Under the pieces are notes generated by a model. That model had not been told where the DNA came from. It saw only the letters and a program-made list of their open reading frames with translations, and made no database searches. 64,000 bases of DNA from Octopus bimaculoides (taxonomy: Eukaryota). The stretch lies in assembly GCF_001194135.2 (NCBI RefSeq), contig NC_068982.1, positions 175,910,007 through 175,974,006 of the forward strand, given 5' to 3'. This document shows positions 1 to 64,000 of the stretch, in pieces; position 1 is the stretch's first letter, and each line of letters opens with the position of its first letter. The position numbers were made by a program, and so were the translations under genes.

Positions 1-188
1 TTAGCGGTATTTCGTCTGTCGTTATGTTCTGAGTTCAAATTCCGCCGTGGTCGACTTTGCTTTTCATCCTTTCAGGGTCGATTAAATAAGTACCAGTTAC
101 GCACTGGGGTCGATATAATCGACTTAATACGTTTGTCTGTCCTTGTTTGTCCCCTCTGTGTGTAGCCCCTTGTGGGTAGTAAAGAAAT
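1..188 (+). mobile_element. SINE family A (tRNA-like head, Meta-domain-like core, long 'GTTTGTCTGTCCTTGTTTGTCCCC' tail), cut by window start; degenerate second copy at ~190-310
   Basis: B-box-like GAGTTCAAATTCC, core GGTCGACTTTGCTTTTCATCCTTTCAGGGTCGATTAAATAAGTACCAG; near-identical to 14119-14348. Confidence 0.85.
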
Positions 189-782
189 AAGAAACATTAG
201 CGCGCCGGACAAAACGCTTAGCGGCATTTCATTCATCATTACGTTCTGGGTTCAAACTCCGCCGAGGTCAACTTCGCCTTTCCTTCTTCCGGGATCGATA
301 AAACGAAGTAACATTTGTGCAACNNNNNNNNNNNNNNNNNNNNNNNNNNNNNNNNNNNNNNNNNNNNNNNNNNNNNNNNNNNNNNNNNNNNNNNNNNNNN
401 NNNNNNNNNNNNNNNNNNNNNNNNNNNNNNNNNNNNNNNNNNNNNNNNNNNNNNNNNNNNNNNNNNNNNNNNNNNNNNNNNNNNNNNNNNNNNNNNNNNN
501 NNNNGATAATTTTTTTCAATAAATAGTTAACTCATACTTTATTTATTACACCGGTCCGCAAAGACGAAAGGCCAAGTTGACTTCAGGGAGACCTGACCGC
601 AGGACATGCTGACTGACGTTTTAACGACACCATCAATCCAGCACCGATTAAATAGATCCAGAATTTCATTGGTGCTTACTTTTTTCGACACTCAAAAGAG
701 TGAAAACAACAGAATGAACCACGGTGAGGCGCGAACTTACGAAGTATGGTTATGTAAAATAATTGCTTACGTCAGCATAATT

Positions 783-820
<38 letters not shown>

Positions 821-1289
821 AGCGTTGTAGTGTATTTTTGTTTACATTTAGACAAGTAGTGATTCGTGTTCCTCATTGTAAACGATAGTGTGTGCATGTG
901 TATGTGTTTTTTATTAATATGTAGTAATAGTAGTAGCAGTAGTAGTCTTAGTTCTTGCCATATATACATAGAGTTAGTATTGGAGTCGTAGTGGCGGTGG
1001 TGATAGAGTTGTAATGATGCTATGTATAAGAAAGAGTGGGATGACGGAGCGAAGAGCGTCGTCTTCCTGCGCCTCGGTGTATACGTGCGCGCATGTGGAC
1101 GCATATGTGCGTATGAGCGTGTGTGTATGCATGTATGTATGTATGTGCGCGCACGTATGAGAGTGCTGTGTTGTGATCTGAGCTAATAAGCAATAAGCGT
1201 GGGTGTTCTTAAGATAAACACATTCGTTCCTTGTACCCTAATGTCATTGCACCGTATTTGGGTGTTCTGTGTACATGGATGGGTGGATG

Positions 1290-1860
1290 TTGTTTTTGCC
1301 TAGCTCCAGGTCAAACTCTTATAAAGCAAACCCTATGATCAAAGACGCTCCAGTCGGTCTCGAAGGGCCTGGAAAGGCCATAATAAGCAGATCCCCTCCC
1401 TTCGCATTAGAGCAATAAAATCAATTAACAAATAAATGAATTAAAATACCATATTTGTTTTCCACACATGGTTTAGTTAGGTCTACACTACCCTATGTGA
1501 CCTTCCTTTTTCTTTTTAAGACAGTAGAGTAGGGGTTCTCAACCTGGGATCCATATGGCCCTGGGCGAGGTCCATATGAGATTTTGTTGTTGAAATTTAT
1601 CTGCAATAAATTGCTTATACTTCTACAATACACAAAATATTAAAAAAAAATTTTAATACAATTCTTAATAATTATTTAATTATAAAAATTAAGTAGGATG
1701 TCTTTTTATACACATCGAATGGCTGTGGAATCAAAGGCAAAAAAAGAAAAAAAAAAGGATAAGACAGCTGAGAACCACCGCCGTAGAATGTATTTGAAGG
1801 ATATTTGACTGTTATTTCTAGCAGGTTGAGTGACTACCTAGAGGCAGGTTCCTTCTTTCA
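1290..1860 (+). repeat. Unclassified dispersed repeat family D (…GATCAAAGGCATTCCAG…ACATTATCCAATGTG…AAGACGGTAGG…GATTTGGCTGCTATTTCTAGCAGG…)
   Basis: Same motif order recurs, diverged, at about 4020-4200, 10100-10230, 13250-13350(-), 19020-19220(-), 19890-20080, 23510-23620, 34160-34420, 36330-36520, 40570-40650, 42140-42260, 44150-44290(-), 49440-49700, 50480-50760. Confidence 0.6.
1530..1780. mobile_element. hAT (Charlie-like) MITE inserted into a family-D repeat
   Basis: Ends TAGGGGTTCTCAAC / GCTGAGAACCACCG; 8-bp flanks CAGTAGAG (1522-1529) and CCGTAGAA (1781-1788), 6/8 identical; family-D sequence resumes on both sides. Confidence 0.7.
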
Positions 1861-2099
1861 CTACTGGGTGGATGTATATATGTATGTGTCATTGTACCGC
1901 TATGTTTGCCTTTCTGTTGTGTTCGCGGCAAATTGGAAATATATAAAATAAAGAAAAAAAGACAAAAGAAAGGTAAGTAGAAAGAAAAACAAAATCAGAG
2001 CGTTAAACTGCCTTGTCATGTCTCTTTACGCACCGAGTTCAATATCCTCTAAAGTCAAAATTGTTTTTCAGCTTTCTTTTTTCTTCACCCCGCCCACCC

Positions 2100-2150
<51 letters not shown>

Positions 2151-2439
2151 CTCTCTCTCACATACACACATACACACACACATTTATTTATCTATTTATT
2201 TCAGAGTTTAGGCAGAAGTGGGTCAATGCAATGACCTTTGCAGACCTTTTCTCCTAACTGCTAAGATTGATGCATCTGCAGTTGCCCAGCCTGAACACTA
2301 ACCACCGGGTCAATGTCTGCTGGAAAAAAAAAAAAACCCCCAAAGCACCCGTGGANNNNNNNNNNGCTGGAAAAAAAAAAAAAACCCCAAAGCACCCGTG
2401 GATCCAGTGATGATGTTCAACGAAGCGTATTTAGGCCTA

Positions 2440-2457
2440 TCACAGATAGATAGATAA

Positions 2458-2501
<44 letters not shown>

Positions 2502-2800
2502 ATAGACAGACGGATGGATGGATATATGAAAAAGTAGATAGATAGAGGAATAGACTTAGGTATAGATGAATAGGTAGTTAGAAACATGGTTAAAAAATCG
2601 ATAGATAAATATATAAATATAAGAATAGAGAAATTGATAGGACATGGATAAATGGTTAAAGGGAGGGACAGATAGATGAATAGATGAATAGACAGATGGA
2701 TAGACATATGTACAGATGGATAGGTAGAGAGATACTTGGACAAAAAGATAGATATATGGATGGATAGAGGGGTAAACGGTAAATTAGATAGATAGAAACA
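2440..2800. repeat. (GATA)n microsatellite decaying into GATA/GATG-rich low complexity
   Basis: Pure GATA run at ~2445-2500 followed by a degenerate tract. Confidence 0.9.
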
Positions 2801-3297
2801 ATATGATAGCAAACATATTGTTGCTGAAACAATATGAACAAATATCGATTTTCTATATGTAATCAGGTGGCGCAGTAACTGAGAGATTAAGTCATTGAAC
2901 TACTAAGCATGCAGTCACAAGTTCAGATCTGCCTACAGTTATATTGTTGTTGTACCAAAGTAGGGCGCATAATTAACTGTATTCATTCCACTTTGCCTAT
3001 ATGGAAATAAAAAAGTATATTTTGCATAGACACAACAAAACAGATTGAACTCCTTCCTTAATAGGTGTGTGAAAGGTAGAAACATAGCTGGTGTCTTTGA
3101 TCAGATTTCTTCCCATTGAGGGCAGCTTATCTTGGGCTATATATGCGGACTTGTCTAGAATGGCTGTGTTGACAGTTTAGCTTCTAGATATTGTCCGTAT
3201 GTTGTTGCCAGGAACGCAGTGAAATGCATTCAAGACCAATATGTTCAACATTACTTTACGTCCCTATAATGCCCATGATTCGGTATCACATTACGGG

Positions 3298-3347
3298 AAC
3301 CTAGCTCATTGGGCTCAGGCGGCCGCTTGAGACCAGCGAGCTAGGTT
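3298..3347. other. 50-bp GC-rich near-perfect palindrome centred on GCGGCCGC
   Basis: AACCTAGCTC…GAGCTAGGTT; 25 positions pair with 2 mismatches and 2 G-T. Confidence 0.85.
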
Positions 3348-3544
3348 ACTTTAACGAAATTTTTTGTAGAGTTCAAAATTAGTGAGGCTTAACTGTTTTA
3401 TTTATTATTTATTCAGATAAAATTTATTATATCCGTCTCCGATCCTCCAAGGTATAGTCTAACTTTCAGTCAAAATGTAAGAACAAATATCGCCAAAGAA
3501 TTTCTGAACTTAATTTCATTTTACTGTCTATCAAACTATAGTAC

Positions 3545-3742
3545 TGGTTTCAAATTTTGACAGAAGGCCAGCAATTTTGGGAGAGGAGTAAGTCAATTAC
3601 ATCGACCCCAGTACTTGAGTGGTTCTTACTTTATTCATCCCGAAAGGATGATAGGTAAAGTCGACCTCGGCGGAATTTGAACTCAAAACATAATGCCGCT
3701 AAGCATTTTGCCCGGCATGCTAACGACTGTGCCAGTTCGCCG
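3545..3742 (-). mobile_element. SINE family A, short-tail subtype
   Basis: Reverse complement of head and core, ending …CTCCCAAAATTGCTGGCCTTCTGTCAAAATTTGAAACC. Confidence 0.8.
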
Positions 3743-6068
3743 CCTTATCAATCTATAGATATTACAAAATCTTTAACAGAGACAGAGCCAAAATTTATTA
3801 TTCTTGCTACGAGAATTTTTGCTTGTTCTATTAATCATTTCACTGGCAAAATAACACAACAACAATTACTCGGTATCTTTTCCTACCTGCTACCGAGAGG
3901 TAATATTTATGTTCACTTAAACGTGGTTGTTTTGTTAGAACAAACTATACTGCGGTAGATACCACGAGAGAACCTCTCATATCGGCTTTTGGTGCAAAAT
4001 GCACTCTTATTTATTATCGCTAGTGGGGAGATAGATATCTGCTACCTCCAGCACATAGACCACCAGATCATGTGGATTTAACCTTGCTTGGTCTTGTCAA
4101 TCACAGACGCTCGACTGCTAGAGATAGCAGCAACTCATCTCCCCACCAGTGATATATAGAAAAACAGTGATTAACCAGATGGCTGTCTCCTTAACTATTC
4201 TCGAAATTATTGGTTCCACTGCTCTTAGCGCAGTGGAAAGCAATTAGAATTACAATTTTATAAATTTCAAATGTCCAGAGAGGCAATTTCTAAAAATCTG
4301 TCCATTCGTTTCTCAAAACAATCCAATGAGGCTATTTTAGAACAAAAAAGGCGACATTTTACAAAATGTGGCCCATCACCACCGTGCTTTTATATAATTT
4401 AAACTTATCCAGAAACTTTAATTTTATTCAAAGACACCACACATCAAAAATATTTGAATTTTAGAGTTCATACAGGCGCACTTCAAATTAATTACTGTAT
4501 AATCTCCCGCGCCGCCACGTTTTCCTTACAACTACTAACTTTGTTCGTTTTTGGGTAAACACTTTTTCGTCCTCATTTCCGAACTTCATTTGGCCACACT
4601 GAAAATCTATCAACATATTTTTTTACTATGCTGAGTTATCTCCACTATCCTGTTTGACTTTCACGCCCGCGCTCTTATTTTACTGGCCTGTTGTTTGGAA
4701 ATACGTATTATTAAAAAAAAAAAAAAAAAACTCCTCGCCAAATTCTTGTCGATTTCTTTTAATCTAAGACTACTAATTTTTATAATCATCGTCTTAAATA
4801 ATTTTTGTTATAAATGTCTTTTATTGTTCACTATACACAAACTCATTGACTCTTCTTTTCTCCTCTTCCTCATCTTAACCGTAGTAGGAGCGACATATCT
4901 TACATATAGAAAACTCTGAATTCAAATGTCTGCTGTCTTATGGGTCTCTTGGGTTGGGAAAGATTAGATGGAATAAATACCTTGATGTAAAACCACTCAA
5001 CTTTAGTCTGGTCATCTCATCTTTTTGTGCTGTTGAAGACCCTTAGTTTCCTAAATAAAAGTGGTTTGCGTATAGTGCAATTTTAGTTACTTATTGATCC
5101 CTTCAAGGCATCGAAACTGCTAGAATCTTTTGACGGGGGCTAAATTTTAGTTTCTTCTATCTTTTACGCGTTCCATCCTCTTTCCTTGTCTTACGAAATA
5201 CCGTCTGTTGTAAAAGGTTAAAATGTCCTTCCAAGTCTCGTATACATCCAAAACCCACAATCCAACCCTATTAAGACAATTTGCAGGCTGTGCAATGCGC
5301 ATGGCTTGCAAGTTCCCACCTTCTTAAATCTGGTAGTGCGCAGAGTTCTTTGCTAAATTTTGCAGAATACAACCGTTCGTTACACCTCAACTCTTTAAAT
5401 AGCACTCCTAAAAGTAAAGCTACCACTTTTCTGTGTTTCACTTCCTATTCCACAAGGCACACACATGCGAGCGCATGCGCACACCACCGCATTCAATCCA
5501 TACTCCAGATCATTTTTAACACAATCACTACCCTTCTCTTTCTTTCGTCCTCTCTCTTCTATCTAAACAAATCCATAGTATTACACAATAGTGTATCATG
5601 TTCTAATGAAGGTACTCTCACCGATCCTGCCAGCTACCGGCCTATTTATCTCTTTTAAAATGTCACAAATTTTATAGTATTATAAAATTACTTCTTGCAT
5701 TACTTTCTGTCTCAACTCTTTTTAGTCATCACTAACTCTGTCCCCTTGAACATACCTCGAAAATATATTTCGATTAGTATATGATGACAACCTACTTTGC
5801 TGCAACAACGCCAGGATACAGTCACTTTGCATATTAAGGAAACGCACACTGCACATCCTCCGTCATTCCCACAGTCAGTGAGATGTTTGACAGTTTGGGA
5901 AAGCCTCTCTTGTAGCTCCATGCAATTATAATTATTATCTAACATTCATTTTAAATTTGCGTTTTTTTTACAAATTGACAGATCATCGTAGGTCTTACCT
6001 AATAAATGGAGATTCTGGTCATACCCATTCCTATACTTAATCAGCATGAAAATAATATCGCTAAAATC

Positions 6069-6231
6069 TAGGCCCGTCGCCAGGTGCTTCAGAATATTCT
6101 GGGTGGGCACTAAATTGTAATAAATACTCCAGTGGAGTTCCAAAATAAGTGTATCACTGTAAATCTGAGTGTGCACCATTGAATAGTGATGGGGAAGTCG
6201 TGTCCAGTGCACCCCCTTAGCGACAGGCATG
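6069..6231. mobile_element. hAT-type MITE (TIR (C/T)A(G/T)GCCCGTCGC); second copy at 44345-44511 in opposite orientation
   Basis: 12-bp TIRs; 8-bp flanks CTAAAATC / CTAAAACC; internal AGTGCCCACCCAGAATATTCTG shared with the 44.4-kb copy. Confidence 0.75.
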
Positions 6232-6523
6232 CTAAAACCCTTAGAAATGCTAAGTCGCCAAACTATTTATGCTTGATTCACATAGTTCTAAATCTGAATA
6301 CCAGTTACTAGGCTTCTTTTATATGGCAAGGAAACACTTCATCTTCAAACCATACATTAGAATACCGAGGTAGGATGGTATTGTTGATACAGACGCAAAC
6401 GCTTTAGACGGCGTTGGAAAAAGTAAACGATCAGTATGTTAATTCACAAAGGTCCACTAACCGATGCACTACAACCACCAACTTATAAATGCACTCTTTT
6501 TCTATCACTGCTACAACAACTGA

Positions 6524-6902
6524 GTGGAGGCGCAATGGCCCAGTGGTTAGGGCAGCGGACTCGCGGTTTCGATTCCCAGACCGAGCGTTGTGAGTGTTTA
6601 TTGAGCGAAAACACCTAAAGCCCCACGAGGCTCCGGCAGGGGATGGTGGCGAACCCTGCTGTACTCTCTCACCACAAATTTCTCTCACTCTTACTTCCCG
6701 TTTCTGTTGTGCCTGTAATTCAAGGGGTCAGGCTTGTCACACTGTGTCACGCTGAATATCCCCGAGAACTACGTTAAGGGTACACGTGTCTGTGGAGTGC
6801 TCAGCCACTTGTATGTTAATTTCACGAGCAGGCTGTTCCGTTGATCGTATCAACTAGAACCCCCGACGTCGTAAGCGACGGAGTGCCAACAACAACAACA
6901 AC
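6524..6902 (+). mobile_element. SINE family B (tRNA-derived head, (CAA)n tail)
   Basis: A box TGGCCCAGTGG, B box GTTTCGATTCC, 3' GACGGAGTGCCAACAACAAC; homologous to 17950-18302 and 62626-63012. Confidence 0.85.
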
Positions 6903-7111
6903 CGTTGATCCCTTGAAGTAGGGAATGATGGCGACAAATAGAAGTTCAAACTGATCGCTCTCACCGTTTGAGAAGACCTACAAAGGTCACGGATGCCTCT
7001 TCTTCCATTGATTAATTTAAAAAAAAATCTTATCAGAACTGTCACGTATCCGCATCCAGCTACGTTTATAAACATAATTTAGTGATGATACTTCAACTCC
7101 ATGTATTTCTT

Positions 7112-7500
7112 CATACGTGTACGTGAGCGTGTATCTATGTATATACGCACACGCGTGCGTGAGTGTATATCTATGTATATATGCACACGTGTGCGTGAGT
7201 GTGTATCTATGTACATATGCACACGTGTGCGTGAGTGTGTATCTATGTATATATGCACACGTGTGCGTGAGTGTGTATCTATGTATATATGCACACGTGT
7301 GCGTGAGTGTGTATCTATGTATATATGCACACGCGTGCGTGAGTATGTATCTATGTATATATGCACACGTGTGCGTGAGTGTGTATCTATGTATATATGC
7401 ACACGTGTGCGTGAGTGTATATCTATGTATATATGCACACGTGTGCGTGAGTGTGTATCTATGTATATATGCACACGTGTGCGTGAGTGTGTATCTATGT
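7112..7500. repeat. 36-bp minisatellite (GCACACGTGTGCGTGAGTGTGTATCTATGTATATAT), ~11 copies running into a gap
   Basis: 12-aa periodicity in the ORF track; unit read directly. Confidence 0.95.
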
Positions 7501-8065
7501 NNNNNNNNNNNNNNNNNNNNNNNNNNNNNNNNNNNNNNNNNNNNNNNNNNNNNNNNNNNNNNNNNNNNNNNNNNNNNNNNNNNNNNNNNNNNNNNNNNNN
7601 NNNNNNNNNNNNNNNNNNNNNNNNNNNNNNNNNNNNNNNNNNNNNNNNNNNNNNNNNNNNNNNNNNNNNNNNNNNNNNNNNNNNNNNNNNNNNNNNNNNN
7701 NNNNNNNNNNNNNNNNNNNNNNNNNNNNNNNNNNNNNNNNNNNNNNNNNNNNNNNNNNNNNNNNNNNNNNNNNNNNNNNNNNNNNNNNNNNNNNNNNNNN
7801 NNNNNNNNNNNNNNNNNNNNNNNNNNNNNNNNNNNNNNNNNNNNNNNNNNNNNNNNNNNNNNNNNNNNNNNNNNNNNNNNNNNNNNNNNNNNNNNNNNNN
7901 NNNNNNNNNNNNNNNNNNNNNNNNNNNNNNNNNNNNNNNNNNNNNNNNNNNNNNNNNNNNNNNNNNNNNNNNNNNNNNNNNNNNNNNNNNNNNNNNNNNN
8001 NNNNNNNNNNNNNNNNNNNNNNNNNNNNNNNNNNNNNNNNNNNNNNNNNNNNNNNNNNNNNNNNN

Positions 8066-8146
<81 letters not shown>

Positions 8147-8429
8147 CGTGAGTGAAAAAGTATGTCTGAGTGTATGTGTGTATCTGAGTTCACGTGTATG
8201 TATATGTGAAAGGAGGATTGCTCGACTGTCTGCGCGCATGTGCATTTCAATATACTATGACGTAAGATGATAGACCACGTGCTAGGATCAATAAATATTG
8301 GTTTGGTGCTGCTGTCGTTACTCCACTGCTGATTTGCTGCTGCTGCTGTTTTTTATATTTTTGTTGGTGTGTTTGTTGTTGTTGCTGTATGTTAATGTAT
8401 TCGTATGACTGACTTAATGTTTGTGTGCA

Positions 8430-8441
8430 GGTGTAATTGTG

Positions 8442-8473
<32 letters not shown>

Positions 8474-8859
8474 TGTATGTATGTATGTATGAGTGTGTGT
8501 GTGTACGAGTGTGTGTATGAGTGTGTATATGAGTGTGTATGAGTGTGTGTATTTATGTACGATTGTGTGTGTGTGCATGTGTGTGTGTATGAGTGTGTAT
8601 TTATGTACGATTGTGTGTGTGTGTGTGTGCATTTGCGTATGTATGAGTGTGCGCGCGTATGTATGAGTGTGTATGTGTGTATGTATGAGCGTGTGTGTAT
8701 GTATGAGTGTGTATGTACGAGAGTGTATGTATGAGTGTGTATGTGTGTATGTATGAGCGTGTGCGTGTGTATGAGTGTGTATGTACGAGAGTGTATGTAT
8801 GAGTGTGTATGTGTGTATGTATGAGCGTGTGTGTATGTATGAGTGTGTATGTACGAGAG
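8430..8859. repeat. Compound (TATG)n/(TG)n degenerate tandem repeat
   Basis: Recurring GTATGAGTGTGTATGT units up to the gap. Confidence 0.9.
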
Positions 8860-9489
8860 NNNNNNNNNNNNNNNNNNNNNNNNNNNNNNNNNNNNNNNNN
8901 NNNNNNNNNNNNNNNNNNNNNNNNNNNNNNNNNNNNNNNNNNNNNNNNNNNNNNNNNNNNNNNNNNNNNNNNNNNNNNNNNNNNNNNNNNNNNNNNNNNN
9001 NNNNNNNNNNNNNNNNNNNNNNNNNNNNNNNNNNNNNNNNNNNNNNNNNNNNNNNNNNNNNNNNNNNNNNNNNNNNNNNNNNNNNNNNNNNNNNNNNNNN
9101 NNNNNNNNNNNNNNNNNNNNNNNNNNNNNNNNNNNNNNNNNNNNNNNNNNNNNNNNNNNNNNNNNNNNNNNNNNNNNNNNNNNNNNNNNNNNNNNNNNNN
9201 NNNNNNNNNNNNNNNNNNNNNNNNNNNNNNNNNNNNNNNNNNNNNNNNNNNNNNNNNNNNNNNNNNNNNNNNNNNNNNNNNNNNNNNNNNNNNNNNNNNN
9301 NNNNNNNNNNNNNNNNNNNNNNNNNNNNNNNNNNNNNNNNNNNNNNNNNNNNNNNNNNNNNNNNNNNNNNNNNNNNNNNNNNNNNNNNNNNNNNNNNNNN
9401 NNNNNNNNNNNNNNNNNNNNNNNNNNNNNNNNNNNNNNNNNNNNNNNNNNNNNNNNNNNNNNNNNNNNNNNNNNNNNNNNNNNNNNNNN

Positions 9490-9537
<48 letters not shown>

Positions 9538-10261
9538 TAGCTTGTATCTATGTGAATGCGACTACCTACTGATGCGTATGTTTCAGGGTGCGTGTATATA
9601 TCTAGAAAATCATCTCAGATATGTTCCCTTGCAACCAGCACAAGCGTGCGCGCCTACACACACACACACACGGACACACACGCACACACACACAGACACA
9701 CAGACACACCACACACAGAAATACCTGTGTGTGTATATATATAATAAATATATATTACACACGCACACACATACACAGACACCCCCCACACACAAATACC
9801 TGTATATATATATATATAATAAATACATATTACACACGCACTTACACACACATACGCGTTATATAAACACATAGTCATGTGCAGACTTTATTGTGTCTGA
9901 TCGCTTCTATACTTGCTGCTTCTATTGGTTTTGTTGCCGTTCTCGTCTCTTATGTAATTTGGCGCGTTTTTAAAAGATGGTGTGAAGTATATTAATCAGC
10001 TGTCTGTGTTTATTTATAAGTCCGTACGGGAATGTGTGCATGCGAATGTTGTTATCCAGCTCCATATAAATCCTGTACGAGTTAACCGATAATAAAAGGC
10101 ATTCCAGATCTGACCTTCCAGGCTTTTCAGAGGTATGTAGGATACATTATCTAATGCATTCCTTTCTTAAGACCGTAGAGTGGCTGCTGTTTCTAGACGG
10201 TCGATTAACCACGTAGCGCCTCCCTTAAAAATCCAATTTATCATCCTTATTTATTTATCTT

Positions 10262-10444
10262 TTTTTACTTGTTTCAGTCATTTGACTGTGGCCATGCTGG
10301 AGCACCGCCTTTAGTCGAGCAAATCGACCCCCAGAACTTATTCTTTGTAAGCCTAGTACTTATTCTATCGGTCACTTATACCGCACCGCTATGTTACGGG
10401 GACATAAACACACCAGCATCGATTGTCAAGCGATGCTGGAGGAA

Positions 10445-10514
<70 letters not shown>

Positions 10515-10682
10515 CACACGACGGCCTTCTTTCAGTTTCCGTCTATCAAATCCACTCACAAGGCTTTGGTCGGCCCGAGGCTATAGTAGAAGACACTTGC
10601 CCAAGGTGCTACGCAGTGGGACTGAACCCGGAACCATGTGGTTGGTAAGCAAGCTACTTACCACACAGCTACTCCTGCTCCT
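10262..10682 (-). mobile_element. SINE family C (tRNA head, CORE-like CCTTGGGCAAGTG, internal (TA)n(TG)n), full length
   Basis: Head GGAGTAGCTGTGTGGTAAG…GGTTCAGTCCC, tail …GACTGAAACAAGTAAAA; other copies at ~10965-11215(-), 24530-24720(-), 26165-26335(-), 38766-38898(-), 43480-43570(+, tail), 44640-44765(+), 45160-45450(-), 61730-61990(-). Confidence 0.85.
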
Positions 10683-11859
10683 ATGTGTCTATATATATAT
10701 TTTTTTTTTGGCGGGGAACTGTGAATCTCGAAGCACATATAAAGCTATAAGTAGTAGCTGCTCACGACAGCCTTCGATGTTTTCTATCAAACAGGGTTTA
10801 TCAACCCAGTATTTATGTTTCTATCAATAGCCTTACGCTTGCTTCGAGATCCATTGTTCCAAAAAGGAATTATTTCACGTTCTCTTGAAAGTTTATAATT
10901 CTAATGATGTCAACAACAACACATACGCGCGCGCGCGAACACACACACACACAGAGCTTTTTATCTTTTAGTTTTTACTTGTTTCAGTTATTGAATTACC
11001 GCCATGTTGGGACATCACCTTAAAAGTTTAGTCGAACAAAGTGACACCAGTACTCATTTTTCAGGTATGTTATTATTCTATCGACTTCTTTTGTCGAACT
11101 GCTAAGTACGGTGACGTAAACAAGTCAACAAAGGAGGTCAAGTCTTGGTGAGGATACAAACAAAACACACACACACAAAAATAAATACACAACGGGTTTC
11201 TTTCAGTTTTCGTTTNNNNNNNNNNNNNNNNNNNNNNNNNNNNNNNNNNNNNNNNNNNNNNNNNNNNNNNNNNNNNNNNNNNNNNNNNNNNNNNNNNNNN
11301 NNNNNNNNNNNNNNNNNNNNNNNNNNNNNNNNNNNNNNNNNNNNNNNNNNNNNNNNNNNNNNNNNNNNNNNNNNNNNNNNNNNNNNNNNNNNNNNNNNNN
11401 NNNNNNNNNNNNNNNNNNNNNNNNNNNNNNNNNNNNNNNNNNNNNNNNNNNNNNNNNNNNNNNNNNNNNNNNNNNNNNNNNNNNNNNNNNNNNNNNNNNN
11501 NNNNNNNNNNNNNNNNNNNNNNNNNNNNNNNNNNNNNNNNNNNNNNNNNNNNNNNNNNNNNNNNNNNNNNNNNNNNNNNNNNNNNNNNNNNNNNNNNNNN
11601 NNNNNATATATATATATATATATACACGTGCGAATTTGTGACAGACTGTCTAAATTTTACGGGAACTGTTGACGGGAGACCGTCACAAGTAAACAAATAG
11701 CCCTTAAAAACGAACTATAAGCGTTAAGGTGAAAGCTTTATCATAAGAACTACAAGAAGGTAGGACTAACAATCGTAAGTTTGTATTAAATTACAAATGG
11801 TATTTTGCAGCATGCAAGCCACACCATCATGGTTGTAAATGTCTCCACCTCCCGGGGTA

Positions 11860-13080
11860 ACCAGTGTTCATTCTGGAAAGGAGTCTAGAATGTAAAAAAG
11901 CAGCATAATCACGATGCAGAATGGTTAGACAGGGTACAAGAGGGGTACTGTTTCTTCTAATACATTTAAAATCACTAACGGAATTCTGACGACCGATGCT
12001 AAAATACTGACTAGAAAACAACGAGTTTAATAAGATCATTTCTCAAAATGCTCTTGCAGCATCAGTGCTTGTATCAACATTTGAGATCCGCGGTTTGGAT
12101 CTCAAGACTGGAAGATAGTTGACATTACTGTCAGCTATTGTATCAACCATGATATAGGCAAGATAAATGTTAAATGGTAGACAGGTTTAAATGCAAATAT
12201 ATAAATAAAGTCAGTCCAAATGGCCTTTGAATGCTGGATTGTCTCAGAAAACACCCATTGAACAGTAAAGAGAGTAATGTGCACAACACACGTGTATTCA
12301 GCTATGAAAATGATAACATCTTGAAGGTACGTGAAGAACCCCTGAATAAGTACTCTGAGTATTTAACTGTCCTATTTGATCTAAACGTAATAAATCTACT
12401 AGAAATCCTTGAAATAGAAACTCACATTAGCAGAAACCTATGCGTGGATTCATATCCCATAGGTTAGAAGGTACCAATAACATTAACAGGTAAAGTAGAT
12501 CCTCCTGGGTTTGTGATAAATGTATTGCATCTAACATAGAAGGATATGCTTTCAATATTCAGAAACAGGAAACCGTTAGTAAGTACATGATTAACAACTT
12601 TCCGCATTGTGAGAAAAATAATGACAATACTGTCATACTAGAATGGAACCCACAATACTGGTAGTTATCCTAAAATGCCTGCAAGGTACTGCCTGCCTTC
12701 CAAAGAGACATGGTATTGTTGCCAATATATATTTACTGTACCATCTGTCGAATGAATTGCCCTGATGGAAACCATGACCAGAACCAGAGCCATCGCTTCA
12801 GAATAAGGAATGCTGCTGGAATATTGTAATAAAAATGCAACAGTCAGGTACAAATAAAACAGACTTGATATTTTTTTATGGGTCAGAGAACAAAAATATG
12901 TATCGTTACAAAGATCAGTTGTCCAGTGGATCAGAGGGTTTGTCAAAAGTTTTGGAAATAGAATAGTATCAACTTTTAGCTCTCGTAATCCGCTATCAAT
13001 TCTAATTTGTGCCTATTATAGTAGATTGGCAACAGATTTACATAAAAGTCTGGAAATGTTAGGTTTTTTTTTTTCCAAGA
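11860..13080 (+). mobile_element. Decayed non-LTR retrotransposon with restriction-like endonuclease (R4/CRE/NeSL-type), RT core deleted
   Basis: Hand translation across stops and frameshifts: FWKGV*NVKKQHNHDAEWL; QKPMRGF…SNIEGYAFNIQKQE (12431-12570); SYPKMPARYCLP…RHGIVA; KISCPVD (~12915); FVPIIV (~13006). Confidence 0.75.
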
Positions 13081-14118
13081 AAGAGCAAAAATATACTCGC
13101 CTCCTCCAAATTCATTCGATTAGTGATATAGTGATGGCTTGCAAAGTACAGCGAGCTTATATGTGGTTGGTCGGTATTCAAGAATTAGCAGCCAACTCAC
13201 CCTTAAATCAGTACCGTATCATCTTAAAAAAAGGAAAGGAACATATAAAATGATGTTGTCCTAAATGCTGCTTAAAAGGAGACGGAAACGCCAAGAATGC
13301 TTTTGGTCATGGGTTTGCTCGACTGGAGTTGACCTGGAAATAAACAACAACAACTCGCCTAAACCTTTTACTCTCCTCACCTCTTTCATTTTAAAGATGT
13401 AGTGCTTTCTTGTCTTGATCTCCCGCGATGATGAAGTTATGGATCAGTGTGGTTAGACAAAAACTCCACTCCCTAAACAGCAACGGATCTTCAAAGAAGG
13501 GTGCAGCTACGCGAACAACCGGAGAATCGCGACATTTCTTAGCTATAGTACACCGTATGAGCTCTTTACAAGCGAAGAAACTAAAGAAGAGTTGTATTTC
13601 ATTGTCGTTGACCTGCATGATAGTTCAACTGCCTCAACGAAAGCCATCTGTTTGTGGCTCTAAGAATTTTCGGCCTTGACTTGTGCTGGGAAAAAAAGCG
13701 CAAAACGTAACAACACGTTCAATTTTATAGTCACAGAAGCCGTTAAACTAGCGACGAAAAGAAAAAAATGAAGCAGGGTGGCCACTGACTTCAAACAATT
13801 CAGGTTTCATGTTAGTATATATCCTTATCCAATATGCATTTACAAAACTTGTAAATAGATAAATACTTTCACATGTATATACATACTCTATTAGACGGCC
13901 TCAGGGCGCACATATACCAAACTCCTCACCAAATAAGCTGGGGTTGCTGGTTTAGTTACTGATGGCTCAACCGTCATTTACCGACATATATGGTTACCAG
14001 TAGAAGGTCTCTAGTCATCAACAGCGTAACCCCCCCCCCCCNNNNNNNNNNNNNNNNNNNNNNNNNNNNNNNNNNNNNNNNNNNNNCACACACACACACA
14101 TACACACATACACACTGG

Positions 14119-14348
14119 GCGGCGAGCTAGCAGAAACGTTAGCACGTCGGGCGAAATGCTTAGCGGTATTTCGTCTGCCGCTACGCTCTGAGTTCAAATT
14201 CCGCCGAGGTCGACTTTGCCTTTCATCCTTTCGGGGTCGATAAAATAAGTACCACTACGCACTGGGGTCGATATAATCGACTTAATCCGTTTGTCTGTCT
14301 TTGTTTGTCCCCTCTGTGTGTAGCCCCTTGTGGGTAGTAAAGAAATAA
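14119..14348 (+). mobile_element. SINE family A, intact young copy
   Basis: Complete head, core and long tail; 12-bp TSD CATACACACTGG at 14107-14118 and 14351-14362. Confidence 0.92.
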
Positions 14349-14419
14349 CGCATACACACTGGCATTAAATCCACTCTTCTTTATTTTCATAGAGCTAATA
14401 CTTAGCGTCTATTATTACA

Positions 14420-15720
14420 GTGAAAACCATCAATGAAACCTAGAAATTATTTGTGAACGATCAAAAGGCTTCTATGAGAAATATCTAAAACGCCAAGAAT
14501 TGGATTCAGTAACATTTTCGGTTTATACCGGGGATAGAATTTGAACAAAAGAAATGCATATATTTGAACACGGAAAATGTTTCCCCGACCCACCAAGCTT
14601 AATATTACTGGTCGCTTTATCTCCTTTGTTCCACAGAAGAAGCGCAACAAGATTTCATAATGTAGTATTGGTACTGATGTCAGCATTTAAGATACTTGAT
14701 TGACTTTTGGGTGGAAGGCACTCCATATATATATTAGAATTTGTAAGATCTTGATACCAGCAATAAGCTTCTACAGAAAAAGTGACATTGACAAGCTCTC
14801 TTTAAGAAGGAAAGAGCGTGGAAATGGGCTTGAAGTAAATGCAGACAGGCAGTAAATGTTTTATATCACTCAAACTCTAGCAAACAGCATCAGCAAAAAA
14901 TAAATATATCAACGAAAAAGTCCTCAAAAGTGAAGGGAACTTTTCAAGGAGTGCTCATTTCTAGATGGCCTTCTACGCAACACTAGAATTGATGCACAAG
15001 CGTACCTCAACAATGCTCTGGAAGAGAAACAATCCCCATACTAAAAAATAAAAGTTATATAGAAGTATGTTCCCGGAAACTTGAGGATAATACTGTCACT
15101 GACAGGAAGTATAGATTTTCTTGAATTCTTAACTGTTATATCACGTCATGTTTCATCACACTTATTTGCAACCCACTGCAATACATACGTACAAAATAGT
15201 TTATGAATGTCATAAGAACAAAAGAGGGCCAAACCATTATGCATCAAAAACGCGACCGAAAATGTCAGTAAACTTAGATCCCCGTGGAAGATATTACACA
15301 TGTAATCAACCGTTCATAATGTCATTAAGGTGCTACCTTCCAATATGGCATGACATTGATGCGCAAACAATATACAATGCCATCTGTAGGCTGGAATAAA
15401 TTTAGAAAATAGTTTTATTACTCGTGACATATATATGTATTAGCAGAAGAAATATTAGCGGAACATTCTTCTGCCAAATGCAAACAAAACAGGCCTGATA
15501 TATTGTGTAAGAGAGAAAGAAAACTTAAGTACAGTTACAGAGGTTAGCTGTCCTGCAGATATTTCTTTCAAAATGATTATGAAAGAGAATATTTATGTAT
15601 AACTTCTTCGAAATCTATACTTTATCTATTCGGATTATAAATGTACAATCGTGTCTATAATTACTGGAGCTCTTAGTTCGCTGTATTAGTAAATGTCTAA
15701 CTGGTAATCTTGAAAAGCTG
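14420..15720 (+). mobile_element. Second decayed REL-type non-LTR retrotransposon (RT thumb, CCHC region, PD-D/ExK nuclease), 5' truncated
   Basis: FYRKSDIDKLSLRRKERGNGL (~14770); VEDITHVI…MSLRCYLPIWHD (15284-15352); NRPDI (15488); EVSCPAD (15540); IITGAL (15658). Confidence 0.8.
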
Positions 15721-16199
15721 TGGAACTTTACATAAAAAAAGAGACCGGCTAATACGAACTTTGTAAATATAATCTGTAAGCAAAGCCGTAAAAATACGCA
15801 AGCTTACAAAAAGAAAGTCAACGTGTCGTTTCACTGTTTTTTCTTTAAATAGAAATTCCAGATAAATTATTAGAAACAAGCTCCTTCTTTATAGAAAGAA
15901 TTCATATGATTAAGAAGGATAACTACATTACATATAGAAAACTGCAAAGATACAGTAACATAAAAATAGAGTAGTCAATTTTGGACCAACAACCATTATA
16001 TTAGCTCCCACTTTGAGAGCATGCTTTTGAAATCCAGTAATTGGAAATATAAAAAAATAAGATTGCAACAAAAGAATATGAAGGTACAGGCAAAACAACT
16101 GCGACAGAGCCATCATGATACCATTTACGTATGACAACTGATGCAGTGGAGAAAACCCTATACAATGCAATTCGTAAGCAGAATAGACTTGAAAATCCA

Positions 16200-16410
16200 A
16201 ATGGTTTCAAATTTTGGCACTAAACCAGCAGTACTAGGGGAGGGAATAAGTCGATTATATTGAGTCCAGTGCTTAACTGGTACTTATTTTATCAATCCAG
16301 GAAGAGTTAAAGGCAAAATCGATTTCAGTGGTATTTGATTTCAGAACGTAAAGAGCCTGAAGAAATGCTGCTAAGCATTTTGTCCGAGGCGCTAACGAAT
16401 CCATCAGCTT
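16200..16410 (-). mobile_element. SINE family A, short-tail subtype, diverged
   Basis: Reverse complement of head and core recognisable. Confidence 0.7.
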
Positions 16411-16790
16411 ATTGCTTTATATCCTGAAGATCAAAACAAAAGCAATCAGAGTAATGTGCAAATTATGCTCGCCTATAGTATTCAAGTATACAGATGGAAT
16501 GATTTGAGTTTAGGAAAAGAATGTATCAAGTAGACGTTAATATAATGATAACGGTAAAAAGTGAAGAAAACAGAAATATCATTATTTCTAAATTTCTCTA
16601 AAGGAGACTACGGCAGCAGTATTGGGTATTAATATCTATCGCCGAGCTAACATGGCAGCCTAGAGAAATAGGACGAATGCTACCGTTGATTAGCTCCGAG
16701 AGGCCATCACCTCTAGCTAGCTACGTGACACACAAATCTGTGTTCATTACAATCTTCGAACAGGGGACGTCATCAGCTTCCTTTTGCAAC

Positions 16791-16849
16791 TTCAGCATCC
16801 ACAGACCAGTTTCGGGGTATTTGTCCCTTATCAATGTGGAGTAGCTGAA
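16791..16849 (-). ncRNA. Putative minimal type-I hammerhead ribozyme, U3:A8 core variant
   Basis: CCACA-UUGAUAA-GGG ACAAAUAC CCC-GAAAC UG GUC^UGUGG; stem I CCACA/UGUGG extended by UUCAGC/GCUGAA; stem III ACUGGU self-complementary with wobbles. Confidence 0.7.
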
Positions 16850-17009
16850 CCCAGCAGGCGTCGCTGTTGACTGTCTGTACGAAGGTTTATTCATATATAT
16901 TCAGTGGAACACATCCACTGATTTTCAAAAATAGAAATCAGTGGATGTATTCCACTGAATATATATAAATAAACACTCGGACAGACAGTCAACAGCGACG
17001 TCTGCTGGG

Positions 17010-17068
17010 TTCAGCTACTCCACATTGATATGGGACAAATACCTCGAAACCGGTCTGTGGATGTTGAA
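17010..17068 (+). ncRNA. Mirror copy of the hammerhead in the right arm (A9 to U substitution)
   Basis: CCACA-UUGAUAU-GGG ACAAAUAC CUC-GAAAC CG GUC^UGUGG; perfect palindromic stem III ACCGGU; predicted cleavage after 17055. Confidence 0.6.
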
Positions 17069-17949
17069 GCAGCAAGGGGAATCAGATGACGTCCCCTGTT
17101 CGAAGATTGTAATGGACACAGATTTGTGTGTCACGTAGCTAGCTAGAGGCAATGGCCTTGCGGAGCGAATCAACGGCAGCATTCGTCTTATTTCTCTAGG
17201 CTGCCATGTTAGCTTGGCGATAAATAATAATCAGTGAAGAAAGCGTTTTTGATCTATAGCGAACTAGTAAGAAACCTAAAGACACTACATTCCAATTATA
17301 TCTTTAAACTAATACCTGTGGTTATTGAGGTTCTTTGTTACTTCACTAACTGCTTCAATACTGAACTTGAGAATCTAGGCTTCGCAAGACTACAATTGAC
17401 AACCCATTTGAAAATTACAATTACACACCACTAATGGAACTTTAAAAATACGTAAAGCATTCCGTAAGTTTATCCTAAACTATATGTACACACCATACGT
17501 GCAGACATGCACATGCAGACAACGTATACACTTTGATAAATTAAAACATACAGATTTAGTAACTCAATATGTGTGCAAACATAGATTCGCATACATATAT
17601 AAATAAAGCTTGCATACATATATACATGTGTAAAAACAGACAAACAAAAAATTCGGTAAATCTGCACTACTGTCTCGCTTTTTCGACATCTAGGAATATA
17701 GGTTAGGAATTTCTAATATATATATTATACCCGGGATAACTACATTGGTGATGAAAATGATGCGCAAAATGCAAGGATTATAAATGGATTCTCAGTGAAA
17801 AAATCGAACCGGTCTATGCATGTGTACTCTCTCTCTCTATATATATATGTATGTACACAATGTAAATATATTAGCAATATTATTAAAAAAGAACGTGAAT
17901 TAACTTGCAGAATTTCTAAATGGTTACACGGTTATTTGGTCAACTGTTC

Positions 17950-18302
17950 ATTCGTGGCACTCTGTCGGTTATGACGACGTGGGTTCTAATTGATCTGATC
18001 AACGGAACAGCCTGCTCGTGAAGTTAACGTGTAAGTGGCTGAGTACTCCACAGATACGTGTACCCTTAACGTAGTTCTCGGGGAGATTCAGCGTGACACA
18101 GTCTGTGACAAGATTGGCCCTTTGAAATATAGGTACACAGGTACAATAGAAACAAGAGGGTTCGCCCCCACCCTACCGGAACCTCGTGGAGCTTTAGGTG
18201 TTTTCGCTCAATAAACACTCATAACACCCGGTCTGGGAATCGAAACCGCGATCCCACGACCCCGAGTCCGCTGCCCTAACCACTGGGCCATTGCGCCTCC
18301 AC
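17950..18302 (-). mobile_element. SINE family B
   Basis: Homologous to 6524-6902; 10-bp TSD TCAACTGTTC at 17940-17949 and 18303-18312. Confidence 0.9.
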
Positions 18303-20926
18303 TCAACTGTTCCTACATGTTCATTGATAGATAACCATAGTTTCACTTCAAAACATTGAATACGAAAGTTATGAGGCTAAATAACTCTGTTTTACTTGAC
18401 AACCAGAAAGTTTGATATAAGAGTATCATTTACGACTAAGAAAATCGTTGTTTTAATGAAAACGCTGATGAAAATGTTTACTTTGATGAATATATCTTAT
18501 TTAGTCTAAACGAGAAACGGATTTCGTTGATTGATCTGAGTCAAATCTATTTTCATTAAGAAGTTTATGTCTCTAATTAATTTATATGAACTTGCAACAA
18601 AAAAATGCACCTGGTATTAGTTAACACAACTTCAGTGAGCCATAAATTGGAAAACAACTTAACGTAATATTCCGCGGCACGCAACCAAATTTCAACTGCC
18701 TCATATCTTTTTCTGGTGTATCGACAAATCAATACAACAGATTTCAGTTTGAAACTAAAACTGAAACTGAAAATGTTTGCGATATTTGTGGCTCAACCTC
18801 AGCGACTTGGAGATCGTGAGCCTCATTAACATGGTCAGGATCTTAGTGTTTAAAACCAGTAAAAAAAATGTGAAAACTACTGGAGGAAACGTGATTCGTG
18901 ACCAAGAGAAAAATAATTATTCCCGGTGGTTAGGCGCCACCACAATGACCAGTAGGCCAAAGACATCATCAGCAATGACTCCAGCAAGTATATGCTATAT
19001 TTAGTATAAGATTATTTACAAGATAACGCGGGAACCTCAACGCTGTCGTTCGACGTGCTACAAATGGCAGTCGAACATCCCTCGAATTATTCCCTACCGT
19101 CTCAAAAAAGTAGGACTCATTGCATAATGTGGTCCTAGATACACTGCCTCCGTATATACAATGGTGTTTGTCTGCTAACATCCATTTACACGTTGGTTAT
19201 CACTAGTGTCGATCAAAAGATACTCATGGTAACGAACAGTCTAATCAAACCCGGAACTTCGTGTTCGCCACTGAACTCATCAGAATTCTTAATCGCACAA
19301 CCTTGCCTACTATGATTACATTTTACAGTTTAGTCACACAATCATTGTGCACCACTATCGTTATTCAACCGAATCAACCACTAAACAATTAGTTGCCTTT
19401 GTTTTTTTAGTTTGCTCGATTAATTAATTGATTACTTGCATGTATTTCTACTCTGATGTGTGAGGGGAAAAAAACTAAAGCTAGGAACACCGTTTTTCTT
19501 TTAAATCAATGGTCACTAAGCAAAATAACAAACAAATAGATATTATATTTTGTTTCCCGGCATTTTGTTTTTGAACAAGTTATTAGTGCATTAATTCTGT
19601 TACCCCAATCTTATTCAATATGTCATGTAATGGCAGATTTACAAGCCTACAGAAAGGGGGAAATATGTTAGTTACGCAGTGAACGAACTACAATATAAAT
19701 ACGTTCCATAGCAACTCGATTTCTTTCAGATAGCAGTGGTTATAATAGTAGTGTAAAATAACAATTATATACTGAGAATGCATTTAAAAAGAATATTATT
19801 TGCACTCGTTAAATTTTCTTTATTAATAGTGGGTCAAATATTTTTTCCGATTATATAATGGACTGAAAGAGTAATAGTAGCTGTATTAACAACCCCGTTC
19901 AAAGATTCCTTTGGCTAAAGCCGTTCCAAGCCTAACTATTCTGTGAATTTTTAAGACAGTGTATATACGACTATATTATCCAATGTGTTCTATTTTTCAA
20001 AGATAGTTGTGAATGAATTGAGGGAGATCTTACTGATGTTTCTAGCTGATGAAATGACCAACTTACATTTGTTGGCTCATAGCAGGGGAGTTATCAAAAG
20101 TATTTATTCTTCTTGTTACTAGAATCATTATAGTAAACAATATTCCAAACACAGGGACTTTTCTCATTGTACAAGAAAAAAAGAAAATGCCTAAATTATT
20201 CTCAAGCGATCTGTCACGAAGCATTGACGCTGCGCAAATTATGTCCCCTGAAAATGAATATTCTACAGATATTCTCTCTATATATGGTGTATTTTTACGC
20301 TTGATCTAATGTCATCTGTTTTAATGAAGTCTAATAATTATGCGCTCCCTGCTTTCAATGGAGAAGAAAAATCAATGTCTCCTACTGTTTCATTGTTGAT
20401 GACCTGAAAATATAAGCCAGTAACATCAACAGAGCCAAATATCAATTTGACTCAGTAAAAAGTATATTCACGGGCCACTGGGATGGAATTATGCCAGAAC
20501 AAACACTTATTTGTATAATAAATTAAGATAGGACTAGAAACCAACCAGGATAAGGGAGAAAAATGTACTTTCTAACACATTTTTGCCTTAAACAATGATA
20601 ATTATAAATGCCTCGGTAAAGATGAAAATGTATCTTGCATGTTTATTGGAAACAAGGCTTGAGTGACCATTAACACCAAACTCAGAAATAAAGTATTTCC
20701 ATGCTACAAAAATCATTATCTCAATATATTTACAGAATAAGTTTTGGCATTAAGATTCGGAGTCGTGACTAGAATTTCAAGTACAGTCCTTTCTTTGGTA
20801 AAGAAAAAAGAAAATATACTTAAAATTGTTAGTAATGTTTGTGCTAATTGTACCACGGACAACTGATCTATCTAAAAGAAGAAACTTGTAGGACTAATAT
20901 CTTTCAATATTCATTTACAGTTTCAT

Positions 20927-21036
20927 CTGTCCTTACGTTCTGAGTTCAAATTCCGCCGAGGCCGACCTTGCCTTTCATCCTTTCGGGGTCGATAAATTAA
21001 GTACCAGTTGCGTCCTGGGGTCGATCTAATCGACTG
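20927..21036 (+). mobile_element. SINE family A core fragment
   Basis: TTCTGAGTTCAAATTCCGCCGAGGCCGACCTTGCCTTTCATCCTTTCGGGGTCGATAAATTAAGTACCAG. Confidence 0.8.
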
Positions 21037-21310
21037 TAATCATTTACAGCTTTTATCACTTTCGGTATTTTCTGATTTTAAAAACTACTGAAGATAACTT
21101 TCTTACTCGGGACCAATATTCTTTTCTACTCTAGGCACANNNNNNNNNNNNNNNNNNNNNNNNNNNNNNNNNNNNNNNNNNNNNNNNNNNNNNNNNNNNN
21201 NNNNNNNCCCTAGTACACAACTGGTACTTTATTTATCGATACCGAAAGGACGAAAGGCAAAGTCGACTCGGAGGAATTTGAACTCAGATGGTAAAGACAG
21301 ACGAAATACC

Positions 21311-21541
21311 TATTTCTTTACTGCCCACAAGGGGCTACACACAGAGGGGACAAACAAGGACAGACAAACGGATTAAGTCGATTATATCGACCCCAGTGCG
21401 TAACTGGTACTTAATTTATCGACCCCGAAAGGATGAAGGGCAAAGTCGACCTCGGCGGAATTTAAACTCAGAACGCAGTGGCAGACGAAATACCACTAAG
21501 CATTTCGCCAGACGTGCTAACGTTTCTGCCAGCTCGCCGCC
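21311..21541 (-). mobile_element. SINE family A, full-length long-tail copy, abutting an older minus copy (~21208-21310)
   Basis: Reverse complement of 14119-14348. Confidence 0.9.
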
Positions 21542-21654
21542 TTACTCGGTACCAATGTTAGTCACACACTGGTCCAAATTCAGTCGAATTATGTACTTTT
21601 CAATACTTTATGTCATGCCCATGTTTCGTTGTAGGAACTCATTTTAAAATTAGC

Positions 21655-21875
21655 ATTAAGACAGCGAATTGACAGAATCGTCAACACGTCGAACAAAATG
21701 CTTAGCGGCATTTCTTCTGGCTTTGTGTTCTGAGTTTAAATTCCTGAGTTCAAATCCTTTAGGTACCGATAAAATAAGTCCCAGTTGAGCACTGGCGTAT
21801 ATGTAATCGACTAGCCTTTTCACTCCAAAATTTCCGACTTTGTGCCTATAGTAGAAAAGATTATTAAAACTAGAT
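21655..21875 (+). mobile_element. SINE family A, short-tail subtype, diverged
   Basis: Head AGACAGCGAATTGACAGAATCG… and core; further diverged copies at ~26512-26720(+), 26740-26925(+), 29818-29965(+), 35320-35425(-), 37395-37545(-), 62385-62622(-). Confidence 0.7.
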
Positions 21876-22002
21876 CTCCTAAAACGCCATAGAGTTCTTA
21901 TGGGAGATTTTCGCTAATCCAACATTTCGGAATATAGCTTCCAAATAGAATTTGAATGGAAAAATTCTCCTTAACAATCTCATTATTTCACGTGCATTTC
22001 AC

Positions 22003-22093
22003 GGGCATATGGCGTAGTGGTTAAAAGCGCGGGCTACTAACCCCAAGATTCCGAGTTCGATTCCAGGCAGTGACCTGAATAATAATAATAATG

Positions 22094-22124
<31 letters not shown>

Positions 22125-22325
22125 TAATAATAACAATAATAACAACAACAACATCGAAAAATACCTTAAGAATGAGAACCCAGGTTCGAAATTTCCCCAA
22201 GACACCTGATGAAGGCTGGAGGGTATATCAGCCGAAACGTTGTGTTAACAACAAACAAGATGAGGACAAATATCCGTCAATTGTAAATAATGTACATAAT
22301 TCCTCATCTCTTAAATACAGAACTG
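22003..22325 (+). mobile_element. tRNA-headed SINE with internal (AAT)n/(AAC)n and a hammerhead-bearing tail
   Basis: A box TGGCGTAGTGG (22010-22020), B box GAGTTCGATTCC (22053-22064); 6-bp direct flanks TTTCAC (21997-22002, 22326-22331); tail also present at 52735-52835. Confidence 0.85.
22201..22246 (+). ncRNA. Putative minimal type-I hammerhead ribozyme (Penelope-like)
   Basis: GACAC-CUGAUGA-A-GGCUGG AGGGUAUA UCAGCC-GAAAC GUU^GUGUU; stem I 5 bp, stem II 6 bp, palindromic AACGUU stem III; predicted cleavage after 22241. Confidence 0.75.
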
Positions 22326-24729
22326 TTTCACAAGTAAAGATTGAAATAAAGACTGGCCAAATCAGCATTAGTGTTCCCAAACTAATATTTGCGCGAAATC
22401 TATATGATCTTTCGCAAATCGCGGGACCAATATCTATATTTTGCAGATAAATCTGATTTTAATAAAACATCAAATGAAACAGAAAATTTATTCACAAAAA
22501 GTAATTTGAAAATAAATCGAATTTGTTTTATAAAACAAAATTTTTATAAAATGTTAAGACACACCTTATTTCGTTGAACCCTATGATAATTTCGTGGAAC
22601 CCTTTAATTTTTTTTCATGGAACCCTCTGCTTTCTTGGATCTCACTTTGAGAAATCCTATCACAAACTACTCGAATAGCTATAGTAACAAAAATAAGTTC
22701 TAACAAGGACTCAAAATTAAAAGTTTGTAGGAAAAAGTAAGGATTATTTAATCGATCCTATATATATTTATCGATCGATCTTGGAAAGAGTAAGCTAAAC
22801 TTGACAGCGTTTAAAAAGAGGACACAGAAAGAAGCATCTGTTGTTCCTACTAATAATGGGAGAGGGAGGAAGGGAAGTGAAAGCGTGAAAGATAAGTGAG
22901 GAAGATATATTATACACAGCCTTGTTTTTTTTTTATCTCATTACGAAAAGTAAATCCTTATATACATATATATGAATCAAGGCTTGGACAGAAAGATGGA
23001 GAGAGGTAGAGAAATGATAATCATTTTAAACAATTGATATAACCCTTTTGTGATTTGAAAAAGAACTCATTAAAAAAACTATTACTCAGACAATCTTTAC
23101 TCAGTGAGGAATAACTGAGGAAGAAGCATAACAGTCATTTGGTGGCTACAGAAAAACTGAAGTTGATTTTAATACTATTAATACACGGAACGTTTGTTGC
23201 AGGCATACAAAGCGAACATCAAAGGGAAGCAAAACGTGAAAGCCCCCTGGGACTCGAACTCACATTTATTCTTCTTGAAACGTGTAATTGCGACAATATC
23301 ATAAATCCTCTAACAATATCTAGTTGAGTGATTAACACTTTTAAATCCAAACTCGTTCTGAGATCAGTTATTTAATCTGAGATATTTGCATTTTGCATAC
23401 GTTTGTTTTCAATCTGCTTTCGATGTCACAGTCTATATTCTGATGTGAAGCACTCTCACGACCTAATGTCGACTAGATTGAAAGTATAGTACATGACGAC
23501 TGTGGTTCATGTTCAGCCTCAGGTTAACCTTGATCGGTGGTTTCTATTCCAATAGTTACCTCCGAGACTTATTTCAGTGTATGAAGAATTATAATGTCCA
23601 ATGTGTTCTCCCATCTTTACATCCATACATACGTTTCCAGTATTGTTTCTGGTAACATGTTATTACTTTCCACGTGAGAAAAAAAAAAGACATTACAGAA
23701 GAGTACAGCTGTAAAGGCTTTCTATGTTGATAGTAAGCAAGTTATAGGCCAATAATTTTCTCTGATATTTTGTTTTGGGAAATAAATGTTATTTTGCACC
23801 TTCAGCATATAATTACGCACTGAATCTCATTTGCGTAACATTTAATTGAATACCACAACCCTATAACTATGGTATAGCGTGGTTGCATTCAATGTTTAGA
23901 AGCCTCAATAGAAATTGGGGACCATGTCAGTGCCAGACGCTTTCCAGTTACTTGTAGATCTTAATATATTAGCGAATATCTTGCTGGCTGTTGAGTATTA
24001 TGCTTACGGTGCTATATTTTTTACCTGTTCTCTTGATGCATTATAATTTTTTTTTTATTGTATGAAAAGATTTTGTTCCGTTTCTTTCCAGTTTTACTCG
24101 AATTTTTGTTGATACTGGTGTGTCTTCCAGCGTTATATATATATATTTTTTGTTAATATCGCAGTAGAATTTTTTAATATTTAATACAAATACATATTTT
24201 ACATGGAAGAAGCGTTTACGTTTTTGAAGCGTTTTATCCGGCATGTTTTTGCTGATATTTGTTCAAGCTTATATTTTGCTTTCAGGTTGTCTTTTATTTT
24301 TTTATCGTTACACTTTTCATATTTACGCTCTTTTTAAAACTTTTTCATGCTGGATCCCTTCTTTCTCATTTCGCTAAGTAAGGATAAGGCTTCCATTTTT
24401 CCTTCAGTTTTATGTGATTAATGTTTATTTTTTTTTAATCTCTCCTTAAGAAACAGGCAAAATACCTTGCAATATTAAATGTAGTAACCATTAAAACTTT
24501 AATTTTTGTTTGCCTTCGTTTTTCTCATCAGAATGCGGCTATGCTGGGGTATCGTCTTGACTCTTTAATCGAATGAATGAATCCACCCCAGTACTTCTTT
24601 TTCAAAGCCTGGCACTTGTTCTATCAGTCATTTTTGCCGAACTGTTAAGTTATGGAGTCGCAAACACTCCAAGCCTTGGTTGGAGACAAATACAGACGCA
24701 ATTACTCACACACAACTATGCATATATAT

Positions 24730-24777
<48 letters not shown>

Positions 24778-25053
24778 GTATATATATACATACATATATA
24801 TATATATATANNNNNNNNNNNNNNNNNNNNNNNNNNNNNNNNNNNNNNNNNNNNNNNNNNNNNNNNNNNNNNNNNNNNNNNNNNNNNNNNNNNNNNNNNN
24901 NNNNNNNNNNNNNNNNNNNNNNNNNNNNNNNNNNNNNNACACACACACACACACACTAAATTACGCAAAAATGAAAATAACACTGATATCTCATTTTAGC
25001 AGATATATTTACCAAAATTGCAGAAAAATATCTTGAAATACTAAAGAGTTAAT

Positions 25054-26066
25054 TTATTCAATAAAATCACCATTGGCTTCAACCACGGTCAGCAGTCGAC
25101 TTCGGAATGTTCTGCAACTCTTCTGGACGGTCTCCTTGTTTAAGTTGGTGAATGCTGCCATAATCCTTGCCTTCAGTTCATCTTTGGTGTTACAAGGGGT
25201 TTTGTTGGTCTCTCGCTCAACTTCGCCCCACGCATAATAATCAAGGGGCTGCAGTCTGGGGAGTTAGGTGGCCAGATGTTAGGAGTGATGTAATCGCAGA
25301 AATTGTCTGACAGCCACGACTGGATTCTCCTGCTTGTGTGGCATGGTGCAGAGTCCTGTTGCCAGACATAGAGTCTTCCAGCAGCCATCCTCTTGACACA
25401 AGGCAGCACTACTTCCCCCAGGCACTTGATGTAGGCTTCCGTGTTGACTTTGAGGCCGTATGAGAAGATGAATAGAGGCATAACATCGTCATCATTAGTG
25501 ATCACTCCAAACAACATGATGTTGACTAGATGTTTGATTTCTATCACTTTCAGTACATGTTTTGGGGACACGGCAAGCCAACGGTTGTTATGTGTATTCA
25601 CCTGATCCTGGCAGAAATTTTACTCGTCTGAGAGAAACCAAAGCATGTTCGGTCGTAGCGCGGTCTTTCCTCTTGTCTTTGATGGCTTGGGATAAAAATT
25701 GACCCTTTCTCATTTGTATGAGGAATACCGAGTGTCTTCATGCACTACCTGCCTGATACAAAACTCAGACACTCCCATGTCCCTGGCGATTGACCTGATC
25801 GACTTGGTGGGATCGTTGTCAATCATGGCCTGGATCTCACCAACAAATTCAGGAGTTCTTTTCTTATTAGAACGATCAGAGTGAGTTTTCCGAGTTGCTG
25901 TACCTTTGTAATCACTACTAGACTCATCCAACTCTTTCCAAATCCTCTGCACTCTCCCCAGATTGACACCCAAACACTCTGAAATGTTCGTATTAGAGCC
26001 TCCGGCATGAATGTCAAGCAGTACAACATGTCGTTTCCAAATTTCTGGCTGAGTGAACTGTGTCAT
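25054..26066 (-). pseudogene. Tc1/mariner DD37D (maT-type) transposase, near full length, disrupted
   Basis: MTQFTQPEIWKRH…HTH-like region…WQQDSAPCHTS…WPPNSPDCSP(fs)LDYYAWG…ANGDFIE*; 37 residues between the QQD and PLD aspartates; stop near 25710, frameshifts incl. -1 near 25245. Confidence 0.9.
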
Positions 26067-27739
26067 AGTGCTGTTTTTTCTCACTTACGGTGCCCAACTG
26101 ACCCTACCATACTTTAATGTCGACAAAATAAAAAAAAACAATGCACATGGGCGAAATTAAAAATATAAAATATACGACGGACGTCTTTCACTTTCCACCT
26201 ACCTAATCCACTCATAAGGCTTTGGTCGGCCCGAGGATATAGTAGAAGACACTTACCCAAGGTGCCACGCAGTGAAATTGAACCCAGAACCAAGTAGTTG
26301 CGAAGCAAGCTTCTTACCACAGAGGCCACACCTGCACTTATGTTTACAAGTCTATAAAATAATTTTCATAATATATGTCACCAGTAAGAAATGGCGTCGA
26401 AATATTTGGCTATAATCTCTTCCAAAAGGTATAACCTTGAGCTTATGTTTAGAAATGTCTGTCCTCAAAGTCTTAGACCTTATGATAGAAAAAACAAAAT
26501 TTATGATTAAGGCGATGAACTGGTGGAATGGTTAGCATATCGACAAGATTTTTTGCGGAATTCCTTCCGGCTCTTTAAGTTCTGTGTTCAATACTCACGC
26601 AGGTTAGTTTTGACCTTCATCCTTTCGAGATCGATAAAATAAAGTACCAGTCAAGTACTAGCGTCGATGTAACCGAATTTCTCACTCTCCTCAAAATTGC
26701 TAGCCTTGTGCCAACTTTAAAAAGAATTATTATTACTATTAAAGTGGTGAGCTGGCAGGATCGCGTCGGATAAAATGCTTAGTGGCGTTTCTTCCGACTT
26801 GCCGAGGTCGATTTTGCCTTTCATCCCTCCAAGCTCGATAAAATAAGTACTAGTCAAATACACGGTTCGGTTTAATGAATTTGCCCCTTCCTTGAAAATT
26901 GCTAGTCTTGTGTCAAAATTAGAAAGAATTATTGTTTTTCGCCGAAGCTGAACATGTTTTGGACACTCCATGAGTTTGTGTCTCGTTTTCCTTTTTAAAA
27001 ATCTATTTATGTTGCTTATATTGTTCTGCTTTGTTTCTTAGTTGACCAGAACCATAAAGGACTGATTAACAGTCTTTGTTATTTATTCTATGAGGTCAAA
27101 TTTTAAAAGAATGAAAACTTTTTCGAAACAGAGAAAATTCAAAATGTCGTTGTCTTTGTCAAACAGTCAGTAAGAAAGAAAAGTAGGAAATGAAATCCTC
27201 TTTCGCAGTCATCTCCTCCCACACAATACTGTAAGACGTGAAATTAATTAAAAATTGCAGCAGTAGTGTCAGTAGCACCAACAACAATAATAAACTTAGC
27301 AACAACAGTAGAAGCAATCAGAACAGTGACAAGTCAAGCATATATCATCATAAACCATCTGCAAATCTACCCTGCCAGTAAGAAGTTATAATAGTAACCT
27401 CAACGACAATATTAGCAATACCAGCAGTTGTAAAACACAGCAAAAGATCTTTCTTTTGCTAAGATCAAAAATCTGTCCGATTTCATCCCGTGAAACGATA
27501 AGTGTGAACGTTTAAAAGAGACAGAAATACATATCAACAGTCCAGAATATAGAAAAATTATGTTCAATAAACTACGACATGTTTTAAATTAAACATAAAG
27601 GAAAACAATTCTGTTTAGATATCTATCAACAGAAAGACAAATTAGAAGCTGAATCCATTTTAAAGAACAAATGGCAAGACATCAGTTTTGTGACACATGC
27701 CCATAAGTTCACATATATTTCAGAAGCACTCCACCGTCA

Positions 27740-29800
27740 AACAAAGACCAGAAGATTTCGCATTAATACCGATTCACATGGAAGTGAGAATGACCCCAGT
27801 AAGAATCTCAAACATTTTTCAGAACTGGTGGGTGGTGAAATGTGTAGCCTTGGGATAGCATAGCACATTGCTAGAAATAAAAAGGATTTCAAAATGAAAT
27901 AGATTAGGTCGGGATGGTGCTGGAGATCTTGATTTGGGTGAAACCTGAAACAACAAAATACCTGACCTGATACAGGTCCAAGAGAGCAGCAACTGAAAAT
28001 AGTAGTGGAAAGTAGAAGGTTACGATACTACAACTGTGGAAATAGTACTGCCGGACCACGAAACGTTGAGGGGTATCCCATGCGAACTAGGATGTACAAG
28101 AATCGTGTAGCTATACGCGAAGGATACCATCAACATAATGTTGGAAATCAGGCATATAGAGTTGATCAGCACTGTTCGAAGGGAATACGAAGCGATGGTA
28201 GGAGGGAAAAATCAACCAAGAAAAGTTAGTGGGCCTGCTGCTCGGCACCTAGAGAGGCTGGTCCATGCCGTCTAACAGCGTCGTGTGGGGCTGGTCAGAC
28301 GCACCAGTTTAATTGCTCGCGGTCTGGTTTGGTTCAGACCATCAAATATAGAAGAACTGGTATGAGTTAATGAGCAGAGTTGCCTGTCTCACCCAGAAAT
28401 TAGTCGAGAGAAAGTCGAGCAGAGATGGCGAACGTTTTACATCGCCTCCATCGTATTATCACTGGACCGTCATACTTCGCTTCAGTTAACATCTAACTGG
28501 ATTGGGATGCCATCGTATTATCACTGGATCGTCATGTTTCGCTTCAGTTAACATCTCNNNNNNNNNNNNNNNNNNNNTCCATCGTATTATCACTGGACCG
28601 TCATACTTCGCTTCAGTTAACATCTAACTGGATTGGGATGCCATCGTATTATCACTGGATCGTCATGTTTCGCTTCAGTTAACATCTCACTGGATTGGAA
28701 GTGGTACGTTGTACTGGTTAGGCGTTCCAATTGTCACCATCTACTACGTTGAAGACTGGGCCTGCCATGGTTAGTGATGCATAGACTACCGCTGAGGCTG
28801 CGGTATCTCCAGCGTTTCCTTGACGATGAGTAGCAGTGGTCGCCGTTTATCAGACTCACTTTTCCACAGCTCGTCACTTTCACGGAGCTGCAGTCCTAGG
28901 TAAACGGAGACCGAAGCAGGTTGCCTTGCATATACAGTGTCATTAGGCACCCACAGCTCATTGTCAATCAGGCATTATAGTCGGTGGAAATTTCACTTTG
29001 ACATACTATAAGGAGCTAGTGGCGAACAAATGTGACAACATTCTCGGGTAGTCTCTGGGCTTAACGAAAATCAACTGGCTAGTCTGTTCCGGAAAACTTT
29101 CGGGCTGGTGCCCATGAATAATTTGCAGGAATCTCTAGCCTGTCAGTGTAACTGGGGGAAATACCAGTGCGGGATAAATTGTATAGGTATAAAGTGTCGT
29201 CAACTGGACCTACTCGATTTGCGTACAGAGTGAAGATGTTGTGCACGCACTCATCCAGTTCTCGAGTATTACTGAGTTATGTCAAACCCTTGCTATCGCG
29301 TATAGGATGGATCCGACTGTCAGCTGAGTCTATGATAAACGTTGTCTCGTTGCCTATCTTTGCCTCGAAAAGACAATCAGTCTTTATTTGTATGGTGGCC
29401 TTAACGAAAGAAGCTGTGTGGTGGACTATACTAAAAGGTCTGAAGGCAAACACCTTCCCCTTTGGCCAAACTATCACTAACTTTTTCAAGTTTCACTCAT
29501 AAAAGAAACTGAGAGTGGAGAGGAAAGTGCTGCCTTTCAGTAAATTTGTTGAAAGGTGGATGAAAATGGCAAGGATGGTCCATGTGAATGGGACCACTCA
29601 AAGCATGTACCTATAAATCGAAAGATGAGAATAGGGAGAAGGTTCTTCCTGGGCTGATCGGAGTCTTCGTAGTTTTATGGAGTTTCCATCTGCCGTGTAG
29701 CTATCGAAAGTCCCCCCACATTTGGGGAATTTTTTTCATTGTTTGAATTGTTTTGTACTTTGGTTTCGTTATTTTATTGTTTACACGCCTTCAGGTAACT
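27740..29800 (+). mobile_element. Decayed Tx1/L1-clade LINE, copy 1 (RT domains 5-7 to C-terminus)
   Basis: RGIPCELG…LYAKD (YADD), KINQEKLVGLLLGT, GLPWLVMHRLPLRLRYLQRFLDD, RDKLYR…RIRLSAE-like…WWTILKGL. Confidence 0.8.
28448..28700 (+). repeat. 62-bp tandem duplication within the Tx1 copy; the two-unit block repeats across a small gap
   Basis: CCATCGTATTATCACTGGACCGTCATACTTCGCTTCAGTTAACATCTAACTGGATTGGGATG; identical blocks on either side of the Ns. Confidence 0.8.
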
Positions 29801-30523
29801 TCATATGACATTGTATTGTAGCGGCATTTCTTTCGTCTAAGTTCAAATTCTGCTGAAGTCGATTTTGCCTTTCACCCTTTCGGGGTCAATGAAATAAGTA
29901 CTGGTTGAATACTAGTCATCCTACACAAATTTCAGGTTTTGTTCCTATAGTAGAGAGAATTATTATTACTGTTAGTGTTTGACGAAAAAAAAATTTGGGT
30001 GTATCTTCTTATAAATAAAAGGTATTGGACTGTTTGAATGTCCGACGTTGTAGGTGAAACCAAATGGAGCGAAACTTTGTTTTGAAACTGTGTGTATTTG
30101 TGCCATTGTCACTTTCCAATATTTGCTTGCGTTGCTAAATAGCTGTATTAGAAATTACATGAAGAGGTGCTCTTCACAGAAATTATTACCATCATTATAT
30201 TGTTAATGTTGTTGCTGTATTGGTGGTGTTGGTAGTTTCAATAATATAATAAAACATCCAAAATTTCTTTCAAATACGAATACAGATTTAGAAAAATAAC
30301 AAATAACGTAAAAATTCAATAGACAAAAAGTGCTTACAATTACAGAATGGAAAACACAAATCAAAACTAAAAAAAAAAAGTAAATAATACGAACAACGAC
30401 AACAACAAACCAACATTCGGTATTGTTGGTATTGTTAAAATATTAATAAACTTTGCAGATCACAAGAAGCTCCTCGTCATGTGTTATCTGAAAGAAAAGA
30501 GAAAAGAGAAGATATGGATGTTG

Positions 30524-30745
30524 TACGAGAGGTGCTGAAAAGATCCTGGCTTTGGGTAAGCAAAAATACAGGAGGATCAGTTAGTTACGATTTTATTCAA
30601 CATATTTCCCTCTCAGATTAACACCTGATGCAGCAGTCCTTCAGTTTTCCTAAACCCTCGGAAGGTTGGGCTTCGAACCAGGCTTTTCGCGATACCCTTA
30701 AAGCCAGAAACTTTTCAGCTTCCCATCGTATGTATGGAAATTCAG
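30524..30745 (-). mobile_element. Mariner 3' end fragment with TIR
   Basis: TA|CGAGAGGTGCTGAAAAGATCCTGGC terminus; minus strand translates AWFEAQPS…GLGKLKDCCIRC..LRGKYVE-like C-terminus. Confidence 0.7.
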
Positions 30746-30869
30746 TGCCACATTGTCAGCAGAATTTAGTTAGGAAAAGGTGTGTAGAAAGGTGCACACA
30801 TACGTTTTTGAAACACTGGAGAAATTTTCAGTATGCCATAGAATGGAGAGTGAAGAATTGAAAAAAAAA

Positions 30870-33815
30870 ACCAAAAAAAAACCACTGATTAATGTGTAGC
30901 AAGTAATGTGTCCTTTGTCCGAGGTATATCATATAGAAGGAGTGCCTGGTGTTTAAAACTGAGGATGAGCCCGGTCCAGGCAAAAACTGTATACGTCTAC
31001 GAAAAGGCTGCCACATTAGATGGGAAAACAAGGATCAAGGCCGGAGTTATTGGTAATGATACTGACAGTTGGCTTATCACCTTTGCCGTGCAGTATGGTT
31101 AGATGGTGGGTGGTGGAGGTGACGTGAAATAAAATGTAGTCGAGAGGGGTATCTATGAACTTCTATATCCTGATGGTTCCTTAAGATTACAAAGCTGCAC
31201 CTGTGGTGTACCCCACTGAGGGAGCGGAAAGGAGTCAGTGAAATTGATGGTACAAATTAGAAGGCCCAGCTATTACACGTGTAGTATTAAAGTCCACTTG
31301 GGGGCCTCTTGTTACCCAGCAGAAGGGAAACAGAAAAAAGAAAATAGAATGATAAATATCGGTAGAGTTGGCAACAACAGTAAGCTCTGAAATGAAATCT
31401 CTGGCTGCTGTTGCTGCTTTTCTATAGCTATTTCTCCAGTACGATTAATCTCAGCTTTGAGGATAACCGGTGCAGAAGGAAACGATCTCACTCAATCCTC
31501 AAGCTCTCACTCAATCCTCAAGCTCTCACTCAATCCTCAAGCTCTCACTCAATACTCAAGCTCTTACTCAATCCTCAAGCTCTCACTCAATCCTCAAGCT
31601 CATCAACTCCATAACAAAAGCAGATAACTAGGCAGAGAAATGAGGAGCCGACTAATCTCCTGAACTAGCACAGGATGAGCAACACTATCACCTCATTGCC
31701 TTTAGTGCCTTTTAGTGTTGGTGGTTGATTGGAATATCATCTTGGACGCACATCTGGATTGTGTAGGACTAGCTAAAAGAGATGGATGGGAAAGCCTCGC
31801 AATCCTGCTCAGTCATTTCCAACTGACTAGCAGACACCGAGTTGATTTCGAATGTGGACATAGGAAACAGCATCGGTCATCCAGATTTGTATCTAAACAG
31901 AGTATTCTGTATGCCAGCAAGAAGGCATAGCATAGATTGTCCATAATTCAAAGTGGTCGGCTATACAAGCCGCAAATTTTTAATCTGTACAGTTGACATA
32001 GATTGGCTGCAAACACAGAGACCCGCTTATTGGAAATTGGACACATCTTTCTCGGTGCGCTAAATTTACAGAAACCGACTTAATGAACTAGTTAAAAGTG
32101 AGTTGACAAAGTAGTCGTCAACAATCGATTGTAGTTTGTTCCTAAAAGGGCTATTAGATAAGAATCGGTAAAGTTTTATTAGAAGATGGTGACAAATAAT
32201 TCTAGGGTAAAGGGAAAAGTAGTTAGTAATATAGAAGAGGGGCTTTAGAAAGGCATTGCGGTTGATGTACTGGTGGAAAGATTGGATTTTGATGGATTCT
32301 TCAGTGCTAAGTACGAAAATTGTGTTGTTAGACGGGGAAATGACCTGGCAAGGTGAATCCCTGATCAATTTGAGTCATTTGAAAGCTTTCGATGAGATCG
32401 ACCATCAAAACTTAGCAGCTGTCCTCAAAGAGGGTTTTTGTTTTCAATAGAATTGTGGAGCGATGGATAGACGCACCGGCTAAACTAGTCAGGTTTGGTC
32501 TCATCCAAACTCTCAATTGGACAAAAACTAGGAAGAAACGATGAGCAAGGTGGCTAGTCTCACCCAGAAATAAGCCAAGAGAAAACTATCCCTGAAGGGT
32601 CGGGCAGAGGTTATGAATGCCTACGTTGCCTCTGCTATCTATTACCGCCTGACAGTTGTACATTGTTCTGCTTCGTGGTTGACTAGAATAAAGCCCTTGC
32701 TCTTCCACCTTCTGTGGAGGGGAAGTTTCGTTGGTCAGATAGTCCATTTGGTTCGTAGAAGACTGGGCATGCCGTGACTAACGATGGGAGGACATAAGTT
32801 GAGGCTACAAAATTTCCAGCGTTTCCTTGATGAAAAGTAGGTATGGTCACCTTTTCTTAGGCGTGTTTTTCTATAGTTCATCTCCTTGACTGGGCTGCAG
32901 TCTTGCATCAAGCTTAGATCGAAGCAGAGTTCCTGACAAATAGAGTGTTGTCAGACGCTCCTGCTTTCTGCTGTTAGGGCAATGCGGGCGGTAGAACACC
33001 ATGGTGTTCTATAGAAAGATTAGTGCTGAGTAATAGTGACGACGTCTTCAAGTAAACTCAGGGTGTCGATGAAAACCAACTAGCAGATATTTTCCGATGA
33101 TCATTCAGGTTGGAGCATATGGATAACTTCCAGAAATCCTTTGTCTGTCAGTGCTTCTGGAGTGGGGTGGGCATTGTCAGTTTGGAATAAACTCCACGTG
33201 ATGCGTGCTGAGAGATGAAATCATCCCTTACGCGTTCGTGTAGTGCCCGAACATTGCTGACTTGTTAAGTTATGTCCAACAGCTACCATTACGTGCAGAA
33301 CAGGTCTGGTTATCGACCGACCGCATCGTGAAAATCGTCCGGCTGCCTTCTTTTGGCCAGTAAGGAAAGGCAGTTTCCCTATATCTTGTAGCTATGGCGA
33401 AAAAGGTGAGGCGGACAGACATTTGCCTTTTCGGCAGAACCCTAACTGACTTTTTCAAGTTCACTTGAAAGTGAGAATGAAGAGAGGTATTGCTCACACT
33501 CACCAGCTAATTTGTGAAAAGGTGGGTGATTGTGGCGAGAATAGCACGAGTGACTGGACTTACTTCAAGCATGCGCTTGGAGGCCGAAAATTACATAGGA
33601 GAGCAGAACACTTGCTATGATACTCCTGATGAACAGGGTGAATTGGGTTCTGTGGGGTTCCTTGGTCGCCTCTGGATGGCGTTTCTCCCTATCGAGGATT
33701 TTGCGCTATGGTTTTTTTTTTATTGTTTACACGCATTTTGTATTAAGCCCCACATGTACGTTGTTGTGTAGTTCCTTTGTCTTGTGTTCTGCTCCTGTAG
33801 CAAATAAAGATTATT
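30870..33815 (+). mobile_element. Decayed Tx1/L1-clade LINE, copy 2 (ORF1 knuckle, APE, RT1-3, thumb, C-terminus; RT4-7 deleted)
   Basis: YYTCSIKVHLGASC; VLVVDWNIILD (GDWN-like); ALINLSHLKAFDEIDH; KLSLKGRAEVMNAY…LLWRG; 3' region colinear with copy 1; ends near AATAAAGATTATT. Confidence 0.8.
31485..31602. repeat. 19-bp minisatellite (CTCACTCAATCCTCAAGCT) x ~6 inside the Tx1 copy
   Basis: Unit read directly. Confidence 0.9.
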
Positions 33816-34574
33816 ATTGTTATTACACTTATGTGATGGAATATATATATATTTTTAGATTCTTTTGTACCACATCCTTCTCATTAACATCAATTATTTC
33901 TACTCAAATCTTACGTATTAGGAAACATGGGCACTTTAGACCTTACTTTATAAATATCAAAAATACTTGCGTGTGTGTTGTGTAATACATTTCAATCAAA
34001 CACATGTTTAGCTATATTTTCTAGTATTGTCAAGTTACTGAAAACTCGGCTTCTGGATAAACTTTAGCTTTCTTTCTAGCAATAACGCGTTTTCAAATGT
34101 ATTAATTGTATTTCTAAAGAGATAAATAAAAAAGAATTATTCTATCAGAGTATTTTTAATTAAATTTCGAGAAAAGGCTTAGCCGATTATCTCAGCCCCA
34201 GGACAGCTCTTGAATTTATCATTATTTAGCTTCATGCCATTAATGGTCTGGGATATCTATCATAATAGAGGTTCTAGCTGTAACTATCCCCTAGAGTTTT
34301 TCTATATTCATGAGTACATTATCCAATAAGTTCTTTCTATTTCTAAAACTGTAGAGTATAATTTGAGAGAGATTTACCTACTATTTCAAGCCATTTGATG
34401 ACCCGCATAACGGCTCCTCCCGTTAGCACGTGCCTCTTAGTTATATTATCGATCCAGGAGAGATGAAAGACAAATTCCGTTAGCGTGATTTGAATTCAAA
34501 ATATAGAGGGACGAAATTGGGTACAACAAAGTATTAATTCCCAATATTCTAAAATGTTTGCCTCATTCATCGCC

Positions 34575-35020
34575 CTCAAGAATATGGTGAGGCTACGCAT
34601 CGAATATTTTAACACCAATTAGGGACCACTCTTTAACAAGGATCAGAAGTCTGTGGAAAATGTTCAAAGGGAAAAACCATCAATTTGATTACACCTTGTA
34701 AAAAAATGCAGTATAGAGGAGTTAGAATCAAAGCACTTGGTTTACCTTGAGTGGTCGACAGTCGAAGCTGGGGGTGATATAATATACGCTCTTAAGATAA
34801 TAACAGGGAAACGCAACATCAGCAAAGACGCTATCTTCACATTTCATCAGTCATCAACTAGCGACCATTAATATAAATTAAAGAAGCGTTCTAACAAACT
34901 AATATGACAACAAACCTCGAAAAGGATCAATGCAATCTGGAATCGATTAGTAAACGTAGTTGTCAAGTTGAAGACAAGTATCAAACAAAAAGGTGGGGAG
35001 CTTGATGAATATTACAAGAG
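34575..35020 (+). mobile_element. CR1-clade LINE 3' fragment
   Basis: MVRLRIEY…GPLFNKDQKSVENVQR…GDIIYALKIITGK…YKLKKR…RINAIWNRL matches the CR1 C-terminal pattern. Confidence 0.75.
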
Positions 35021-35544
35021 CATTAAATCTGAAGCACCTTTCTAATATTCAGCAAAGAAGTATTAAGAACAAATTAGTTTGTCTATCAAAAGTAATAAAA
35101 ACAAAACAACGTCAACAACCTCCAATGTAACAGTGACAATGGTTTCTTACATTGGTATACGACTATACATTTATATGAGTAGATATTGTGGGTATATTGA
35201 ATAAACATGGATATAACTGGTACTTATTCTCTCTATCTAGGAGGAACAAAGGGCAAAATCAAACCAGACAACGATTTTATCAATTCACTGTTTTATTGCT
35301 ACTACTACTAATAATAATTTCAAATTTTGGCACAAGGCCAGCAACTTCGGGTGAGTAAGTCGATTATATCGACCCACTACTCAACTGGTACTTGTTTTAT
35401 CGATGAAAGTCAAAGTCGACCTCATCGTTTGCACCCAATTCGCATTATAACTGACTCTATGCTTCGAATCCGCTATTTTCTGATACCCTTTTATTATTGC
35501 AATAAGTGGCGGCTTTGTTGATTATCGTCTCGTCGGAAAATATA

Positions 35545-36330
35545 TTAAAAATTAATCCATTTACACCTCATCGAGCTTCTTGAAGATGAAATGGTGTAGT
35601 CGTAATTTCGTAAACTTTCCAATGTGTTTTATATAAGTTTTGTATGCAAATCTAAAGCAACTTCTAAAAGTTGATTGTGTTTATATTCATGGCTACAGTT
35701 ATATTGAGTATTGATTCTTTGAAAGAACTGATTGAAACTTTTCTTGAACTGTTTAAACCCTGTCCAATAATATTTCCTGAGATGACTAAGACATCATCTC
35801 TCTAAAGACTTATATCTTTGGCTTCACATCTTGCATGATGTAAAATGTATAATCCGACGAGTTCGCAAACTTCTGCGCCATACAGAAACTCCTTACTACT
35901 ATCAAAAGGTCCAATGTTGTCTTTCATCAATGCTAAATCCTTCTGAAACAGGAGATATTTTTTGGAATGCACAATAGTTTCAGTATGGCTACTAGTTATG
36001 GTCCATTGTAGTCTTCCATGCTCAGTAATGCATTTTTATGATGCATATAGATTTGTAGTGTATATATTAGCTCCAACTATATCTAATAATACTCCAATTG
36101 TAATGTAGGCAATTTCTACATTTACATACATTTTATCAGTATCTCTAGATCACTGTAATTTAATTATATTTCACTTTTGATCTGAGATATATTAAAGCCA
36201 TTAAGGATTACTATATTGATAAAGATACATTGTATTCTAACTCAGTATTGAATGCTTGTGTAGTTTGCTTTGGTTTCTCTATTCTTGTATAGGCATACCC
36301 TTGAGCTGTTGCTGCGTTTGATACTAAACC
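35545..36330 (-). mobile_element. Penelope-like element reverse transcriptase remnant
   Basis: YGAEVCELVGLYIL (35847-35882), SL*RDDVL (YRDD), LNITVAMNINTINF; stops present. Confidence 0.8.
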
Positions 36331-37549
36331 TTAGCGAAGCTCTGATCATGTAGCCCGCTTTCAAAAAATATTCCAGCTGCTCTCATTTATGGATATGTTG
36401 AACTACATTATCTAATAGTCGTTCTCTTTTTAAGACGATAATTGTGATCGAAGAAGATTTAATTGCTATTTCTAGCAGGCTAAACGACAAAGTAGAAATC
36501 CTACTGTCTCGTTGGTTCATGTAAAGGCTTATGACTCAGTAGCGAATATATAAAAGCATAAACAAGCACACGCTAGAGTATAGAGTCATCTTATTTTTCA
36601 GTGATAGTTTTTTAACGAAATGCTTGTGTCTTCTTTTGCAGTCCATCTTGTATTTGTAAGTATAATACATATTGTTTACTGTGTCATGCATTGGATGAGC
36701 GAAACGGAGAAATGACTGACAAAATGACTTGTAGTATTTAGTCCTGATTTCAAATCTTGCCGAGTTTAACTCAGCCGTTGAAACGTTTCAGTCAGTCGTG
36801 TAGTGGAGTATTTGTGGCTTTTTATGAATATATCAACTTTTCTTGCTTTGTTTGTTTTTTTTCTTTCTGCCTTTCATTTATCAATTCATTCATTTTCTTC
36901 CTCAATCGCCCCTCCTCTCTCCCTTCGCTAATACGTCTAACACGACTAGACAAATGGCGCCGCTAGTCACGCTAATAATGTTTATTAAATTATATAGACA
37001 ATACAGAGTTAGAAAAAGAACAAAAACAAAAGAAAACATATATTCCGTTATGAAATAAAACTAGTAACGTATCTATAAAATGTTCTCATTTATTTGTGCA
37101 ATTAATTCATGCTTGAATAGGATGATAATAATAATGGTGATTTTTTTTTAACATTGGCACAAGGCCAAAATTTTGGGAGGAGAAGAGTTGATTAAATCGA
37201 CCGTGTATATTACTGGTACTTTAACGAAACTGGAGAATGCGTAGCAGAGATTTAAATTCAGAGTGTAACGGAACTGAATACATTTAATGTATATTATGAT
37301 TTTTTATCATTCACATTTTTTACAAACACTATTGTTTCTAAGTTAGGCAAACGGCCAGCAATATTGAGATGAGGAAGCTGGATGATTATACCGACCTCAG
37401 TACTTGGGTGATAATTTGTTTTATGAACTACGAAAGGATGAAAGGCAAAATTGACCATGGCAGGATTTGAAATTTGAATGCAGACAACGAAAAATATTGC
37501 AAGGCATTTTTGCGATGCTCTAACGATTCTACAAGCTCGCTGCCATACC

Positions 37550-37557
37550 ACCACCAT

Positions 37558-37606
<49 letters not shown>

Positions 37607-37634
37607 GCTACTACTACTACTACTACTACTACTG

Positions 37635-37672
<38 letters not shown>
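37550..37672. repeat. (ACT)n trinucleotide microsatellite, ~40 units
   Basis: Read directly. Confidence 0.95.
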
Positions 37673-37859
37673 GATGATAATGCTGATGGTCGCTTCCATC
37701 GGTTTCGACATACGAGTGTTTGAAAGAGAGGACTTCAAGTTAAAGTTAAAGAGAGGAATAGAAAGAAGAAAACCCCCCACTAAGAAGCTGCATATATTTG
37801 CGATGGATGCGTGAATGTAATTTGAGTGCAGGTATGGATTTTGCAATGAAGTTGTAATG

Positions 37860-38085
37860 GGAGGTTGATAAATTTAATTTTGCCTTGGATTGGGCAAATG
37901 TGTCTGTTGGTTGCAGGATGTAGTTATTCTATCGTTCTTTTTCTTCAACTCAAATTGTTTGGATGCATCTTGACACATTTTACGCCATGCAGATCGATCT
38001 AGGCAATGACTTCTCCAAGATGTCAAGTTAAGCTGCAGAGATTTTAGTGATTGCTTCATCCTATCCTTATACCTAAAGATAGCTG
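37860..38085 (-). mobile_element. RTE-clade LINE 3' fragment
   Basis: RYKDRMKQSLK…SWRSHCLDRSAWR…KQFE. Confidence 0.75.
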
Positions 38086-38726
38086 CTCCTCCTGCTCCTG
38101 CCCCTCCTCCCCCTCCCCTCCTCCCCTCNNNNNNNNNNNNNNNNNNNNNNNNNNNNNNNNNNNNNNNNNNNNNNNNNNNNNNNNNNNNNNNNNNNNNNNN
38201 NNNNNNNNNNNNNNNNNNNNNNNNNNNNNNNNNNNNNNNNNNNNNNNNNNNNNNNNNNNNNNNNNNNNNNNNNNNNNNNNNNNNNNNNNNNNNNNNNNNN
38301 NNNNNNNNNNNNNNNNNNNNNNNNNNNNNNNNNNNNNNNNNNNNNNNNNNNNNNNNNNNNNNNNNNNNNNNNNNNNNNNNNNNNNNNNNNNNNNNNNNNN
38401 NNNNNNNNNNNNNNNNNNNNNNNNNNNNNNNNNNNNNNNNNNNNNNNNNNNNNNNNNNNNNNNNNNNNNNNNNNNNNNNNNNNNNNNNNNNNNNNNNNNN
38501 NNNNNNNNNNNNNNNNNNNNNNNNNNNNNNNNNNNNNNNNNNNNNNNNNNNNNNNNNNNNNNNNNNNNNNNNNNNNNNNNNNNNNNNNNNNNNNNNNNNN
38601 NNNNNNNNNNNNNNNNNNNNNNNNNNNNNNNNNNNNNNNNNNNNNNNNNNNNNNNNNNNNNNNNNNNNNNNNNNNNNNNNNNNNNNNNNNNNNNNNNNNN
38701 NNNNNNNNNNNNNNNCATACACACAC

Positions 38727-38761
<35 letters not shown>

Positions 38762-41700
38762 TATATACGACGGGCTTCTTTCAGTTTCCGTCTACCAAAT
38801 CCACTCACAAGGCTTTGGTCGACCCGAGGCTATAGTGGAAGACACTTGCCCAAGGTGCCACGCAATGGGAATGAACCCGGAACCATGTGGTTGGTAAGCA
38901 AGAAGTCGGTGAATATTACCATCTGACTAGCAAAGATGAAAAATTTTAGTAGAGAAACATAAGACTAATTGCTAATTGACAATAACACTGTAAAAAGGCA
39001 TATACCGTGGTAAGTAAAATCGCCACTGCAGTGCGGAGAAAATCAATTAGTTTAATCGAGGACAAGAAAAGGAACAGAAACAAACTTCAAAATTTAAATT
39101 AATTTAGATTGAAAGTAGACATGCAGCAGCTGATGCGTTTGATATTTTGCAATTACAATGATAAACGTGGATATGTCTTGACCCTTTTAGGCCTGCTCAG
39201 CGAAGTATAGCCTTTACTTGCTCTTTCCGGACCTTAAGATGAATAAGTTATATAATGAATAGGAAGTGTGAACAAGTTTGAAGTTGCCGCCGTGCGCCTT
39301 AAAGATCAGACTCACTCCAATACATGCCTACATTCAAATGAATTAATTTTAAAATTGTCTATTTTAAAATTGTCTATTTTAAAATTGTCTATTTTAAAAT
39401 TGATTATTTAGCTAATGTGTTTTTTCCTCTCTCTCTCAATGAGTGTAATTTCAAATTTCAATGTTTGATCAACTACATAAAGTACATTACTCCCAACTTA
39501 ACTTGTTTTTGATGCTGATGGCATCCCTGTGTAATTTCTTGCGCTGCCTTAGGCGTACATACATTTGCGTATATTTGGGTAGTAAATCGTACCCAATATC
39601 CGATTTAACTTTAACACTTGATCTCTTGTTGTCTTTAACGAAGTTCATTCACTCTTTTATAAGCATTTAAAGCAGAATTCAGATTCCCCTTTCCTCTACG
39701 CTTTTCCTGCAGACATTGACCTCTAGATGTTCGGGCAGGTCATCGACCGCATCAAATGATTTTAAAGCTGGTTGTTATTGGCATTTTATTGGAGGCAAAA
39801 ATTATGGTAACGCTGTTATGTCAGTTTCTCATTCATTACCGCCGTATTAAACAATTTTTACAACGTGTATATAAGGTTTCTTTCAGCAGTCAGGAAATAC
39901 CGTAGTATCTGATATTAACTGGTTGCTATGGTGCAGTATCTGTGTAGTGAAGTTTACATTACTTATATTTTGCTATTAATACAGCGCCTCTATAACCAGT
40001 GTGCTACTTTTTAATTGTAATCATACATACGTTGTTATGAAACGTTCTCTATATTTTTCCTATGTAGCTTCATTTTTATATTGTGCGATTAGAAAGTGCT
40101 CTATTGACTACTCGTTGTAGATGCATAGTCAGCCGGAGGGAAATTGTAACGTCTGTGTGTCTATTGTAATAGTCCCGAAGTTTACAATTTTCGTGTTTGC
40201 ATATAAAGTACATTTGGCATCTCAAGTTTACTCAGTAGCTTGCAAACTTGTATTCTATTATTGATGAGAAAGTTTTTCTAATGGCTGTGTTTAGGTAATA
40301 TATTATTAATACTACTATTAATGTAATATATTATTAGTGCTATTATTAATGTTGCTGTTTGGTTCAGTTTGATTAGGTTTTGATAACGCATTCATCTATT
40401 TTATAGCCAAGCTGTATTTGGCTCATGTAATAAATTTGTGTGTCTGTTTATTGAGTGTCTTTTTATGCTGCATTTATTGTGTTGAATTGTTTTTTTTTTG
40501 TTTTTTATATTGTTGCCGTTTTTGTTGTCTGGCTCTAGGTTAGTCTTTATTTAACAGACTTGAAATGATTATAGGTGGTCCAGCCGTGACCATCTTTCTT
40601 GTTTTCAGGAATAGTATCTTTGAGATTACAATATCCAATGTGTCCATACCAGTGGCGGCTCGTAGATAAAATTAGTAGGGGTACTGCTTCAGAAAATTTT
40701 TAGCCATTGTTTTAATATTGTGTAAAAGGAAACAAACATATAAAAAGAAAATTTATACATAAACTTGATCAGTTCGCGTTTTAGCCACTCCTCCACTAAA
40801 TCACAAAACAAGGGGGAGGAAATCTTGGCAGCAACATTGAAGCTGGGTGCAGGATGATAATCTAATTCTATACTTTATCACATTAAAAAATATAAACACG
40901 TTTTTAAGCACAACACACCTGGAATCAAAAAGAAACACTACTTTTCACTCGGCACTGTCATTCACGCAGTGCCCTCTCTCCCTAGTGTGAAGCTTCCTAT
41001 CTCGGACATGTGAGCATGGAACTGTGAAGCGCACAGTTCTATAGAAGAATTTTTGTATTTTTTTTCATAAACTAGGGGATGGCAACTGACATTAAGCTTG
41101 AGGATTATATAATTTGCAAGTATAAAGAAAGAATTAAAGAAAAAAGGACTCATATTGAGTGTTAATCGATAATATCGAGTGGAAATAGGGAGTGTTTTTT
41201 ATGTGAAGGAGACTATAAAGGAGATTTTATAACTAACATTTTATACTTATGCAGGATATTCACAGTTCCTATATATGTATAAGCATGCTTTTCGTATATA
41301 CATATGCGAAACGTATGTTGCTTATTGTAAACTTATATTCCCATATAAAATGGGTTTGTTCAGTCATCTGACGTTTTACCTTGGAAATTCTGAAGCTAGG
41401 ACGGCAACTCCCACTTTTTAGATTGCAGGTTGTTATCATTTTCTTGTGAGTCTGTGAGAATGAATATACTATCCACATAATTTGTGTAATTTGTAGTTTG
41501 ATATCACTTGACTCTCTATGTTGGATTTGTAGAATGTGTGCAATTGGGATCTATTCGTTCTTGTGAGTATATAATTTTCTTTCAAAAAAGCAGAATAGTA
41601 CCTAAGCTGTGTAATATAACTGTTTTTCCTAATGATGCTTGTGAATATTGTCTAGTATTTTCGCATGGACGATAGTGAAGGCTGGGTTATACTCTAATGT

Positions 41701-41902
41701 TTCTGAGAAATCATATAAATAACATATAGCAATTGTTTGGAAATATTATGTGGATGAATTATTCTTGGTCGGAGATGGATAATGCTTTTGTGAATTTTTA
41801 CTNNNNNNNNNNNNNNNNNNNNNNNNNNNNNNNNNNNNNNNNNNNNNNNNNNNNNNNNNNNNNNNNNNNNNNNNNNNNNNNNNNNNNNNNNNNNNNNNNN
41901 NN

Positions 41903-41946
<44 letters not shown>

Positions 41947-42289
41947 TAAATTAATCAGGGTGAGTAATTTCCATACCCTTTACTGGCCCTACCAGACTGG
42001 TAAAATTGATGTTCAGCTGGTTAACATTGAGGTGGGGGTGATTTCAGACTTCACTCCCGAAGGTAAACAAGGATCAATCAAACTTGGACGACAATGAAAG
42101 CCATTACAACTGTGAGCATGCCTGCTTTATAGGGTTATCTCAAGGCCACTGGGTCCATCGCATTATTGTATGGCATTAGAATGGTATTTTTAGGAAGTTT
42201 GGTTGGTATTTCTAGCTGGTTGAACTACAACATAGAAAAGCCTCCGTTAGCTCAAGGGTTCCATAATGGCCATAGTGATGTATGTGAGG

Positions 42290-42345
42290 AGATGTATGTG
42301 AGGAGATGTATGTGAGGAGATGTATGTGAGGAGATGTATGTGAGA
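42290..42345. repeat. 14-bp tandem repeat (GATGTATGTGAGGA) x4
   Basis: Read directly. Confidence 0.9.
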
Positions 42346-42465
42346 CAGAAACGTTGGGTAAGCAACTAAGTTTTCAGCAAAATAGTAAGACAGTCACTCA
42401 CTTCCACTAACTTTCCTGAAACTTACGGAGGAAGTAATTCCAAAAGAAGGAAAAGCTTATAGATG

Positions 42466-42631
42466 CACTAGCGTAGCTAGGGGAGGGCGGTTGGGGCGGT
42501 CCGCCCCGGGCAGCACTTTTAAGAGGGCGGCACTTTTGGGTCTGCTGTAGGCAATATGTGTTTTTTGTGGGGTTCGGGGACGGAAAACGGAAGAGCCGCC
42601 CCAGGCGGCACACACTCTAACTACGTTTGTG
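42466..42631. mobile_element. hAT-type GC-rich MITE
   Basis: Imperfect TIRs CACTAGCGTAGCTAG / CTAACTACGTTTGTG; perfect 8-bp TSD TATAGATG (42458-42465, 42632-42639). Confidence 0.85.
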
Positions 42632-42771
42632 TATAGATGGGTGTGCTTTCGCCATGAGAAATCCTCGGTAACAGAGATCAAAAATTTGGAGCGATTGTGA
42701 AGATTCTAGTTGAGTACGGCTCATAATTAAGAGGAGTGTGATGCGCTGATTCTTTTCTTGATATAAGTAGC

Positions 42772-42953
42772 TTCTCTCTCTCTCTTCTCTCTTTCTCTCT
42801 CTCTCTTCTCTCTTTCTCTCTCTCTCTTCTCTCTTTCTCTCTCTCTCTTCTCTCTTTCTCTCTCTCTCTTCTCTCTTTCTCTCTCTCTCTTCTCTCTTTC
42901 TCTCTCTCTCTTCTCTCTTTCTCTCTCTCTCTTCTCTCTTTCTCTCTCTCTCT

Positions 42954-43017
<64 letters not shown>

Positions 43018-43040
43018 CCTCTTTTTCTCTCTCTCTCTCT
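42772..43040. repeat. Pure pyrimidine tract with a 21-bp unit (TTCTCTCTTTCTCTCTCTCTC), ~9 copies, plus (CT)n
   Basis: Read directly; 7-aa periodicity in the minus-strand ORFs. Confidence 0.95.
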
Positions 43041-43198
43041 CATATACATACATACACACACACACACACATATATATATCCTTTCACCGGGCGTCAAGCT
43101 AGTACGTTTCTCATGTACGTCCTCATGTCAGTTTTTATTCGTTTACATGAATTGCTTGTTTATTTGAATTGACTATATATATATATACATACATACAT

Positions 43199-43266
<68 letters not shown>

Positions 43267-43276
43267 NNNNNNNNNN

Positions 43277-43359
<83 letters not shown>

Positions 43360-43972
43360 CACGTATATACATACATGTAAAGGTATATTCAGACGCACAT
43401 AAGCACACACACATTTGATTTTAGCTTTTACTTCAGTTTGGCTTTGTCCTTCCTAGAAGGTTCATAAAATAAATTCTAGACAAAGGACTGTGGTCGATAT
43501 TATCGTCTGGAGACACGTGAAATAGGAACTCCAGTATGGTCAGTGTCCAATGACTGAAACCAGTAAAATATAACAAAAGAATATATACACTGAAGCGATT
43601 GTAAATTTTCTTATATATGAAATAAAAGCCAAATTTTTGGGAAGAGTTCCAGCTTCTCCGGCTCTACACCTAACTCTTGTCCATGGAAAGTAAAAGATAC
43701 AAATAAACGCTAGATACAATATATAATGACAGACTTTCTTGAAAGGCAATGTACCGCACTTTGACATACAACATATAGCATAGAATAAAACTACAATATG
43801 TGTAAGACAAGCCGTCAGCATCGGTTGATATCTATGTAAAAACATTATTAATACGACAATCAACCTACACCTATCATGACTGACATATTACCGAAAGGAA
43901 TAAGACAAACACAAAGGAAAAGAAAAAGAAAACGCAATATTGAGACGATAGTGCTTTTCTTTTTCTGTTTCT

Positions 43973-43974
<2 letters not shown>

Positions 43975-44031
<57 letters not shown>

Positions 44032-44050
44032 TATTATTATCATTATTATT
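43975..44050. repeat. (CAT)n then (TAT)n microsatellite
   Basis: Read directly. Confidence 0.95.
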
Positions 44051-44571
44051 ATTTTGCCAGGGAAAAAACAAAAAAATACAAAAAAACAAACCCGATCTGT
44101 TTTATATTAAAACTCACTTGAAATGAACCAAAGAGACAGACACAACACGATCTTTCGACCTGCTAGAAATATCAGCCAAATCTTTTACTCATAGAAATAA
44201 AGGACACGTTAGATTGTATTGTTCTAGATATTCGGTGATCAATGAATAAAAAAGACTAGTTGGCTATTGTAACGCCTTCAAGCATAGATATCTGTCTACC
44301 CGATTAGCTTTGGTATGGAGCAAAACAATGACAAGAGCTAGCATCATGCCCGTCGCTAAAGGCATTGTCTCTTCACTATTCAATGATGCACCCTCTGGTT
44401 TACACAGTAAGACACATATTTCAAAACTCCACTTTAGCATTTATTACAAATTAGTGCCCACCCAGAATATTCTGGGGCACCCCGAGGCACCAAATTCTGG
44501 CGACGGGCCTATTCTTTAACTCATGGACACCGTCGATGACAAATGAACACTAGTGATAATTACAAAATGAC

Positions 44572-44623
<52 letters not shown>

Positions 44624-45788
44624 ATATATTACACGGACATAGGCGCAGGCGTGGCTGTGTGAAAAGAAGTTTACTTCCCAAGCGCACGGTTCCAGGTTCA
44701 GTCCCACTGTGTCCGACTAGAGTCTTGTGAGTGGATCTGGTAAACACAAACTAAAAAGAAGCTCTTCGCACACGCACACACACACGCACACACACACGCA
44801 CATGTTTTATTTTCTTTCTCTTAATAAAAGTAAAACAATTCATTATAAATGTAAAATACCATTCATTATGAAAAACACTATTTAAGCCATTGGCTTAATT
44901 GAATTATTTCCCTTAGCTGAGTTTCAATTCTTTTAAATACAAATAGCTGCTGGCCAAAAATTGTTCGAAACCATTTCTCTGGATGTAAAGATCGAAATAT
45001 CCGTTTATTACATAAAATGTTGGCACACTAAGAATTTTTGCCCTAGGTTTGTTGGGGGTTAAAACTCCGAGTGAGACAGTTAACTTTCATTCGATAAACG
45101 CATTTAACCACCGTACTCATTATACTGAATTCTATATCAGATAACATTTGTTCTATTCTTTTTTACTCTTTTACCTGTTTCAGTCATTTGACTGCGGCCA
45201 TGCCGGAGCACTGCTTTAAAAGGTTTTTCAGTCAAAGAAATCGATCTTAGGACGTGTTCATTTTAAGTCTAGCATTTATTCTATCGGTCTCTTTTCCCGA
45301 GGTTTCTTCCAATTTCCGTTTACCTAATCCATTCACAAGGCTTTAATCGGACCTAGGCCATAGTAGAAGACACTCGCTTAAGGTGTCACGCAGTGGGACT
45401 AAACCCGGAACCATGTGGTTGGGGAGCAAGCTTCTTACTACACAGCCACGCTATGTAGAATATATTTCTACATACTTTGCATCTCTCACATTACTACACA
45501 CACACTGCATACAAAATTGTTATGTACACTTTTCATTTAAATATAAACAATAACGTCTACTATGGAATAGAACAAAAATATTCATAGCACTTCTGCAATC
45601 AGGTCATGGACACAATTACACTGTAGATAAGGTTGATGGCACTATAAAGAAGCAAACGAAAAGTGAAGGTAACAATAATTGCATGTTCCGATAGCTATCG
45701 TGACTTGTCTGCGATATGTGATATATGCATGCAGACATCCATATATGCATACATTCGTAGACAGACAGACAGACACACACACACACAC

Positions 45789-45828
<40 letters not shown>

Positions 45829-47499
45829 NNNNNNNNNNNNNNNNNNNNNNNNNNNNNNNNNNNNNNNNNNNNNNNNNNNNNNNNNNNNNNNNNNNNNNNN
45901 NNNNNNNNNNNNNNNNNNNNNNNNNNNNNNNNNNNNNNNNNNNNNNNNNNNNNNNNNNNNNNNNNNNNNNNNNNNNNNNNNNNNNNNNNNNNNNNNNNNN
46001 NNNNNNNNNNNNNNNNNNNNNNNNNNNNNNNNNNNNNNNNNNNNNNNNNNNNNNNNNNNNNNNNNNNNNNNNNNNNNNNNNNNNNNNNNNNNNNNNNNNN
46101 NNNNNNNNNNNNNNNNNNNNNNNNNNNNNNNNNNNNNNNNNNNNNNNNNNNNNNNNNNNNNNNNNNNNNNNNNNNNNNNNNNNNNNNNNNNNNNNNNNNN
46201 NNNNNNNNNNNNNNNNNNNNNNNNNNNNNNNNNNNNNNNNNNNNNNNNNNNNNNNNNNNNNNNNNNNNNNNNNNNNNNNNNNNNNNNNNNNNNNNNNNNN
46301 NNNNNNNNNNNNNNNNNNNNNNNNNNNNNNNNNNNNNNNNNNNNNNNNNNNNNNNNNNNNNNNNNNNNNNNNNNNNNNNNNNNNNNNNNNNNNNNNNNNN
46401 NNNNNNNNNNNNNNNNNNNNNNNNNNNNNNNNNNNNNNNNNNNNNNNNNNNNNNNNNNNNNNNNNNNNNNNNNNNNNNNNNNNNNNNNNNNNNNNNNNNN
46501 NNNNNNNNNNNNNNNNNNNNNNNNNNNNNNNNNNNNNNNNNNNNNNNNNNNNNNNNNNNNNNNNNNNNNNNNNNNNNNNNNNNNNNNNNNNNNNNNNNNN
46601 NNNNNNNNNNNNNNNNNNNNNNNNNNNNNNNNNNTATATATATATATATATGCTTGTGTATGCGTATATACATGTAAATATTACATGCGTACATAGATAT
46701 GCATATTTATGAGTATATGTGTATGTTCCTATGTTCTTAAATATGCACACATCCTTACATGCATATAATTGATAGTGAGAATGGTGTGTATATTATACGA
46801 ATGGATACGATTCCCGTTTGCATTATCTATCCATATTTATATGGTTGTACATTGATAAATGTAAACAAACACCCCACATGTATGTTTGTTTGTATATGCA
46901 TGCGTGTGCGCGTAGTATAAACAAGCAAAGTTGTTGATGATCCAATTATTTCTGAATATCTATTGGGTGATTATTCTTGTGGCTGTTTTCTTTCACTTTC
47001 GCTCCGTTTTCTCTTTTAGCCTCACACACACACACACGCACACACACACACACGCACGCACACCACACACGTGCGCGCGAGCGTGTTTTCACTCTTACAG
47101 TGGAAAGAGTATAAGAGAGAAAGAGGGCGTGTGCTAGACCAGAGTGAGATAGACAAGTTTGGGCATGTACGACTAAACGCGATAACGAGAATGAGTAAGT
47201 TAGAGAGACAGATAGATAGGTTGACAAATAGATAAATAGATAATTATGTAGAGCAAGAAAGAAACCGGAAGAGAGGTGTATAAGTGCGTATGTGTGCGTG
47301 CGTGCATGACAGAGAGAAAGAAAGAGACGGAGAACGGTACATAGATATACAGGCAAAAAGAGAGTGGGTGTAATAGAGAATGAGAGATGTCCTTTTATTC
47401 TTTTGCATCGTCAATGGACTATGACTCCGTTGGGGCAATGTCTTCAAAGGTCATTGCTGATCGTGTCGACCAACCTTTTCGTCAGTTTAATACTTACTT

Positions 47500-48040
47500 A
47501 ATATTTATTCATTCACCGGTCAGCAGGTGTTCTCTGCGATTCCAGACAAGACAATGACCGTTTTCTTTGCTGGGAAAAGCTTTTTAAAACCGTGCTGAAA
47601 TCTACATTGTGAAAAGGTTTTAAAACGCGCTAGGTTTCCTGATCCAGTTGTTCAAGCGCTCAACGACAACAGGATTGGCTAAGAATCTCATTAAAACAAT
47701 CTCTCTGAAGAGTTTCCAACCACCAAAGATCTGCAACAAAATTGTACATTTGTTCCAAGACATTTTGTTCTTGTACCAAACAGACAGGTTTCACGAACTA
47801 TGAATTCCAAAGAAATTAGGAGTGGAGATAATGTATCACTTTGGTGGAGATATTTTCAACCTGTCCAAACTCCATTCCAAAGGATTGACCAAAAGATCGA
47901 GCGTTTTACTGAATTGTACGCAGACGATAATGCTTCATCAGCTTAAACATATGAAGAAACGCAGTGGTTAGTTAACGTCTTCGAACGCAGACGACTACTT
48001 TTGATCTCACCATCAACGTCCAGAAAATCTTTTTTCAATA
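47500..48040 (+). mobile_element. RTE-clade LINE RT fragment
   Basis: GVEIMYHFGGDIFNLSKL…ELYADDNA (47914-47928)…QWLVNVF…FDLTINVQK. Confidence 0.8.
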
Positions 48041-48123
48041 CCTACTCCGAAGATAAACCTTCAATATTTCAACATCACCGTCTCAAACACTCTTCGAAAC
48101 AGGAAGATTAATGCGCACGTGTA

Positions 48124-48157
<34 letters not shown>

Positions 48158-48975
48158 GTTTTAGGGAAAATAACCAATTTTCAAGAACTCATCGATGAAA
48201 ATCCACTATCACATATAGAAAAATTAATAATTAAAAGCACAATAAATGAGTATAATATAAAGTAAAGTAAATATCATAAGATAAATATAATAAATATAAT
48301 AAATATAATTATTATATTTATCTTATGATATTTACTTTACTTTATATTATACNNNNNNNNNNNNNNNNNNNNNNNNNNNNNNNNNNNNNNNNNNNNNNNN
48401 NNNNNNNNNNNNNNNNNNNNNNNNNNNNNNNNNNNNNNNNNNNNNNNNNNNNNNNNNNNNNNNNNNNNNNNNNNNNNNNNNNNNNNNNNNNNNNNNNNNN
48501 NNNNNNNNNNNNNNNNNNNNNNNNNNNNNNNNNNNNNNNNNNNNNNNNNNNNNNNNNNNNNNNNNNNNNNNNNNNNNNNNNNNNNNNNNNNNNNNNNNNN
48601 NNNNNNNNNNNNNNNNNNNNNNNNNNNNNNNNNNNNNNNNNNNNNNNNNNNNNNNNNNNNNNNNNNNNNNNNNNNNNNNATATATATATATATACTCACA
48701 TTAACATAAAGAGACATTTACATTCAGTAGTATTTCCTGCAGGAATGCAAAGCATGTATTGCATGTCTGTGACATATAACTGAATGCATATAAAAAACCC
48801 GATTTTAATATAAATCTTTAATATTCATGAGAGACAGCTGGAAAGAAGGTGCATACATTCCATATGTACACTATTTCAATTATATAGCTCTGATTTTTAA
48901 AATTGCACGATGTGGCTTAAGTACGAGGAGCTATCCCTGTTTCATACATACTCGCATACATACACACGTATGTGT

Positions 48976-49011
<36 letters not shown>

Positions 49012-49727
49012 TATGATAGATGTTATACACACATACGCACGCACATATATAAACAATCAAACAGATACGTAGATAAATTGGTATACAAAGTGATAGTAAA
49101 GGCGAGATAAGTTGGGCGACTAAGCGAGGGAGAGAGAAAGAGAGACAGAGAGAGATTAGGTAGGAGAGAGTGAGAGAGTGAGGAAGTGATATTAGAAAAG
49201 ATAAATGAATGTTGTTTCTTTTTTTTTTTATTCTGAATTGCGTATATATACAGACACTCTCCAATCAATATTCGAAAGAATTTAATTAAATTATATTTAG
49301 ATGTATGATTAAATCTAAAATGACGCTGGTAGAATGTAATTTAAGGGAAATTTGTCTGCTCCCCTCTCCCTCGTAGGTCAATCAGATAGGCGCTCTCTTT
49401 TACTCAAATATCACATAGAGTATCTTTCGTCAGCTCCTGAAAGGTTGTGGTGTTTTAGTTGTTGTTTAGCCTCAGGTCAGATTTAATTGAAAATACTTTT
49501 GAACAAAATAGCTCCAATCACGACTCTCCTATTTCTAATTTTTAATTTTTTAATTTTATTTTTGCATATCTAAAATTACATTGTCCAATGTGGATTTTAC
49601 CATTCTTAATACAGTTGCGAGTAATTTAAAATATATTTGGTTATATTTCTAGCAGAATGAGAAATTACTTAGAAGCATCTTCATGAGCTCATGGGGATAT
49701 ATTCGTAATATTTAATTATTCCTTTAA

Positions 49728-49940
49728 GGGCTGTGAACTGGCGGAATTGTTAGCAAGCCGGGCAAAATGCTTAGCGTTATTTCGTCCGTCTTTACGTTCT
49801 GAGTTCAATTTCTGCCGCCGTCTAGTTTGTCCTTTATCCTCTCGGGGTCGATAAAATAAGTACCACTCAAGTTCTGGGGTCGATATAATCGACTTACCCC
49901 CAGCCCCGAACATGTTGGCCCTGTGTCAAAATTTGAAACC
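49728..49940 (+). mobile_element. SINE family A, short-tail subtype
   Basis: Head, core and …CTTACCCCCAGCCCCGAACATGTTGGCCCTGTGTCAAAATTTGAAACC. Confidence 0.8.
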
Positions 49941-51554
49941 GATATTTAATAATGCCTTGCGATTGTGGGGATAATGATACGGGGATCTATAATGTTGTTG
50001 TCGTTGTTGGTATTAATAGTGGCGGTCGTTTTCATGGAGTTTTTTTTTCCTTTTATATTTTCTTATTTGGTTTTAAGCCCACGTCAACCACGATAAAATA
50101 CAGTACAACCAAGACTACAATATTCTGTAATTCGCAAACACGCTTATATCTCTGGTCCGTTGGGATGCTGTCTCCTCTCTCTACCTTTTCTGTTGTAATG
50201 AGTTTTGCTCCACTCAGATATTCCCATTCCACTTATTTCTCCGTCTATCATCATCCTTTTTGTATCCATCCAGCTGCTGCATAGTCAATCCTTCTCAGAG
50301 CGCTGGTCCTCTGCAGTTCTCTTCATGCATATATTTTTCCCCCGCTGCTGTTGATTTACAAAGGTTCAAGAACTTTTGTCTCATCGAGTTAAGAGAGCCT
50401 GCAAAGGCCATAGCCTCTCTTCTCCACACCCGGCAAGTAAAAAGAATAAAAGAAAGAAAAAAAAAAGTTAAAAGAAGTGATGAAGGAAATTTGGCTGCAA
50501 TCTCAACTGGTTCGAAAGACATAAAAGCATTATTGAGTGGAGGCGTACGATAGTCGAACTGGCTATATGCATGACTTACTGTTGTTGCTTTGTTCCAGGA
50601 CAGTTCCGATCGAGCAGACCTACGATCAAAGACATTAACACTGAATCATCCCATCTTATTCTTGTATATAGATTACCCAAGCCCACATAATCCAATATAT
50701 CGTTTTCTAAGAACGCTAAGGTGTTATTTGTGGCAATTTGTCAGTTACATTTAGCAAGTAGAGCGATTATGCAGTGGTTCTCTCGCTGGTTTGGTTATGT
50801 CAGAAGATGGATTAGAAAGTAAAATGGTTTTTATTTTTGTGTTTTTGTTAGGGTGGGACGATAACATAAAAATGCTTACATTTAAAAGTATTTGAATGCA
50901 TCTGTTTATACAATAGGGTGTGAGCGCGTATCTGTAAATATGTACTTGTAGATACCCAGCATGTAAACTTGTAGATACCCAGCAGGAACCAGAGAAACAT
51001 AGAAACATAGAAGGAAAGAAAATGTTATAGTGAAATTGAGAGAGGGAGAGAGAGAGGGCGTGCCGTATCTCTTATAAAGAAAATCCATAACTATATACAT
51101 CCAAAAGAGTGTAAGAATGTATGTATGTATGTATGTATGTATGTATGTATGTATGTATGTATGTATGTATGCATGCATGTATGTATGTATATATGTGTAT
51201 ATGTATGTATGTATGTATGTATGTTCGTACAGACGTATGTAAGCAAGCACGTATGCATCAGTTTCAGACTGTCTTTCTACCAGTCTGTTCGACACGCCAG
51301 TTTTGTTTTTCTTTGTATCGAAATTTCCATCCATTTTTATAAAGGAAACAGACTAAATGCAAATGTTAACAACAGTTGAATTAAAACTACAAAATTGTAT
51401 TTACTAGCATGGATATAAATGTGATCTTTGTAAGTAGACAACATGGCAACTGCAAAATTGTTCCGAGCGAAGTTATAAATCAACTCGAGCCTCTTTGGTT
51501 GTTCGAAACACGTTTTACATGCAGAAGAGACCGGAAGAATTTTGGCCAAATAGT

Positions 51555-51897
51555 AATTAGCATCATAGTCATGTGCTGAGACGAATTCTTTGGGGTTTGC
51601 ATAATCCTCTTCTAGAAACATGGGTGTTTCATACAATATCCTTAAACAAACTTTATTCAGGGTCCCTTTGAGTGAGATGGGCTACTCGACCTGAAGAAAA
51701 TTCTAACTGGGCCCCACCTGCAAGGTCATGCGCTTTTTATCTTGATATGAGATCACTATTTCGCGCACATATGGTTGTGATGCATGTGTCTGGTGTACCC
51801 TTATCAGACGGGTAGTCATGACGGGTATACTGGGCATCGGATATTTTACCCCTGTGTCACTTTGATGGCATGGACTGCTCTCTCACTCAATAATGAT
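51555..51897. mobile_element. Unclassified GC-richer repeat fragment ending in an AAT-type tail
   Basis: Abrupt compositional change; …GATGGCATGGACTGCTCTCTCACTCAATAATGAT terminus; single copy here, so repeat status is inferred. Confidence 0.45.
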
Positions 51898-52043
51898 ATT
51901 AACGTGTGTGTACATGAGTGTACATACGAGTGGCATACTGTATAGCTCAATTTTCTTGTCTTTTAAAAGCAATATTGTCAAGTGGATGTATATATGCTTG
52001 TATTTCTCTCTTTCTCTTTATATACACACACACTCGTACGTGC

Positions 52044-52079
<36 letters not shown>

Positions 52080-52097
52080 GCACGCACACACACATAA

Positions 52098-52140
<43 letters not shown>

Positions 52141-52606
52141 TTCTTTTAAACTTGAACGTCATTTTTAAAACAACATTGAAAAATAAATTCTTGAAAACCG
52201 GTATGGCAAATTAAAAGTTTTATAAGATATTTATAAAACTACAATTTGCTTTGAAACCAATGTATATTTTCATTTCCAAAACCCACTCTTCTAACATGCG
52301 TGTAGGTTAGAAGTTGATAAGCGATTTGATTTGGCTATATCAACTTAACTCCATAGCAAAATGTGGATGGAGCCCAACAGAGTCTGAGGCGGTCGTACGG
52401 ATGAGAGGGCAAAGAGGCCCTCAACAAGTTAAGCCAGGTTTAACAACTTCCAGTTGAGTTCAGTTGCATGGAACCGAATCAGACTTTTTTAACCAATAAT
52501 ATATGGAATTCCCACGGAATGTATTGAGTGCTACTTTTTTTCGTTTGTCCACCAAACCGTATATATATTTCAATCGTATCTAAAAGTTTAAAATTTATTG
52601 TGTGTG

Positions 52607-52712
52607 TGACTGGGGAAGAGTAGCGCCTTACACCCTTAATAGAGCCTGCTCGACAACCGAAAGGAAGTTATAACCTGATCAGTGACTTGATCCGAATTTT
52701 TGCAACAGACTG
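52607..52712. repeat. ~106-bp direct repeat, second copy at 58927-59032
   Basis: TGACTGGGGAAGAGTAGCGCCTTACACCC…CAGACTG; 4 substitutions between copies. Confidence 0.9.
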
Positions 52713-52734
52713 TACTATCAGTACGGAATGTTTT

Positions 52735-52835
52735 CGGAATGTTGTGTTAACAAAAAACAAGATGAGGACAAATATCCGTCAAATGTAAACAATGTAAATA
52801 ATGTACATAATTTCTCGTCTCTTAAATATAGAACT
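52735..52835 (+). mobile_element. Isolated 3' tail of the hammerhead SINE (cf. 22233-22325)
   Basis: GTGTTAAC…CAAGATGAGGACAAATATCCGTCAA…CTTAAATATAGAACT. Confidence 0.85.
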
Positions 52836-52933
52836 ATATTAAACACAGATTTGTTTTACAAGACTAAAGTATATATTAGAATCATAACAAAAGTATTATA
52901 CAATATTGTACAAAATAAAATTTTTTCTTCCCA

Positions 52934-52970
52934 TATAAGAACCGGTTTCGCTATCGCTTTTCAAATTTTG
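52934..52970 (-). ncRNA. Decayed hammerhead-like motif, U3:A8 core, 3' of the GIY-YIG frame
   Basis: UUGAAAA-GC GAUA GC-GAAAC CG GUU; stem I poorly paired. Confidence 0.35.
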
Positions 52971-53107
52971 AGTTTTGAATGAAATTCTGAATTAGACATT
53001 TTGTTTACTAGGCGGGAGGTATTTTTCAGTAAAGGGGAGGTAAATCTGTAATTTTTAATATTGGTCTACATTTGATTCTTATAACAGTTGGAGTAAATCT
53101 TCAATTT

Positions 53108-53431
53108 TCAATATGGCCTTATATTTAATTCCGCTTCATACTTTTCGATAAATGAGGCCTCTTTATTTAGTCGTATTTGCGTTGAGATCCAAATAGCAAA
53201 TTGATATAATGGGAAGATTAGGAATTGTGATTGCAGCTCTTCTGCACATCTGTAAATGTGTTCACTGAGATATATCTGGCGATATTGTGGGGGGTATATT
53301 TGTTGTCTGTGGACTGCACATCTTCGTCTGACAGACGATCCTGTAGACCCTATATAGTTTCTATGGCAGCTCGAGCTTTTGATTAAATAAATGAGGTTTT
53401 CAGAGGTGCCAAAACTTTTAAATTCAAGCCC
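53108..53431 (-). pseudogene. Penelope-like GIY-YIG endonuclease domain, 107 codons still open but with no start codon
   Basis: GLEFKSFGTSENLIYLIKSSSCHRNYIGSTG…RRRCAVHRQQI…YRQIYLSEHI…FLIFPLY…KEASFIEKYEAELN*. Confidence 0.85.
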
Positions 53432-53591
53432 TTAACCAACAAGTTTGTCTTTCGCAATTTGTTAAACATGGAATGTAATGGTCCTACTTTCGAATCTTGC
53501 TCGGCCACTTTTCAAACTCTATTCAAATCATTATGATTTTCTAAATTTATTAAACTCTTACGCTTTTTTAATTTTAAAAATGTGCAGATAT

Positions 53592-53930
53592 AGGCGCAGG
53601 CGTGGGTGAGTGGTAAGAAGTTTTGCTTTCCAACCACAGGGTTCCGCGTTCACTCCTACTGGGTAGCAACTTGGACAAGTGTCTTCTGCTATAGCCTCGG
53701 GCTGACCAAAGCCTTGTGAGTGGATTTGGTCGACAGAAACTGAAAGAAGCCTGTTGTATGTGTGAGTGTGTATCTGTGTTTGTCCCCCATCATCGCTTGA
53801 CAACCGATGTTGGTGTGTTTACGTCCCCGCGACATAGTGGTTCAGCAAAAGAGACTGCTAGAATAAATACTAGGCTTACAAAGAATAAGTCCTGGGGACT
53901 AAAGTTAAATGACTGAAACAAATAAAAGAA
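53592..53930 (+). mobile_element. SINE family C, near full length
   Basis: AGGCGCAGGCGTGGGTGAGTGGTAAG head, CTTGGACAAGTGTC core, GACTGAAACAAATAAAAG tail. Confidence 0.85.
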
Positions 53931-54852
53931 GAAACGAATATATTTTCGAGACATTATGGTTAAATTTGTTGTAATAATAGATTTTGAAGTGTGTGCTGGT
54001 ATAAGGTATAGGTGTAGCTGGAGATTATAAATTTTAAATTTATGTAAAGTTTAAGTTATACGATATTATATAGGATACTTGCAATATGAATACAGCAAGA
54101 AATTGAAAAGTCTTCTGTGGAATAAAGATGGATTAGTAAAGATAATCATAAAAATAAATATGCATGAAACAAGAATTGAGAAGAAAACTATAGATACCGC
54201 AATAACATCAACTTAACTACCACCCTATAGTTTTTAAGGTGATCAAATGACTATATAATGGTATTCATAAAATGTAAGATATTGCAATATAGTCTAGGCG
54301 AAGAAAATCAAAGCCTTCATTAAAATCAATAATGTCAAAAAAATACGCTTGATAATACAGGGAAACAGTGTTAAAAGAACAGCAACCTAAGCTTGGAGAA
54401 TAATGACAAAACGAAGATATGTCCACTTTTGGAGAGCTAGTACGAAAAAGGTACACGAGAAACAAGAAAATATGTATACAAAAATTAAAATATTAAAATA
54501 ACAAAATGAAATCTGCATAATTGCAAATAGATACGTGTAACAGCAAATATGTGTATTCATCAAGAAAATTTCCATTTAAGTGCATGTGTTCAGATATGAC
54601 TACATGTAACTACATAAAAGACATGTAATTAAAAATCAAATCAAAAATAAGGGAACAAAGTTAAGTATAAAGTTAAATATAGAGCAGAAATCCTTAAGCA
54701 TACATCTAACAAATAAATACGCATAAATATACATGAGAAGGGACATGCATGAAAACAACATTAAAGTTATTTAAATGCAAACATGTAAAAATAAATGTAA
54801 TTAAATATGAACATACATAATGATATACAAGTTGTGTGTGTACGGTGTGTCA

Positions 54853-54922
<70 letters not shown>

Positions 54923-55473
54923 ATGTATGTATGTATATATAATACGTGCTACACACACGCATGCGGTCATACATTGTAATTCAAAAGTCTCCTGTCTTTA
55001 GCATTAATACATATCTAATGACAATCGAGTTTCACTGAGGTTAGTTGAGTTACATAAGTATCGTCTCCACCTCTCTATCACTATCTCCGTCTCCCACCCC
55101 TCCTCACCTTGCTTCACTTATCTCCCCATTGCATTCATTAATCCGTATGACTTCGGTTCCCTTGTAGATTACCAGGGATTAGAGATTCCAGAATCGCTGA
55201 TCAACCGTCCCTGTCGTTTATCTGCAAGCCGCACGAGCAGTTAATGTAGGTTAATTAAAGAGGCCTACCATTATCTTGCGCGATTTTAGGAGAATAAATA
55301 TTGTTTCATCCACTGAAAATGATATATTTCCATGACATATAAAATAGTATGTATGCCAATAGATATTTACAGCAAAATAACAAAGATAATATAAAGAATA
55401 TATATAACATCAAAATTTTAAGGGAATAAGTACTTTATGCATCTTTTAAATGCTAAATGCATTTCTGAATTAC

Positions 55474-55596
<123 letters not shown>

Positions 55597-55624
55597 CTGT
55601 AAAAATATGTGACAATTATTCGGT

Positions 55625-55696
55625 AGCCATGATAAAACTCCGAGTTTCGGATGCCGGGGCGGAAACTCAGGCCGCCATCTCTTCAGTTTTCTGGCC
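55625..55696 (-). ncRNA. Putative minimal type-I hammerhead ribozyme in a ~230-bp element (about 55597-55830)
   Basis: GGCCAGAAAA-CUGAAGA-GAUG…CAUC-C-GAAAC UC G GA GUU^UUAUCAUGGCU; stem III ACUC/GAGU with a 1-nt loop; stem I has one mismatch and one bulge. Confidence 0.6.
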
Positions 55697-56328
55697 ATTG
55701 AAAATTGCTATGAAAATGGCCGTTAAACAAAGGGAAATTACTGTGGTTGACCGTTTGAGCTTCAGGCTCTGAGATAAAAGGAAAACGACCAAATTATCCA
55801 GTCATATATGGTCCTCAAAAGATAAAGGTGTCAGTTATCCGAGAACTGGTCTTATGCCTGTGTATGCCTGCTTGTATGTGTGTAAGCAGATGAGTGCTTG
55901 TTTAGAAGAGGAGGTAAGCGTGAGAGTAAACGAAAAGTTTATGTGTGTGTGTCTGCGCACGTGCACGTGCGTGCCGTTGTGCATGTGGATCCCACGTGAC
56001 TGCTTCTATGCGTGTGCGTGTGTGCAGTCACCATCCATGATCTGTTAAATGATTCGGCCTTTTGAGCTAGGTCAGTTCAGTCTCAGATCTGCTGAAGATT
56101 TATGAGTGTGTGTGTGTATGTGTGTGTGTGTGAGTGTGTGTGTGTAAGTCGTGGTAAGTGTGTGTGTGTAAGTCGTGGTAAGTGTGTGTGTGTGTGTGAG
56201 CATGTATTTGCCCGCACGCGTATGAGTGTGCGGTCCGGTGTGCGTGTTCATGTGGCTGAGTCGGTTGTGGGTGTATACGTTCGTATGTGTGAATGTGTGA
56301 ATGTATTCCAGCATGTGAGCGTGCGTGC

Positions 56329-56414
<86 letters not shown>

Positions 56415-57487
56415 ATGTGTGTCTGCTTGAACGTGTGGTGTGGTGGATTTTTTGAATAGATAAGCATCGATGTGTATGTTCGTGGGTGTGCGTACGTGCT
56501 CCTACGTACCTATGTGAGCACACTTTTGTACGCGTGTGCCTATGCATATCTGTGAGTATCTATGCGTACGTGTACATGCATGGTGTGTGTGTCCTTGTGT
56601 TCCCCTGTGTATATGTGTATTTATGCATGCGTGCGTGTGCGTGTCCGTCCATTCGTGCGCGTGGATTTGTATGATTGTGTATAGGAACTGTTTATAGCTA
56701 TATGTATTTATTCGTGTTAATTCCCTTGTATTCTTCTGTCATTTTCCCTACCTCATCTATACCTACCCATGTCTACATGTGTGCAAACACGCGTGCGTGG
56801 ATGTGTAAGGATGTGTTGTGGAATTGTACATATTTACATGTATTTATTTGCATGGGTTTACATGTATTCCGCTGTCGTTCTAATCCTACCCTTAACATAC
56901 CTGCCTATACCACTACATACCTGCCTACCTATCTATACGGGTGCACCCATGTGTGCAGATTGCATGGACGGTTAACCGGCGTTGAATTTCTACTACCTAC
57001 TATATATATATTCTATTCAGTATTGGTAATCTTTATGAGGACATTCTTACGTATTTGTCTAAGCGATAAGTCTCTTGGGTATTTAGACACAATATCGATG
57101 TTAATTCGGCATAGCATGCTTCCATATTGGTCTCTGGCATGCTGATAGAATATAGATGACTGTTTCCTGTCATTATACTCCTGCCAGTGTTTATTAGCAC
57201 ACGCGCACGCGCACCCCCCCCCCCACACACACGCACACACAATCATATTTGATATGTACGAGTACTCTCAGACGTGAGAAGACCTTTCACTGCGGAAACA
57301 ATCCTGGTAGAAAATTCTGCTCATAGACAGTATATCTGAAAACATCCTTGTGCTATGGATGACATCATCGGACCGTAGGCCATAGGCATTTCAGCGTCCT
57401 TACGCTTCCTCATTTATGAATACCGAATCCAGTCATTCATGGCCCACTAAGAAGAGATGCTCGCGTATATAAAAGCAGAAAATAGTA

Positions 57488-57692
57488 CATTAGCTGACGC
57501 GCGCAAAGCCTGGTCAAGCTGGAATTAATTAACTAGCCTTGTACGTAGCTGGTGAAGCACAACGATGCAGAAACGCTTGCGTCCTACGTTCGAATGACAT
57601 CATTCATAGCCCGACGATGCGTATACAACGCTGTTTCTTGTGACTAGTTAATTCATTTCAGTCTGACTAAGCTTAGCGCAGATCAGCAAATG
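57488..57692. mobile_element. 205-bp element with ~49-bp imperfect TIRs, flanked by TA
   Basis: TA|CATTAGCTGA…AATTAACTAG (57488-57536) vs CTAGTTAATT…TCAGCAAATG|TA (57644-57692); 38/49 positions match. Confidence 0.8.
57543..57589 (+). ncRNA. Putative minimal type-I hammerhead ribozyme (A6 to G) inside the TIR element
   Basis: ACGUAG-CUGGUGA-A-GCA CAACGA UGC-A-GAAAC GC UU GC GUC^CUACGU; perfect 6-bp stem I, 4-bp stem III, GUC triplet. Confidence 0.65.
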
Positions 57693-60600
57693 TACACAAA
57701 TGTAAGATCAACCGTTCCTAGAGGGCTATGAATGACAAATAAATGGTAACGGCGCATAAAACGTATGCGTTCTAAAGTCCAATAACGTCATTCTTAGTTC
57801 TATGATGTATTTTCACATATATTGTCTATAAGGGAAATTACATCTCAAAACCGCTTCCACAGCAAAAGGAAATTTCACGTCCGAATATACAACATGAACG
57901 TGTAAAATATGATAGCACACACACCTATATTTCATTCAACGCTGTTTTGTGTATCCTTAGTTTATATATATATATATATNNNNNNNNNNNNNNNNNNNNN
58001 NNNNNNNNNNNNNNNNNNNNNNNNNNNNNNNNNNNNNNNNNNNNNNNNNNNNATATATAAAATGAAAACAATGTTGACGTACATTCTCTGAGTCTTGTTT
58101 TGCTGCACATTTACAGCCTAATTACTATCAGCTCTAACAATGCCCGATCCTATTCGTATGAAAGCACTCTTCTATCTTCTTTCATCCTCTGCACTCATAT
58201 GTCATACACAAGCAAGCAACTTATACACTTGTTACAAAACATGCCCTGATGCTTTGAAGAGAACCCTTTAAAATGTTCCCCACTGAGGTTCAAGTCGACC
58301 TTGTTTTCTTCATCATAGAAAATACACACTCACTACATTTATCAAGAAAGATATATTACACTCTCCAACAAATATGAGCAATATGCGATTAGATCCGTCA
58401 ACATTTATGGATGCTTAATTCACTAGTGCTAATAATCTTGCCTGGCGATTTCACTTTAACTAACACAGGTCTTGTTTATAGTCAAAAAATATTTCAGTTC
58501 CCAACAATTACTAACCCTAAACAAAGCTCTAGTGAAATCCACAAAGCAACTATCGCTTCTACATATTTGATTTTTTTCTTTTTTGCTGTTACAGATATAG
58601 GCACACCAGAGAATTTTCGAAGAATGATCACCGAATTGATTGGCATGAAATCGCTGGCTAATACACCCCGGCCTTTCACCCACATACGTACAGAGTTTCC
58701 ACTCGATCTCTTCTACTGTTACTACAGTGTCTCTCTCCTTCAGAGCTGACTGCTCATTTATCGCCTCTGCTCAGGCTTCCTACTTATTACGTCACTTATA
58801 TTGTGCCAACTCCAATGTCTCCCACTAACCACTTCACCCTCTCATCTCCATGCAGAAAGTACACCCTCTGAATTCTCATGTTTTCCTAGCATCTATCAGC
58901 GTTTCTTTTTCTTCTTTTCTTCTTTCTGACTGGGGAAGAGTAGCGCCTTACACCCTTAACAGAGCCTGCTCGACAACCGGAAGGAAGTTATAACCTGATC
59001 AGTGACTTAATCCGAATTTTTGCAGCAGACTGGACTCCGCTAAAGATACCCAAAAATCGTGCGGTGGTGTTAAAGCGGGCGACAGATTAAGTCTACAATC
59101 TCATACTTGCAGCTGTTCAAAAGCAATATTATCCGCGTCTGTATCACCATTTGCAAGAATGTCTCACCATTTGCATGGCTTGCAAAAGGCTATGGCTGCA
59201 ATTCCTTCCTCTGGACAAGGTACTTACAAAATTATATTGAACACGTCCTTCATACTTCAAGGAATTAAAGAGTATCAAAAGTCAGATATCACTAAATAAA
59301 TTATTTAGTGTATAACAATTCTGCAATAAACAGATCATTTGTTGATAAAATTTGAAAATAAATAAGTAAATAAATGCAATAAAATAAAAGAGATAGTTTT
59401 GTACCTTGCGGTGAATGGACGCCATTTTGTTGTTTGCATTATCGACTACTTTAGCTTGTGATTGATCCAATTAAATACTTCTTCGCTTGCTTGACCCTAA
59501 TTAATTTCAATGAGTAATTCAGTTTTTGAAAGTCATTGTCGGAGCGTATGAATCAGGTTGAAATTGGTAATTGAAGAATATCATAGGGAATCAAAAAAAC
59601 AACTTGGTCAAACGAGTGGTGAACTGATTACACACACACATGAGTAAAAAAAAATTGTTAGGTGGCGCATAAGTAAATCATAAATAAACAAATTATTTTT
59701 GTTCTGTTATATAATCTAAATATGTGTAACATAGCCACAAAACCTTGTTACTGATAATTTATAGAATTCTCGTAATATATCGCAAATTGTGTTAATGAAT
59801 TGCTCTGACTAATTGCATAAGCGTTTCAATCACTGAGACAGTGCAATTGAGATAATCTAATTTATACAAAGGTGCGAACAACCCAACCCCCTAAAAGTAT
59901 CGATGAAGAAACATAGAAAAGCCGATAATCCATGAGGAGACAGAAAAATCAGGCATGGTTAATCATCTGTGAGGAAAATTGAAGTCATCACGCATCATGG
60001 AAGAAACATTGGAACATGTGTGTGTGTGTGAGCAAATATCACATTTATATATATAAGGATAAGGGATTGATAAACTGCTTTTAGCCAACCGTAATTATGC
60101 AGCTACAACATTCTTGCTTTTAGATGCAGCTGAAGTGTGGCTTTTCGGCTTCTAGTCAACCTTGAGCACTAATTCTACGTACATATTACTGTTTCTTTTT
60201 TTTTTTTATCTGACTTGGTATTACTTGAATTCCACACACACACACTAACACACAAGCGCACGCGCATGCGTGTGTAACATGAACTGCACGTACACATTTA
60301 AATCGGAAACATTTAAATCGAACAGACAGATACACACCTTACAAATATATGGCCATAGATTTAGTGTCGACACATACATCTATAGTCAGTCGGACGTCTA
60401 CGCTTACACACAGAGAACAAACAGACGTTTCACGCACAGAGATCCGTAAATCAATTATGTATGTATGTTCACAGTGAAAAGCCTCGTCTAAACTAACACA
60501 AACACAATATACAGACTAAACACTCACGCATATACATATACACCAAATAGAAGCTTAACCCCCCCCCCCCTAGACTAAACTCTCTCACACACACCGTATG

Positions 60601-61339
60601 TAGAATAAATATATATAACACGTGGATTAAACACATACACACACAGAAATACACACCATATAGACTAAACACACGCACATACCGAATAGAGACAAAACAT
60701 TCACCAAACATAGAACACACAGACACAAACACATACAAATACACTACACATTGATTAATCATACACATATATGCACCGAATACGTACCAGACGATAACAT
60801 GTTTGCACGCAGACACATACATACACTCTTTGAATGCATCCATACTGACACCAAATATCGACTAAACACACTCATACAAACGTTTAACTGAAACTAAACG
60901 TACCGGATACAACTAAACACCCTCAAACTCAAAAACAACTTAAATACACAGTGAGGCTATAAAACATTCATGGCTACATGGCGAATATAAAGAAACAAGA
61001 CATATTCATAAATACACACACCAAACACAAATTAAACTCATACGGAATTACATATACAGAGCATAGATTAAATTCACGCACACATACACACACACAGTTA
61101 CGAGGTCTCCCTTTCGCTATCAGCAATACGCCCGAGGCGAACACACATACACAGCTACGTCACACACGCAGATACAGTGCACGCGTGTAGCATACAGCGA
61201 ACACACAAACAAGCATCAGTGTTGAGAAGTATCTCACCTTGACCTTGTAACGTTCAACGCGACCGACTTTATATGTCCCTATTTTTGCTGTGACACTATA
61301 GGTGTGTGCGCGAGTGTATGCATATGTGAATGCGTTGGT

Positions 61340-61403
<64 letters not shown>

Positions 61404-61640
61404 NNNNNNNNNNNNNNNNNNNNNNNNNNNNNNNNNNNNNNNNNNNNNNNNNNNNNNNNNNNNNNNNNNNNNNNNNNNNNNNNNNNNNNNNNNNNNNNNN
61501 NNNNNNNNNNNNNNNNNNNNNNNNNNNNNNNNNNNNNNNNNNNNNNNNNNNNNNNNNNNNNNNNNNNNNNNNNNNNNNNNNNNNNNNNNNNNNNNNNNNN
61601 NNNNNNNNNNNNTATATATATATATATACATACACACATG

Positions 61641-61708
<68 letters not shown>

Positions 61709-61994
61709 AGCACACCCTGTATATACTTACTCCATCGCTCTCTTTTACCGAACCGCTAAGTTACAGATATAAACTCACCAATACCGGCTGTCAAATAGTG
61801 GTGGGGAATAAGCACAGACACAAAGGCACACACACATGCATACAACGGGATTCTTTCAGTTTCCCACTCACAAAGGCTTTGGTCGGTCCGAGGCAATAAC
61901 AGAAGATACTGGCTAAAGGTACCACGCAATGGGAATGAACACGAAATTATGTAGCTGGAAAGCAAGCTCCTTACCACACAGCCATGCCTACGCT

Positions 61995-62049
<55 letters not shown>

Positions 62050-62050
62050 G
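61995..62050. repeat. (CTAT)n microsatellite
   Basis: Read directly. Confidence 0.95.
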
Positions 62051-62625
62051 TTGTCTGTCTGTCTGTTTGTTTTCTGTTTGTCTGTCTATCTATTAATACA
62101 CACAAAGTCAACACCTCTGCCGCCAACTTCAATATTCCCAACGCCACTTGATTGACCACTACAATTACTGTAACCACGACCGCCACCGATGACCACAACT
62201 TTCTTTTCATCTTTCCGTCAAGAGGGAAGAATCTCCGAGACAGGAGGGAAGATGATATCCCCAAACCAGAAACCTGTTCTGGATGTTAGTATGTGTTTAG
62301 ACTCCATAAAAGGTAGCCAAGGTACCTAGGGGGCAGTGGTGTTAAACCGAGTGGCAAGTTTAGTCTAACCCCAGCAAATAAGATATAGCGGGATTTGAAC
62401 TGAGAACGCAAAGAGGTAGAAAAAAATACTGCAAGGCATTTAGTCCGAGTTTTTCAAGTTCCATTAATTCGCCGCCCCGGATTGATACTCATTTTTATTG
62501 ACTCCCAAAGGATGAAAGACAAAGTTAACCTCAGCAGGATTTGAACTCAAAACGCCGAGAACTGGAACAAATTCTGCAAAGAATTCAGTCTGACGCTCTA
62601 ACGACTTCGCTAATTCGTTTCCTCA

Positions 62626-63012
62626 TTGTTGTTGTTGGCACTCCGTCGCTTGCGACGATGAGGGTTCTAGTTGATCCGATCAACGGAACAGCCTGCTCGT
62701 GAAATTAACGTGCAAGTGGCTGAGCACTCCACAGACACGTGTACCCTTAACGGAGTTCTCGGAGATATTCAGCGTGACACAGTGTGATAAGGCTGGCCCC
62801 TTTGAATTACAGGCACAACAGAAACAAGAAGTAAGAGTGAGAGAAAGTTGTGGTGGAAGAATACAGCAGGGTTCACCACCATCCCCTGCCGGAGCCTCGT
62901 GGAGTTTAAGTGTTTTCGCTCAATAAACACTCACAACGCCCGGTCTGGGATTCGAAACTGCGATCCTATGACCGCGAGTCCGCTGCCCTAACCACTGGGC
63001 CATTGCGCCTCC
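62626..63012 (-). mobile_element. SINE family B, full length, next to SINE A remnants
   Basis: Homologous to 6524-6902, with the complete tRNA-like head. Confidence 0.9.
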
Positions 63013-63129
63013 TATCGAGCAGCACTAATTTGGGACTAAACAACAATAATCATCACCATCATTTTCAACAACAACCATGAGCTAACGAAGAAGTTGATTC
63101 ATCTTCAAGAAACTGCAATCACAACTTAT

Positions 63130-63570
63130 AGTATACTGGCTAACTTTAAAAACGTCTAATATTAATACACCAGAGAATAAGGCAGAATGGTCAATGCTAG
63201 AATGCCACTCGAAGGATAAATTCTCGACATGAAGACATATTTCTTTCAAAACACGCAAACGCTATCAGAAAATGACAGTGATATAAAAGTTTGCACAAAT
63301 GTGTTATATAATGTCTGCCGAATGCTCACATAATCATCACCGAACAAGAGGAAAAATAACAAGTTTATCTTAAACCAACGTCATTAAAAACACCATTTTT
63401 GAACTAAAACGATGTAATAACACCCGACGTTCCCATCGTAATAATTCGGAAAACGTTATTACTAAGAAATAAGAGAACTTTCAATATTCAAAATTATACT
63501 CAAATCAAACTAGACAGACCTTTACTCAATGGAAGTGGTCTAACAACATGAATAAGAAAAGAGCATTAAA
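63130..63570 (+). mobile_element. Possible third REL-type non-LTR fragment (RT N-terminal domains)
   Basis: TPENKAEW and KTLLLRNKRTFNIQNYTQI loosely resemble HNxxAxW and GRTxLLPK…NYRPI. Confidence 0.4.
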
Positions 63571-63930
63571 TATATGTTACTTTCGTTACAAAACTACAGT
63601 AGAAATGCTGGCTTTAAAAAGATATAGTCATGAAGTACATACATGAATATAATAAACAAATATATACTACCACTGACCTTAACAAAATGTTTAGATCATA
63701 AAAGAGGTAAATTTACAGTGTCACCAAACAACAGGAAAAATAACAACCGAAGCGATCCACATGAATGCAACCTCTTCGCCAGTCATCGCAAAAAAATAGA
63801 ATCACAGTTTTCAGAATTTATAGCTGCTTGGTTAAGAATTGCTTCGAAACAACATGAATTCGGGTTTAGTTACCCGCTCTGTGCCGCAAATATGTATGTA
63901 TATGTGCATGTTTGTATATGTGCACGCGCG

Positions 63931-64000
<70 letters not shown>

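Follow-up and report, generated by a model that had tools for sequence, protein, structure and literature searches.

A head-to-head pair of type-I hammerhead motifs with a U3:A8 core pair, probably left by the insertion of a small retroposon

Introduction

A long inverted repeat in a 64,000-nt stretch of DNA (hereafter the window) carries a hammerhead-like motif in each of its arms. This raises the question of whether the motifs descend from a genuine ribozyme and, if so, what kind of element placed two copies of it back to back. An initial annotation had read the locus as a Tc1/mariner-style MITE, bounded by TA, with a compensatory change in the hammerhead core. The window is metazoan nuclear DNA with ~36% G+C and dozens of microsatellites. 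It belongs to a draft assembly, in which a run of N (assembly gap) at ~24810-24940 has CA/TA microsatellites on either side.

Several published systems bear on the question. Newt, Penelope-like element (PLE) and many other metazoan hammerheads typically have a short palindromic helix III and act as dimers (PMC4209133; PMC6765202), and minimal hammerheads have been described in pairs that lie on opposite strands at a distance of ~100-700 bp (Cervera and de la Pena 2014, PMC4209133). Retrozymes are regarded as non-autonomous elements that depend on PLEs (PMC7761336; bioRxiv 10.64898/2026.07.22.740005). PLE insertions include cases in which an inverted, 5'-truncated copy adjoins the PLE, with a one-sided tail of 30-40 bp and a TSD of variable length (PMC8557442); such a one-sided tail is frequent (PMC8557442, PMC11167929). 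Purified PLE protein cuts and elongates the top as well as the bottom strand, and reverse transcription starts at two internal sites whose interval corresponds to the tail (PMC11167929). For one PLE hammerhead, cleavage was seen only with the protein present (PMC11167929).

Two units joined at their 5' ends

The inverted repeat consists of two 297-nt arms that are 91% complementary and separated by a 10-nt spacer (Table 1). The arms had been described as ~285 bp long and flanked by TA. They are real and somewhat longer, but TA forms no boundary: the dinucleotides are literally present at 16637-16638 and 17221-17222, and the inverted repeat continues past them on both sides with 10 of 12 further bases matching (ATTAATATCTAT versus ATTATTATTTAT). 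The TA at the arm ends is just a common dinucleotide of an AT-rich end. The sense strands diverge from the centre, as the initial annotation had also held, such that the 5' ends of both units meet and the 3' ends point to the flanks. A hairpin at the inner end appears in both the minimum-free-energy and the centroid prediction of each arm, and the predicted folds of the sense RNAs are more stable than those of shuffled sequences (z = -2.75 for the left arm and z = -3.47 for the right arm).

Table 1. Coordinates of the features discussed, numbered from the first base of the window
Feature	Position	Strand	Remarks
Candidate TSD, left copy (AGTGAAGAAA)	16560..16569	+	Exact 10-mer
One-sided extension, possible PLE-type tail	16570..16627	-	58 nt, between left TSD copy and left arm
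Left arm	16628..16924	-	Copy 1 of the ~297-nt unit; sense is the minus strand, running from the centre to the left
Left-arm type-I hammerhead, intact core	16791..16849	-	U3 = 16834, A8 = 16829, A9 = 16828, C17 = 16804
Predicted hairpin UCAGUGGA-UGUGU-UCCACUGA	16901..16921	-	Inner (5') end of left unit
Spacer TCAAAAATAG	16925..16934		10 nt; junction of the head-to-head units
Right arm	16935..17231	+	Copy 2 of the ~297-nt unit; sense is the plus strand, running from the centre to the right
Predicted hairpin	16938..16958	+	Inner (5') end of right unit
Right-arm hammerhead, damaged core UUGAUAU	17010..17068	+	U3 = 17025, A8 = 17030, U9 = 17031, C17 = 17055
Candidate TSD, right copy (AGTGAAGAAA)	17233..17242	+	Repeats the left 10-mer
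PLE "minimal"-type hammerhead, canonical C3:G8	22201..22246	+	GACAC CUGAUGA A GGCUG-GAGGGUAUAU-CAGCC GAAA CG U U GUGUU

Both arms end within 10 nt of a common inner position. This shared end requires two full-length copies, snap-back during cDNA synthesis, or a later palindromic duplication at the DNA level; independent 5' truncation of the two copies would not produce equal inner ends, and the shared end is thus the chief difficulty for the insertion reading preferred below. No further copy of the arm was found within the 64-kb window. At the locus itself there is no tandem array, and no direct repeat occurs within or between the arms.

Other sequence features of the arms and their neighbourhood were recorded as well. 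Weak pol III A-box-like (AGTGG, 16940-16944) and B-box-like (GTTCGAA, 17098-17104) cores lie ~160 nt apart in the right arm, the former at the inner end and the latter in mid-unit, and both are mirrored in the left arm; each agrees with the consensus at ~6 of 9 positions, which is near chance. A match of 15 of 17 bases to the 3' half of the ribozyme at 17807-17823 was considered as a further hammerhead and rejected, as inspection showed none there. An interspersed repeat of ~230 bp is present in at least 15 copies of 70-94% identity in the 64 kb (1-189, 3585-3747, 14118-14347, 16243-16397, 20921-21041, 21311-21541, 49729-49896 and others), one of them ~230 bp to the left of the foldback.

A type-I hammerhead motif in each arm

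A hammerhead motif is present on the minus strand of the left arm, where the initial annotation had placed it, and a mirror copy is present on the plus strand of the right arm. The left copy reads UUCAGC UAC UCCACA UUGAUAA GGGA CAAAUA CCCC GAAA CUGG UC/UGUGGA U GCUGAA, the slash marking the predicted cleavage between 16804 and 16803 at a GUC site. Helix Ia comprises 6 bp (UCCACA/UGUGGA) and is followed by an internal loop of 3+1 nt and a 6-bp distal helix, and the open end of the hammerhead lies in helix I, which corresponds to type-I topology. Thus the distal extension of stem I that had been reported is present, but the inner helix has 6 bp rather than the 5 bp (CCACA/UGUGG) originally assigned to it. 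Helix II of the left copy consists of three G-C pairs and an A.C apposition, closed by loop 2 (CAAAUA), and helix III has 2 bp with a 2-nt loop, which together form the hexamer ACUGGU. The left core (UUGAUAA, G12 A13 A14, A15.1/U16.1 and C17) is canonical throughout except for U3:A8.

The right copy differs from the left at four positions: A9 is replaced by U (17031), a C in helix II by U (giving G.U), helix III reads ACCGGU, and a C in the distal part of helix I is replaced by U (again giving G.U). The palindromic stem III AC(C/U)GGU and the GUC site that had been noted can accordingly be read in both arms, with ACCGGU being a perfect palindrome. The core UUGAUAA, previously given for each arm, is found in the left one; that of the right arm is UUGAUAU and departs from the conserved core at A9 in addition to U3:A8.

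We compared the motif with N79, an engineered form of the Schistosoma mansoni Sm1 hammerhead (GCAGG UAC AUCCAG CUGAUGA GUCC CAAAUA GGAC GAAA ... UC CUGGAU U CCACUGC; PMC12550524). Aligned column for column, the 6-bp helix Ia, the UAC/U internal loop, the four positions of helix II and the CAAAUA loop 2 all match. The UAC/U and CAAAUA elements form the loop-loop contact of metazoan type-I hammerheads, and their presence here marks the motif, as judged from its sequence, as a genuine type-I hammerhead and a true relative of the canonical animal hammerhead. With the canonical metazoan type-I hammerheads (Schistosoma Sm-alpha/Sm1, newt satellite 2 and non-LTR retrozymes) the locus also has in common GAAA, the GUC site and a short palindromic helix III that needs a double-hammerhead dimer. 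It differs from them in having U3:A8 instead of C3:G8 and an A.C mismatch as the top pair of helix II.

The features that match Sm1/N79 were used in none of our descriptors. The descriptor called for helix I, [C/U]UGAN[G/A]A with positions 3 and 8 being C:G or U:A, a helix II no shorter than 3 bp, GAAA, a helix III that is palindromic, and H17. A relaxed-motif scan of this kind, which the initial annotation had proposed, returned two motifs in the window, or three when A9 was relaxed. None of 300 dinucleotide-preserving shuffles gave any match with a 5-bp helix I, which, together with the likeness to Sm1 outside the descriptor, indicates that the motif is not due to chance.

Rfam returned nothing at gathering thresholds for the whole window, and its hammerhead models gave nothing at E<=10 at the locus or on a 91-nt slice of it. 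The matches at the locus up to E<=10 were sub-threshold long-hairpin miRNA models only, such as MIR447 (90.7 bits; gathering score, 200). As a control, the minimal hammerhead at 22201-22246, the core of which is canonical, was missed by Rfam too. The negative result therefore carries little weight, since the models do not cover variants without helix III. That the hammerhead likeness arose by chance in an inverted repeat of unrelated origin, as the lack of a fitting Rfam model and a core off consensus at two positions (three in the right arm) might suggest, is hardly credible given the shuffles, a loop 1, loop 2 and set of helix lengths identical to Sm1 (chance ~1e-6 by our own estimate) and two core departures that are exactly the known isosteric 3:8 pair (PMC3088659).

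The core variant and the need for a dimer

U3:A8 occurs in both arms, and the source element must therefore have had this pair before the duplication. The initial annotation had interpreted the joint C3U and G8A change as a compensatory swap, and U3:A8 is indeed an isosteric replacement of the C3-G8 pair. Natural U3/A8 covariation was reported in 2011, with activity in vitro (Perreault et al., PMC3088659), and U3-A8 is also known from the hammerheads of the Cercyon PLE of S. mansoni (Cervera and de la Pena 2014; ~1,300 hits; PMC4209133). The novelty implied for the locus does not hold, since U3:A8, pairs on opposite strands and inverted PLE copies have all been published (PMC3088659, PMC4209133, PMC8557442). 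No match to the exact sequence was found in the literature.

A monomer cannot close a helix III of 2 bp whose loop has 2 nt, and the source element would accordingly have needed a double hammerhead for cleavage, formed in trans or within tandem or multimeric transcripts. In an unconstrained two-strand fold, the right-arm ribozyme was predicted to form such a double hammerhead with a 6-bp intermolecular ACCGGU helix III; the minimum free energy predicted for this homodimer is -41.9 kcal/mol, compared with 2 x -17.8 kcal/mol for two monomers. The ACUGGU of the left arm would form two G.U pairs, and no such duplex is present in its minimum-free-energy structure. The predicted duplex agrees with the earlier statement that a palindromic stem III is typical of the dimer-acting hammerheads of PLEs and metazoan retrozymes, which also fits the literature. 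The copies at the locus are inverted, not in head-to-tail tandem as in Sm1, newt satellites and retrozymes, and the locus itself thus cannot supply a dimer in cis or a circular RNA.

Origin of the head-to-head copies

Outside the arms, the 10-mer AGTGAAGAAA occurs on both sides. On the right it lies directly beside the arm; on the left, 58 extra bases separate it from the arm. A comparable flank match is found at 0.16% of window positions (empirical frequency 0.0016), a post hoc test that serves as a lead only. The 58-nt extension has no counterpart on the right, and the similarity of the extension or of either flank to the arms is at chance level.

The locus probably represents a small, non-coding hammerhead retroposon that inserted in one retrotransposition event, primed on both DNA strands, and is now dead and decaying. 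The retroposon would be of the metazoan SINE-like or non-LTR-retrozyme kind, which is thought to be mobilised by PLEs, and its dependence on a PLE is presumed. Its ribozyme would have been a canonical, tertiary-stabilised type-I hammerhead in which C3-G8 had been replaced by U3-A8. According to this model, a PLE-type RT-endonuclease would nick both target strands and prime reverse transcription on each, and the two cDNAs would grow toward each other to give head-to-head units with their 3' ends outward. The outcome would be a target duplication of variable length and, optionally, a tail restricted to one end. The geometry of the locus is the one that priming on both strands predicts, and the 10-bp flanking direct repeat argues for a retro-type insertion rather than a MITE.

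The resemblance to PLEs comprises U3-A8 (as in Cercyon), a palindromic helix III with dimeric action, motif pairs on opposite strands, and inverted adjacent copies with outward 3' ends. The association with PLEs and metazoan retrozymes that had been drawn initially is thus in keeping with the literature. There are also differences. In PLE minimal hammerheads, helix III and the loop-loop contacts are usually absent, helix II is longer and a bulge follows A9, whereas the locus has full canonical loops. The putative tail of 58 nt exceeds the published 30-40, and the locus has no adjacent RT or GIY-YIG ORF: no match to either was found among ten ORFs scanned, and there is no long non-repetitive ORF within ~8 kb. 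The ~300-nt unit lies within the size range of retrozymes and SINEs (PMC4209133; PMC7229834; PMC7761336). Metazoan non-LTR retrozymes consist of head-to-tail repeats of ~150-400 bp with a type-I hammerhead in each; the copies at the locus are not in tandem but inverted.

The minimal hammerhead at 22201-22246 suggests that PLE-type elements inhabit this genome. Its A9 is followed by a bulged base, its helix II has 5 bp, and it contains a G10.1-C11.1 pair and the palindrome ACGU. Just upstream, at ~21995-22075 and 22078-22153, lie a tRNA-like stretch (GGCGTAGTGGTTAAAAGCGCGGGCTACTAACCCCAAGATTCCGAGTTCGATTCCAGGCAGTG) and then an (AAT)n microsatellite. ARAGORN called no tRNA in the ~21995-22075 stretch, which may represent the head of a tRNA-derived SINE. 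The sequence that lies downstream of this hammerhead recurs as a partial copy (84%) at 52735-52835; the similarity starts at about the GAAAC/cleavage-site region, and the 5' half of the ribozyme is missing.

Searches for relatives of the inverted-repeat unit with a specific DNA pattern found none in metagenome or viral contigs, and spurious ORFs spanning the arms on both strands yielded no candidates. A relaxed U3:A8 plus CAAAUA pattern gave 20 matches in metagenome, genome and viral contigs; all were rejected as chance, since in none was a paired helix II combined with a helix I of more than four contiguous pairs.

An unlikely alternative is a later inverted duplication, at the DNA level, of a single retroposed copy. 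It would have arisen at a break or stalled fork through fold-back priming or template switching, as a near-perfect palindrome with a short loop, and the arms would have diverged by 9% since then. The exact symmetry of the arms, 297 nt on each side of a 10-nt spacer, would be expected from snap-back synthesis, and short self-complementary sequence lies beside the centre in the form of the two inner-end hairpins. However, the centre of symmetry is the spacer and not the loop of either hairpin, the candidate 10-bp direct repeat around the whole structure would not be expected from a local palindromic duplication, and inverted adjacent copies are a documented product of PLE integration (PMC8557442).

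We regard as very unlikely the reading of the initial annotation, namely a foldback or MITE-type DNA transposon with ~290-bp TIRs, a Tc1/mariner-like transposase and TA duplication. The locus shares with foldback elements and long-TIR MITEs its long inverted arms, tiny spacer and lack of coding capacity; TA is literally present near both ends, and the window contains a Tc1/mariner-type transposase remnant at 25173-26084. But the inverted repeat extends beyond the TA, which is thus no terminus, the arms have no similarity to the remnant at ~25.1-26.1 kb or its surroundings (the one candidate partner compared), and there is no second copy in the 64 kb. The sole flanking direct repeat is 10 bp long and asymmetrically placed, which fits a retro-insertion better, and the arms contain a ribozyme unit of retroposon type. 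The arm termini are, we presume, also unlike the usual Tc1/mariner ends. The transposase itself is broken and lies on the minus strand as two ORFs, an HTH-like N-terminal and a DDE_3-like C-terminal one; its best protein matches, at no more than 62% identity, are crustacean, cephalopod and insect sequences.

Two further readings assign a present role to the hairpin. It is highly improbable, in our judgement, that the head-to-head dimer is the propagating form of a foldback family, in which divergent transcription would yield two sense ribozyme RNAs that dimerise in trans via ACCGGU and the read-through hairpin would feed small-RNA silencing. If this were true, a retrozyme lineage would have switched from a tandem to an inverted arrangement while carrying a tertiary-stabilised U3:A8 hammerhead. 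We likewise give very little credence to the idea that the long hairpin is the functional product (an endo-siRNA, miRNA or piRNA precursor) and the hammerhead incidental. A read-through transcript would fold into an imperfect hairpin of ~300 bp, and the sub-threshold Rfam matches mentioned above are to long-hairpin miRNAs, but all of these score far under gathering and are of a kind that any long inverted repeat would give, and the arms diverge by a neutral-looking 9% with uncompensated changes.

Decay of the copy

Between the arms, 27 of 297 positions are mismatched, and 18 of the mismatches are transitions. Four of 59 positions differ inside the ribozyme and 23 of 238 outside (p = 0.62). Comparison of the two ribozyme copies shows that three of the four differences are transitions that keep pairing via G.U, and one is the core change. 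The A9U in the right arm and substitutions as frequent inside the ribozyme as outside give the copy the appearance of a dead one, which we regard as the old, neutral remnant of a family that was once active. In either direction a transcript contains a single sense ribozyme, which read-through would enclose in the ~300-bp hairpin; the locus is therefore most likely inert and decaying.

Implications

The initial annotation was largely right in what it observed, including the ribozyme call, while its MITE interpretation and its sense of novelty are not borne out. The locus represents no new class of ribozyme or mobile element; it adds another case to a known kind of element, with a rare, already described core variant. 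Its value is modest, and lies in its being a clean natural case of a canonical hammerhead, with loop-loop contacts of the Sm1 type, in which C3-G8 is swapped to U3-A8. It also illustrates the head-to-head product that would be expected if a PLE-type enzyme primes both target strands, in an integration pathway that is poorly understood. Should the family turn out to be abundant in the source genome, it could provide a natural test of how tertiary contacts buffer changes in the hammerhead core.
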